A stretch of DNA of 64,000 bases. It comes from Chrysemys picta bellii (lineage: Eukaryota). The DNA lies in NCBI RefSeq assembly GCF_011386835.1, contig NC_088797.1:32860001-32924000 (forward strand). Direction: 5' to 3'. This document shows, piece by piece, positions 1 to 64,000 of the stretch. Numbering within the stretch: the first letter of the stretch is position 1; the number at the start of each line of letters is the position of its first letter. The notes under the pieces were generated by a model. It was not told the origin of the DNA, made no database searches, and was given only the letters and a program-made list of their open reading frames with translations. The position numbers and the translations under genes were made by a program.

Positions 1-423
1 TACTTCAGAGGGGCTGTAGTGATTAGAGTGGGGGAGCTGGGATTCAGGACTCCTGGGTTCAATGCCCAGTTCTGGGCAGGGAGTGGGAGTCAGGACTCCT
101 TGATTCTTTTGGTGGCTCTGAGGCAAAGTGTATTAGGCTGGTGACCCAGTGAAGATTTGTAAATAATCCTGGATAATTTAATATTAGATTTTGTAATATT
201 TATTAACAGAACCCCGGAATCCTGATGCCCAGCGCCCCTGCTATAACCACTAGCCCACCCTGCCTGTACACTCTGGGACCACCCCAGGTCGTTCCTTCAC
301 ATGCTGGGTGTCTGTGTTCCATTGGTGGGTTCAGGACATGTCCCCGGCCAGGGCTGTGTGTGTCTCTGTGCTGCAAGCTCCCTGCCCTGAGCTCTTAGTG
401 GTTCCCTCTCTGCAGAGCCCTCC

Positions 424-561
424 ATGGCTGAGATCATGATGAAGAAGGGGCTCCCCCTGGCTGGCCGGACCCTGGGGGAGTTCCCAATATCCCCTCTTCG
501 CTTTGTGTCAGCATCTGGGGGACGCCAGAGGAAACTGGACCGCTTCAGGAGAGGAGACAAG
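424..561 (+). CDS. COQ8A-like: COQ8A-like coding exon 1 ([10 protein letters not shown]...RRGDK); exon probably starts at 416
   Basis: Acceptor ccctctctgcag at 415, ATG at 424 with G at +4, donor AAG|gtacaa. Weakly resembles the COQ8A N-terminus (IMVAKGL) and is phase-compatible with the next exon. Confidence 0.6.
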
Positions 562-3500
562 GTACAAATGGGTCTGGCCAGAAGATTAGAATCATAGCAA
601 TGTAGGGCCGGAAGGAGTCTTGAGGGGTCATTAAGTCCAGCCCCCTGCGCTGAGGCAGGGCCAAGTAAACCCAGAGCATCCCTGACAGGTGTTTGTCCAA
701 CCTATTCTTAAAACCCTCCCATGACTGGGATTCCACAGCCTCCCCTGGCAGCCTGTTCCAGAGCTTAACTACCCTTAGAAAGTTTTTCTTAATATCTAAA
801 CTAAATCTCCCTTGCTGCAGATTAAGCCCATTCAGGGCCGGCTCTGGCTTTTTGGCAGCCCCAAGCAAAAAAAAAAAACAAACAAAAAATGGGGCGGCCA
901 GAACAGCAAAGCAAAAAAAAAAACAAAAAAACACCAGTGATCTGTGCGCCGGAGCACGGGTGCAGGGGGACCGGCTAGTGTGGGGGGGAAGGGAGCGGGC
1001 GGGAGAGAGAGAGAAGGGGGGCGGCCAGGGCTACAGCAGGGCGCTGCCACGCGACCCGTCCCGCCGCGCCGCGTGCCGCCTGCCGGGAGGGCTCCGCTCC
1101 GGTCGGCGGGGAGGGAAGGACGAGGACTGCCCTGCCTGGCTTGCTGCAGGGCGCTCCCGTCCTCCACGCCGCCGCCCCCTACAGGGCGGCCGGAGCGGAA
1201 ACAAAAAAAAGAAAAAAAAAACGGCCTGGCTGCCCTAGGATTGGGCGGAATGCCGCCTCGTTCAATCCGCCCCAAGCACCCGCTTGCTCAGCTGGTGCCT
1301 GGAGCCGGCCCTGAGCCCATTACTTCGTGTCCTGTCTCCAGTGGACACAGAGAACAATTGATCCCCGTACTCTTTATAACAGCCCTTTACATATTTGAAG
1401 TCTGTTATCATGTCCGATTCTCTGACGGGAGTGTGTGTATTGGGAATGGGATACGGGGCCTTTCCCCTCTAGGGGATGCCAGCTCCAATCTGGTCCCAGG
1501 ATGGGAGGACTGGATGACCCAAGGGGGCTAGGAATGGTGCCTGGGGCCTTTCCTCTCTAGGGGACACTGTTGCTGATCTGGCTATAGGGTGGGAGGGCAG
1601 GCTGGCTTGTGGGGGGAGGAGACTGGGACAAGGGGTACCAGACAGTATCCCAGCCCCCACCCATAAAGGGGTGATGTTTCTCCCCTTTCCCAGACTTGCA
1701 GCTCTGACTGGACCATTACGCCTGGGGTTATCCCAAAATCCTTTGCCAGTCCCAGACCTGCTCGCCCAGGGTGCTGGTCTTCTGTGCTGGGGCAAGGGGC
1801 TGGCTCTCTGCTCTGGACACCACAGCTGGACCATGTCCTGTCTCTCTTCCTGGTCCGCTCCATGGGCCCCTGGCGTTTGTACCATCAGAACTCTCCTGCA
1901 GTGGGCAGGCTGACAGCTGAAGACGTGCAAAAGGCCAGAGACACCAAGGTGCCACCCATCCGGCCCTACAGACATATGGTAAGGGGGTGGGTCTAGTGGT
2001 TAGGGCAGGGGTCTGGGAATCAGGGTACCTGGGCTCTATTCTCAATTCAGGGAGGGGAGGAATGTAGTGGTTAGAGCAGGGAGTCAGGACTCCTGGGTTC
2101 TATCCTCAGCTATGGGACAAATTTTAAATTAATGGAGATATCCCATCTCCTAGAACTGTAAGGGACCTTGAAAGGTCATCGAGTCCAGCCCCCTGCCTTC
2201 ACTAGCAGGACCAAGTACTGGTTTTGCCCCAGATCCCCAAGTGGCCCCCTCAAGGATTGAACTCACAACCCTGGGTTTAGCAGGCCAATGCTCAAACCAT
2301 TGAGCTATCCCTCCCCCAAGAGTGGGGTCTAGTGAGTTAGAGCAAGGGGGCTGGGAGACAGGACTCCTGGGTTTTATTTCTGTCTGAGACCAGGCAGTGG
2401 GTAGGAGTACACAGGGCTTTCTGCTCCCATGCTGCCATGGGGGGAGACAGGCGCTGTCTGGGAGAGTCACCTCTGCTCTGTTTTGCAGCTCAGTGACAAA
2501 TCTTGTGAGCGGAAGGTCCCTGCAACTCGGCTCGGCAGGCTGGCCAACTTTGGGGGTAAGAAGCATTCAGCACATGCCCTGATAAAGGAAAATCTTCCCT
2601 GCACAAGGGCCCCAGCTGACCCAGGGGACGGGACATGGGGCATTTCTCCTCTAGGGGGTCCCAGCTTCAATCTTCATTGTCAGAGGGGCCCAGCGTTGAA
2701 CAGGTCATGGAGGCTGAGTTGGCGGGGGATGGGTCCCTGTGGGGTCAGGAGAGGCAGCTCAGCACGGGGTGCTGTGTTGTGTATAGCACGAGCCCTGCTG
2801 CACCCGGTCTGGACAGACACACACAGAGGCTGGCAAGCTAGTCTCCAGGGGAACAGGAGACAGTAGATCAGGAAGGAAAGTGTTCCCAGGGGCCGTGTCA
2901 GCAGCTCCATGGGGTTTAAGGGGTGACTTGTTGGATGCTTTGTGGGGCGGGTGGCTCTGGAGGTCAGTGTGCGGGTGGCTTGGTACTCCCCTCCCCCAGT
3001 GGAGCAGTGAAGTAGGGCTGGTTGGCCTGGTGTGTTATTCCTCCACTCTGTCCCCTAGGCTTAGCCGTGAGTGTCGGGATCGGGGTCCTGGTGGAAGCTG
3101 CCAAGAAATCCTTCCGGGCAGAAACAGTTGTGAAAGGTGAGTGAAGGACACTGGTGGCAGCCCACTCACACACTTGGACAGGCACAATCAGAATCTCCCT
3201 TGCACGCTCAGACACACTGGTGGTCGGGTATGGACACAATCAGAATCCTTCTCACACATTCAGATATGGTCCTGGTCAAGTACAGAGATAACTGAAATCC
3301 CTCTCGCACACTCAGACACTCCTGTGGTCAGGTACAGACACAATTGGAACCCCCCTTGCACGCTCATTCACATGTACACATGTGGACACACATGTGCTCT
3401 TGTGAATACACCTGGGGCCCTTTTACACTAACAGTAGCAGTGTTGGAAGCTGCTTTGGGGGGAGGGGCTCAATGCACAAGTAATCACGCTTGGGCACCTG

Positions 3501-6500
3501 CATACGTAGAATCTCACACTCCCTGGCTCACATGCACGCTCAATGTCTTGCACTATTGGACACCCATCTCCATGGTGCACTGAGGCTGCCTGGAGACCCC
3601 TGCCCTGTGTGTGCGCAATGGGAGTGGGGCACATCTTTCCTGTGACCTCATTGTCTCCTGTGTGGATTGGGGGAGAACAGCAGGTCACAACCCAAGGGCT
3701 TGAACCCGTGGCGTGGGCTGGAGGGCAGGGCGCCAGCTGGGCCAAATGGCTGGTGTGATTCTAGCGCCAGAGGGAGCAGGGGATTTGGATGTGGCCACCA
3801 GGCAGGGCTGGGCCCCTTGCCAGCAGGATTTTTCCAGTGATGTGGGGGGCAGGGGCAGTACTAGTGCTGGCTGGTTGGAAAGTATTCATTGCAGGGGGGG
3901 AGGGTGAACAAATCGTTTTGTTTGGGCTTCAGAGCCTCTGGGAACGATTTGTCACTGGAAATGGAAGGACGTGTTAGATCAAAAAGTCGCTTCAAGTTGC
4001 AAAATTGCAACATTTTGTTTCAGCGCTGGCCCAGCCGGCCCCTGTGATTTCTCCTGAATTGTGCTGAAGGTTTGAAAAATGTCTTTAAACGAAAAAAGTG
4101 GCAAATCCACAGGCCTTTGGGAGAGGTTTGGGGGTCATGGAATTGCCGTTTGTCAGTGAAGTAACAGGTGGGGTGAAAAGGGTCACCCAGTGAACAACAT
4201 CCCTCCCTCCCCCCCGGAAGGGGGTACTTGGCTGCCAGATCTGTGATGCTGTGGTTGACAGGCAGGGATCCATGCTGTTGGTGGGGGTCTCCCCAGAGGT
4301 TATGGGGGGTTAGCTCTGACCTGACCACTCCTTTGCTCTCCCCCAACCCCCAGGTGAGCCGTCACCCTCGAGCTCAGGTGCCCTCCTGTCTGAAGCCAAT
4401 GCAGAGCGGATCGTCAGGACCCTGTGCAAGGTGCGGGGTGCGGCCCTGAAACTCGGCCAGATGCTGAGCATCCAAGGTGAGGAGGTGGGAGGATTGGGAG
4501 GGGGGCAGCCAACACCCCCAAATCCAGGGCAGGATCATTCCCTACAGCCTATTTGCCAGGGCTCCCTAGCACTGAACTCCACTGCGTCCCCCAAGTGTGG
4601 GGCTTGCTGCAGGGACAGTTCCCCAGCCAGACCCCCCTTCGCTCTGCCCAGTGTCACCCCACTGCTCCTTCCCTGCAGCCTGGTGTCATGAGGAGTGGCA
4701 TCCCCAATGTCACATCCCCCCCAGCGCAGCCTCTGATGCTCCCCCCTGCTTTGTACCCCCCAGATGACGCTCTTATTAACCCTGCGCTCCAGAAGATCTT
4801 TGAGAGGGTCAGGCACAGCGCCGACTTCATGCCCACTAAGCAAATGATGGTGAGTGGGGTGTGGGAGGGGACAGACTCGGAAGGTGGGAGGACTGGGGGG
4901 GGGGCCCATGGGAAGGTGGGGGGGCAAACCTGAGATGTGCGGGGGCAAGAGGTGGGGGTGGTTGGCACTGACCCTGCTATTCTCCCTTCTCCATGCAGGG
5001 GGTGCTGCACAGCGAACTGGGCCCAGACTGGCGCAGGCGGCTGGCCTGGTTCGAGGAGCGCCCCTTCGCTGCTGCTTCCATTGGGCAGGTGCATCTGGCA
5101 CAGCTGCTGGATGGGCGCAATGTGGCCATGAAAATCCAGGTATCAGCAGGGCTCAGGCGAGCCCAGATCCCCCTGCAGGCAGCCCGAACTCCCAGCAAGC
5201 AGAGCAGCGGCCATGTGGAGGCTGGTCTTCCTGGGTCGCTGGTGGCAGCCATGTTAGAGGCTGCTTCCCCTGGAGCACTGGGCAAAGGTGGCCATGTTGG
5301 AGGCCAGTTCCCCTGGTGCACTGGTGGCCATGTTGGAAGCTGGTTTCCCGGGGCACTGGGTGGCAGTGATTTCACCCCATCCAATTGGCCGCCATGTCCC
5401 AGTCTGGCCCTCTGTGGCTGATGCCTGTTTGCCCAAGGGGCTGATGGGAAAGGTCTTGGCTTTGGACTGAAGGAGCTTCCCTCACCCACCTGCCAGTGGC
5501 TACATTTAACTTCCCACTCTGGCTCCTTTGAGGACCTCGATACCCCCATGTGCCTCCTTTGGTTCATGACATCTGTGCCATGGGCAGGCCCTGTGGCCCC
5601 TGGGTCTGACTCCGTTTCCCTTTCCCCCAGTACCCAGGCATTGCCCAGAGCATCAACAGTGATGTCCGGAACCTCATCTCCCTACTGAGTCTGAGCAACG
5701 CGCTGCCTGAAGGTACCAGGTCCCAAGCCCAAGGGCCCACATTCCCCCCTGGGTGCTACCACGCCTTGCCCCCTCCTGGTCCCAAGAGAGCCCAAGCCCT
5801 CCTAAGCCTTCCCCCAAGAGTTGGGACCCTGGTGTCCTGGCCAAATCCCAACTCTTCTAATGACATTCTGCGAGCGTGGTGTGTGTGGGGACGGGGCTGG
5901 GAGCCAGGACTCCTGGGTTTCAAGCTTGACCATATGTGGCTTTGGGCAAGTCCCCTCCCCTCTGGGAGCCTCAGTTTCCCTGTCTCTGGAATGGGGATAG
6001 TGACAGAGGGTGTGACTCACTCTGGGCTCCTACGTGCTGGGCTGAGCTGAGTGCTGGCACTGATGTTCCTTCCTTGCTCGCTTCCCCGCAGGGCTTTTCC
6101 CTGAACATGCCATCGAGGTAATGAGCCGTGAGCTGGCCTTGGAGTGCGACTACAAGCGGGAGGCTGCCTGTGCCACGAGATTTCAGTAAGTGCCCATGTC
6201 AGTGTCACATCCACACTGGCCCAGTCGCCCAGGAGATGGTACAGTCAGCCATTCTGGCACACTTGCCTGGGGGCTGGTGTTGTCAGCCACACTGGCACAA
6301 TCACCTGGAAGAGTGGTACAGTTGGCCACTCCGGCACAGTTGCCCGGGAGATGGTACACACTGGCCCAACCGCCTGGTAAAGGGATGGTACAGGCAGCCG
6401 CTCTGGCACAGTCACCATGGAGATGGTACAGGCGACCACCCAGGCACAGTCCCCCAGTGTGTGTGTGTGTGTGTTGGGGGGGTTAGGCTGGTACAGAGCC

Positions 6501-9244
6501 CACACTGACAAAGCCTCTCCTGTTACGTTGCCCCCACAGGCAGCTGTTGCAGGGTGACCCGGTGTTCTATGTGCCGTCGGTGATCAGTGAGCTGAGCACC
6601 CAGCGGGTACTGACCACGGAGTTGGTGCCCGGCTTCCCCCTCGACCAGGCCCAGGGGCTGGACCAGGAGACACGCAACATGGTGAGGGGGGGGAAAGACA
6701 CTTGCATGCACACAGGATCCCACGTGCTGGGACACACTCCTAGTCTCTCTCTCACCCCCTCTTGGGATCTCCCTCTTGGATGCCCTCTGCTCACGCCTGC
6801 CTCAGGATCCTGCACCCGCAGACCCCGTTCCATGCCTGACCCTTTTCACCTTAACTCTGGGACGTGGAGCCAGTGCTGCTGCTATCGGAGGGGGGCAGTT
6901 CCCAGCCTGATCCTAGCGAGGGAGGGGGCCTGTCATGGGGAGGGGGAGAGCAGGGCTGGGGGCCATTGTGTTCAGTGCTGGGCTCTCTCTCGTCCCCACA
7001 GATCTGCTCCAGTATCCTGGATCTGTGCGTGCGGGAGCTCTTCCACTTCCGCTACATGCAGACCGACCCCAACTGGTCCAACTTCTTCTATGATCCACAC
7101 AGCGGCAAGGTACGGACACCTCCCGTTGCCCTCCATATCAGAGCCAGCCAGCAGCGAGCCCTTTCCCTGAAGGGGGAGACCCTCTACAGTCCCCCCATGT
7201 CAGAGCCAGCCAGCCACGACCCACTTCTCTGAATGGGGAAACCCCTACAGCCCCCCCATGTCAGAACCAGCCAGCCATGACCCCCCCTATTTGGAGTTTT
7301 TTTTAAAGGGGCTCCTATTACTCCCCCACCCCCGTCACAATTTTTCACACTTGCTGTCTGGTCACCCTACCCTTCCCTGAATGGGGGAGCCCCCTACTGC
7401 CCCCTGTGTTGCTGCAGTCCTCTTCCCAGCATAGAAAGAGACCCACCACCCCACACATCTGCCCCCTCCCCACTGCGCCTCTGTCTTTCCATGTCACAGT
7501 CTGCCAGCCATGCCCCCTCCCAATATGGGGGGATTCTCCCCTGCATCCTGTCTCCCTTCTACAAGCAGTGATCTACTACCCCCACCCCACATGTCCCCAC
7601 ACTATGCCCCTGCCCCCCATGCCACAGCCTGCCAACTGTGCCTGAATGGGCTGAGGCCCACCCTGCATGGCTGAGACCCCCACTCCCTCCCTCCCATCAG
7701 CTCCCCCTCCCCCAGCTGCACTCCTCACTATGAACCCCTCAACCATGTCCTACCACCCCGCCACGTGCCTAGCCCATGTACCCCATTCCAATCATGTGGG
7801 AGATATGGTCTGGATGCTCAGTGCCAACCTGCCCCACAAATGTAACACGTCCAACGGTACTGTCCCTAGGGCACAGCTTGGGGGCCTCCCCCTGACCACG
7901 GGCAGCTGCACTCCCCTCCCCCAGTAGTGTCACTCAGTTTGGGTCCAGGCAGCCCAACTCCTCCCCCGGCCAGCACTTAACAGTGTGATTTTTGGGGGAG
8001 GGTGGGCTGATCCCTCCCCAGCCCCCACAGCCCATCCCAGACCAGGGTTTCTCAGCTGATTCTGACCCACTCTTCCCTGTGTTGGACATCAGGTGGCGCT
8101 GCTGGATTTCGGAGCCACCCGCAGCTTTGACAAGGCCTTTACGGATCAGTACATTGAGGTGAGACTACTGCTGTCCAGCAGGGGGTGCTGCAGGGAGGAA
8201 GGCAGGAGCTCTGGCTGTTGGGGGGAGCCCCTGGCTACTCCAGCCCTGGCCTCTCCCAGCAGAAGGTACTATAGGGAGTGGGGCAGGAGTGTTTTGAGCC
8301 CTGTGCCCATCTCACAAGGCCTCTGGGCTGCTCTGCTAATGGTTCCAGATCATTAAGGCTGCGGCTGAGGGCGACCGGGCTGGGGTGCTGCAGGGATCCA
8401 TTGCGCTTCGGTTCCTCACGGGCTATGAGACTCAGGTGAGACCCTTGGGCCCCTCCCTGGCCACAGCATGGGGATTGGGGGGACCAGTGCCCAGATGATG
8501 GGGGGCAGAACCCTGCTCCCCCCAGCCATCTCCATGCCTCCAACCTCTGCCCAACTTCGCTGGCTCTCCTAGCCAGTTCCCTGCACCTACTCCTGTCTGC
8601 CTGTGTGCTCCCCTCGGTAACCTCTGTGCTCCCGGGTCCTGCCCACCTCCCCATACCTCTGCACCCTCAGCTCCCTCTGTCTCCCCTGCTACCTGACCCC
8701 ACCCTATGTCTCCCAGGCCCTGCTCACTGCCTCAGTCCCCTCTATGCCCCCCACCCTGTACTCTAACCCCCTCCATGCCCGCTTCGGTCCCGTCCACCAT
8801 GTTTCCCTCCAATCCCTGCCCACCCACTCAGCCCTCTCTGTGCCCCTCAGGTGCTCTCACACCACCCTGACCCCTCATGTCCCCCAAGCTCCCAGCCTAC
8901 CCCCCCATGCCCCACCTGCCCCCAGGCGTCCTGCCCTGGGCCTATCCTATGCTCCTCTCCCCCAGGCAATGAAGGATGCCCACGTAGACGCTGTGATGAT
9001 TCTGGGTGAGGCCTTTGCTGCCGACAGCCCCTTTGACTTTGGGGCCCAGAACACGACGCACCGCATCCACACCCTCCTGCCCATCATGCTGCAACACCGC
9101 CTGACACCGCCCCCTGAGGAGACCTACTCCCTCCACCGCAAGATGGCCGGCTCCTTCCTCATCTGTGCCCGGCTTGGTGCCCGCATCCCCTGCCGGCCCA
9201 TCTTCCGCCAGGCCTATGCCCGCTACTGGGGCCGGGAGGGCTGA
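424..9244 (+). CDS. COQ8A-like: COQ8A-like (ADCK3/UbiB-family) atypical mitochondrial kinase, full CDS: join(424-561,1694-1978,2489-2555,3059-3136,4354-4476,4764-4849,4999-5139,5631-5712,6092-6185,6540-6681,7002-7109,8093-8158,8349-8435,8966-9244) = 1776 nt, 591 aa
   Basis: Manually spliced. All introns are GT-AG, phases are consistent and there is no internal stop. KxGQ (ALKLGQ), A-rich loop ([11 protein letters not shown]), VAMKIQ lysine, TDPNWSNF catalytic loop and DFG are intact. Diagnostic residues ([46 protein letters not shown]) resemble COQ8A more than COQ8B. Confidence 0.92.
586..1412 (-). mobile_element. CR1 LINE 3' end fragment, interrupted by a MITE
   Basis: Minus-strand translation [25 protein letters not shown]...FKNRLDKHL is the CR1 ORF2 C-terminus, followed by the CR1 3' tail. 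The element resumes after 1321. Confidence 0.85.
833..1313. mobile_element. Non-autonomous hAT-type DNA transposon (MITE)
   Basis: TIR CAGGGCCGGCTC...GAGCCGGCCCTG; perfect 8-bp TSD AGCCCATT (825-832, 1314-1321). Confidence 0.9.
1694..1978 (+). CDS. COQ8A-like: COQ8A-like coding exon 2 (...[22 protein letters not shown]...RHM)
   Basis: Pyrimidine tract tttctcccctttcccag, 95 open codons, similarity to COQ8A HQDQSPVGGLTAEDIEKAR, donor ATG|gtaag. The 5' boundary is less certain than the 3'. Confidence 0.75.
2122..2317 (-). mobile_element. Tortoise Pol III SINE (tRNA-derived head + CR1-derived tail)
   Basis: Reverse strand reads GGGGGAGGGATAGCTCAATGGTTTGAGCATTGG...GAGTTCAATCC (A and B boxes), then the CR1-like tail GGACTCGATGACCTTTCAAGGTCCCTTACAGTTCT. 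Confidence 0.85.
2489..2555 (+). CDS. COQ8A-like: COQ8A-like exon 3 ([22 protein letters not shown])
   Basis: ttttgcag acceptor, gtaag donor, ERKVP..RLANFGG motif. Confidence 0.93.
3059..3136 (+). CDS. COQ8A-like: COQ8A-like exon 4 (TM helix [17 protein letters not shown])
   Basis: cccctag acceptor, gtgagt donor, homologous to COQ8 TM segment. Confidence 0.9.
3140..3400. repeat. Intronic minisatellite (~55-60 nt degenerate unit)
   Basis: Recurring cacactcagacac...ggtcaggta.agacacaat.ggaa.ccc. Confidence 0.7.
4354..4476 (+). CDS. COQ8A-like: COQ8A-like exon 5 ([29 protein letters not shown]; KxGQ motif)
   Basis: Direct translation; AG/GT boundaries. Confidence 0.95.
4764..4849 (+). CDS. COQ8A-like: COQ8A-like exon 6 ([29 protein letters not shown])
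   Basis: Direct translation; AG/GT boundaries. Confidence 0.95.
4999..5139 (+). CDS. COQ8A-like: COQ8A-like exon 7 (A-rich loop AAAS, VAMKIQ)
   Basis: Direct translation; AG/GT boundaries. Confidence 0.95.
5195..5410. repeat. Intronic minisatellite (~35 nt unit)
   Basis: Recurring ggccatgttggaggctgcttcccctggagcactgg. Confidence 0.75.
5631..5712 (+). CDS. COQ8A-like: COQ8A-like exon 8 ([15 protein letters not shown]...LPE)
   Basis: Direct translation; tttcccccag / gtacc. Confidence 0.95.
6092..6185 (+). CDS. COQ8A-like: COQ8A-like exon 9 ([27 protein letters not shown])
   Basis: Direct translation; cttccccgcag / gtaag. Confidence 0.95.
6195..6460. repeat. Intronic minisatellite (~39 nt unit)
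   Basis: Recurring ggagatggtacagtcagccactctggcacagtcacc. Confidence 0.8.
6540..6681 (+). CDS. COQ8A-like: COQ8A-like exon 10 ([11 protein letters not shown]...[14 protein letters not shown])
   Basis: Direct translation; cccccacag / gtgag. Confidence 0.95.
7002..7109 (+). CDS. COQ8A-like: COQ8A-like exon 11 (catalytic [13 protein letters not shown])
   Basis: Direct translation; AG/GT boundaries. Confidence 0.95.
7130..7410. repeat. Intronic minisatellite (~60 nt unit)
   Basis: Recurring tcagagccagccagc...gaatggggga.ccctacagcccccccatg. Confidence 0.65.
8093..8158 (+). CDS. COQ8A-like: COQ8A-like exon 12 ([10 protein letters not shown])
   Basis: DFG motif; AG/GT boundaries. Confidence 0.95.
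8349..8435 (+). CDS. COQ8A-like: COQ8A-like exon 13 ([10 protein letters not shown]...FLTGYETQ)
   Basis: Direct translation; AG/GT boundaries. Confidence 0.93.
8966..9244 (+). CDS. COQ8A-like: COQ8A-like last coding exon ([17 protein letters not shown]...[13 protein letters not shown]...YWGREG*)
   Basis: Direct translation ending in TGA at 9242-9244. Confidence 0.95.
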
Positions 9245-9374
9245 GATTGCAGAATGTGGGTGGTGTCCTGGTAGGGTGGGGGGCCCAGCAGACATTTCGG
9301 GGTGTGGCACCCACAGGGGGATCCTGGGGGCTTACGGATGCCATCATGGAGAGTACATTGGGAGCCCCGCACCT

Positions 9375-9755
9375 TTGAATGATTGGAGTTTCAAGGAACC
9401 TTTCTGGGCTGGACTAAAGGGATTTTTTACGGAGACTTCATGGAATGATAGGAATTTCAACGGAGCCCTCAGGTTCGTGACAGTTTCAAGGGGGCTCTGA
9501 GAGACTGGAGAATTTCAAAGGGGCCCTCATAGAAGGGTGGGACTGGGAGTTTCAAGGGACCCTTATAGGTAGGTTTCAGGTGAGTTTTGAGGGAGCCCTC
9601 ATAGAATGAGAGGCGTTTTGAAGGAGCCCTCATAAAATGAGAGGAGTTTCAAGGGAGCCCTCAGGGATGTGGGAGTTTCAAGGGACCCTTATTAGGAAGT
9701 CTTATGTGAGTTTCGAGGGAGCTCTTACAGGATGATAAGATTTTTGAGGAAACCA
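9375..9755. repeat. Degenerate ~30-nt tandem repeat in probable COQ8-like 3' UTR
   Basis: Recurring ggagtttcaagggagccctcatagaatgag. Confidence 0.75.
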
Positions 9756-10089
9756 TTAAGAAAGTGAACACCAAGCAGAGGGAGCCGGGGAGGGGGTGAT
9801 TGGGTAATTGTCATGGACTTGAGGAAAGCTGGGGGGCTTCCCCTTTCCCACCCTGGTCATGCTGGTGAATTTTACACAGGGGAGCCCAAGGCCTGTCGCC
9901 AACTGTAACCCCTCCCGCCGCCATGAGCTTGCCCTCCATCCATCTCTGCACCCAACTGGGATCCCCCACCCAGAAACAGGCCCTGCGGCTCCATGGGGAA
10001 CCCTCCACTTCAAGCTGGCATCAGAGGCAGAGCAAAGGAGTTGATGTCATGACCCTCCCACAGCAGGGGAGCGACCCCATCTGTCTCCC

Positions 10090-10312
10090 AGTCTGCACGT
10101 ATCTCCCTAGCCAATGTAGTCCATGTGCATTGTGGTGTATGCCTGTCTTCCCCTAGGGGCAGCACCAGGCATTACAGCCCATGAACACTACAGGGTGTGC
10201 GCGCGTGTCCTCACCCAGAACCTGAGCCAGGCATTACAGTCCATGCACTTTACTGTATGGATATCTTCCTCTGTCTAGGGACAGCACCAGGCTGGGTGTT
10301 TGTGCATGTGTG
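10090..10312. repeat. ~55-60 nt tandem array, left half (continues at 12712-12930 after the retroelement)
   Basis: Unit tctccccctaggggcag..ccaggcatt..agtccat..acatt is present on both sides of the insertion. Confidence 0.7.
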
Positions 10313-11155
10313 TGTAACCCCTTTAGGGTTTGGAGAGCATGGCCCCTTTAAATCTTTTTCCTGGGGGGAGGGGAAGAGTAAGAAAAAAAGGAGGGAACCT
10401 CCGGGGGCTGGAGCTCCAAGGAGAGGTGGAGGCAGCCTGCAGGCCCTGGAAAAGTGAAGCAGCAGAGAACCTTCCCGAGGCCTGAGACGGACAGGGTGGA
10501 TCGGGGACAGCCCAGGACAGGAGCCAGGAGGAGCACTGTGCCAGGGAAGAATTGCCCGAGAAGGACAGGCCGGACCCAGTATCACATTCACTGCTGCCTA
10601 GAGCTGCATGGGGCTGTGAGTACTGGGGCTTGTGACTCTGCATTGGGAACAAGGAGGGAGGTTGCTAGCTAGTTAAGTGGGGAGGTGGTCACTCTGTGTG
10701 GCTTTGCAGAGAGCAGCAGAAGAGGGCACTGGAGGGGTTTGTTGGGGAAAGTTCACTGGCGCCGAAGACGACCAGGAGCACCCAAGACTCACCATTGGAC
10801 TGGAACTTTGCTCAGGACTCCTGAACTCTGTGTGCAGACACATTGGTCAGTGTCTGTCCTTCCAGACTGTGCTACCACTGGGCCTGTGGGGCCTTGGTTT
10901 GGATGCAATCCTGTTTTACTCTCCCTTATATTTCCCCTTGTTGTTTTTCTCCTCTCATCCCTCTGTAAATAAATATTTCCCTTGTTGTATCCACTGTACT
11001 TTTCCTGTGGGTGTGTGTGTTCACTCTGCGGGGTTTGGAACAGGTTCCCTGGGGTGGAAGGGATTTCTCCTGCTGCATTCCTGCGCGCGCCTTCTCTTGG
11101 CCAGAGCTGCCTGCAGAGCAGACTCCATCTTGGCCATGAGGGCGCTAAAGTTACA
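10313..11155 (+). mobile_element. 5' LTR (843 bp)
   Basis: TG...CA termini with 6-bp inverted ends, AATAAA at 10968-10973, directly followed by PBS. Confidence 0.8.
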
Positions 11156-11157
11156 CT

Positions 11158-11175
11158 TGGTGGCCCGTATGGGGA
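11158..11175 (+). promoter_or_regulatory. Primer binding site complementary to tRNA-Ile(AAU) 3' end
   Basis: TGGTGGCCCGTATGGGGA versus reverse complement of tRNA-Ile 3' end TGGTGGCCCGTACGGGGA (one CpG-type change); 2 nt after the LTR end. Confidence 0.8.
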
Positions 11176-11288
11176 CTTTGCAGTACACACACACACACAC
11201 ACACACACCTACGTTTTGCACCCTGGGCTCTTCTTCACAGAGCAAAGAAACTCCTGAGTGACTTTCATCTCAGTTTAAAAAAAAAAAA

Positions 11289-12665
11289 ATGGAGAGAGGA
11301 TTACTAGAAGACCTGTGCCGAGGGGTACGAATCCCAGTAACCAAAGCTGTGCTGGTGGCGGGATTCCCAGAAGAGATGGAACCAAATGAAATTGAGGAGA
11401 GCCTAGATGCAGCTGAAATATTGGGGAGGGTAAAGGTCCACACCCATATTTACAACCGCAAAGTGAAGAGCATGGTAGCACTATGTACTCACTCCAAGGA
11501 AGCAGATCTTGATAAAGTGCCCAAAGAGATGCAAGTAGAAGGTATTCCCTGGACAATTCTGGGGGCAGAGCAGTCCCCTCCTAGTGTGCCTGTGTCACTT
11601 GAGGTGGATTCTTTAGCGCAGAAATTGCAAGCTCTGATGGTGGGTGAGAAGCGGACAAGAGAATAATTAATTTTGGCATTAGGAGGGGCTCCAACACCTG
11701 CAGCACCCAGCCTGGTGGGATGGGCCAAAGAGCTGGGAAACGCTCTCAAAAATGCATTGAAGCCGGTATATGAAAGTGCTCCATACGAGCGGTTACGTTC
11801 ATTCTCGGGGGTGTCACCTGTACCCCCAGGAGAGGAGGATTACGAGATCTGGAGGGATTTTACAGTGCCACTTGTCCAAGAGTGGGAATGCTCTGATGCT
11901 GAGAAGCGGAAACGTGTGCTTGAGAGTCTGAGGGGACCTGCCATGTGAATTATCTGAGCCCTGAAAGACTCACAACCAGCTGCCACAGTGCAAGACTATT
12001 TAACCGCTCTTGAGAATGTCTACAGTACTACTGATAGCAGTGAAGACCTGTATTATCGTTTCTGCCATACCTATCAGGAGCCCCACGAACGATTGTTGGA
12101 TTTCATCAGGAGACTAGAGGATTTGCTACAGCAGGTAGTGCGGAAGGAGGGCATCCCCACCAAGCGCATTGATTCTGCTAGGTTGGACCAAATCCTTTGG
12201 GGCACCCGACAAGATAGGTTGATGTGGCGCCTGCAGCTGAGGGAGCGGGCCCAAAACCCACTCCCATTCCACAAGCTCATTCGAGAGATACGTGAAGAGG
12301 AGGAGCGATTGTTGCAAGTGGATGCAATGGTGCAGCCGAAGATGGCAGGGAGTCGCACCACCACAGTGCTTGGAGAGATGGAAGATGCCCCGTCAGTGGC
12401 AGCAGCACTGAGAGATTTGACCCGAGAAGTGGTCATGATGAAGGCTCAGGGACATACTGTGCCATCCTCAAGAGGGGAGAGTAGCAGGAAGGGTGATAGC
12501 CAGCAAGAAGGTTTCTGTTATAACTGTGGAAGAGATGGTCACTGTGCCTTGGACTGCCAAAACAAGACAGATCATGCAAGGGTATCTCAGAGATTGCAGC
12601 AGACCATTAGGAAGCTTCAGGGAAACACCAACAGGGCTTGGGGAAGGAGCAACGCAAGACCCTGA
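11289..12665 (+). pseudogene. PNMA/Ma-like retrotransposon gag (N-terminal PNMA domain, capsid, CX2CX4HX4C knuckle) with 3 in-frame stops and no frameshifts
   Basis: ORFs 11289-11666, 11673-11948 and 11988-12665 share one frame. Stops are TAA 11664, TGA 11946 and TGA 11955. Motifs LRSFSG..PGEEDYEIW, EKRKRVLESLRGPA and CYNCGRDGHCALDC are typical of PNMA/Gypsy gag. Confidence 0.88.
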
Positions 12666-12680
12666 AATTCCAAGGCTCCC
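12620..12680 (+). promoter_or_regulatory. -1 ribosomal frameshift signal (G GGA AAC + predicted H-type pseudoknot)
   Basis: Slippery heptamer in the gag frame at 12620-26, then a 5-nt spacer. Stem 1 is CAGGGCTTG/CAAG(A)CCCTG; stem 2 is GGAGC/GCTCC. Confidence 0.65.
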
Positions 12681-12995
12681 CAGAAAAAAACACAAACAGG
12701 GGTTACATGTGCATTTCCAAGTAAGGGCTGAGACAGACGTTGCAGCCCATGTACATTGCTGTACAGCTATCTCCCCCTAGTGGGAGAGCCAGGCACTGCA
12801 GCCCATATACATTGCACTGTGTGTATGTCTCCCCCTCGGGGCAGAGCCAGGCATTGTAGTCCAGGCACATTGCAGTGTGTGTCTCCCCCTAGGTGTAACT
12901 CTAGGTAATGCAGCACTGTGCATTGCAGTCTTGGCGTCTTCCCAAAGAGGCAACTCTGAGGATTGTAATCCAAATGCAGCAACCAACGTATCCCC

Positions 12996-13001
12996 AATAA
13001 A
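12996..13001 (+). terminator. Candidate ancestral poly(A) signal of the COQ8-like gene
   Basis: AATAAA followed ~20 nt later by a GT-rich tract, located after the right half of the tandem array. Confidence 0.45.
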
Positions 13002-15543
13002 AAGAATGAAATGCTGAACTGGTGTGTGTGTGTGTGGCAAAGCCTTTGGTGGGGTGGGGCAATGAATGGGACTTTACAGTGGTGTCAAGAAAAGCTCCTG
13101 CCCATCAGCCCAGTGTGAGTGGCTCCCTGAACTGGTTAAAGGCATGTCTCCCCCTGCGAAATGGGGAGGGGAAATTAGACCTGTGGATTCAAGGATGCGC
13201 TTTGGCTATTACAGGGCCTTTTCTGATAGCCAAGTCTGGGAGATGCAGGTCGGTCAGGCTTTTCTACTCTGCTACCAATTGCTGCATGGGCTGAGCTATA
13301 GATGGAGTGACCCCTGCTGGCCAAAGATGAATAGCAGAAGGGAGTAAATTCCAAGCATAGGGGAGAGGAATCAGACTTGTGCCCCAAAGGTGGGCAGTGG
13401 ATCTATCCTGAGGGCAAGATGGGTTAGGCCTCAGCAGTTGTCAAACTGTGGGTTGGGACCCCAAAGAGGGTTGCAATCCCATTTTAATAGGGTCACCAGG
13501 GCCTGGCCAGCATTAGACTTGCTGGGGACATGGAGCTGAAGCCTGAGCTCTACCCGCACCCAGAGTTGTGGGGCTCTGTCTCCGCCCCCTCCCCCAGGGT
13601 CATGTAGTAATTTTGTTGCCAGAACCGCTGGGCTAGGGTATGGAGCTGAGGGGCTATGTCTGTATGTTGCGCTACTTGCAGTTAGCCTGTGGGGGGAGAG
13701 TGTCTCAGCCCCTTCCATTCATGCACCTTTGTTCCGGGTGGCAGGAGAAGGGGATGGAGCACTGGGGTACAAGGAATAAACTCCCAATCCCTCCCCTCAG
13801 CCACATGGGGAAGATCAAGGACAGGGCTCCAAGGGGGAGAAGGTTAAGAAGCTGCACTTCTGCCAACTGACCACTAAGTGGCGCCCTCATCCCTCGGGCT
13901 GATTCGCCCAGTGCTGAGATGCCACCGCCTTTGGGATGGAGTACAGGGGCTGTTTATACCAGGACCTCTCCCTGGCCCTGGGGCTGAGATGCGGCCACCT
14001 CTGGGATGGGGTGGGGAATTGTTTAACAATGCTGCCCAATAGCTTAGTGCAGAAGAATCCTGTATCTCACTGAAATGGCAGGGGGCATTTAGGGAGGGAG
14101 CATGGAGTGTCCCTGAATTAGCATTTGCTTTGGACACATGACATACAAGATCATTGATGATAAGAGGTGGCCAGGAGCTGAATTTCACTTTGAGGCAGGG
14201 CCCTGGAGGGTTAAAGGACTGTATAGCTCCCACTACAGCCAAGGGCTCTGATCCCCAGGGCTCTGGCTGTGAGGGTCTCCTCTTTCTAGGGAGGCATTGG
14301 GAAGAAACCCTTTGTCTAGCAGAGATACCCCTCTCTTAGGCCAAGCTGCGCCCACTCCAGCGACCTGCATTTAAGAGCAAAGTGCTGAGCGACGAATGTG
14401 ACTGACCATTTGGAAAGGAGGACACATGGAAAGCCAGCGCATCTATACATCCATACATCCATTGCTGTCCACTTCCCTCTCCACCCATCCCCCCACTCAT
14501 CTACCTATCGGTCTGTATCCACACCAGCTGGCCAGACACATACCCTACAGCCAGCCATTTCCGCCCTCCCCTCTCTCTCTCTCTGACTGGGACAAGGTTC
14601 TTTCCAACATGCCCTGACTCTCAGTGCAGGGCTGAGGTTTGTGGCATAGGCCGGGATTCCTGGAAACTGATTCCCTTTGGGATGGGCTCATCACGCACTT
14701 CCCCCGCCCTGCCCCATTGTATCTCCAGGAAGTGGGGAGCTCACATGCACACACACACGCACACACCCTCCACGCTGCCCTTGGCCCTGACACGCCACCC
14801 AAACCGAAAGTTCTCTCCCCAGCGCCCCTGGGACCCGCCCTGCAGGCCAGGGAACTGCCTGGCTGCTTTCTGGAGATAAGGTGGGGGAAGGATTCACAGC
14901 CTGGGCCTCCCCACTATCTGGGGCACATTCCAGAGACATGGGGTGGGGGACCCAACCTCCCCTGCGTAGGGTCAGAGCTGCAGGTGCCAGGGCAGGGGAG
15001 CCAAAAGTCAGTATCTGTGTAGTGCCCACTGCAGGCTGGTGTACAGCAGGGGTGTGTGAGCCCTTCTAGGGGGAGTAGGTTTGCACGCAGCCTGGGCTTG
15101 GGGAGGGGCTTTTCAATCATGATTCTGGGTGGTGGGATTTGGGTCCAGATGTTATTCTCAGAATGACTCCCAGCTCCCACCCACCTGTCCAAATCACTAG
15201 ACCCCACTCCCTTCCCAGAGCTGGGGATAAAACCCAGGAGTCCTAGTTCCTTCTGGGGTGTGTCCCTTCCCCCCTCACCACTCCCGGCACAGGAGTGTTT
15301 ATCTTTAACCTTTGCCAAGCACTATCTCCGAGCTTAATTGCCCCTCTAAGCATGGGTGGGGGAGGGAGCAGAGCTTGCTTCCTTTGCCCGGGTCTCTGAC
15401 CCACCCCCCAGATAAGAGGGTTGATGGGAATGGGGATATAACGAGTAATCCTGGAGTTTTACAGGGGTCAAAGCCAATGCAGGAGTGGGGCTGGGTGGGT
15501 TAGAGCTGGGGGCGCTGGGAGCCAGGACTCCTGGGCTCTATCC

Positions 15544-15769
15544 TGGTGGTTCTCAAACTTTTGTCCTGGTGACCACTTTCACACAGCAAGTCTCTGAGTG
15601 CGACCCCCCCCCCCTTATAAATTAAAACCACTTTTTTTATATATTTAACACCATTATAAATGCTGGCGGCAAAGTGGGGTTTGGGATGGAGGCTGACAGC
15701 TCGTGACCCCCCCATGTAATAACCTCGTGACCCCCTGAGGGGTCCTGACCCCCAGTTTGAGAACCCCTG
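15544..15769. mobile_element. hAT MITE
   Basis: TIR ..GTGGTTCTCAAACT / AGTTTGAGAACCCCTG; TSD CTCTATCC. Confidence 0.8.
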
Positions 15770-16029
15770 CTCTATCCCCAGCTCTGGGAGGGAAGGGGGG
15801 ATCTAGTAGGTGAAAGTGAGGGGGGCTGGCAGTCAGGTCACCTGGGTTCTCACCCCAGCTCTGAGAGGGGAGTGGGAACTGGAGGGGGATTGGCTGGGAG
15901 TCAGGTCACCTGGGTTCTCGCACCAGCTCTGAGAGGGGAGTGGGGCCTGGGGTTAGAACCAAGAGGTCACGGACTGAGCTAATCTATTGACATTTAGCCC
16001 CCAGACGGGGTCCTTCCAGGGCAGGCCAA

Positions 16030-16215
16030 ATTTGGCCTTTGACTCCTCCAGGGGGGGCTGTTGGGGCAGCCCCTCCTTGCTGTGTGGGAGGAGGGCTGGG
16101 TTGTGGCTGGCTGTACTTTGAATCCCGAGGTGCTTATCAAATATTTACAGCCAGACTAATCATTAACCTACTGGTGCTTTATGGGCCTGGCCTCTTGGTG
16201 AAAAGATAGCCCAGC
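16030..16215 (+). promoter_or_regulatory. Putative promoter of the miR-194-2/192 host transcript (HNF4 DR1, GATA, FOXA, HNF1, CDX-like sites)
   Basis: TGGCCTTTGACTC 16033-45 (DR1), TGTACTTTGA 16112-21, CTTATC 16133-38, TATTTAC 16142-48, ACTAATCATTAAC 16155-67 (reverse GTTAATGATTAGT, HNF1), TTTATGG 16178-84. An HNF1 site just upstream of the human pri-miR-194-2 start is reported (recalled). Confidence 0.55.
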
Positions 16216-16229
16216 CCCGCCTGGCCCAT

Positions 16230-16417
16230 CAGTCCCTCCAGCCCTGGCATGGTACGGGCTGGCGGGAGCACAGCGAAGGGGAGACAGACAGACAGACTGA
16301 CCCTAGGGAAATGCCGAGGTAAGACCCTTTCCCAGGTTTTTTTTTTTTCAATCCACCTGGTACCCTCCTCCATTTCTCTGAACCCAGCATTGATCTTTTA
16401 ACCCCTTTGTCTCCAGA
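16230..16417 (+). ncRNA. Putative host-transcript exon 1 (~16230-16318) and 98-nt intron (16319-16416)
   Basis: Donor GAG|GTAAGA, branch-like TTTTAAC, pyrimidine tract ccctttgtctccAG. The start site is inferred only. Confidence 0.45.
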
Positions 16418-17019
16418 CAGGCTGATGTGCCTGCAGGGCAGGAGTCTCACCTGCCATGTCTTTTCCCCAACCCCCTTGGAGGGACTCAGGGGCCATCTCC
16501 GTGGCACCCTGGAAGGTGTCCCTGAATGCTTTACCTGGCAGGGAGATGCAGGCACCTATGGGCTGGGGCGCAAGGTCTGTTTACTACAGGGGGCCCCTTA
16601 CTCAGCAGTGAGATGCACCTGCCTCTGCGGAGTGTGCGGGGGCTGCTCATACAAGGATCCCTTGCCTGGCGCTGAGATGCAGCCACCTCTAGGGTGGCGT
16701 ACAGCTGCTGTTTAACAGCACACAGCAACACACAACAGTTTGGGACGGGCAGCGAAGGGGAATCTGGTCTCTCATTGACATGGCATAGGGGATAGAGGAA
16801 GGCCGGATGGAATCAGCCCAGCTGGGATGTGTCCATCACGAAGTCCTAGTGCAAAGTAGCTTGGGATCTCAACAAGCTGCACAGGCTTCGGACCGCTTGG
16901 CCTTGTGATGTCATTGCAACCCCCCAGTGGCACAGCAATAGGGAGGGACAGAGCCCCAAGCTGGAGTCAGGACTCTCCTAGGTGTCTGAACAGGAAGTAG
17001 ATATGGCTTTTCAGTCTGC

Positions 17020-17250
17020 CATTCTGGGAGTCAGGACTCCTGGGTTCTGTCCCTGAATTTGAGAGAAGAGGGGTCAAGGGGCTGTTGGGCATCAAGACTC
17101 CTTGGTTCTAGCCCTAGCTCTGGGAGGGGAGTGGGGTCTTGTGGTCAGAGCAGGCAGGCTGGGAGTCAGGACTCCTGGGCTCTATCCCAGCCCTGGGAGG
17201 GGAATCTGAGGGGAACGGCAGGGGGGGGCTGTTGAATGTCAGGAATCCTG
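17020..17250. repeat. MIR-like/turtle 'gggagtcaggactcctgggttct' repeat; further copies near 30-120, 1990-2110, 2320-2400, 15490-15960, 22215-22380, 23800-23880, 40790-40900, 63500-63620
   Basis: Recurring core ggagtcaggactcctgggttctattcccagctctggga..ggagtggggtctagtggttagagc. Confidence 0.7.
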
Positions 17251-19269
17251 AGATTTGCTGCCCCCTCTCTGCTGCCCCCATGTGAATTAATTTGTCTTAT
17301 CAGAATCTCTGTGTTTCTTCCTCTATTTCCCTACCCAGCCTGGCCCATGTTCCTGTGTGCCCCTGTGTCCCCTCCCTGGCGCTGGGTCCTGTCCCGACCA
17401 TCGCCCAAGGGTGTGGGATCCAGGCACAGTTTATGAAGGAGAAAGGTCTGGTTTATTTCTTTGCTCCTTTCCACACTTCTGGCCCGGGAGTTATTGGTTC
17501 ATGGGGAACAAGGCTAAACCACCCACCCACTGGGAACTCCTCCCTAGAGATTAACTGGGTATGGAAGCCCCCCACACCACTCCCTACAGCACAGCGCCCC
17601 CTAGTGCCGCACTGGGGCACTGGCTGTGTGGGAAAGTGCCCCCACCCTGCTCCCTGCAGCACCAGGAACTTTTTCTATCTTGCTCCCTGCTGAGATCCAG
17701 TTAGGTCATTTGGGGTCTGGTGCAATTAATAAAATCCTTAAATCTTTTTCAGAGTCCCTCCCCCCCTGTACATTTCCTTGAAACCCTGGACCTTTAGGCA
17801 TCCAGCCCACAATCTGTCAGAGATCTTGGGTCCCACTGGATCAGAGTCCTTTTATTATGGCTCCTTATCAAGGAGTTGCCTTTAACAGCACTTGGCACCC
17901 CAGATGCCAAGGGGCGAAGTTCAGCTCCCGGCCTGGGTGCTGCAGGCAGTGCAGATCATAAAGCAAGCAGGCTTCATTGCTTTATTGCCCCACATGCCTT
18001 ATCGCCCCAGCTTCCTTATTGCCGGGGAGCTGGGCTAACGATCCCATGGATGGTGAACTTGTGACTCTGTGCCAGTTTCCGGGTGGCTCAGTGGGGAGAT
18101 CTCTCCTCTCCCTGCCAATGCCCCAGTGCAGCACTAGGGGGCTCTTTGCGGCAGTGAACAGGGTGGGGGGCTCAGAGGGAGCGCTCTCCCCTTGCAGCCA
18201 GTGCTGCCCTCAATGTCCCAATGCCATACTAGGGGTGGCTGTGCTGCAGTGAATGGGTTGGAGGGCCATTAGGGGGCACTCTCCCCTCACAGTCAGTGCT
18301 GATTTAACACAGTCTGGGCACATTGTAATTTGGGTAACTCCATTCTGCATCCTTTATTCATTTTTCAGCAAATCTACTTCTCTTCCTGTCCTAAATGTTT
18401 GTGCAGCTGCATCTCAGCGCCGGGTGAGGGATCCCAGTGTAATCAGCCTTTGCATCCCACTGCAGACAGCTACATCTCAGCACCGTACAAGGGCTCCCTG
18501 AATAAACAATTTCCATTTAGCTGGTGTTACAACTTCCAGATTTCTGACCAGAAGTTTGAAACCACCAAAGAAAAGACTGTCCTACTGTGAACCAGTCCCT
18601 GGGTTTGTATTGAGTCCAGTGCTTGCTGGGACAGGATTCTGGAGTACTGTGTAGGTACATATGTAGTGCAGACATGATCAAGGCTTGTGGCTGTGTATCT
18701 CACTAGCAAGTCACAATGTCTTGATTTAATTTACTCCTAGTAATTTAGCCCAGAGATGGCTGCATCTCAGTGCTGAGGAGCACGCTCTGGTATGCTTTGG
18801 GATGCCCTAGAAATATTAGTATGATTTATTATTAGGCTAATATCAGAAGGAGGGAGAAACAACTCAGGAAAGGAGAAAAGACAAAGCCGTATCTGCTCCT
18901 GTGTTTGTATGGCACCTCGCATGTCAGGGGCAATTCCTGGCTGGTCCCAAAGCACTTCCATGATAAACATGAAGATAAATCAATAAATAATGCTCATAAT
19001 TGGTACTGGTTTCCTTATTCCTTCAGGTGCCCAATTCAGGATCCCCTGTCCCTGGCAGGTGACTATCTCCATCCCCACCTGAGTCTGGCACACAGCTATC
19101 ACCTCCTGCCAGCGATGGACTTGTCAAGCATCACCTGGAGAAATGCTTCCCCTCGAACTCGGATCCCGGAGTGCAGGAAGCCCCCATTGCACATGATCCC
19201 CTGGGGCTGGAAGTGACAGACCCTGCAACACACACCGCCTAGTGGGAGACTGCCCCCTGCTGGAAGGTG

Positions 19270-19352
19270 ATGCCTATTGGATGTAACAGCAACTCCATGT
19301 GGAAGGTTTCATCCCTTTTCCAGTGGGGCTGCTGTTATTTTTGATAGGCTGT
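19270..19352 (+). ncRNA. MIR194-2: pre-miR-194 (mir-194-2 type); mature 5p 19282-19303
   Basis: Exact TGTAACAGCAACTCCATGTGGA. 3' arm CCAGTGGGGCTGCTGTTAT is of the 194-2 type. Basal stem gcctattgga/tttgataggc. Confidence 0.95.
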
Positions 19353-19471
19353 CAGGAGCGTCGCATGGAGCAGGGGGCAGGAGGGGGGAACTTCAGCTAG
19401 AGAGTGCTTGTGGGGGGGGTAGGAGATGCTGGGTCAAGCCCCACCCCCACCCCCAGAGGATGTATACCAGC

Positions 19472-19918
19472 TAGAGCCTCTAGGTATTACTGTAATACTC
19501 AGAATAATGCACACACCATAATGGGGATCCTGAGCTCAGTTGGGGCCTCTGGGTGCTACCATAATACTATTAATAATGCACACATAATAGAGCCCCAATC
19601 TCAATCAGGGCCTCTAGATGCTACCATTCTACCACTAATAATGTACACTCCAGAAGAACCCTGATGTGGGTTAGGACCTCCTGCTGTTACCGTAATACTG
19701 CTAATAATGTGCACCTCACAATGGCATTGGGCCCTCTAGATACAACTTTTATACTACTACTAATGTGCACCCCCTAATGGGGCCCCGATCGCAGTTGGGG
19801 CCTCTAGGAGCTACCATAATATTACTAATAGTGGGCATGACATAATTTTGTTCCCCCTCCAAATGGTACTGTAATACTGCTAATAATGCACAAGCTTTAA
19901 TGAGGCCCAATCTCAGTT
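19472..19918. repeat. ~58-60 nt tandem array (~7 copies) between the two miRNA hairpins
   Basis: Recurring gggcctctagg.gctaccataatactactaataatgcacac...gccccaatctcagtt. Confidence 0.8.
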
Positions 19919-20159
19919 ATACACTTAACACCGGCTGACAACAGCCAGTCCCATGCTGGGAGTCAAGTTGGAGATTCAGAGGGCTCTGGCCAGCTCTCCT
20001 TTGTGTGTTGTTCTAGCCAGTGGGGCGGTGGGTGAGCAAAGACAGGAGGGGGGCTAGGGAGCGGGTTTCCCACCTGCAGCAGGGCTGGAAGGCGGCTCTG
20101 GGACACAGTGGCTTTAAGACCGGATGGGGGAAGGGCAGATAGGGAGCAGCCCCCCAAGA

Positions 20160-20250
20160 CCCAGTGCACAGGACTATGACCTATGAATTGACAGCCAGTC
20201 CTTCTGCCGCGCCCTGGCTGTCAGTTCTGTAGGGCACAGGTATGTTCACC
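20160..20250 (+). ncRNA. MIR192: pre-miR-192; mature 5p 20176-20196 (ATGACCTATGAATTGACAGCC)
   Basis: Mature sequence of the miR-192/215 family. Flanks agtgcacagg and cacaggtatgttc match the recalled human mir-192 hairpin. Complementary arm ctggctgtcagttctgtagg. Lies downstream of mir-194. Confidence 0.93.
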
Positions 20251-20659
20251 TCCATGACCTCGGCATGGCGACGGGCGGGTGTGCCAGGATGCGAGGGGTT
20301 ACGTGAGGCTGGGGTGGGAAGGATGGGGGATGATGGGGTGGACGGAGAAGACCTGAGGAGGGGAAATAAACTGGATTCCCAGCAAAGACGTGTGAGGCTC
20401 CTTATTGGCTCTACAATCGGTTGCGGAGGCTGGCAGGAGCTTTTCACCAGCATCTTCCGGGCACCACAAGGTTAATGGTATAGCAGGAGTCCCTGATACC
20501 AGACCCCTACCTCATTAGCTGCACACTCTGGGGGATGGGGAGCGGGCGCCAAGCTCTGAGCCCCTGGGGGAGCTCATATTGGAACATAAGCATCAACACC
20601 CATCCCAGGACCACAGCTACCTGCCCCAGCCTGGAACCCCTCCATCCTGAGGGCTGGTG

Positions 20660-21115
20660 CCAGGCTGAGGGGTGTGCCAGGAGCTATGGGTCAGGCCAGG
20701 CTTGGTGGGAGTGTGTGCTAGGAAGTACAGGCGAAGCCAAGCCTGGGAGGGGTGTGTGCCAGGAGGTCTGGGTCAGGCCAGGCCTGGGGTGGGGGGTGTG
20801 CCAGGGGTTTTGAGACAGGCCAGGCTGGGAGGCGGGGGGTGCCAGGAGGTCTGGGTCAGGCCATGCGGTCTGGGTCAGACCAGGCTGGAAGGAGGTGTGT
20901 GCCAGGAGGTCTGGGTCAGGCAAGGCGTATGTGTGCGTGCGCCAGGAGGTCTGGATCAGGCCAGGCCTGGGGTGGGGGGTGTGCCAGGAGTTTTGAGTCA
21001 GGCCAGGCTGGGAGGGGATGTGTGCCAGGAAGTCTGGGTCAGGCCATGCGGTCTGGGTCAGAACAGGCTGGAAGGGGGTGTGTTCCAGGAGGTCTGGGTC
21101 AGGCCGGGCTGGGTG
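20660..21115. repeat. G-rich ~40-nt tandem repeat
   Basis: Recurring gtgtgccaggaggtctgggtcaggccaggc(c)tgggg. Confidence 0.85.
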
Positions 21116-21807
21116 TGTGTGCTAGCTATGCCTCCGGCCAGGCTGCTGCTTGGAGGGTTTCCAGTCCCCCCCCCCCCCAGTCATGATAATCCGGTTCCCT
21201 CTGCTAGTGAATAGAGTACACAAAGCCCTCCCTGCAGTAACCAACTGTATCCACCAGGAGGCGCGCTAAACCCGCTTTTGGACAAAGAGCTGAGGTTAGA
21301 ACCCAGGCCAGGAGTCCTGACTCTCAGGTGCCCCTTCTCCCGCTCTGACTCACTAGACCCCACTCCCCTCACAGAGCTGGGAATAGAACCCAGGAATCCT
21401 GCTGTAAGCAGTGGGGAAGGCTCCCTCCCAGGTGACACAAAGGGGACATGTGGCCCCCGCCCAGGCTGGAGTTTAGCTGCCCCCCCAGGCGTGGCTGGTG
21501 CTTCCTGGGATGGGAGGGTTCCCTGGCCAGCACCCCTCCCCATGGTCAGCGGAGGCTGTCTGGGCTAGGCACGGGGAGAAGGATATGAGCTCATGGGGTG
21601 TTGGCTGCTCTCTTCTGCCAGCTGCTTTGCAGTGAGCTCAGCACTGGGCTATGACAGGCCACGGCTCCGGGGATGGGAGTGGCGAGGGGTTTCATATGAT
21701 GGGAGGAAGGGGCTGGGGCTGGGGCTGCAGCTGCTCAGAGGCTAATACACATGGCTTCCTCCTTTGGACTCCAGCCATGCTAGGGAGTGGGGCCTAGTGG
21801 GATAGAG

Positions 21808-22213
21808 CTGTGGCTCTCAACCTTTCCAGACGACTGTACCCCTTTTGGGAGTCTGATTTCTCTTGCGTACCCCAAGTTTCACCTGACTTAAAAACTACTT
21901 GCTTACAAACCCAGACGAAATACAAAAGTGTCCCAGCACGCTGTTACTGAGAAATTGCTCACTCTCATTTGTACCATATCATTCTAAAATAAATCCATTG
22001 GAATATAAATATTGTACTAACCTTTCAGTGTGTAGTATATAGAGCAGTATAAACAAGTCATTGTCTGTATGAAATGTTAGTTTGCACTGACTTCACTAGT
22101 GCTTTTTGTGTAGCCTGTTGTAAAACTAGGCAAAGATCTAGCTGAGCTGATGTACTCCCTAGAAGACCTCTGTGTACCCCAGGGGTATACATACCCCTGG
22201 TTGAGAATCACTG
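21808..22213. mobile_element. hAT MITE
   Basis: TIR CTGTGGCTCTCAACC / GGTTGAGAATCACTG; imperfect TSD GGATAGAG/GATTAGAG. Confidence 0.75.
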
Positions 22214-22612
22214 GATTAGAGCAGGTAGTCAGGACTCTTGGGTTCTATTGCCAGCTCTGGAAGAGGAGTGTGGTCTAATGGTTAGGGCCGGGGGGCTGAG
22301 AGTCAGAGCTCCTGGGTTCTGTCCTCAGCTCTGGTGGAGGAGTGTAGTCTAATAGTTTGGGGAGGGGGGAAGACTGTGAGTTAGAAACTAGGATTGCCAA
22401 CTCTCCAGGAATTAAAGATTATGTCATGTGATGAAACCTCCAGGAATACGTCCAATCAAAATTGGCAACTCTAGTCAGGACTCCAGGGTTCTCTTGCTAG
22501 GCTCATGTGAGTATGACCACGAGACGAACTGGGGGTGAGTAAAGATATTTGTGTAAGTGTTTGCAGGACCAGGGCAGATTTGATTTAGCAGAACATATGG
22601 TAGTATCTAGAG

Positions 22613-22922
22613 CAGGGGTAGGCAACCTATGGCCGTGTTCCAAAGGCGGCACGCGAGCTGATTTTCAGTGGCACTCACACTGCCCAGGTCCTGGCCACCG
22701 GTCCAGGGGGCTCTGCATTTTAATTTAATTTTAAATGAAGCTTCTTAAACATTTTAAAAACCTTATTTGCTTTACATACAACAATAGTTTAGTTATATAT
22801 TACAGACTCATAGAACGAGACCTTCTAAAAACGTTAAAATGTATTACTGGCACACGAAACCTTAAATCAGAGTGAATAAATGAAGACTCGGCCCACCACT
22901 TCTGAAAGGTTGATGACCCCTG
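22613..22922. mobile_element. hAT MITE
   Basis: TIR CAGGGGTAGGCAACCT / AGGTTGATGACCCCTG; perfect TSD ATCTAGAG. A related inverted copy is at 48281-49409. Confidence 0.88.
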
Positions 22923-25900
22923 ATCTAGAGGCCCTGACCAAGATTGGGGCCCCAATTGTGCCAGCACTGTCCAGAAACACAATCTCTGCCATGAAGAGCT
23001 CACAGTCTAAGCAGACAAAGGCAGGATTATTCCACCCCATTTTACCTCTGGGGAAATGGAGGCACAGTGTCTGACCCAAGGTCACACAGGTAGTTTTTGA
23101 CAGAGGTGAGACTAGAACCCAGCTTGTTTAACTCCCCGTCAAACACTATAACCACAAGGTCATCCTTTAATAGCCTGGGCATAGGGCTACTGTCCTCTGC
23201 CGGTGCTGACCATGGGATGAAAGCTGTCCTGAGAGATCATCCGGAGCCAGGATTTTATGGAGGAAGCAGCCATTCTGCTGGGCAAACTTCCCAGCCTTGT
23301 TTACAAGGTGTAACCAGCCAGATGGGCTATTTCAACAGCTGGGGAGAGGGGGCAGTAGAAGCAGGAGCAGAGCCAGTGAAACAGCTGAGAAGAGATGGGT
23401 GCTGCAATGGAGAAGGCTCTTGCACCTTGCTCTGTGCTAATACCCCCCTCAGACCCCTCTGCATGCACTGTAGTGTCCCTCTGCTCGCATATCAATGCTC
23501 TCCACTTTCTCCATCTGCTGCGGCGCAAGAGCCCCCTTCTCTGGAGCTACAGCACTCCATGCTGGGGGAGGAGGGCATGCAAGAGCTTCTTTCTTTGCAG
23601 CCCCCACCCTCTTTCTCTGGGATCTGGATTATTTAACTCCGAGAGGAGCTGTGAGTTTGGGGCTCTGCCAGCATCACGTTGAGGGTTAGGGCTGGGTCCC
23701 CCCCGTTCCCAGAGAGGAAGCATATTAGCATGTTACATGATCAGGGGAACATTTGCTGTTCGGGCAGGGAAGTTTCCTGGTTTTCAGAGCTTGTTAGGGA
23801 GTCTAGATTCCTGAGTTCTGCCCTCAGCTCTGGGAGGGGGAAGCGTCAGGACTCCTGAGTTCTAGTCCCAGGTCGGGAAGAACACTGCTCACCCCCTACT
23901 GAGTGCATATGGCCTACAGCAGCCTAGCTTCTGAGCAGATGTTGTAGGGGTCGGGACTCTGCCTAAGACCCTATTGTCTGAATCTCACTCCATTGCCATT
24001 TTCTAATTAGATGGAGTCTTCCGTCTCCCCTGAGCTGGTACTTTCCCCCACAGGTGGGGACGTTAACCCCAAAGTCGAAGCCAAATCCTAACACAGTTCC
24101 ATGCTGCCTCCCTTCAGTTGGGCACAGGGTCATCCTTCACTTCCCGTCTCAAACTGATGCTGCATGCAGCAGCCCCCTGTCCCCCACCCCACAGGCTGCT
24201 GCATCTCAGCATTAGGTGAGGGGCCCCTGTGTAAACAGCCCCCACATCCCACCCCAAAGGTGGCTGCATCCTCTCACTGGGTGAGGGAATCCCTGTATAG
24301 CCACAGTGCCCCACCCCCACGGCTGGGATCCCTTTATAAACAATGCCCCATGCCAGAGGTGGGTGTATCTCAGCCTCCAACAAAGTTCAGCTGGATCCTT
24401 CAGGGGGCGGGAGAGGGGAATGACAGGGCATGAGAACTGCAAAAGCCTTTTGCAATCCCTGAGGAGTCGGCGAGAAGCACAAACAGGGAGTGGTCAAGCC
24501 TGAATTCTTTGGCTGGTTGGAATGTGAGCCAGGAGGGTGCATGGCTGGGCAGGGTTTGAGGAATCAATGCCATGATCCTCTCCCTGCGAGTCCTTGCTTT
24601 TTATTGCCTGCGTCTCCCCTCCTTCCCCAGCTCTGCCATGAGCTACAGTTTTCCTTTGCTTGGGAGCCCAGACAGCAAACTTTTAAGAGCGGAAAAAATG
24701 AGGCGCTGGCCCCTTAAGGGGAATCCGCAGCCTCTCTCCTCCTGTTCTCCCTTATTTGGGAGGACAACTGGCCTGATTTTGTTCTGGTTTCTTGGCTTGG
24801 GTTCTCAGAGGCATTTTTAGCCATCGGTATTTAATCCCCAAGCAGCCCAATGGCATCCCCCATTCCCACAGCCGGCTGGACAAAGGCTGGTGCAATGAGA
24901 GCACTTTGGAGTAGGGCATGGCAAAGAGCATTGCTTGCAAAGCTAGCCCTTTAATGCGGTTAGAGACATGGATAAGGCTGGGCTGGATCAAACCCATGGG
25001 CCCACCCCCCCTCCCCAGTAGCCTGTCTCCAACATTAGCCACATCAGATGCTTTGAGGGAAGGTGCAAGAAAACTCTCTAATGCACAAGCATGGAGCAGC
25101 TGGCCCCATGGGCCAACAGTCAGGTCAATTCTCTTTCCATTCCAAGGGACAGTAATAAATGTAACCCCAGGGTGGGCAGTGGAGTGGGGAGCCCCAGCAC
25201 AGGATTGTTCTATATATCCTCACGCCTCCCGAGAAGGGCAGTGTGGTCTAGTGGGTAGGGCTGAGGTTTGGGACACCTGGTTTCTATTCCTGGCTCTGCT
25301 GTGCGACCTTGAGCAACATTCCTTTTCCTTTTTGTATCCCCTCCTGCTGGTATTGTAAACTCTTCGGGGCAGGGACGGTCTCTCCCTCTGTTTGTGTGTG
25401 CAGTGCCTGGCACAGTGGGGGCCCCGATCTCCGCCAGGGTCTGTGCCGTGCCTGGCACAGTGGGGGCCCTGATCTCCGTCAGGGTCTGTGCAGCACCTGG
25501 CCTGACACTACTCCAGTCTCAACTGAGACTTCTAGTTACTACTGTGATAGAAACAATACTATAATAATGTAATTATCATGGACCAGCTTTCTAGCACCAG
25601 GACAGGGCATTTCCAAGAGGCTTGATCATCTTAGGTCCACATCATCAAGCACGCAAGAGTTACAGATCGTTGCATAATAACAGTCTGCTCCCGTGCCCCA
25701 AGTCTGATTTCACCCCTTCTGTGAGTATGAGGTCTGGTCTCCATTTCAGGTAAGGCAGAGTCCCTCCTGGCTTCTCTTCTCTCCAGCCTGTTGTGATTCC
25801 TGGCAGCCATTGACAGTGCTAGGCATAAGCAGACTAAGCAATTGCTTAGGGCCCCAAGCAGCTCAAAGAAACCCCCTATTCATATTTTTAGTACATGTTG

Positions 25901-26498
25901 GAGAGGCGGGAGGAATATTCCTGCTTAGGGCCCCTAGCGCTGCCTCTGCTGGCAGTGGATGGCCCTTTGAGGATATCCCTGCTTAAATATAGGCTCTGAC
26001 CCTGTGCCCAAAGTGGGAAATTCCAATCCCCAGCCATGCCTTTTTTGACCTACACAGTTAGCCAAAATTCAGGTTGTTTTGGTTAGGTGGAGAAACTGAT
26101 GTGGAGTTAGATTGTCTTTGATGCAATCTTGTTTATTTATAAAGAATGTACAAAGTCCTGTTCCCCTGAATCAAACAGCAGGGGGCAGTTTCTTTGCTCA
26201 TAGTTCCAAGCCTTTTTCCAGCCAGTCCTCAGCCCAAAATCTCTCTTCTCTCTCTAGGCTTTTACTCAGAGCCAGGCTCCTAATGCGTGTTCTGTCTGTC
26301 TCCTGGCCTTTTCTGTCTGTTCTCTCGGCTTCTTCAAACAAACAAACTGGCACATGACACAGCTGCAATCAAATCAATTCCCCCACCACTGAATTTTGTA
26401 TCAGATCTTAATGGAACTCCAAAGTATTGTCTCCTGAGGTGGGGTCAGTTGAAAGTTATTCAGAGTTGATGGCCCTTGTTGGCTCTCTCATTGATAGG

Positions 26499-26903
26499 TA
26501 AGGTTAAGATTTTGTCATGGTTATTTTTAGTACAAGTCAGGGACAGGTCATGGGCAATAAACAAAAATTAATGGAAGTCCATGACCTGTCCCTGACTTGT
26601 ACTAAAAATAACTGTGACAAAATGGGGATGAGAGCCTGAGCCCTTTGGCGTGGGGGGAGGGCAGGGGGGGAGGTCCAACACCCACCACCACTGTGGCTGA
26701 CAGCTCTGGGGTCCCCCAACCTGCCCATGGCAGCTCAGAGCTCCGGGTCCCCCACCATCCATGGTGGCTGGGAACTGTGGGGGCTCCAGGGCCCCGCCGG
26801 CTCACAGCTCCATCCCTGCCACCCCGGGGCTGAAGCAGAATATGTCACAGAGGTCTCTGGAAGTCACGGAATCCATGACCTCTGTGATGTAATCTTAGCC
26901 TTA
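26499..26903. mobile_element. hAT-type MITE with an internal 40-bp inverted repeat
   Basis: TIR TAAGGTTAAGATT / AATCTTAGCCTTA; perfect TSD TTGATAGG. Confidence 0.85.
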
Positions 26904-28783
26904 TTGATAGGCCTCTTCAAGAGGCTCCATATCTCTCCATCTGGAATAGACTGGCCTTGTCAAGGTTTCTCTGGCTTTTCAACCCAGAACAACAAAATGG
27001 CTGATAGGATGTAAAATGGGAACCAGGCTATAAAAATGGAAGTCATTTCACAAAGCAGACTTCACAATGTGATCCCCCCTGTCAGTCAGGATGCCTGGGT
27101 TCAGTTCCTGGCTGTACCCCAGACACTTATTTTGGGCCAGGGTTTCAAGGGCTTGGGATTCCTCAGTCCTGATCTTTATGGAAAATCTGGCCAATTCTTT
27201 TGGTGCCTAAAGGAGAGCCCATAATTGCTCTGTGCCTCAGTTTTCCCACTCTGCAAAATGGGGATAATGGTACATCCCTGTTTCACAGGGAGGAGTGCAA
27301 GGAAAATACACTAACAATGGCAAGGTGGTTAGATGCTACAGTCACGAGGCCATATAAGTACATAAGAACGGCCATACCGGGTCAGACCAATGGTCCATCT
27401 AGCCCCGTATCCTGTCTGTGACAGTGGTCAGTACCAGATGCTTCAGAGGGAATGAACAGAACAGGGCAGTTACAGAGTGATCCATCCCCAGTCATTCAGT
27501 CCCAGCTTCTGGCAGTCAGAGACTTAGGGACATGGGGGTTGCATCCCTGACCTATCCTCCATGAGATTATCGAATACCCTTTTGAACCCAGTTATAGTTT
27601 TGATCTTCACAACCTTCCCAGCAACAAGTTCCTCAGTTGACTGTGCGTTGTGTGAAGAAATACTTCCCTTTGTTTGTTTTAAACCTGCTGCCTATTAATT
27701 TCATTGGGTGACCCCTGGTTTTTGTGTTATGGGAAGGGATAAATAACACTTCCTTATTCACTTTCTCCACATCATTCATGATTTTATTTATCTCTATCCT
27801 ATCCCCCCCTTAGTCGCCTCTTTTCCAAGCTGAACAGTCCCAGGCTTTTTAATTTCCCCTCATACAGAAGCTGCTCCATCCCCCTAATCATTTTTGTTGC
27901 CCTTTTCTGTACCTTTTCCAATTCTAATACAGCTTTTTTGGGATGGGGTGATCAGAACTGCACGCAGTATTTGAGGTGTGGGCATCCCATGGATTTATAT
28001 AGTGACATTATGATATTTTCTGCCTTATTACGGTTCCTAACATTCCATTAGCCTTTTTGACTGCTGCACATTGAACTATCCACAATAACTCCAAGATCTT
28101 TCTTGAGTGGTAACAGCTAATTTAGATCCCATCATTTTTTATGTATAGTTGGGATTATGTTTTCCAAAGTGAGTTACTTTGAATTTATCAACATTGAATT
28201 TCATCTGCCATTTTGTTGTCCAGTCACCCAGTTTTGTGAGATCCCTTTGTAGCTCTTCGGAGTCTGCCTGGGTCTTAACTCTCTTGAGTAGTTTTGTATC
28301 ATCTGCAAATTTTGTGACCTTACTGTTTACCCCTTTTCCAGATCATTTAAGAATATGTTGAACAGCACTGGTCCTAGTACAGATCCTTAGGCGACATAAC
28401 TATTTACCGCTCTCCGATCTGAAAATGGACCATTTATTCCCAACCTTTGTTTCCTATCTTTTAACCAGTTACTGATCTATGAGAGAACCTTCTCTCTTAT
28501 CCCATGACTGCTTACTTTGCTTAAGAGCCTTTGGTGAGGGATCTTGTTAGAAGCTTTCTGAATGTCCAAGTACACTATGTGCATTGGATCACCCTTGTTG
28601 ACATGTTGTTGACCCCTCAATGCATGCTAATAGATTGGTGAAGCACAATTTCCCTTTACAAAAGCCACATTGATTCTTCCCCAGCAAACAAATCATGTTC
28701 ATCTATGTGTCTGAAGTTAGGCTTACTGGCCTCTAATTGCTGGGATCACCTCTGGAGCCTTTTAAAAAAAATAAAAAATTGGT

Positions 28784-30848
28784 TGTGATGGGTTGGGTCA
28801 CAGAGACTCCCTTGGGACTGCCACCTGATGCGCTGAGACTACCTCTGAGCCCGTTTTCCCTGGCAACTTGGGACTTCAGTATCCTGTCTTGTTGAGCCAG
28901 ACACTCTAGCCTGCTGCAAACACAGACCCAGGTCTGAACCATGTCCCCCAAAAGCTGCAGACTTAATTGAAAACAACTTAAGAAATGCTCCTGTCTCCAG
29001 CACCCAGACACCCAGTTCCCAATGGGATTCAAACCCCAAATAAATCCATTTTACTCTGTATAAAGCTTATACTGGGTAAACTCATGAATTGTTCACCCTC
29101 TATAACACTGATAGAGAGATATGCACAGCTGTTTGCTCCCCCAGATATTAATTACTTGCTCTGGTTAATTAATAAGTAAAAAGTGATTTTATTAAGTATA
29201 AAAAGTAGGATTTAAGTGGTTCCAAGTAATAACAGACAGAACAAAAAGTAAATTACAAAGCAAAATAAAACAAAAACACGCAAGTCTAAGCCTAATACAG
29301 TAGGAAACTGAATACAGATGAAATCTCACCCTCAGAGATGTTCCAATAAGCTTCTTTCACAGACTAGACTCCTTTCTAGCCTGGGCCCAATCCTTTCCCC
29401 TGGTACAGTCCTTGTTCCAGCTCAGGTGATAGCGAGGGGATTTTTCATGCCTGCAGCCCCCTTTGTTCTGTTCCACCCCCTTGTATAGCTTTGGCACAAG
29501 GCGGGAATCTTTTGTCTCTCTGGGTCCCCACCCCTCCTTCTAAATAGAAAACCACCAGGTTTAAGATGGATTCCAGTACCAGGTGACATGGTCTCATGTC
29601 CTGTGAGACTCCAAGCCTTCATTCTTCCCAGCCTGACTCACAGGAAGGCTTGCAAGTAAACAGAGCCATCTACAGACCATTGTCCTGGTTAATGGGAGCC
29701 ATCAAGATTCCAAACCACCATTAAGGGCCCACACTTTGCATAATTACAATAGGACCTCAGAGTTATATTTCATATTTCTAGTTTCAGATACAAGAATGGT
29801 ACATCCATACAAATAGGATGAACATACTCAGTAGATTATAAGCTTTGTAATGATATCTTCTTACAAGAGACTTTTGCATGAAGCATATTCCAGTTACATT
29901 ATATTCCACACTCATTAGCATATTTTCATACAATCATATGGAGTGCAACGTCACACCCTCCTCCTGAACTTCCTGCCAGAGACTTGGACACTGTCCATGG
30001 CGGAGGCAGTATATCTAAAATTCCTCTTTGGGCTCCCCTCTGGGGCAGACACTCCTGTGTCCCCCAAAAGGGAAGGTGACCCTGATCTAGCTGTGGGCTC
30101 ACAGCTACCAGCTATGACAGACCCTTCTGTAGCCAGCAAAATCTCCCCCCCCCCACTTCACTCAGGTTGGGCTTGTTTTCAAGTACAGAGTCCTTGGGGT
30201 CTGTTCCCACCCAGGGCCACCTGGTGGGGGGGGGGGGCAAGTGGGGCAATTTGCCCCAGGCCCTGGGCCCTACAGGGGCCCCCATGAGAATATAGTATTC
30301 TATAATATTGCAACTTTTTTTATGGAAGGGGCCCCAAAATTGCTTTGCCCCAGGCCCCCTGAATCCTCTGGGCAGCCCTGTTCCCACCACAGCAGTCACC
30401 AGGACCCCAACTTACAGCTCCAGTATACATGTCTCTGTGCACCTCTTCCACTTCATTACAGCCAGTTCATGCTTCTGGGTCTCAATTTGTGCTTGTCTCT
30501 GGGCCTCAATTGCTTTGTCTTTTAAGTCCAGGGTTTGCTGGTGGGCAGCCTTTTCTTTTTCCAGGGCAGCCTTTTCCCGGGCAAATTGCGCATCAATTTC
30601 CATTTGTCTTCCCTTGAGACCATCACTCAATGAGCTGGGATACCATAGAGAAACCCTTCCTGCCAGAACAGGCGCCCCTCCACTCCTGTCTTGCTGAGTT
30701 AGACACTCTAGTCAGCTTCAGCAGAGACCCAGAGGTTGGGCCACACCCCTCTGCAGTTCACTGAAACTAAGATGCACTCAGCTCAGGGGTTTCTTAGTCA
30801 ACAGAGACTTTCCCAGTGCTCAGCACTCATATGGAGTGCAACGTCACA
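28784..30848 (-). mobile_element. Internally deleted LTR retroelement: 21-nt stub of 5' LTR, gag fragment, PPT, full 3' LTR (28784-29955)
   Basis: TSD TTGGT (28779-83, 30849-53). CATATGGAGTGCAACGTCACA is duplicated at 29935-55 and 30828-48. A purine tract abuts the LTR. Gag-like coiled-coil ORF at 30412-30630. Confidence 0.8.
30212..30380. mobile_element. hAT MITE nested in the LTR element
   Basis: TIR CAGGGC...GCCCTG; perfect TSD TTCCCACC. Confidence 0.85.
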
Positions 30849-33101
30849 TTGGTGTCACGTTAGCTATCCTCCAGTCTCCTGGTTTAAGTGATAGTTTACA
30901 GATTAATATTTGAGTTCCTTCAGAACTCTTGGGTGAATACCATCTGGTCCTCGTGACTTATTACTGTTTAATTTATCAATTTGTTCCAAAACCTCCTCTA
31001 CTGATACCTCAATCTGGAACAGTTCATCAGATTTGTCATCTAAAAAGAATGGCTTAGGTGTGGGAATCTCCCTCACATCCTCTACAATGAAGACTGATGC
31101 AAAGAATTCATTTAGCTTCTCCACAACAGCCTTGTCTTCTTTGAGTGCTCCTTTAGTGCTTTGATCATCCAGTGGCCCCACTGATTGTTTGGCAGGCGTC
31201 CTGCTTCTGATGTACTTAAAAAATATATATATATTTGCTGTTAGTTTTTGAGTCTTTTACTAGTTGCTCTTCAAATTCTTTTTTAGCCTGCTTAATTATA
31301 CTTTTACACTTGACTTGCCAGAGTTTATGCTTCTTTCTATTTTTTTCAGTAGGCCTTAACTTCCAGTTTTTAAGGATGCCTTTTTGCCTGTAACTGCTTT
31401 GTTGTTTAGCCATGGTGGCACTTTTTTGTCCCTCTTTCTATGCTTTTTAATTTGGGATTATACATTTGAGCCTCCTTTAAGGTGTTTTTTAAAAGTTTTC
31501 ATGCAGTTTGCAGGCATTTCACTTTTGTGACTGTAACTTTTAATTTCTGTTTAACTGGCTTCCTTATTTTTGTGTAGTTGCCCTTTATGAAGTTAAATGC
31601 TAGTGTGAAGTAACTATGTAGACGGTCCCCAGAAGATGAACTAAAGGCTTGATCCAACACACGTTGACTGATGATTCCCAGCGACTTGATGGGACTCTTT
31701 TCACTGGCTTCAATGGACATTGGATCACATCCTAAGTGAACTGCTTCCCCTTTGGAACAAGCAGTTTGCCAACACTTGGGGCCTTGCCAGGCTGTTTCTG
31801 AGAATAGGAGGAAGAAGAGGATGTGAGGTGGCTATGTTCTCTGATGCAATCTTATTTATTTGCAAAGAATATCCACACTGTCCTGTGTCCCTGAGCACAG
31901 CAGGAACAAACAACCAGCAGTGTTCGTGCTCACAGTTTCAAAGTCTGCCTCTCCAGTCAGTCCTAGAAGATCTGTCTCTTTGCTGCCTCCCAAGGCCACG
32001 CTCACCTCTGTTCCTCTTGCTGTCTGCTGGCTCTCTGCCTCTCTCACATGGTCACAGACTCAGCTTGCCAAGCAATCCCCCAGCCCCTGCATTTGCAATC
32101 AGTCCCAGGGAAACTCCGCAGCCAACGTGGCTTAGCCATGCTCATGCTTTTCCATGCAGCTGTTTGCCTTGGGTGGTTTCTGTTGTCTCCAGCTCTCCTG
32201 CTCTATGGGACTTAATTGCTCCTTGTGTTTTTCCCGAAAGAAGGGTGGTTCACACGGCCAGTGGCTTTAATCAGGCTGCCATTGATACCTGCCAGCATGA
32301 GTAGAATTGTCCGGGAGGAGGATCTGAAAGGAGCTGGGTGATGGGGCATAGCAGCAAGCCTTTACCTAACAGTGACTCATTCCAGAACTTTGCTGACTTC
32401 ATCTGTGATGCAAGAGCCCATTGACAAAGCAAGGTTCCAGATTGGCTGTTAATGACGCAGAGGAAGGTGAAAGGAGCGGGCAAAGGGGCGGAAATGGACG
32501 AGGGCAGCTCGGGTGAGGGTTGGGCGATCTCTCTTTGTGTATATATATATATTTGGGGAGCTATAGACAGAGGTAGTGATAAAGGGGAAAATGTGTTTGT
32601 CCAGCAATGAGATTCTCCAGGAGGAGAAATGGCAGTGACTGGGGGGAGGGCATGATTCATTCCCAGACAGGAAACTCCTCAAACACTAGAATAGAAATAT
32701 GAGCATGATCCTCCCTCAATCTCCTCAAATCTTTCTTTCCACCCATTTTCTCTTCCCTGTTTCCTAGAAACATCAGAACAGATCACTCCAGGATTGCTCC
32801 CTTCCCCACCACACTGAATCAAACCAATGGGCCCATCTAGCGTGATATCCCTCCTTCTTCCCACCTAAGATCACCCCACTGGGGGTAAGCTAGCCCAGTA
32901 TTCCCCCATCCCTTTTCCCAGCAGCCCCAGATCAAACCCATGGATCAATCTAGCCGGAAGACGGTGTCAGGGGATTTGATGGGATGATGTCAGCCGGTTT
33001 GGGGGATGATTTGGAGTGGCAGCATCCAGCAGGATAGAGTCAGAGGGCGACTGGGGGAATGGTGTCAAAAGATTGGGGGGACAGTGTCTGAGGATTTGGA
33101 G

Positions 33102-33429
33102 CAGGGCCAGCCTTAGGCTGATTTCCCGGAATCGGGCCCTGCGCCCGCACCTAAGAGGGCCCCGCGCCCTAAAGAAGAGCGCCTAACTTAGGCACCTTTT
33201 AATTTTTTTTTACTCACCCGGCGGCGGTCTGGGTCTTTGGTGGCACTTCGGCGGCAGGGGGTTCTTCACTCGCTCTGGGTCTTCGGCAGCATTTCGGTGG
33301 CAGGGGGTCCTTCAGTGCCACGGAAGACCCGGAGCAAGTGAAGGACCCCCTGCCGCCGAAGTGCCGCTGAAGACCTGGACTGCCGCTGGGTCTTCGAATC
33401 GGGCCCCGCAATTCCTAAAGCTGGCCCTG
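33102..33429. mobile_element. hAT MITE
   Basis: TIR CAGGGCCAGC / GCTGGCCCTG; perfect TSD ATTTGGAG. Confidence 0.88.
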
Positions 33430-33439
33430 ATTTGGAGGG

Positions 33440-45500: not shown

Positions 45501-48500
45501 AGTGTGGCCACAGTCTGTCTCAGGAGACTTCAGTCCTCATGTTCTGTGTCTGGGACAGAAATGTTTTAGTTTAACTGAAGTCATCAGACTCACCATAAGG
45601 GTATTTGGGTGATGTTTACTGGCCTGTGATACACAAGAGGTCACACTATAGCTATTCTAATGGTCCCTTCCTGTCTTAAAATAAGGTGATCTGACCAAGT
45701 ATGGACCCAGAAACCGTCACTATTAATGTAGTTTTCTCAGCTGATTAGAACTGTTCATGGTATGTTGTCCCAGAGGAATACTCGTTGGAGGAGCCATCTG
45801 CTGCATGGAAAATAGCCTTTATCCAGTCTAAATCCTCCCCAGTGTTCAGATCTTAGCCAATTAGCATTCCTTCTGTTGGAGGAGTCTTGAACCTTAGCTG
45901 CATGAAAGGTGCCAGATTAGGTGCTCTTGAGATTTCAGCCCTGTTCTCTGGTATTTCTGAAATGCCTGCCATAATGGTTTAAGGAGCTTTCTAAATAGGC
46001 AGGAGTGGTAACTTCATCTGTGCCCTATGCTGTCCCTGTGGTTAAAGTGCTGGACAGGGTGCAAAATATTTAGTTTCAATTTCCAGACTCCCTGTGACCT
46101 TGGGGAAAGCTGCTTTATCTGTTCTCTGGCTTTATAAGTGGGGAAAACTGAAGCATAATCTTTACTTTCCAGGCAAGGTGGACTAGGAAGGGATCAGGTT
46201 CCAAGGTTATGAAGGGGCAGACATGGGTGGACTTGCTGACACAGCCAGCAGTTCTGTTGTGTGACTTAAACACACCTTGTTCATGGGCTCAGACCCACCA
46301 ACTCCTCACCTCAGATGCTAGTGATTTCCCATAATCTTGGCTAGGGATTAAACCCACATTCTAGAGTGAATGGCCCTGCATCCTTTCCACCCCATGTGGT
46401 CTGAAGCAAATGAATGCCCTTGGATAGTCTGCCTGTAAAGAGCTTTGATTAGTGCTGGACTGCTATGCAGAGAGGCTGGCTTGATCTACTTCTACCTGAT
46501 GCTGGCTAACACTTTCTTGTGAAGGTCTGCCAAGTTTTCAGTGGCAGAACTGAGACTGGAAGTTGTAGAGAGCTGTAATTTACTCTTGACTCAGCAGGGG
46601 AATTTAGACTCAGGAGTCCTGGCTTCCCTGGTCTCTGACCATACTGCTAAGGCATAAGTGCATATCAGAGCATCTCAAGAATGCACAGGTCAGCTGGGAA
46701 CTTGGTGTTTAGAACAGCTTTTAGCACAGCTTGCTTAACTCTTTCTGTTCCTGATTTACATAACTGTTCTGCACAGTTTTGTCGTCCATTGTGGGTCTTG
46801 CTGAGTCACAGGAAATCTGGAGTCTGCTACATGCAAACTTCTATTGTGTTGTAAGAGCATTGCTCAAACCAAAAACAAATCCAGTCCACATAACTGGAGT
46901 AGGAAGGGGCTGGTGAACATGTATGAAGGCTGTCTTTTGCCGCTACAGAGGTGCTGTGGGGATCTAAGTCCTGTGCATGGCTTAATGTTCCAACAAAAGC
47001 ATACTTCAAATGATCTTGAGTTGGTGTGATGACTAAGCACTGGACTGGGAGTCAGATGTGAATTCAGTTCCCTGCTGCTGAACACCTTTGATCCAGGGCA
47101 GTCCCTTCCCCTGACTTACTGTCTTGTCTGTTTAGATTGTAATCTCTTCTGCATAGGTTCTTGCCCCAAAATCATAACTATACTATCGGAGCACCTTCAG
47201 TGGTTAAACAATAAGACTAACATCTGTCACATGTTCTTTCATCCTTTCCGGTCCTAGCCCCAAAGAGCTGACCAGATGGGGATTAGCACAGGAGTTCAAA
47301 GAAACATTGAGTTGGTATTGGTCAGCATGATGGGCAGTGGACTCAGCACACCGGTGGCCTAATGATTGTCAAGTTTATTGTAGGCATCACAGTGAAGGGT
47401 TTTGAAGGATAATCTTCGTTAAAGGGCAAAGAGATGCACCTTGCACTTAGAGTGGAAGGTGATGAGATTTGGGATGTGCCTTTGCTCTTGGGAGTTCGTT
47501 CTGCAATCTCAGACCAACCTCCAAAAAGCTGTCTCCTGCGCAAGTGAGAGAATGTGGAGAATTCCACTGGGCCAGAGGAACAGAAGTGTGTCTCCATCCA
47601 GGAATTTTAGACAGCCTTCTCATGCCCTGGGTCCAGGCCACAGTGCACCTTAAGTACTGAGATCTTAACCTCTTGAATTCATATTCTGTGGCAACAGTTC
47701 TCAACCACAGCTCTGGGGACCATGGGGGGTGGGGGTATAAGCAGGTTTCAAGGAATCCACCAAAATAAACCAGAGAGCAGGGCCAGCATTAGACTCACTG
47801 GGACCCAGGACAGAAAGCTGAATCCTGAGCACCACTGCCCAGGACTGAAGCCATAGTCCAAGCAACTTAGCTTTGCGAGGCCTCCTGTGGCATGGGGCCC
47901 TGGGCATTGCTCTGCTTGCTACCCCATAATGCTGGCCCTGGTTTTAATCAAAACTGAAACAGTTGTGGTGCAGGTGGGCCATGGAATTTTTATAGCATGC
48001 TGCAGGGGCCTCAGAAAAAAAAAGGTTGAGAACCCCTGTTCTATGGGATGTCAACATAGAAAAGAGGTTTGATGCACTCAAGGTAACTGAGGTTACTGAG
48101 GATATGTACTCTAAGGTTCTGTATCTGTTGAAGTTGCCTAAGTGCCAAAGGCTTCACGCCCTGGTGGTGTAGTCCAGCCAGAAAAGATGTGAATAAGTGA
48201 GGCCAGCTCATCCACCAGCAGGGGGTGGAGTCTGAGCCAACCAGAAATAGTAGAAAGTATGCTGCTACATGAATTTAGCGCAGGGATCAGCAATCTTTCA
48301 GAAGTGGTGTGCCGAGTCTTCATTTATTCACTTTAATTTAAAGTTTTGTGTGCCAGTAATACATTTTAATTAAAGAATTAGGAGACCTAAAAACATTAAA
48401 CTATTGTATGTAAAGTAAACAAGGTTTTCAAAATGTTTAAGAAGCTTCATTTAAAATTAAATTAAAATGCAGATCTTGTCAGTTTAGTGCAATGGTTCTT

Positions 48501-51500
48501 AACCTGGGGTACATGCACCTTCTGGCAGTGCAAGATGCCCTTTCTGGGGGTGCAAGACATGTGAGAATTTTTTTAGAAGGTAAATCATCAAACACAAATT
48601 AAGCACAGACACAAGTCCAACTATTGTTTCATCAAACCATGTATTAACATACCTTTTTAATGATTACTGTAATATACAAGCTTTTTAAGTTTTCAAGCTA
48701 ATTGTAGTGTAAGTTTTGATAAGGGGTGCAAGAGCATTTTTTGAGAACTCCAGACTGTCACAGGCTGAGTGGGGCCAGGTGTAGTGTATTAAATTGCTCC
48801 CCCATAGGAATGCTACTTTCGGTGTACTACTTAGGGCTGCCAGTCCTGATTGCTCTGAGTGGCATGGTAAGGGGACTGGGAACAGGGGTGGTTGGATGGG
48901 CATCGGAGTCCTGGGGGGGCCTGTCAGGGGTGTGGATAGGGGTCAGGAGACAGGCAGCAGGGGGGTTTGGTTGGGGGTGGAGTCCCAGGGGGGCAGTTGG
49001 GAACAAGGAGCGGGGGTTGGATGGGTGGGGATTCTGAGGGTGGCAGGCAGGGGGTCCCAGGAGGGGGCAGTCAGCAGACAAGGAGCAGAGGGGGTTGATG
49101 GGGCAGGAAGTGGGAGGGGGCAGGCTGTTTGGGGAGGCACAGCCTTCCCTACCTGGGTGTAGTGTGTTTAAATTTCTCCCCATAGGAATGTGCTACTTAC
49201 AGTGTACTACTTATGGCTGCCAGTCCTGGTGCTCCGCAAGTAGCACATTCCTACAGGGAGAATTTAGTACACCACACCAGCAGGCAGAACCCCAAACCGG
49301 CAGCAGGCTGTGGTCTGGGGTTCCAGCCGCTGAGACCCCAGCCAGTGTGCCAGTAAAAATCAGCTCACGTGCTGCCTTTGGCACACATGCTGCAGGTTGC
49401 CCACCCCTGGTTTAGCCTCTGTGAAAACCTCTGGATATGGACGGAGTCTATCTAGCACTTGGCACAAAGGGGCCCTGATCTTAATTTTGCAGCCTCAAGA
49501 CCTTATAGGAATAAACTGTAGGATTCCTTGTGGGGAGAGTCATTCACTTTGGGGGGGGGGGGGGGATCTTAGCAGCTGGTGTAGCTGCCTCAATGCAGAT
49601 CCTATTCCCCTGGTGTGCATGGCTTATCTTGGAAGTTAGCATTGGTGGCTATGTTGGGCTTTTAGACAACAGCTGAATTTGGCTGCCCTCTGCAACTCAT
49701 GGCTTGCTGCATAAACTATTCTTCTACCTCTGACTTGTACCAGTGAATTCTGGGGCCTCTAATGCACCAGTACAGTACTTGGCAGCACCATTAATAGAGT
49801 AGGGACTGCTGGTTAAACAAATATGAACTGCTTTGTAAGGGGGAAAAGCCAGTTGAACAAGGGCTTCCCAACAACACCAAGGGAGAAGCTTTGTGTAGGC
49901 TGGCCCTGAAGAAAAGATCTCAGTGATTTTTTTTTGAATAGCATGGGAAGGGGTGTGTGTGGTGTGGGGGTGGTGCTGTATAGCTGTCAACTCAAGATGC
50001 TACAGCCAGTTACTCTCCACTTGGTTTCCCCTTTGGGAGCAAATCAAAGGGGTCTCTAGTCCAGTTATCACCAACTGTTCAATCGTGATTGACTAGTCAA
50101 TCCTAGAGGATCTCCCAGTTGATCGCAATCTTCAGCGGTGCAGTGTGGCTGCCACTAAGGCAGGCTCCCTGACTACCCCACACCACTCCCAGAAGTGCCC
50201 AGTGCAGCCCTTGGGGTGGAGGGGGAGCAGGGGTCTCCCTCAGCTCCTGCCTGAAAGCACCACTCCCTCAGCTCCCATTGGCCAGGAGATCTGCAGGAGT
50301 GGTCCTTGCAGAGGGGCAGTGTGTGGAGCCACATGTCCACTAACCTCCCCCATCCCCTGGGCCATTAGGGCGTGTTGGTCCCTTCCAGGAGCAGCATGGG
50401 GCCAGGGTAGGTAGGGAGCCTGCCTTAGCAGCAGCCATGCTGCACTACTTATGGGACCTGCCAGAGGTAAGGTCTGCCCAGTAGGCTACACCCCAGCCCT
50501 GAGCTCCCTCGTGGAGCCTGCACCCCAGCCCTGAACGCCTCCCAGAATCCTGGACCCTCTCCTGCACCCAAACACCTTCCTAGAGCTTGCACCCCTCACC
50601 CTCTCCTGCACCACAACCCCTGCCTCAGGCTCAGCCCAGATCCCCCTACCCAGCTTGGTGAAAGTGAGTGAGGGTCGGGGAGAGCAAGCAACAGGCAGGA
50701 TGGGGGGAATGGAGTGAGGTGGGCAGGGCCTCAGAAGGGGTAGGATGGATCCTGGGTTGCCCTTAAATTCAAAAAGTGATCTTTGGCATAAAAAGGCTGG
50801 AGATCACTGCTCTAGTGTCTGAATGACTGACTCACTTGCTGACAAGCTCTTGAGCCTAGCACCTGTAGGATCTGTTGCACAAACATAGCTACATACCTTT
50901 GGAATATCTTCCCCTTGTAACGTTCCACCATTCACCACTGAAACTAGCTTTGCCAGTGTTAACTTCAAGGCCCTGCCCACAGATAAGGCAGTTACTTCAG
51001 CCTCTGAAAATGTTACTCTGAAATGCAGCACACTTTTGGGGGAGCACTGGATGTGAGAAATCAAGCAGAACCACCCAGTGACTTGAGATGAGCCTACCAA
51101 GTGACCAATTGCTGGATGCAAAAAAACCCTAAAAACCTACATTGTAACATTTTATTAAACTACATTGCAAAGTGGCAACAGTAACTTATTACAATGCATA
51201 ATGCACTGCAGCTTGTTTACTAATGTAGTCTCCTGTCCTGTATAAGAGAAGAAAACCACTCTGGCTAGCCAGAAATGGGATCACTGAATGAGGAGCAGCA
51301 AACTTCAAAATGAAAGGGGAGAAACTCCCCTACAAATGTAGTTTCCTGTGGAACTTTGTGTCATGTAAGGAGCCTAGCAGAGTTCCAAGAGTCACTTATG
51401 TGCCCAGGGAGAACCTTCAGTTGTTACATTATCAGCTTGTCTTGTGGTAGTACCCAAAGCCCCAGACATGGACAGGACCCTATTATGCCAGGTACTGTAC

Positions 51501-54500
51501 ACAAACAGCTCAAAGATCCCTGCCCCAAAAAATACAAGCAAAGGACAAGAGACAATAGGTGAATGCTCAACTAGATCAGGTCTCAGTGATCAAGGACTGT
51601 CCCGTCTCTAGCACCCAATTCAAAAGCTTGCAGGCTACTGGGGGTGGAAAGTGGGGAATAGGATAATGGACTTGATGGATCCATAGGTCTCTTACAGTTG
51701 AGAGACCAGGTCAGTGAGGTAATTTTTATTGGACCAACTTCTACTGGTGGAAAAAGGCAACCTTTCAAGCTTACACAGAGCTCTAATATTGTGGGACCAA
51801 CAAGGCTACAACACTGCAAACTTAGTTTGTGGGCCACTGATTCTGCTTGAATTTCTGTCAAGGGGAAGGCAAGGACTTTCTATAAACCCTACTTGGCAAA
51901 ACTTGCTAGCCAAGGCACAAAACTTACTTGTGTTCCTTGTCACCATGATATAACCCAACCTTACCTATAGATTGCATTGCTCCACTCACAGGAGAAGCAA
52001 AGACAAATCTGCTCCCCTTGAACAGTCCCATGCAGTGTCCATGACTTTTCTTAACCTCTAATTGTACTCTACCCAGGAGCAACTGAGAGGCGCTGGGAGA
52101 AAGTTCCGCATTTGACCAAACAGGCCACAACTTCCTCCTGGAGTTGTTAAAGGAGAACTTTCTTAAAATGTTGCTTTTAAAAAAAGAGCAGTCGGATAGC
52201 CAGGATCAGACTTGCTGATTCACAAGCAGCTGTGGGATTGGAATGTGTCTAACATTCCTCATGGTTTGTAGGAGTGCTGATCTCCAATTCTCTCCATTCC
52301 TGACTCTGCAATTGACTAATGTTGTTGTCTTGTAATGTGAGTGTAGGCAGATAGGTTGGCTCTCTCCCCACCTGCACAGTGCACCCTGTACTCACCAGAA
52401 TATGGTAATACTGAGTGCTTTCCTCTGTGGGGAAATATATCAGGTCAAGATTGCGACAGCACTGTGTATTGTACCTGTCAGGTGTGGTTCAGCAGCCAGG
52501 GATAGCAAGGGAGCACACAACTGTCGTAAATTCAAAGACAGGCCTCTAAAGGGCTGCATTCTTTCTGCCTTGCTTTAAAGGGGCATAATGCCTTATCCAT
52601 GTTCTGTGCAGGTTAAACCTCCAGATGTCTCATAAGAGGGGGGGTGTACTCTCAGGCTTATGTTGCTAAAGGTCCCAGTATAGTGAATTTAGCTGAGCTG
52701 GTGATAAAATCCAAATGTCCTGACTTGATTCCCCTGTCCTTACCACTAGCTATGCTGCCGTAACTTCAGCAACCCTTGGTTTTTTACATTGGCCTTGATG
52801 TGTATTGTACTTTGTGGTAAATAAGATTACCCCAAACTTCTAAAACCAGTTGGTCATACAAAACAGGATGGCTTGTAGCTGTCAGGAAAAAGCCAGATTA
52901 TTCACAATATAACTTCCAGTATGTAAGTGACCGGCCCAAGCACTGGGAAAGTAGGCTGGGGTTTCAAGAAATCCTGAGATTAAGACAGATCTGTTTGTCA
53001 GCGGGCTTGAGGCTTTAGTCCTACTTTCAAACTCTCCCTTCTAACCATGAGACTTTAAGGAGTGTTGTATAATACGGTTCTGGGAGCCAAGGCTTTAAGA
53101 CAGTTGTCCCCAACCTTTTGCGTGGGGCAGGTGCTGGGCGACTAGCCGCCAAGGACTGTGGCCACTGGACAAGCAGCTGCCAAAATGCCTCCATGAAGCA
53201 GTCAAGAGGCATTGCCCCCAAAATTTGGCAGCATTTCGGCAGTAGCACTTCTTGATGTTGCCGCTTCTCGGCAGCATTTCGGTGTCTGCTTTTTCAGCTG
53301 CCAGTAGGCGGGCGCACATGGATGCCTCGGCAGGTGCCATGGTGCCTGCAGGTGCCACATTGGGGGACCCCTGCTTTAAGAAATGACATCTTGTGAGTTG
53401 GCAGTGCTGATACAATGCAGGTCTCTGCCTTTTGAGGCAGAGCAACTGACAGCTGTTGGTATATTGGCTTGTTCATAGTGTTTGTTCTTAAAGGACAGAA
53501 TTCCCCTTTGGCTTCTGCAGAACTACACGGTTGGTTACTTCCCATTTTCAGTTCATTGTCAGTAAATAGAACTCATGTGGCCAGTTTGAGTAAATAGTTC
53601 ATCAGCAGAGCTATGGACTTACTCTCCAATGCTGTGTACACAGCCAGATGTAGGAGGGGGAGGCAACTGTCATTCTCCCATGACATAAGGGATTCCATTC
53701 TGCTGTGCAACTAAACTTGAGAAGCTCTGTCTTTGAATCTGGGGGAGGCAACAGTCCCAGTTGCCTTGCTCTAGTCACTGGAGTTGACTCCTGGGTCCTA
53801 TTCCTAGTGCTGCTAGTGATCTTCACTGTGATCTGTGACAAGTGCCTTCCCCTGTGTCTGTTTCCCTCTACTCTCTTTACACTGCAAGCTCTAAAGAGGG
53901 GGTGTCTAGGCACAATATGGACTTGATCTCAGCTGGTGCAGGCCCTTTAGGCACTATTGCCATACAGATTGACTCTGGAGTACATCACATCACTCCTTTC
54001 TTGATACCAGGTATATGGAGCCTTTGTATTTGAAGTGCTCTAGAAGGGCAAGAAGTGTAAATGCTGTAGGATGCTTATCGATGCCACCTCTTCTGAAGCT
54101 TAGTCTGAGTTCTTGAGTTTAGGGCACGCAATATAATCTAGTGGGCAGGCACACTGGATTAGGACTCCAACTTGGGTTCTGTTCCTAGCTCTGCCCCTGG
54201 CCTACTGAGACCTGGAGAAGTCATCCCCCTCTCCCCCATTTGTGCCTCAATTTCCCTATTTGTAAAATGAGTGCTTCCTTTGAAGTGCTGAGGCCTGTGG
54301 ATGAAGAGGGAAAAATCAGATAGTGTCATACTTTGCATAGCAGTAGGGCTGCTGCTTAGAATGATTGAGGACTCTTCTTAATAGTGAATACTGTTGAGTC
54401 CCTCTGAAAGCCCCAGAAACTACCAATCTGTCTTTGCCACAATCACACTAGCTAAAGGACTTTATTCTCAGGAGACTGAGATTTGAGTCACTTTATAAAA

Positions 54501-57500
54501 AGTGTGCTAGCATTTAGCAAAACAGTTATACAGCTGAATGCTGGCAATTCTCAGGATGGATTGTTAGTCTAGACTTCAAGAGCAAAGTCAGTATCACTTA
54601 TCCATGCTGTCCTGGAGAGGAAGGATGGATGGTGTAGTGTGCTTAGGGAGCTATCTTAGGACTTGGGAGTTGAACCCAGGTCTCCCAGCTCAGACCTCCC
54701 ATGTGACCTTGGGCAAGTCCTTCACTCTCTGCCACTATCTGTACAATAGGGATAATAGTACTGCCCTGCCTCAAGAGGTGAGAGGCTAAAGGCATTAGAG
54801 ATTGAGGCCTTTAAATATGGGAAGGGGAGTGATGACTTAAGCCACTCTTTTTATTGAATGAGTGGCTAAAGGTTAACTCTCTCCTCTGTGCAGAGGATCT
54901 AACATCTGTTTTACACTTGTATTATAGTAACCCTTAGATACTGTGTTCATATATAGCAGTGGCTTTCAATATGTGATCTGGACATTGAGGGGTCCATGAA
55001 AGACTTAAACTGAAAACTGACTGAACAGAACTCAGCAATATATACACAATAGAGTTCCAAATGGGTCTCCCTCCTTTTTAAGATTTTGTAGGGATCCACA
55101 AACAGACTGTAAACCACTGAGATACAGCATCTAGTGTGCAGAGTTTCTAACTTGGTCCAAATAGACAGAGGATTATTATTCACCAGGAGGGAGGGAGCTG
55201 AGGCACAGGGGAAAGGACTTGGCCAAAATAACATGGAGTCTGTAGAAGAGTTTGGGAATCATAGACTTAAAGTCAGAAGGGACCATTATGATCTGTGGGT
55301 CCCAGTTCAGTGTCTTAACCCCAACCAACAATTCTCTCGTTTGTAGAGAGATTCTGCTGGCTGATCATAGTCTGCCTGGTATGCAATTTCACCTTTTTAG
55401 TGAAAGGTTTAAATGCAGGCATCCTGATGTCTCTCCAAATGCACAAATAAAGGATGTTACAGGAGAAGAGAGCACAGCTGCCACCTTTCACATGGTAAAT
55501 AAGCACCCTGACTTTCACAATAAGCCAAAAATCCAGCTAACCCCCCTTCAAAACAAGCCAGTCCCTAAGAACCCCAACACTCTTGACTAGATCCCCAGCA
55601 TGCAGTCTGGACTGTGGTGGGACTGCTGTGCACCCCTGATTCTCCCCTCCTTGCCCAGAGCCGACCAAAAAAAAAAAAAAGCTACTAGCCAACAAACAAT
55701 TCACAAGCCAATTAAGCCAAAAACAATCCTTTTTTATTTTTGATGTGTGTGGGGGGGGGGGTTTGAAAGTCAGCATGAGTGAGTAGTCCTTCCTGCCTTG
55801 CTGACAGTGACATTGGATTGTTTTGCAGACCGGTATGGTGGTAACATGGCTGCCATGCAGCCAGGCTCAAGCTGTGACTTGGGCCTAGGAGGCTCTTGCT
55901 GTACTGCACCTAGCACAAAGGTGCTGTGATCTTAGTTAGGGCCTACGGGCCCTAGGTAGGTGGCACTTTCCCTGAGTTATAAGTAGGGTTACCATATTTC
56001 AACAATCAAAAAAAGAGGACACACAGGGTGCTGCCCTAGCCCTGCCCCCTCCCACTTCCTACCCCCTGCAGAATTCCCCTACCTGTCCCCTGAGTGCCCT
56101 CTCCTAAGACCCCCCACCCTAACTGCCCCAGGACCCCACCCCTTATCTAACCCCCCTGTTCCCTGTCCCTTGCCTGCCCCAACCACTCGTACACCCCTTC
56201 TCCTGACAGCTCCCCCACCAGGCCGAGGAAGAGTTGCGAGCTCCACATGCAGCCAAACACTTTCCTGCTGCTCTGCAGGGGAGGAGGGAGCAGGGGAGGG
56301 GGAGGGACTGGCTGCTAGAGGCCCCAGAGGCTGCGCGTCTTTCAATCGGGCCCAGCTGTCTAATCAGCCATGCCACACTCTGCATGAGGGGAAGGGGGAA
56401 ATCCCAGACATTTCTACTTTATTAGAAATCCCCCCCCCCCGACAGCCATTTAAAGCTGAAAAAGCCGGACATGTCTGGGGAAACCCGGATGGATGGTAAC
56501 CCTAGTTATAAGTAGATGTGGGTGAATTTTTTGTCAAACTCTTCAGTGAAAATGCAAATTCAATAACGTTTCACAAATTCATAAGACCAGGTGGGTGAGG
56601 TAATATCTTCTCTGAGAAGCTTTCATGGCGGTTTTGCTGCATTGTTTAAAAAAAGACTCAAAACACTGTTTGAACAAAACACTTCAGTGTCCTTTCTCAA
56701 TTTCTTTGAAGCTTATGAAAATTCAAGACACTTAGTTCAACCCAAAACAAGTTTCTCTTCAGAATTGCCAATGGACCAAAAGGTCCTTGTCCAGCTCTAG
56801 CTCTCACCCTCACCCTGAGGTGCAGCTAGTGAGCTCTGTGGCAGTAGGTGCAGTTTCCCAGATGAGATGGGGAGCAAACCTTAGCTGGCTCACAAATGGG
56901 AGACTATCCTTTTGTGAAGACAATTGTAGGGTGTTAGGATCTTGCTAGGACAACTTCAGTAACTACATCAACCTTTACAAAAATTCCTCCCTTGCAGTGT
57001 GTGGGATATGTTTGCATAGTGTTGCTGGGTGCTGTTCAGTGGCTTCACTCCAGAGGTGGCAGCACTTTGAGCTAAGCAATTCTTGTGTAACTTGCATATC
57101 TGCTTGGGGCATCCTGTGTTCACATGGCACTGCACTGCTGGAAGCAAGATTTCTTAAACTGGAGTGCATCTGCTACTGCATGTAGCAGCTGTACAGCACT
57201 ATCTCCAGCATTACTAGAAGTTAAAGTAGCAGGCCATGCGCCTGCTTCAGACAGAAAGTCTGATTGCAGACTCACTCGCATGGCGTTTGCAGTTCCAGGA
57301 GGGTTTTCAGTCTCAGGAATGTGGAGAATGCTCAGTCATTCCTGTGGTAACCACTATTTCTGCGACACTAACAGCCTAATGGCCAAAGCACAGGCCTGGG
57401 ATTTGGGCTCCTACACATTACAGATCTCCCAACAATGGACCAGACCCTGTCAACACAGTTCCTGCTCCAAAGAGCTTTATTCCTAGGTTGGCCACTGGCC

Positions 57501-60500
57501 TGCTGGTTGATCCTGGGACAAGACACTTTCCTCCCTTCCAGGTCAGATTTGCAGAAATGGGGGGAGGGGTGGGCCTTGTGCAGGCAGAGGTTGCCTTCTG
57601 CAGCATGGGTCATCTGCTGGTATCACTAGGTGTCTCACTGCAGCAATTCCCTGCCATTGCAGGGGCCTCTGGCATTGACAGCCCTTTGGTTTCCTCTTGT
57701 TTGAAATGCTTTGGTTTAACTCAATTGTTCGGTTTGGTATAGGGGTATCTGGTGAAACTGAATCTCCTAATAGAGAGGAGACCAGACTAGATGATATGAT
57801 CATCCCTTCTGGCCTTAAACTTTCCCTTACCTTTAAATCAGGGGTAATGAGATCTTTCTGAAGATCTTTGAGATCTAAGCTTGGGAAAATAGTGTATGGA
57901 GAGCTCAGCATCAACACTTCGCCCGTCTAATCCTGTGGCATGTGTTGGGGTTCTGGAACATTCAGTTTCCTGGATGTAATATAGCTTGCACTGACTGGTA
58001 GTAGTTCATCTGATCCTGTTGTGCTAGGTGGTGGGCACGATTCAGTCCCTGATCCAAAGTGTGCAATCTAATAGAGAGCTTCCAATCAGTCATCTGAGGC
58101 AGTTTGTGTAGTGCATAGCCATGGAACAGAAGTGGTGTTGGCGTTGGGGCTCCTAGGTGCTACCACAACACAAATGAGTAAGACCAAGATGTGAGAGGAA
58201 ACTGAGGCATGGGGGGCAATGATTTGTCAGGGTTAGTGACAGGACTGGGAGTGTAGACCCAGGGTCTCCAGAGTCCCAAGTTGATGCTCTCCTCTCAGGC
58301 TGCCGCCTTATCTGCAGTCCTTGTGTAAAAACATCCCTCTCTCTTGCAGGCTATGACTTTGCAGCGGTACTGGAGTGGTTCGCAGAGCGTGTGGACCGTA
58401 TTATCCTCCTCTTCGATGCTCACAAGCTGGACATCTCAGATGAGTTTTCAGAGGTGATCAAGGCCCTGAAGAACCATGAGGACAAGATCCGGGTGGTGCT
58501 GAACAAAGCAGACCAGATTGAGACACAACAGCTGATGCGGGTCTATGGTGCCCTCATGTGGTCACTGGGGAAGATCATAAACACCCCAGAGGTGGTGCGG
58601 GTCTACATTGGCTCCTTCTGGTCCCAGCCACTCCTCATCCCTGAGAACAGGAAGCTCTTTGAAGCAGAAGAGCAGGATCTCTTCAAAGATATCCAGTCCC
58701 TGCCCAGGAATGCTGCACTCCGCAAGCTCAATGACCTCATCAAGAGAGCCAGGCTCGCCAAGGTATGGTGTCCCAAGCATTCCCTCTGTGAGTCAGACAC
58801 TGCTACATGGGTGGGATTTGGTCTTCTCTGAACAAGGGTGATACTTGACTAGCATTAATGTAGCCTTTCAGAGTTCCCCTGACCAAGTGCAGGGATGTGC
58901 CAGATGTCTGCAGGCACCTCTTCTCTCCCCCCCCCCCCCATTGAGATTAGAGTCCCTAGCAAAGATGGGGGAGGGGGAGACATTACACTATTCACTGCAG
59001 AGAGCCCTAATGAGACCATAACTGCTCCAGAGAGCTCAGCCTGGATATCCACAGGGTGGGAGGAGACACCAAGAAGGGTAGGGGCTCACTCAAGGTTGCA
59101 TAGCAGTTTCCCAGTAGACCTGGGAATAGCAACCACCAGTGCTGTCTCCAGTTCCCTGCTCTAACCCACTAGACCACATGTCCCCCCAGAGCTGGAAGAG
59201 AACCTAGGAGTAGACTCCCAATCCATGTTTCCACTGCTTTCGCTGTCAATACAACCCCCTAATGTAGATGCTGCACTGGTGCAGATAGTATCTGGCATTT
59301 AGTGCAAGCTCCTAGTACAAGAACAGCCATGGTTCCAATCCAAGAGTAGGTGAGGCATAGCTTGTACTGCCTGCTAACCTGCAGTGGCTTGTTCTCACCA
59401 CTCCATTCAAACTAATGGCACACTAGTCCCAGAAGTATGGGTTTTGTGATAAGATCAAATAGGGAAATTCTGGGTTCTATTTCTGGCTCTGCCACAGCCT
59501 ACTAACTGACAGCTGCATTTTACAGCAGGGAAACCCCTCAGATTAACGTCCCTTGCTGGAGAGTTTTGAGTCAGTTTTGGGAAAGATTATGGAAATTTCT
59601 GAGCCATGCTGAGGAAATTCCACCTTAAATCCCACCTTAAACTCTTTACCTTACAATGGACTCTGCACTGTTCTGGGCATTATCTCTTGAAGGCATCACT
59701 CTTGCAGATAAGCTATTTGCTTGCAGATAAGCCTAGCTAGCTAAACAAAACCTGGGTGGAGAAGTGCAGCTCTTTATGGGAACACAGCTGTTTTATGGCT
59801 CTGTTTTCAGTTTCTCTTTGAACTGGCTGGAAGGAGCTGTAAAAACCTTGATTGCTTCAGAGAAATCATAGGGCTTATTTCTGACCCATGTCAATGCTAG
59901 CTCCTGGACCCAGAGCTGGCACCAGGCTTCTCCAAGATCCAAACTGCTGCTTGATTTCAGCCTTCTAAAATCAGTGCAATTTCAAACCGTAACTCTGATT
60001 AGTTTAACAGATCAAATTCTTGTTCTGGGTCCATAACTGTAGTACTTAAAACATGCTGTAACTTAATATAAGTCAGCAGAGATGTATAGGAACATAAATG
60101 GAAGGGACCACCTGGGTCATGGCTCTCCAGTCCCTGCTATTGTGGGCAGCTGTAGTCCCATCCTGGTCAAACTGATCCAGCTCCAAACTAGTTAGGTTGT
60201 CTGATCCCTACTATTCCTACTGGGAGGCTGTTCCAGAATCTCCTTCCTTATTTCCAGCCTCAGTGGATTCCTGGTCAGTTTCTGTTCTTTGTTCTTGTGC
60301 CAATATTGTCTTTGAGCTTCTATAGCTCTTCCCTCCCTGGGGTTTACCACCAAATGTATTTAGAGAGAGCAATCAGATCCCCTCTTAGCCTTTGTTTTTC
60401 AAAAGCTAAACAAGCACAGCTTTCAGTCTCCTCCTTTTTGTAAGATCTGCTCTTCATTCCCCTGATCAGCCTAAGAGCCCTCCTCTGCATCTGGTCCCGT

Positions 60501-63500
60501 TTGGATTCATCTTTCTTGGATACTAGTTTGTAGTAATTCTCCCTGTAGAGTTAATTAGTTCAAGTGGTCAGGTGAGATGCCCAGCACACACCTACTGACT
60601 CAGACATTTCACTTAGATTGCCATTTCCCCATGTACTCTCAGTAGACTCACCAGTTGGAGGGGAAGCTTTACACTGAATGTCTAATCCTGTCATGCCAGG
60701 CTGCACCCCTCAAAGCAAGTCTCTGTACACTAGCCACCTGAAATGATGCTTTGGGATGCAGTGTGGGCTAGTGACTAAGGTACCAAGTGGGAGTCAGAAG
60801 ACTTGGGTTAAATGCCTGGCTGTGCCACTGACCTTGTGGGAGGGGAAGAGTCTGCCCAGCTTAGTCGACTTGGCTTGAAAGCAGTTCAAGAGGTTGTCTG
60901 GCATGTGACTAACTTGCAAGTTGATCCCTCCCCCCAACTTAACTCTTAGAGTATAAAAATGACTGAATCCTGATCCAAATAGCACTGGTTTGACAATAGA
61001 CTGCCCCAGGCAGGATAGCATTTCCACAACAAACTCCATCCTTGTCCTGCCACACAACCACTGCAGGCATAAAAGCCACCAGTGCAGCAACATGTGGGGA
61101 AGGGGGAGGACATCTTACCATTAAATGAATTGTGCCTACAAAGGGCAAGAATCCAGTTTCACCTGATAAGCATTCCAGCCCTTCCAAGGTCCTTGTGATC
61201 CCAGCATGCCTTGCAGATGGAAGAAGGCTTTGAAATCACTGCTGCGCTAAAAGCAGAGATTTTTGAGCAGATCTCAAAAATGAATCCAGGAAATGTGCCT
61301 GAGCAAGTCTTGCTGGCTTAGCAGGACTCTTCAGAGACTAAAGCAGGTCCTACACTCAAAGCACTACAGGAATACCAGTCTACTGCACTGGCTAAGCACT
61401 GCCAGTGTGCATGCAGCTATACTGGCAAAACTGCTCTTGTTGGTATAGCTCATTCCAGCCCTTCTGCCCAAAATGGGCTACACTAGTAACACTGTTTGGC
61501 ACTTAGCATAGATGCAGCTCACCTCAACCTGCTAATGAGGTGGCAGGTCAGTATAGCTGTGTAGAACAGTGTGATTTGCCAGCATAGCTACAGTGGCAGC
61601 AGTCAGTAGACCTGGGCTAAGAGGTGACTTGTCAGTCTTCAAGGCCCTACATGAGGAAGACATTTCTGATAGTAGGTGGCTCTTCAGTCAAGCAAAAGGC
61701 TGAATGAGATGAAGCAAGACATTCAAACTGGAAAGGTGCAAATGTTTCCCAGTGAGGGTGACTGACTTGCAAGAACTCCACAAGGAATGTGGTGGGTTCT
61801 CCATTAAGTGGGGTCTTAATGGACTGCATGTTGCTCCAAACAACTCCATAGCTTCAAACAAATTATGAGCTCCATATAGCTAGGTGAAGTTCTCTACTTT
61901 AGTGCCTTACAATTCTAAATATATCTGTGGCATCCTGGAGCCAGTATGACTTATCCCCATTTTATAGGTGGGAAAACTGAATCAGAGCAGTAAAGTGGCT
62001 TGTCCAAGGTCAGACTCAATGCAGGTCTCAAGTCCTAGGTTAGTGCTCTAACTATTAAACAATTCTTTCTGTCTGGCCTTTTATGCAAGAGGCTGGGCTA
62101 GATCAAGGGTCTTCTGACCTTAATATCTGATGGCTTGGGCCTGATGACTGCTCCATAGGCCATTATCACCCATTCAGACTCCAGTCTTAGGATAAAACTA
62201 TCAGAGTGCCTCAGGAACTGAACTCTCAGTGAAAGTCAATGGGGTTTAAGGAACTTAGATGCTTTTAAACTTGATCCCTAGGCTAGTGCCAGTTAAGCCC
62301 ACTTGGTGTTCCATGGGGAATGAATTACTAAGTCTAACCTGTCACTTAGGAGACCTGGGTTCAAGTCTGGCTCTGATGTTGAGGCCCAGAGGGAAGAGAC
62401 TTGCCCAGTTCTCCACCTGTAAAATGGGGAGAATCCTTCTGTACTTCAGTAGTGAGGATAAAATCCATTGTGATGCTCAAATGCCCATATCTAAATAGAG
62501 ACGGAGGATTTCATGGGGAATGTTGAGCAAGAGGCTGGGAAGCAAAGCCACTGCCACTGCAGGTCAGGAGTGAGGGGCACCAACAGTCTGTGGCCAAGCT
62601 TCCCCACAGGCTGGGACCTGAGGCAGTGGTCCCTGGTGGGTACATAAGAACAGCTATACTGGGTCAGACCAAAGGTCCATCTAGCCCAGTAGCCTGTCTT
62701 TCAACAGTGGCCAATGCCACATGCCCCAGGGGAAATGAACAGACAGGTTATCAAGTGATCCATTCCCTGTCACCCATTCCCAGCTTCTGGCAAACAGGCT
62801 AGGGACACCATCCCTGCCCATCCTGGCTAATAGCCATTGATGGACCCATCCTCCATGAACATAGTGAGTTTCTTTTTGTAAGATGCATATGCAAGTAACA
62901 AACAATTCTGTTTGTTTTGGCCACCCTATAAAACTAATGATTGGGGGGGGGGGGGGGGAGAAGAAGCATGCTACAAACCCTCCCTGTGTTAAAATCAAAA
63001 TCAGTGGAAGTTCCCCACACCACAAGGGCCTGCATGACTGGGCCCAACAATGGGAGCTTTGGTTTTTAACACAGTAAAGGAAGGGGACATCTGAAAGCAG
63101 GAAGGTAAGTGACAGGTAAAGCCTTATGGCAGTGACTAAGGATCTTATTGTATCTACTGATATACTGGCAAGAGTTTAACAAGAGAATCCTCCAAACATT
63201 TTCTACCTCTGAGACATGTTACATTCCTCCCTCTTTTACTCCAAAATTTACTCCATAGTCTGTCTGCTCCAAAATTCCTCACCCTTTCTGACTTAACTCC
63301 TTTAGGTCCATCAAGTTTCCTTCCCCAGCACCTGATGGAGGTTGTTAGGTGGTTCTGTTCCTGCCCTGTTGGGTGACCCTTCCCCACCCCGTACCTCAAT
63401 TTCCCCTTGCTAAAGTGAGGATAAAGCTACTTGCCCCATATATGGCATTACCTTTGAGATTGACTCATGGGTTTTGTGGCGTGAATAGGGCATCTCACTG

Positions 63501-63866
63501 GGAGTCAAAACTCATAGGCTCTATTCCTGGCACTGAGGGGAGTGTGGTCAAGTCAGTTAGAGCAGCGGTAAGGCTGGGAGCAAGGATGCCTGGATTCTAC
63601 TTCCTGCTCTAGGAAGGAATTGGGGGTCTGTATTAGGGCAGGGGAAGTGCGAACATTATGCTGTCAACCAAGCATCATAGCTCATCTCTTCCTTTCCCTA
63701 GGTCCATGCCTACATAATCAGCTCTCTGAAGAAGGAGATGCCCAATGTCTTTGGGAAGGAGAGCAGAAAGAAGGAGCTGGTGAACAACCTGGGCGAGATC
63801 TACTTGAAGATTGAGCGGGAGCATCAGATCTCACCTGGGGACTTCCCCAATCTGCGCAAGATGCAG
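35472..63866 (+). CDS. EHD1: EH domain-containing protein 1, partial: join(35472-35875,39782-39879,58350-58762,63702-63866) = 360 aa; final EH-domain exon beyond the window
   Basis: [19 protein letters not shown]-terminus, P-loop [26 protein letters not shown] (EHD1-type). Exon sizes 404/98/413/165, GT-AG. Synteny with miR-194-2/192. Confidence 0.95.
39782..39879 (+). CDS. EHD1: EHD1 exon 2 ([32 protein letters not shown])
   Basis: Direct translation; AG/GT. Confidence 0.96.
43584..43897. mobile_element. hAT MITE
   Basis: TIR CAGAGGTCCCCAAACT / AGTTTGGGGATCACTG; TSD TTCTAGAG/TTCTGGAG. Confidence 0.8.
45269..45515. mobile_element. Palindromic turtle MITE (ggctatgtctacact...agtgtagaca-type); degraded relatives near 18560, 41390, 42820, 50860, 59240, 61370
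   Basis: Degenerate inverted termini and internal GAGAGCGCTCTC palindrome. Confidence 0.5.
47692..48038. mobile_element. hAT MITE
   Basis: TIR CAACAGTTCTCAACC / GGTTGAGAACCCCTG; TSD TTCTGTGG/TTCTATGG. Confidence 0.75.
48281..49409. mobile_element. hAT MITE (inverted relative of 22613-22922) with nested insertion(s)
   Basis: Termini CAGGGATCAGCAATCT / AGGTTGCCCACCCCTG; TSD ATTTAGCG/GTTTAGCC; internal part shared with the 22.6-kb copy. Confidence 0.65.
50062..50809. mobile_element. hAT MITE
   Basis: Termini CAGTTATCACCAAC / GGCTGGAGATCACTG; TSD CTCTAGTC/CTCTAGTG. Confidence 0.7.
53101..53373. mobile_element. hAT MITE
   Basis: TIR CAGTTGTCCCCAA / TTGGGGGACCCCTG; perfect TSD CTTTAAGA. Confidence 0.8.
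55984..56504. mobile_element. hAT MITE (TAGGG-type TIR)
   Basis: TIR TAGGGTTACCAT / ATGGTAACCCTA; perfect TSD GTTATAAG. Confidence 0.88.
58350..58762 (+). CDS. EHD1: EHD1 exon 3 ([27 protein letters not shown]...ARLAK)
   Basis: Direct translation; AG/GT. Confidence 0.96.
60080..60540 (-). mobile_element. Degraded CR1 3' fragment
   Basis: Similar to the CR1 3' end (ggaagggaccacctgggtcat...ggaggctgttccagaa...cttagcctttgttttt..aagctaaacaag). Confidence 0.6.
62638..62865 (-). mobile_element. CR1 3' end fragment
   Basis: tacataagaacagctatactgggtcagaccaaaggtccatctagccc, same family as the 27352 copy. Confidence 0.8.
63702..63866 (+). CDS. EHD1: EHD1 exon 4 ([14 protein letters not shown]...LRKMQ)
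   Basis: Direct translation; cctttccctag / gtgtga. Confidence 0.95.
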
Positions 63867-64000
63867 GTGTGAAGTCATGCCATGGGGGCTGAAATGCAGT
63901 TTACATGGGGGGCCTTGAGCCATCCTGATAAGAATTTTCATCAGACATTTAGGCCCAGTCACTGATGTTAGCTAAGGTCAAGTTCATGCATGCCCCAGAG

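What the first reader, a model, noticed from the sequence alone, without database searches (positions are those of the whole stretch)
424..9244. Intact third COQ8 paralog at the miR-194-2/192-EHD1 locus, apparently absent from mammals
Seen: a complete 14-exon, 591-aa COQ8 kinase with KxGQ, AAAS, catalytic Lys, TDPN and DFG intact, directly upstream of mir-194-2, mir-192 and EHD1. Established (recalled): mammals have two COQ8 genes, COQ8A at 1q42 beside CDC42BPA (MIR194-1/215 at 1q41) and COQ8B at 19q13 (near DMPK and EHD2). Human 11q13 (ATG2A-MIR194-2-MIR192-EHD1-CDC42BPG) has none. Inference: this is a whole-genome-duplication ohnolog of COQ8A kept in turtles and lost in mammals, i.e. an uncharacterised extra component of coenzyme Q biosynthesis with a shorter, divergent N-terminus.
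Basis: partly seen in the sequence, partly recalled or inferred. Interest (0 to 1): 0.82.

Follow-up and report, generated by a model that had tools for sequence, protein, structure and literature searches.

The report
Third COQ8 gene in turtles
This turtle carries an intact, expressed and conserved extra copy of the coenzyme-Q helper gene COQ8, an ancient sister of COQ8A also found in caecilians and bichirs but in no annotated mammal, bird, lizard, frog or teleost protein that the searches returned.

Summary
Window 424-9244 (+) holds a 14-exon, 591-aa COQ8-type (UbiB/ABC1) gene. It is 98.8% identical to NCBI's Terrapene protein "COQ8A, mitochondrial-like". mir-194, mir-192 and an EHD gene follow it.

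- **Expression and constraint:** spliced transcript contigs reproduce the first seven exon junctions exactly. The kinase-like core has dN/dS 0.06-0.13 between turtles. It keeps 139 of 142 residues that are invariant in all other COQ8 proteins compared.
- **Phylogeny:** an ML tree gives (COQ8B,(COQ8A, clade C)). Clade C holds turtles, three caecilians and two polypterids.
- **Separate COQ8A:** these lineages also have an ordinary COQ8A. In the turtle Emydura it lies beside a CDC42BP/MRCK kinase gene.
- **Rejected by AU tests:** a turtle-specific duplicate, lineage-specific duplicates, and grouping with COQ8B.
- **Teleosts:** the two teleost "COQ8A" genes are teleost duplicates of COQ8A, not members of clade C.
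- **Timing:** the duplication predates the split of ray-finned and lobe-finned fishes. An origin before sharks (2R) is favoured (bootstrap 95-99) but not significant (AU p 0.05-0.07).

The gene is auto-annotated, and the papers I searched describe only two paralogues. COQ8B in turtles, true absence elsewhere and biochemical function were not tested. Interest is moderate.

The parts
416..561 (+). First coding exon of the COQ8-like gene. The CDS starts at the ATG at 424, and a splice acceptor AG lies at 414-415.
   Evidence: The RNA contig joint 561/1694 and the contig start at 414 are.
1694..1978 (+). Coding exon 2, the poorly conserved N-terminal region up to [11 protein letters not shown]...PYRHM.
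   Evidence: joints 561/1694 and 1978/2489. dN/dS over the N-terminal region (codons 1-141) is 0.6-0.9.
2489..2555 (+). Coding exon 3 ([22 protein letters not shown]).
3059..3136 (+). Coding exon 4, the hydrophobic [17 protein letters not shown] segment.
4354..4476 (+). Coding exon 5, containing the KxGQ motif ([11 protein letters not shown]). The acceptor at 4354 is used, not the in-frame alternative at 4378.
   Evidence: The RNA joint 3136/4354 is.
4764..4849 (+). Coding exon 6.
4999..5139 (+). Coding exon 7, with the A-rich loop [11 protein letters not shown] and the catalytic Lys in VAMKIQ.
5631..5712 (+). Coding exon 8.
   Evidence: The joint 5139/5631 is.
6092..6185 (+). Coding exon 9 (ELALECDY).
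   Evidence: The exon structure reproduces the NCBI proteins of Dermochelys and Pelodiscus.
6540..6681 (+). Coding exon 10.
7002..7109 (+). Coding exon 11, the catalytic loop [10 protein letters not shown].
8093..8158 (+). Coding exon 12 (LLDFGA, the DFG motif).
8349..8435 (+). Coding exon 13.
8966..9244 (+). Coding exon 14, including the stop codon.
   Evidence: This exon was the query.
19268..19351 (+). mir-194 precursor.
   Evidence: Rfam RF00257, 70.7 bits. The same order is seen in Dermochelys and Pelodiscus.
20168..20245 (+). mir-192 precursor.
   Evidence: Rfam RF00130, 74.3 bits. The same order is seen in the two other turtles.
35385..35876 (+). Open segment holding the first coding exon of an EHD-family gene ([18 protein letters not shown]...). 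It is EHD1-like by recollection of the human sequences. Further exons lie near 39687-39980 and 58223-58828.

Best explanation
The locus is a functional third member of the vertebrate COQ8 family, here called clade C. It is the sister paralog of COQ8A.

**Origin.** It arose by an ancient block duplication before ray-finned and lobe-finned fishes split. The most likely cause is the second vertebrate whole-genome duplication. In turtles it sits in the EHD1 / mir-194 / mir-192 region. Turtles, caecilians and polypterids kept it. It was apparently lost in mammals, archosaurs, lepidosaurs, frogs and most ray-finned fishes.

**Mechanism (inferred).** It probably works like COQ8A and COQ8B. That means a mitochondrial, membrane-anchored UbiB-type atypical kinase or ATPase whose ATP hydrolysis supports the coenzyme-Q biosynthetic complex. 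It carries its own divergent, shorter N-terminal region, and its expression probably differs from that of the other two.

**Shown:** gene structure, transcription and splicing, purifying selection, retained catalytic and invariant residues, phylogenetic position, and a separate COQ8A in turtles.

**Inferred:** mitochondrial import, ATPase activity, a role in CoQ synthesis, the 2R mechanism, and the losses.
For: **Structure.** The gene has 14 exons and encodes 591 aa, matching NCBI turtle models. CDS projection reproduces the Dermochelys and Pelodiscus proteins exactly.

**Expression.** Spliced contigs carry seven exact GT..AG joints.

**Constraint.**
- Core dN/dS is 0.06-0.13 against Dermochelys and Pelodiscus.
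- The turtle protein keeps 139 of 142 columns that are invariant in COQ8A, COQ8B and invertebrate COQ8.
- It aligns without gaps across the kinase-like core to solved COQ8A and COQ8B structures (9tvn, 9tvk, 4ped).
- Pfam ABC1 is present.

**Phylogeny.** Careful ML trees give clade C 100/99, A+C 100/98, and COQ8A including sharks 99/91 and 95/93. Within C and within A the branching follows the species tree.

**AU tests.**
- Turtle C with turtle A: p=2.7e-5.
- C with COQ8B: p=0.005.
- Polypterid C with polypterid A: p=4.6e-6.
- Caecilian C with caecilian A: p=3.6e-5.

**Both genes in one genome.** This holds for Pelusios, Rhinatrema, Geotrypetes, Microcaecilia, Polypterus and Erpetoichthys.

**Synteny.**
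- COQ8A lies tail-to-tail with a long MRCK kinase gene in Emydura and in the chimaera.
- Polypterus C lies tail-to-tail with a different-sized (1485-aa) MRCK gene.
- Turtle C is followed by mir-194, mir-192 and an EHD gene.
Against: - Clade C has a long stem, so long-branch effects could push it too deep. Placing the duplication after the shark split is only borderline rejected (AU p=0.049 and 0.073).
- No chondrichthyan member of clade C was seen.
- The Polypterus locus has no mir-192/194 within 10 kb, and its local gene order differs from the turtle's.
- I could not show that its MRCK neighbour is CDC42BPG (one search was uninformative).
- Absence in other lineages rests on annotated proteins in top-120 lists.
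- The N-terminal 141 codons evolve almost neutrally (dN/dS 0.6-0.9).
- Mitochondrial targeting was not tested.
- There is no biochemical or genetic evidence of function.
- COQ8B in turtles was not checked.
Confidence: 0.72

Rival explanations
1. The paralog is ancient, but it comes from a segmental (block) duplication in the bony-vertebrate stem after the split from cartilaginous fishes. It is not a product of the 2R whole-genome duplication.
For: The AU test does not clearly reject C plus bony-vertebrate COQ8A as one clade with sharks outside (p=0.049, p=0.073). No shark, ray or chimaera member of clade C appeared in the searches. The long stem of clade C could be pulled artificially deep.
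Against: The best trees put chondrichthyan COQ8A with bony-vertebrate COQ8A at 99/91 and 95/93. The gene lies in the EHD1/mir-192/194 region. By established knowledge (recalled, not tested here) that region is a 2R paralogon of the COQ8A/CDC42BPA/mir-194-1/215 region. Polypterus C has its own MRCK neighbour, which fits duplication of a large block.
Confidence: 0.2
2. It is simply the COQ8B ortholog sitting in a non-mammalian position. This was my first guess, from motif resemblance.
For: A few short motifs resemble the human COQ8B sequence as I recalled it at the start. The core is 65-67% identical to eel and gecko COQ8B.
Against: COQ8B of frogs, teleosts, gecko and cuckoo forms a separate clade, and A+C has 100/98 support. 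Forcing C with B is rejected (AU p=0.005). The score against the ancestral COQ8A structure sequence is higher than against COQ8B (777 vs 728 bits).
Confidence: 0.02
3. It is the turtle COQ8A ortholog moved to a new place, or a recent turtle-specific duplicate of COQ8A.
For: NCBI names it 'COQ8A' or 'COQ8A-like'.
Against: Turtle COQ8A proteins of 648-651 aa exist (Emydura, Pelusios). They nest with other amniote COQ8A. In Emydura the gene lies beside a CDC42BP/MRCK gene. Turtle C with turtle A as one clade is rejected (p=2.7e-5). Orthologs occur in caecilians and polypterids.
Confidence: 0.01
4. It is a transcribed but functionless relic on its way to being lost.
For: The gene has been lost in most vertebrate lineages. 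The N-terminal third evolves nearly neutrally. The clade has long branches.
Against: The 591-codon frame is intact in at least six turtle genera in five families, all cryptodires, and a partial 536-aa protein is on record for the pleurodire Pelusios. Core dN/dS is 0.06-0.13. All catalytic motifs and 139 of 142 universally invariant residues are kept. Splicing is correct.
Confidence: 0.03

Closest known systems
COQ8A (ADCK3), the vertebrate atypical kinase/ATPase of coenzyme Q biosynthesis
   Same: Same fold family and domain order. The alignment to solved COQ8A runs gap-free over the kinase-like core. The KxGQ motif, A-rich loop, catalytic Lys, ExD, catalytic loop and DFG are the same. It is the closest paralog in the tree (A+C 100/98). 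The exon count is similar.
   Different: It forms a separate clade that excludes all COQ8A, including the turtles' own. It lies beside mir-194/192 and an EHD gene rather than CDC42BPA. It is shorter, 591 aa against about 650 aa, with an unrelated-looking and fast-evolving N-terminal region. There are a few clade-specific changes at otherwise invariant sites: L169V/I, K499Q and Q248H.
COQ8B (ADCK4)
   Same: Same family and motifs, and about 65% identity in the core. Its N-terminus is also shorter than that of COQ8A.
   Different: It belongs to a different clade. Grouping with COQ8B is rejected (AU p=0.005).
The two teleost genes annotated 'COQ8A': a ~595-aa type and a ~620-663-aa type (ZFIN's coq8aa/coq8ab, by recollection)
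   Same: They too are extra COQ8A-like copies that NCBI annotates as 'COQ8A'. The ~595-aa type is the best single-sequence match to the turtle core, at 72%.
   Different: The two teleost types are sisters of each other inside ray-finned-fish COQ8A, so they are teleost-specific duplicates. They are not orthologs of the turtle gene.

Membership tests
UbiB / ABC1 atypical kinase-like family (Pfam PF03109) | An ABC1 domain above Pfam's curated cut-off. | tested here: met
   232.8 bits against a cut-off of 22.9, on the Terrapene protein that is 98.8% identical to the window's product.
COQ8 subfamily (COQ8A/COQ8B/yeast Coq8 type) | The KxGQ motif in the N-terminal extension, an Ala-rich (AAAS) loop in place of the Gly-rich loop, the catalytic Lys, ExD, a QTDPNWSN catalytic loop and DFG. 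| tested here: met
   All of these can be read in the translation. They are aligned to solved COQ8A and COQ8B. 139 of 142 family-invariant columns are kept.
COQ8A orthologs | Nests inside the COQ8A clade with the species' other amniote relatives. | tested here: not met
   It forms a separate clade (100/99). Turtle COQ8A is elsewhere in the tree. The AU test gives p=2.7e-5.
COQ8A orthologs | Lies tail-to-tail with CDC42BPA. | tested here: not met
   The window has mir-194, mir-192 and an EHD gene downstream. The Emydura and chimaera COQ8A genes do have the MRCK neighbour.
COQ8B orthologs | Groups with COQ8B of other vertebrates. | tested here: not met
   COQ8B forms its own clade. Forcing C with B gives AU p=0.005.
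2R ohnolog of COQ8A | The duplication node is older than the split of cartilaginous and bony vertebrates. | tested here: inconclusive
   It is favoured by the best trees (99/91 and 95/93), but AU gives p=0.049 and 0.073.
2R ohnolog of COQ8A | Lies in a chromosomal block paralogous to the COQ8A block. | tested here: inconclusive
   Turtle C lies beside the mir-194/192 pair and an EHD gene. Polypterus C lies beside its own MRCK kinase, as COQ8A does. The identity of that kinase and the wider synteny could not be examined.
Coenzyme Q biosynthesis accessory factor | Mitochondrial matrix-side localisation, and ATPase activity needed for CoQ production. | not testable with these tools
   This is only inferred from conserved residues and purifying selection.

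The most novel reading that the evidence does not exclude
Clade C is a true 2R ohnolog that acquired a specialised job distinct from COQ8A and COQ8B. One example would be supporting coenzyme Q supply in particular tissues or physiological states. That could explain why three unrelated lineages (turtles, caecilians, bichirs) kept it under strong constraint for over 400 million years while others lost it.
Probability: 0.15. Interest if true: 0.6.

Novelty: new member of a known kind. Interest (0 to 1): 0.45.

Why it matters
Work on coenzyme Q biosynthesis treats vertebrates as having two COQ8 paralogues, including work that reconstructs 'tetrapod ancestral' COQ8A and COQ8B (PMC7615680; bioRxiv 10.64898/2026.02.03.703536).

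This locus shows that the bony-vertebrate ancestor, and hence the tetrapod ancestor, had a third. Some living tetrapods still use it. That has three consequences:
- It changes the expected ancestral gene set.
- It offers a natural third sequence for studying what distinguishes COQ8A from COQ8B, namely the N-terminal region and a few clade-specific substitutions.
- It is a clean example of ohnolog loss in several separate lineages.

It also corrects database naming. These genes are labelled 'COQ8A' or 'COQ8A-like', which can mislead orthology-based analyses. No new mechanism is implied, so the interest is moderate.

Tried and rejected
1. My first guess from recalled human motifs was 'COQ8B ortholog'. 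The tree and the AU test rejected it.
2. I expected the ~595-aa teleost 'COQ8A' to be the ortholog, because it was the best hit at 72%. The tree shows it is a teleost duplicate inside COQ8A.
3. Profile queries built from a flatworm scaffold plus all turtle exons were misaligned by MAFFT. Only seven cleanly placed exons were used (A5).
4. Rhinatrema C locus: no DNA was served, and no neighbour lies within 10 kb.
5. Polypterus COQ8A (P0430) was not on record for a locus look-up.
6. I compared the 3' ends of the MRCK neighbours in the Polypterus C, Emydura A and chimaera A loci by tblastx. There were no matches, so this was uninformative.
7. The scan's notes for COQ8, CDC42BPA, CDC42BPG and ATG2A in this genome held nothing useful on a second COQ8 gene.
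8. I could not name the organism of SRA run SRR6291290, which yields a basal clade-C transcript (P0435). Neighbouring run numbers are amphibian and fish meta-transcriptomes.
9. No structure prediction was run, because solved COQ8A/COQ8B structures align end to end.
Full report
**1. What is in the sequence**

The window is GC-rich vertebrate DNA. Open segments on the + strand between 424 and 9244 carry unmistakable COQ8-type peptides. I placed 14 coding exons with canonical GT..AG borders:

| Exon | Coordinates |
|---|---|
| 1 | 424-561 |
| 2 | 1694-1978 |
| 3 | 2489-2555 |
| 4 | 3059-3136 |
| 5 | 4354-4476 |
| 6 | 4764-4849 |
| 7 | 4999-5139 |
| 8 | 5631-5712 |
| 9 | 6092-6185 |
| 10 | 6540-6681 |
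| 11 | 7002-7109 |
| 12 | 8093-8158 |
| 13 | 8349-8435 |
| 14 | 8966-9244 |

- They join into a 1776-nt frame encoding 591 aa.
- The product is 98.8% identical, without gaps, to NCBI's 591-aa 'atypical kinase COQ8A, mitochondrial-like' of Terrapene.
- It is 96% identical to those of Dermochelys and Chelonia, 95% to Pangshura, and 89% to Pelodiscus and Carettochelys.
- The window therefore comes from a turtle close to the emydids.
- Projecting the same exons onto the Dermochelys and Pelodiscus loci reproduces their NCBI proteins exactly.

**2. It is transcribed and spliced as modelled**

Contigs assembled from two public runs of the same organism lie on the window as spliced pieces. One is a 980-nt contig with no mismatch. 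The joints are 561/1694, 1978/2489, 2555/3059, 3136/4354, 4476/4764, 4849/4999 and 5139/5631, all GT..AG.

- This settles the ambiguous exon-5 acceptor: 4354 is used, not 4378.
- It also supports the two N-terminal exons.
- The contigs stop matching at 414, right after a polypyrimidine tract and an AG. An upstream, probably non-coding, exon therefore exists. I did not locate it.

**3. Surroundings**

- Rfam finds mir-194 at 19268-19351 and mir-192 at 20168-20245 on the same strand.
- The same order, gene then mir-194 then mir-192, holds in Dermochelys and Pelodiscus.
- From about 35.4 kb an EHD-family gene begins. Pfam finds EHD_N and Dynamin_N, and the N-terminus is EHD1-like by recollection.
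- Between the COQ8-like stop codon and mir-194 lies a PNMA-type gag reading frame in three in-frame pieces separated by stops. An earlier scan note describes it separately.

**4. Is it functional?**

- Pairwise dN/dS for the kinase-like core (codons 142-591) is 0.06 against Dermochelys and 0.13 against Pelodiscus. For the N-terminal 141 codons it is 0.6-0.9.
- All COQ8 hallmark motifs are present.
- The near-identical Terrapene protein aligns end to end with solved structures. These are the reconstructed tetrapod COQ8A (9tvn, 777 bits), COQ8B (9tvk, 728 bits) and human COQ8A (4ped).
- 142 alignment columns are invariant in every COQ8A, COQ8B and invertebrate COQ8 compared. The turtle protein keeps 139 of them. 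The changes are L169V, Q248H and K499Q, and the first is shared by the whole clade.

A relic would not look like this.

**5. What kind of COQ8 is it?**

A search with the last exon found teleost, eel, rabbit and gecko relatives. A profile of cleanly placed turtle exons on a flatworm scaffold then pulled out the turtle orthologs. A profile of turtle, caecilian, bichir and ray proteins brought in ordinary COQ8A from many vertebrates.

Careful ML trees (LG+C20+F+G4 PMSF) give (COQ8B,(COQ8A, C)):

- Clade C (100/99) holds the window's gene and other turtles, three caecilians (Rhinatrema, Geotrypetes, Microcaecilia) and both polypterids (Polypterus, Erpetoichthys).
- A+C has 100/98 support.
- COQ8A (99/91 and 95/93) includes sharks, rays, chimaera, lungfish, amphibians, amniotes and ray-finned fishes in species-tree order.
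- Turtle COQ8A (Emydura 651 aa, Pelusios 648 aa) nests with the other amniotes.
- Caecilians and polypterids each have both genes, on different chromosomes or scaffolds.
- The two teleost 'COQ8A' types are sisters within ray-finned-fish COQ8A, so they are teleost duplicates and not members of C.

AU tests:

| Grouping forced | p-AU |
|---|---|
| Turtle C with turtle A | 2.7e-5 |
| C with COQ8B | 0.005 |
| Polypterid C with polypterid A | 4.6e-6 |
| Caecilian C with caecilian A | 3.6e-5 |

**6. Timing and mechanism of the duplication**

The duplication is older than the split of ray-finned and lobe-finned fishes. Whether it is older than the shark split is favoured by the best trees. It is not secured: forcing C with bony-vertebrate COQ8A, sharks outside, costs only about 7 log-likelihood units (AU p=0.049 and 0.073). 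Clade C also has a long stem.

Synteny fits a block duplication:

- COQ8A lies tail-to-tail with a long MRCK/CDC42BP kinase gene in a turtle (1849 aa) and in the chimaera (1906 aa).
- Polypterus C lies tail-to-tail with another MRCK gene of 1485 aa.
- In turtles, C lies with mir-194/192 and an EHD gene.
- In human, the mir-194-2/192-EHD1-CDC42BPG block (11q13) is regarded as paralogous to the COQ8A-CDC42BPA and mir-194-1/215 region (1q41-42). This is recalled knowledge that I could not test here.

I could not name the Polypterus kinase or see neighbours of the caecilian gene.

An unlabelled transcript from SRA run SRR6291290 (P0435, 638 aa) branches at the base of clade C (100/99). Its organism is unknown. 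Neighbouring run numbers are amphibian and fish meta-transcriptomes. If it proved to be a cartilaginous fish, it would settle the 2R question.

**7. Distribution**

In both profile searches, no crocodilian, bird, squamate, tuatara, mammal, frog, named salamander, lungfish, sturgeon, gar or teleost protein scored as a clade-C member. Their COQ8A proteins were listed, except for mammals, which appear only as two COQ8A fragments. This points to several independent losses. It rests on annotated proteins and top-120 lists, not on genome searches.

**8. How it most likely works**

By inference, it works as COQ8A and COQ8B do. The basis is the retained residues, the hydrophobic segment [17 protein letters not shown], and a basic N-terminus that is conserved at its very start among turtles. 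The proposed steps are import into mitochondria, anchoring at the inner membrane, and ATP hydrolysis that supports the CoQ biosynthetic complex. That role is described in PMC7615680 and bioRxiv 10.64898/2026.02.03.703536. None of this was tested here.

**9. Novelty**

The gene is auto-annotated, as 'COQ8A-like' or 'COQ8A'. The papers I could search speak of two paralogues only. A search for COQ8C, COQ8A-like, coq8aa and coq8ab found no description of a third ancient paralog.

I rate it a new member of a known kind, with moderate interest.

Noticed in passing
window 11262-12662 (+): A PNMA-type gag reading frame (Pfam PNMA_N and PNMA) lies between the COQ8-like stop codon and mir-194. It is in three pieces, all in one frame, separated by stop codons (11262-11663, 11667-11945, 11958-12662). 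As it stands it is interrupted. Whether it lies in the COQ8-like 3' UTR was not tested.
   Followed up: partly
window 2000-2400 and 5800-5999: Transcript-contig depth is very high here (tens of thousands), with many chimeric joints between about 2100 and about 5890. This looks like two copies of a highly expressed interspersed repeat in introns 2 and 8 of the COQ8-like gene.
   Followed up: no
window 414-423: RNA contigs stop matching at 414, just after ctctctgcAG. The first coding exon is therefore preceded by an unlocated 5' exon, so the gene starts upstream of the finding's coordinates and possibly outside the window.
   Followed up: partly
L006 (Logan contig of SRA run SRR6291290), 41-1957: A complete 638-aa COQ8 transcript of unknown organism branches at the base of clade C (100/99). 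It shares the clade's changes at positions 169 and 248. It may extend the distribution of the paralog to another lineage.
   Followed up: partly
window 20480-21220 (+/-): Just downstream of mir-192 there is a GC-rich stretch with long open frames in several frames on both strands, and a visibly repeated peptide pattern (GVCQEVWVRPG...). This suggests a tandem repeat.
   Followed up: no
Terrapene Ensembl/UniProt model P0312 (672 aa): An alternative database model of the same turtle gene has a different, longer N-terminus that reads through what is intron 1 in the RNA-supported model. It is probably an annotation artefact.
   Followed up: partly
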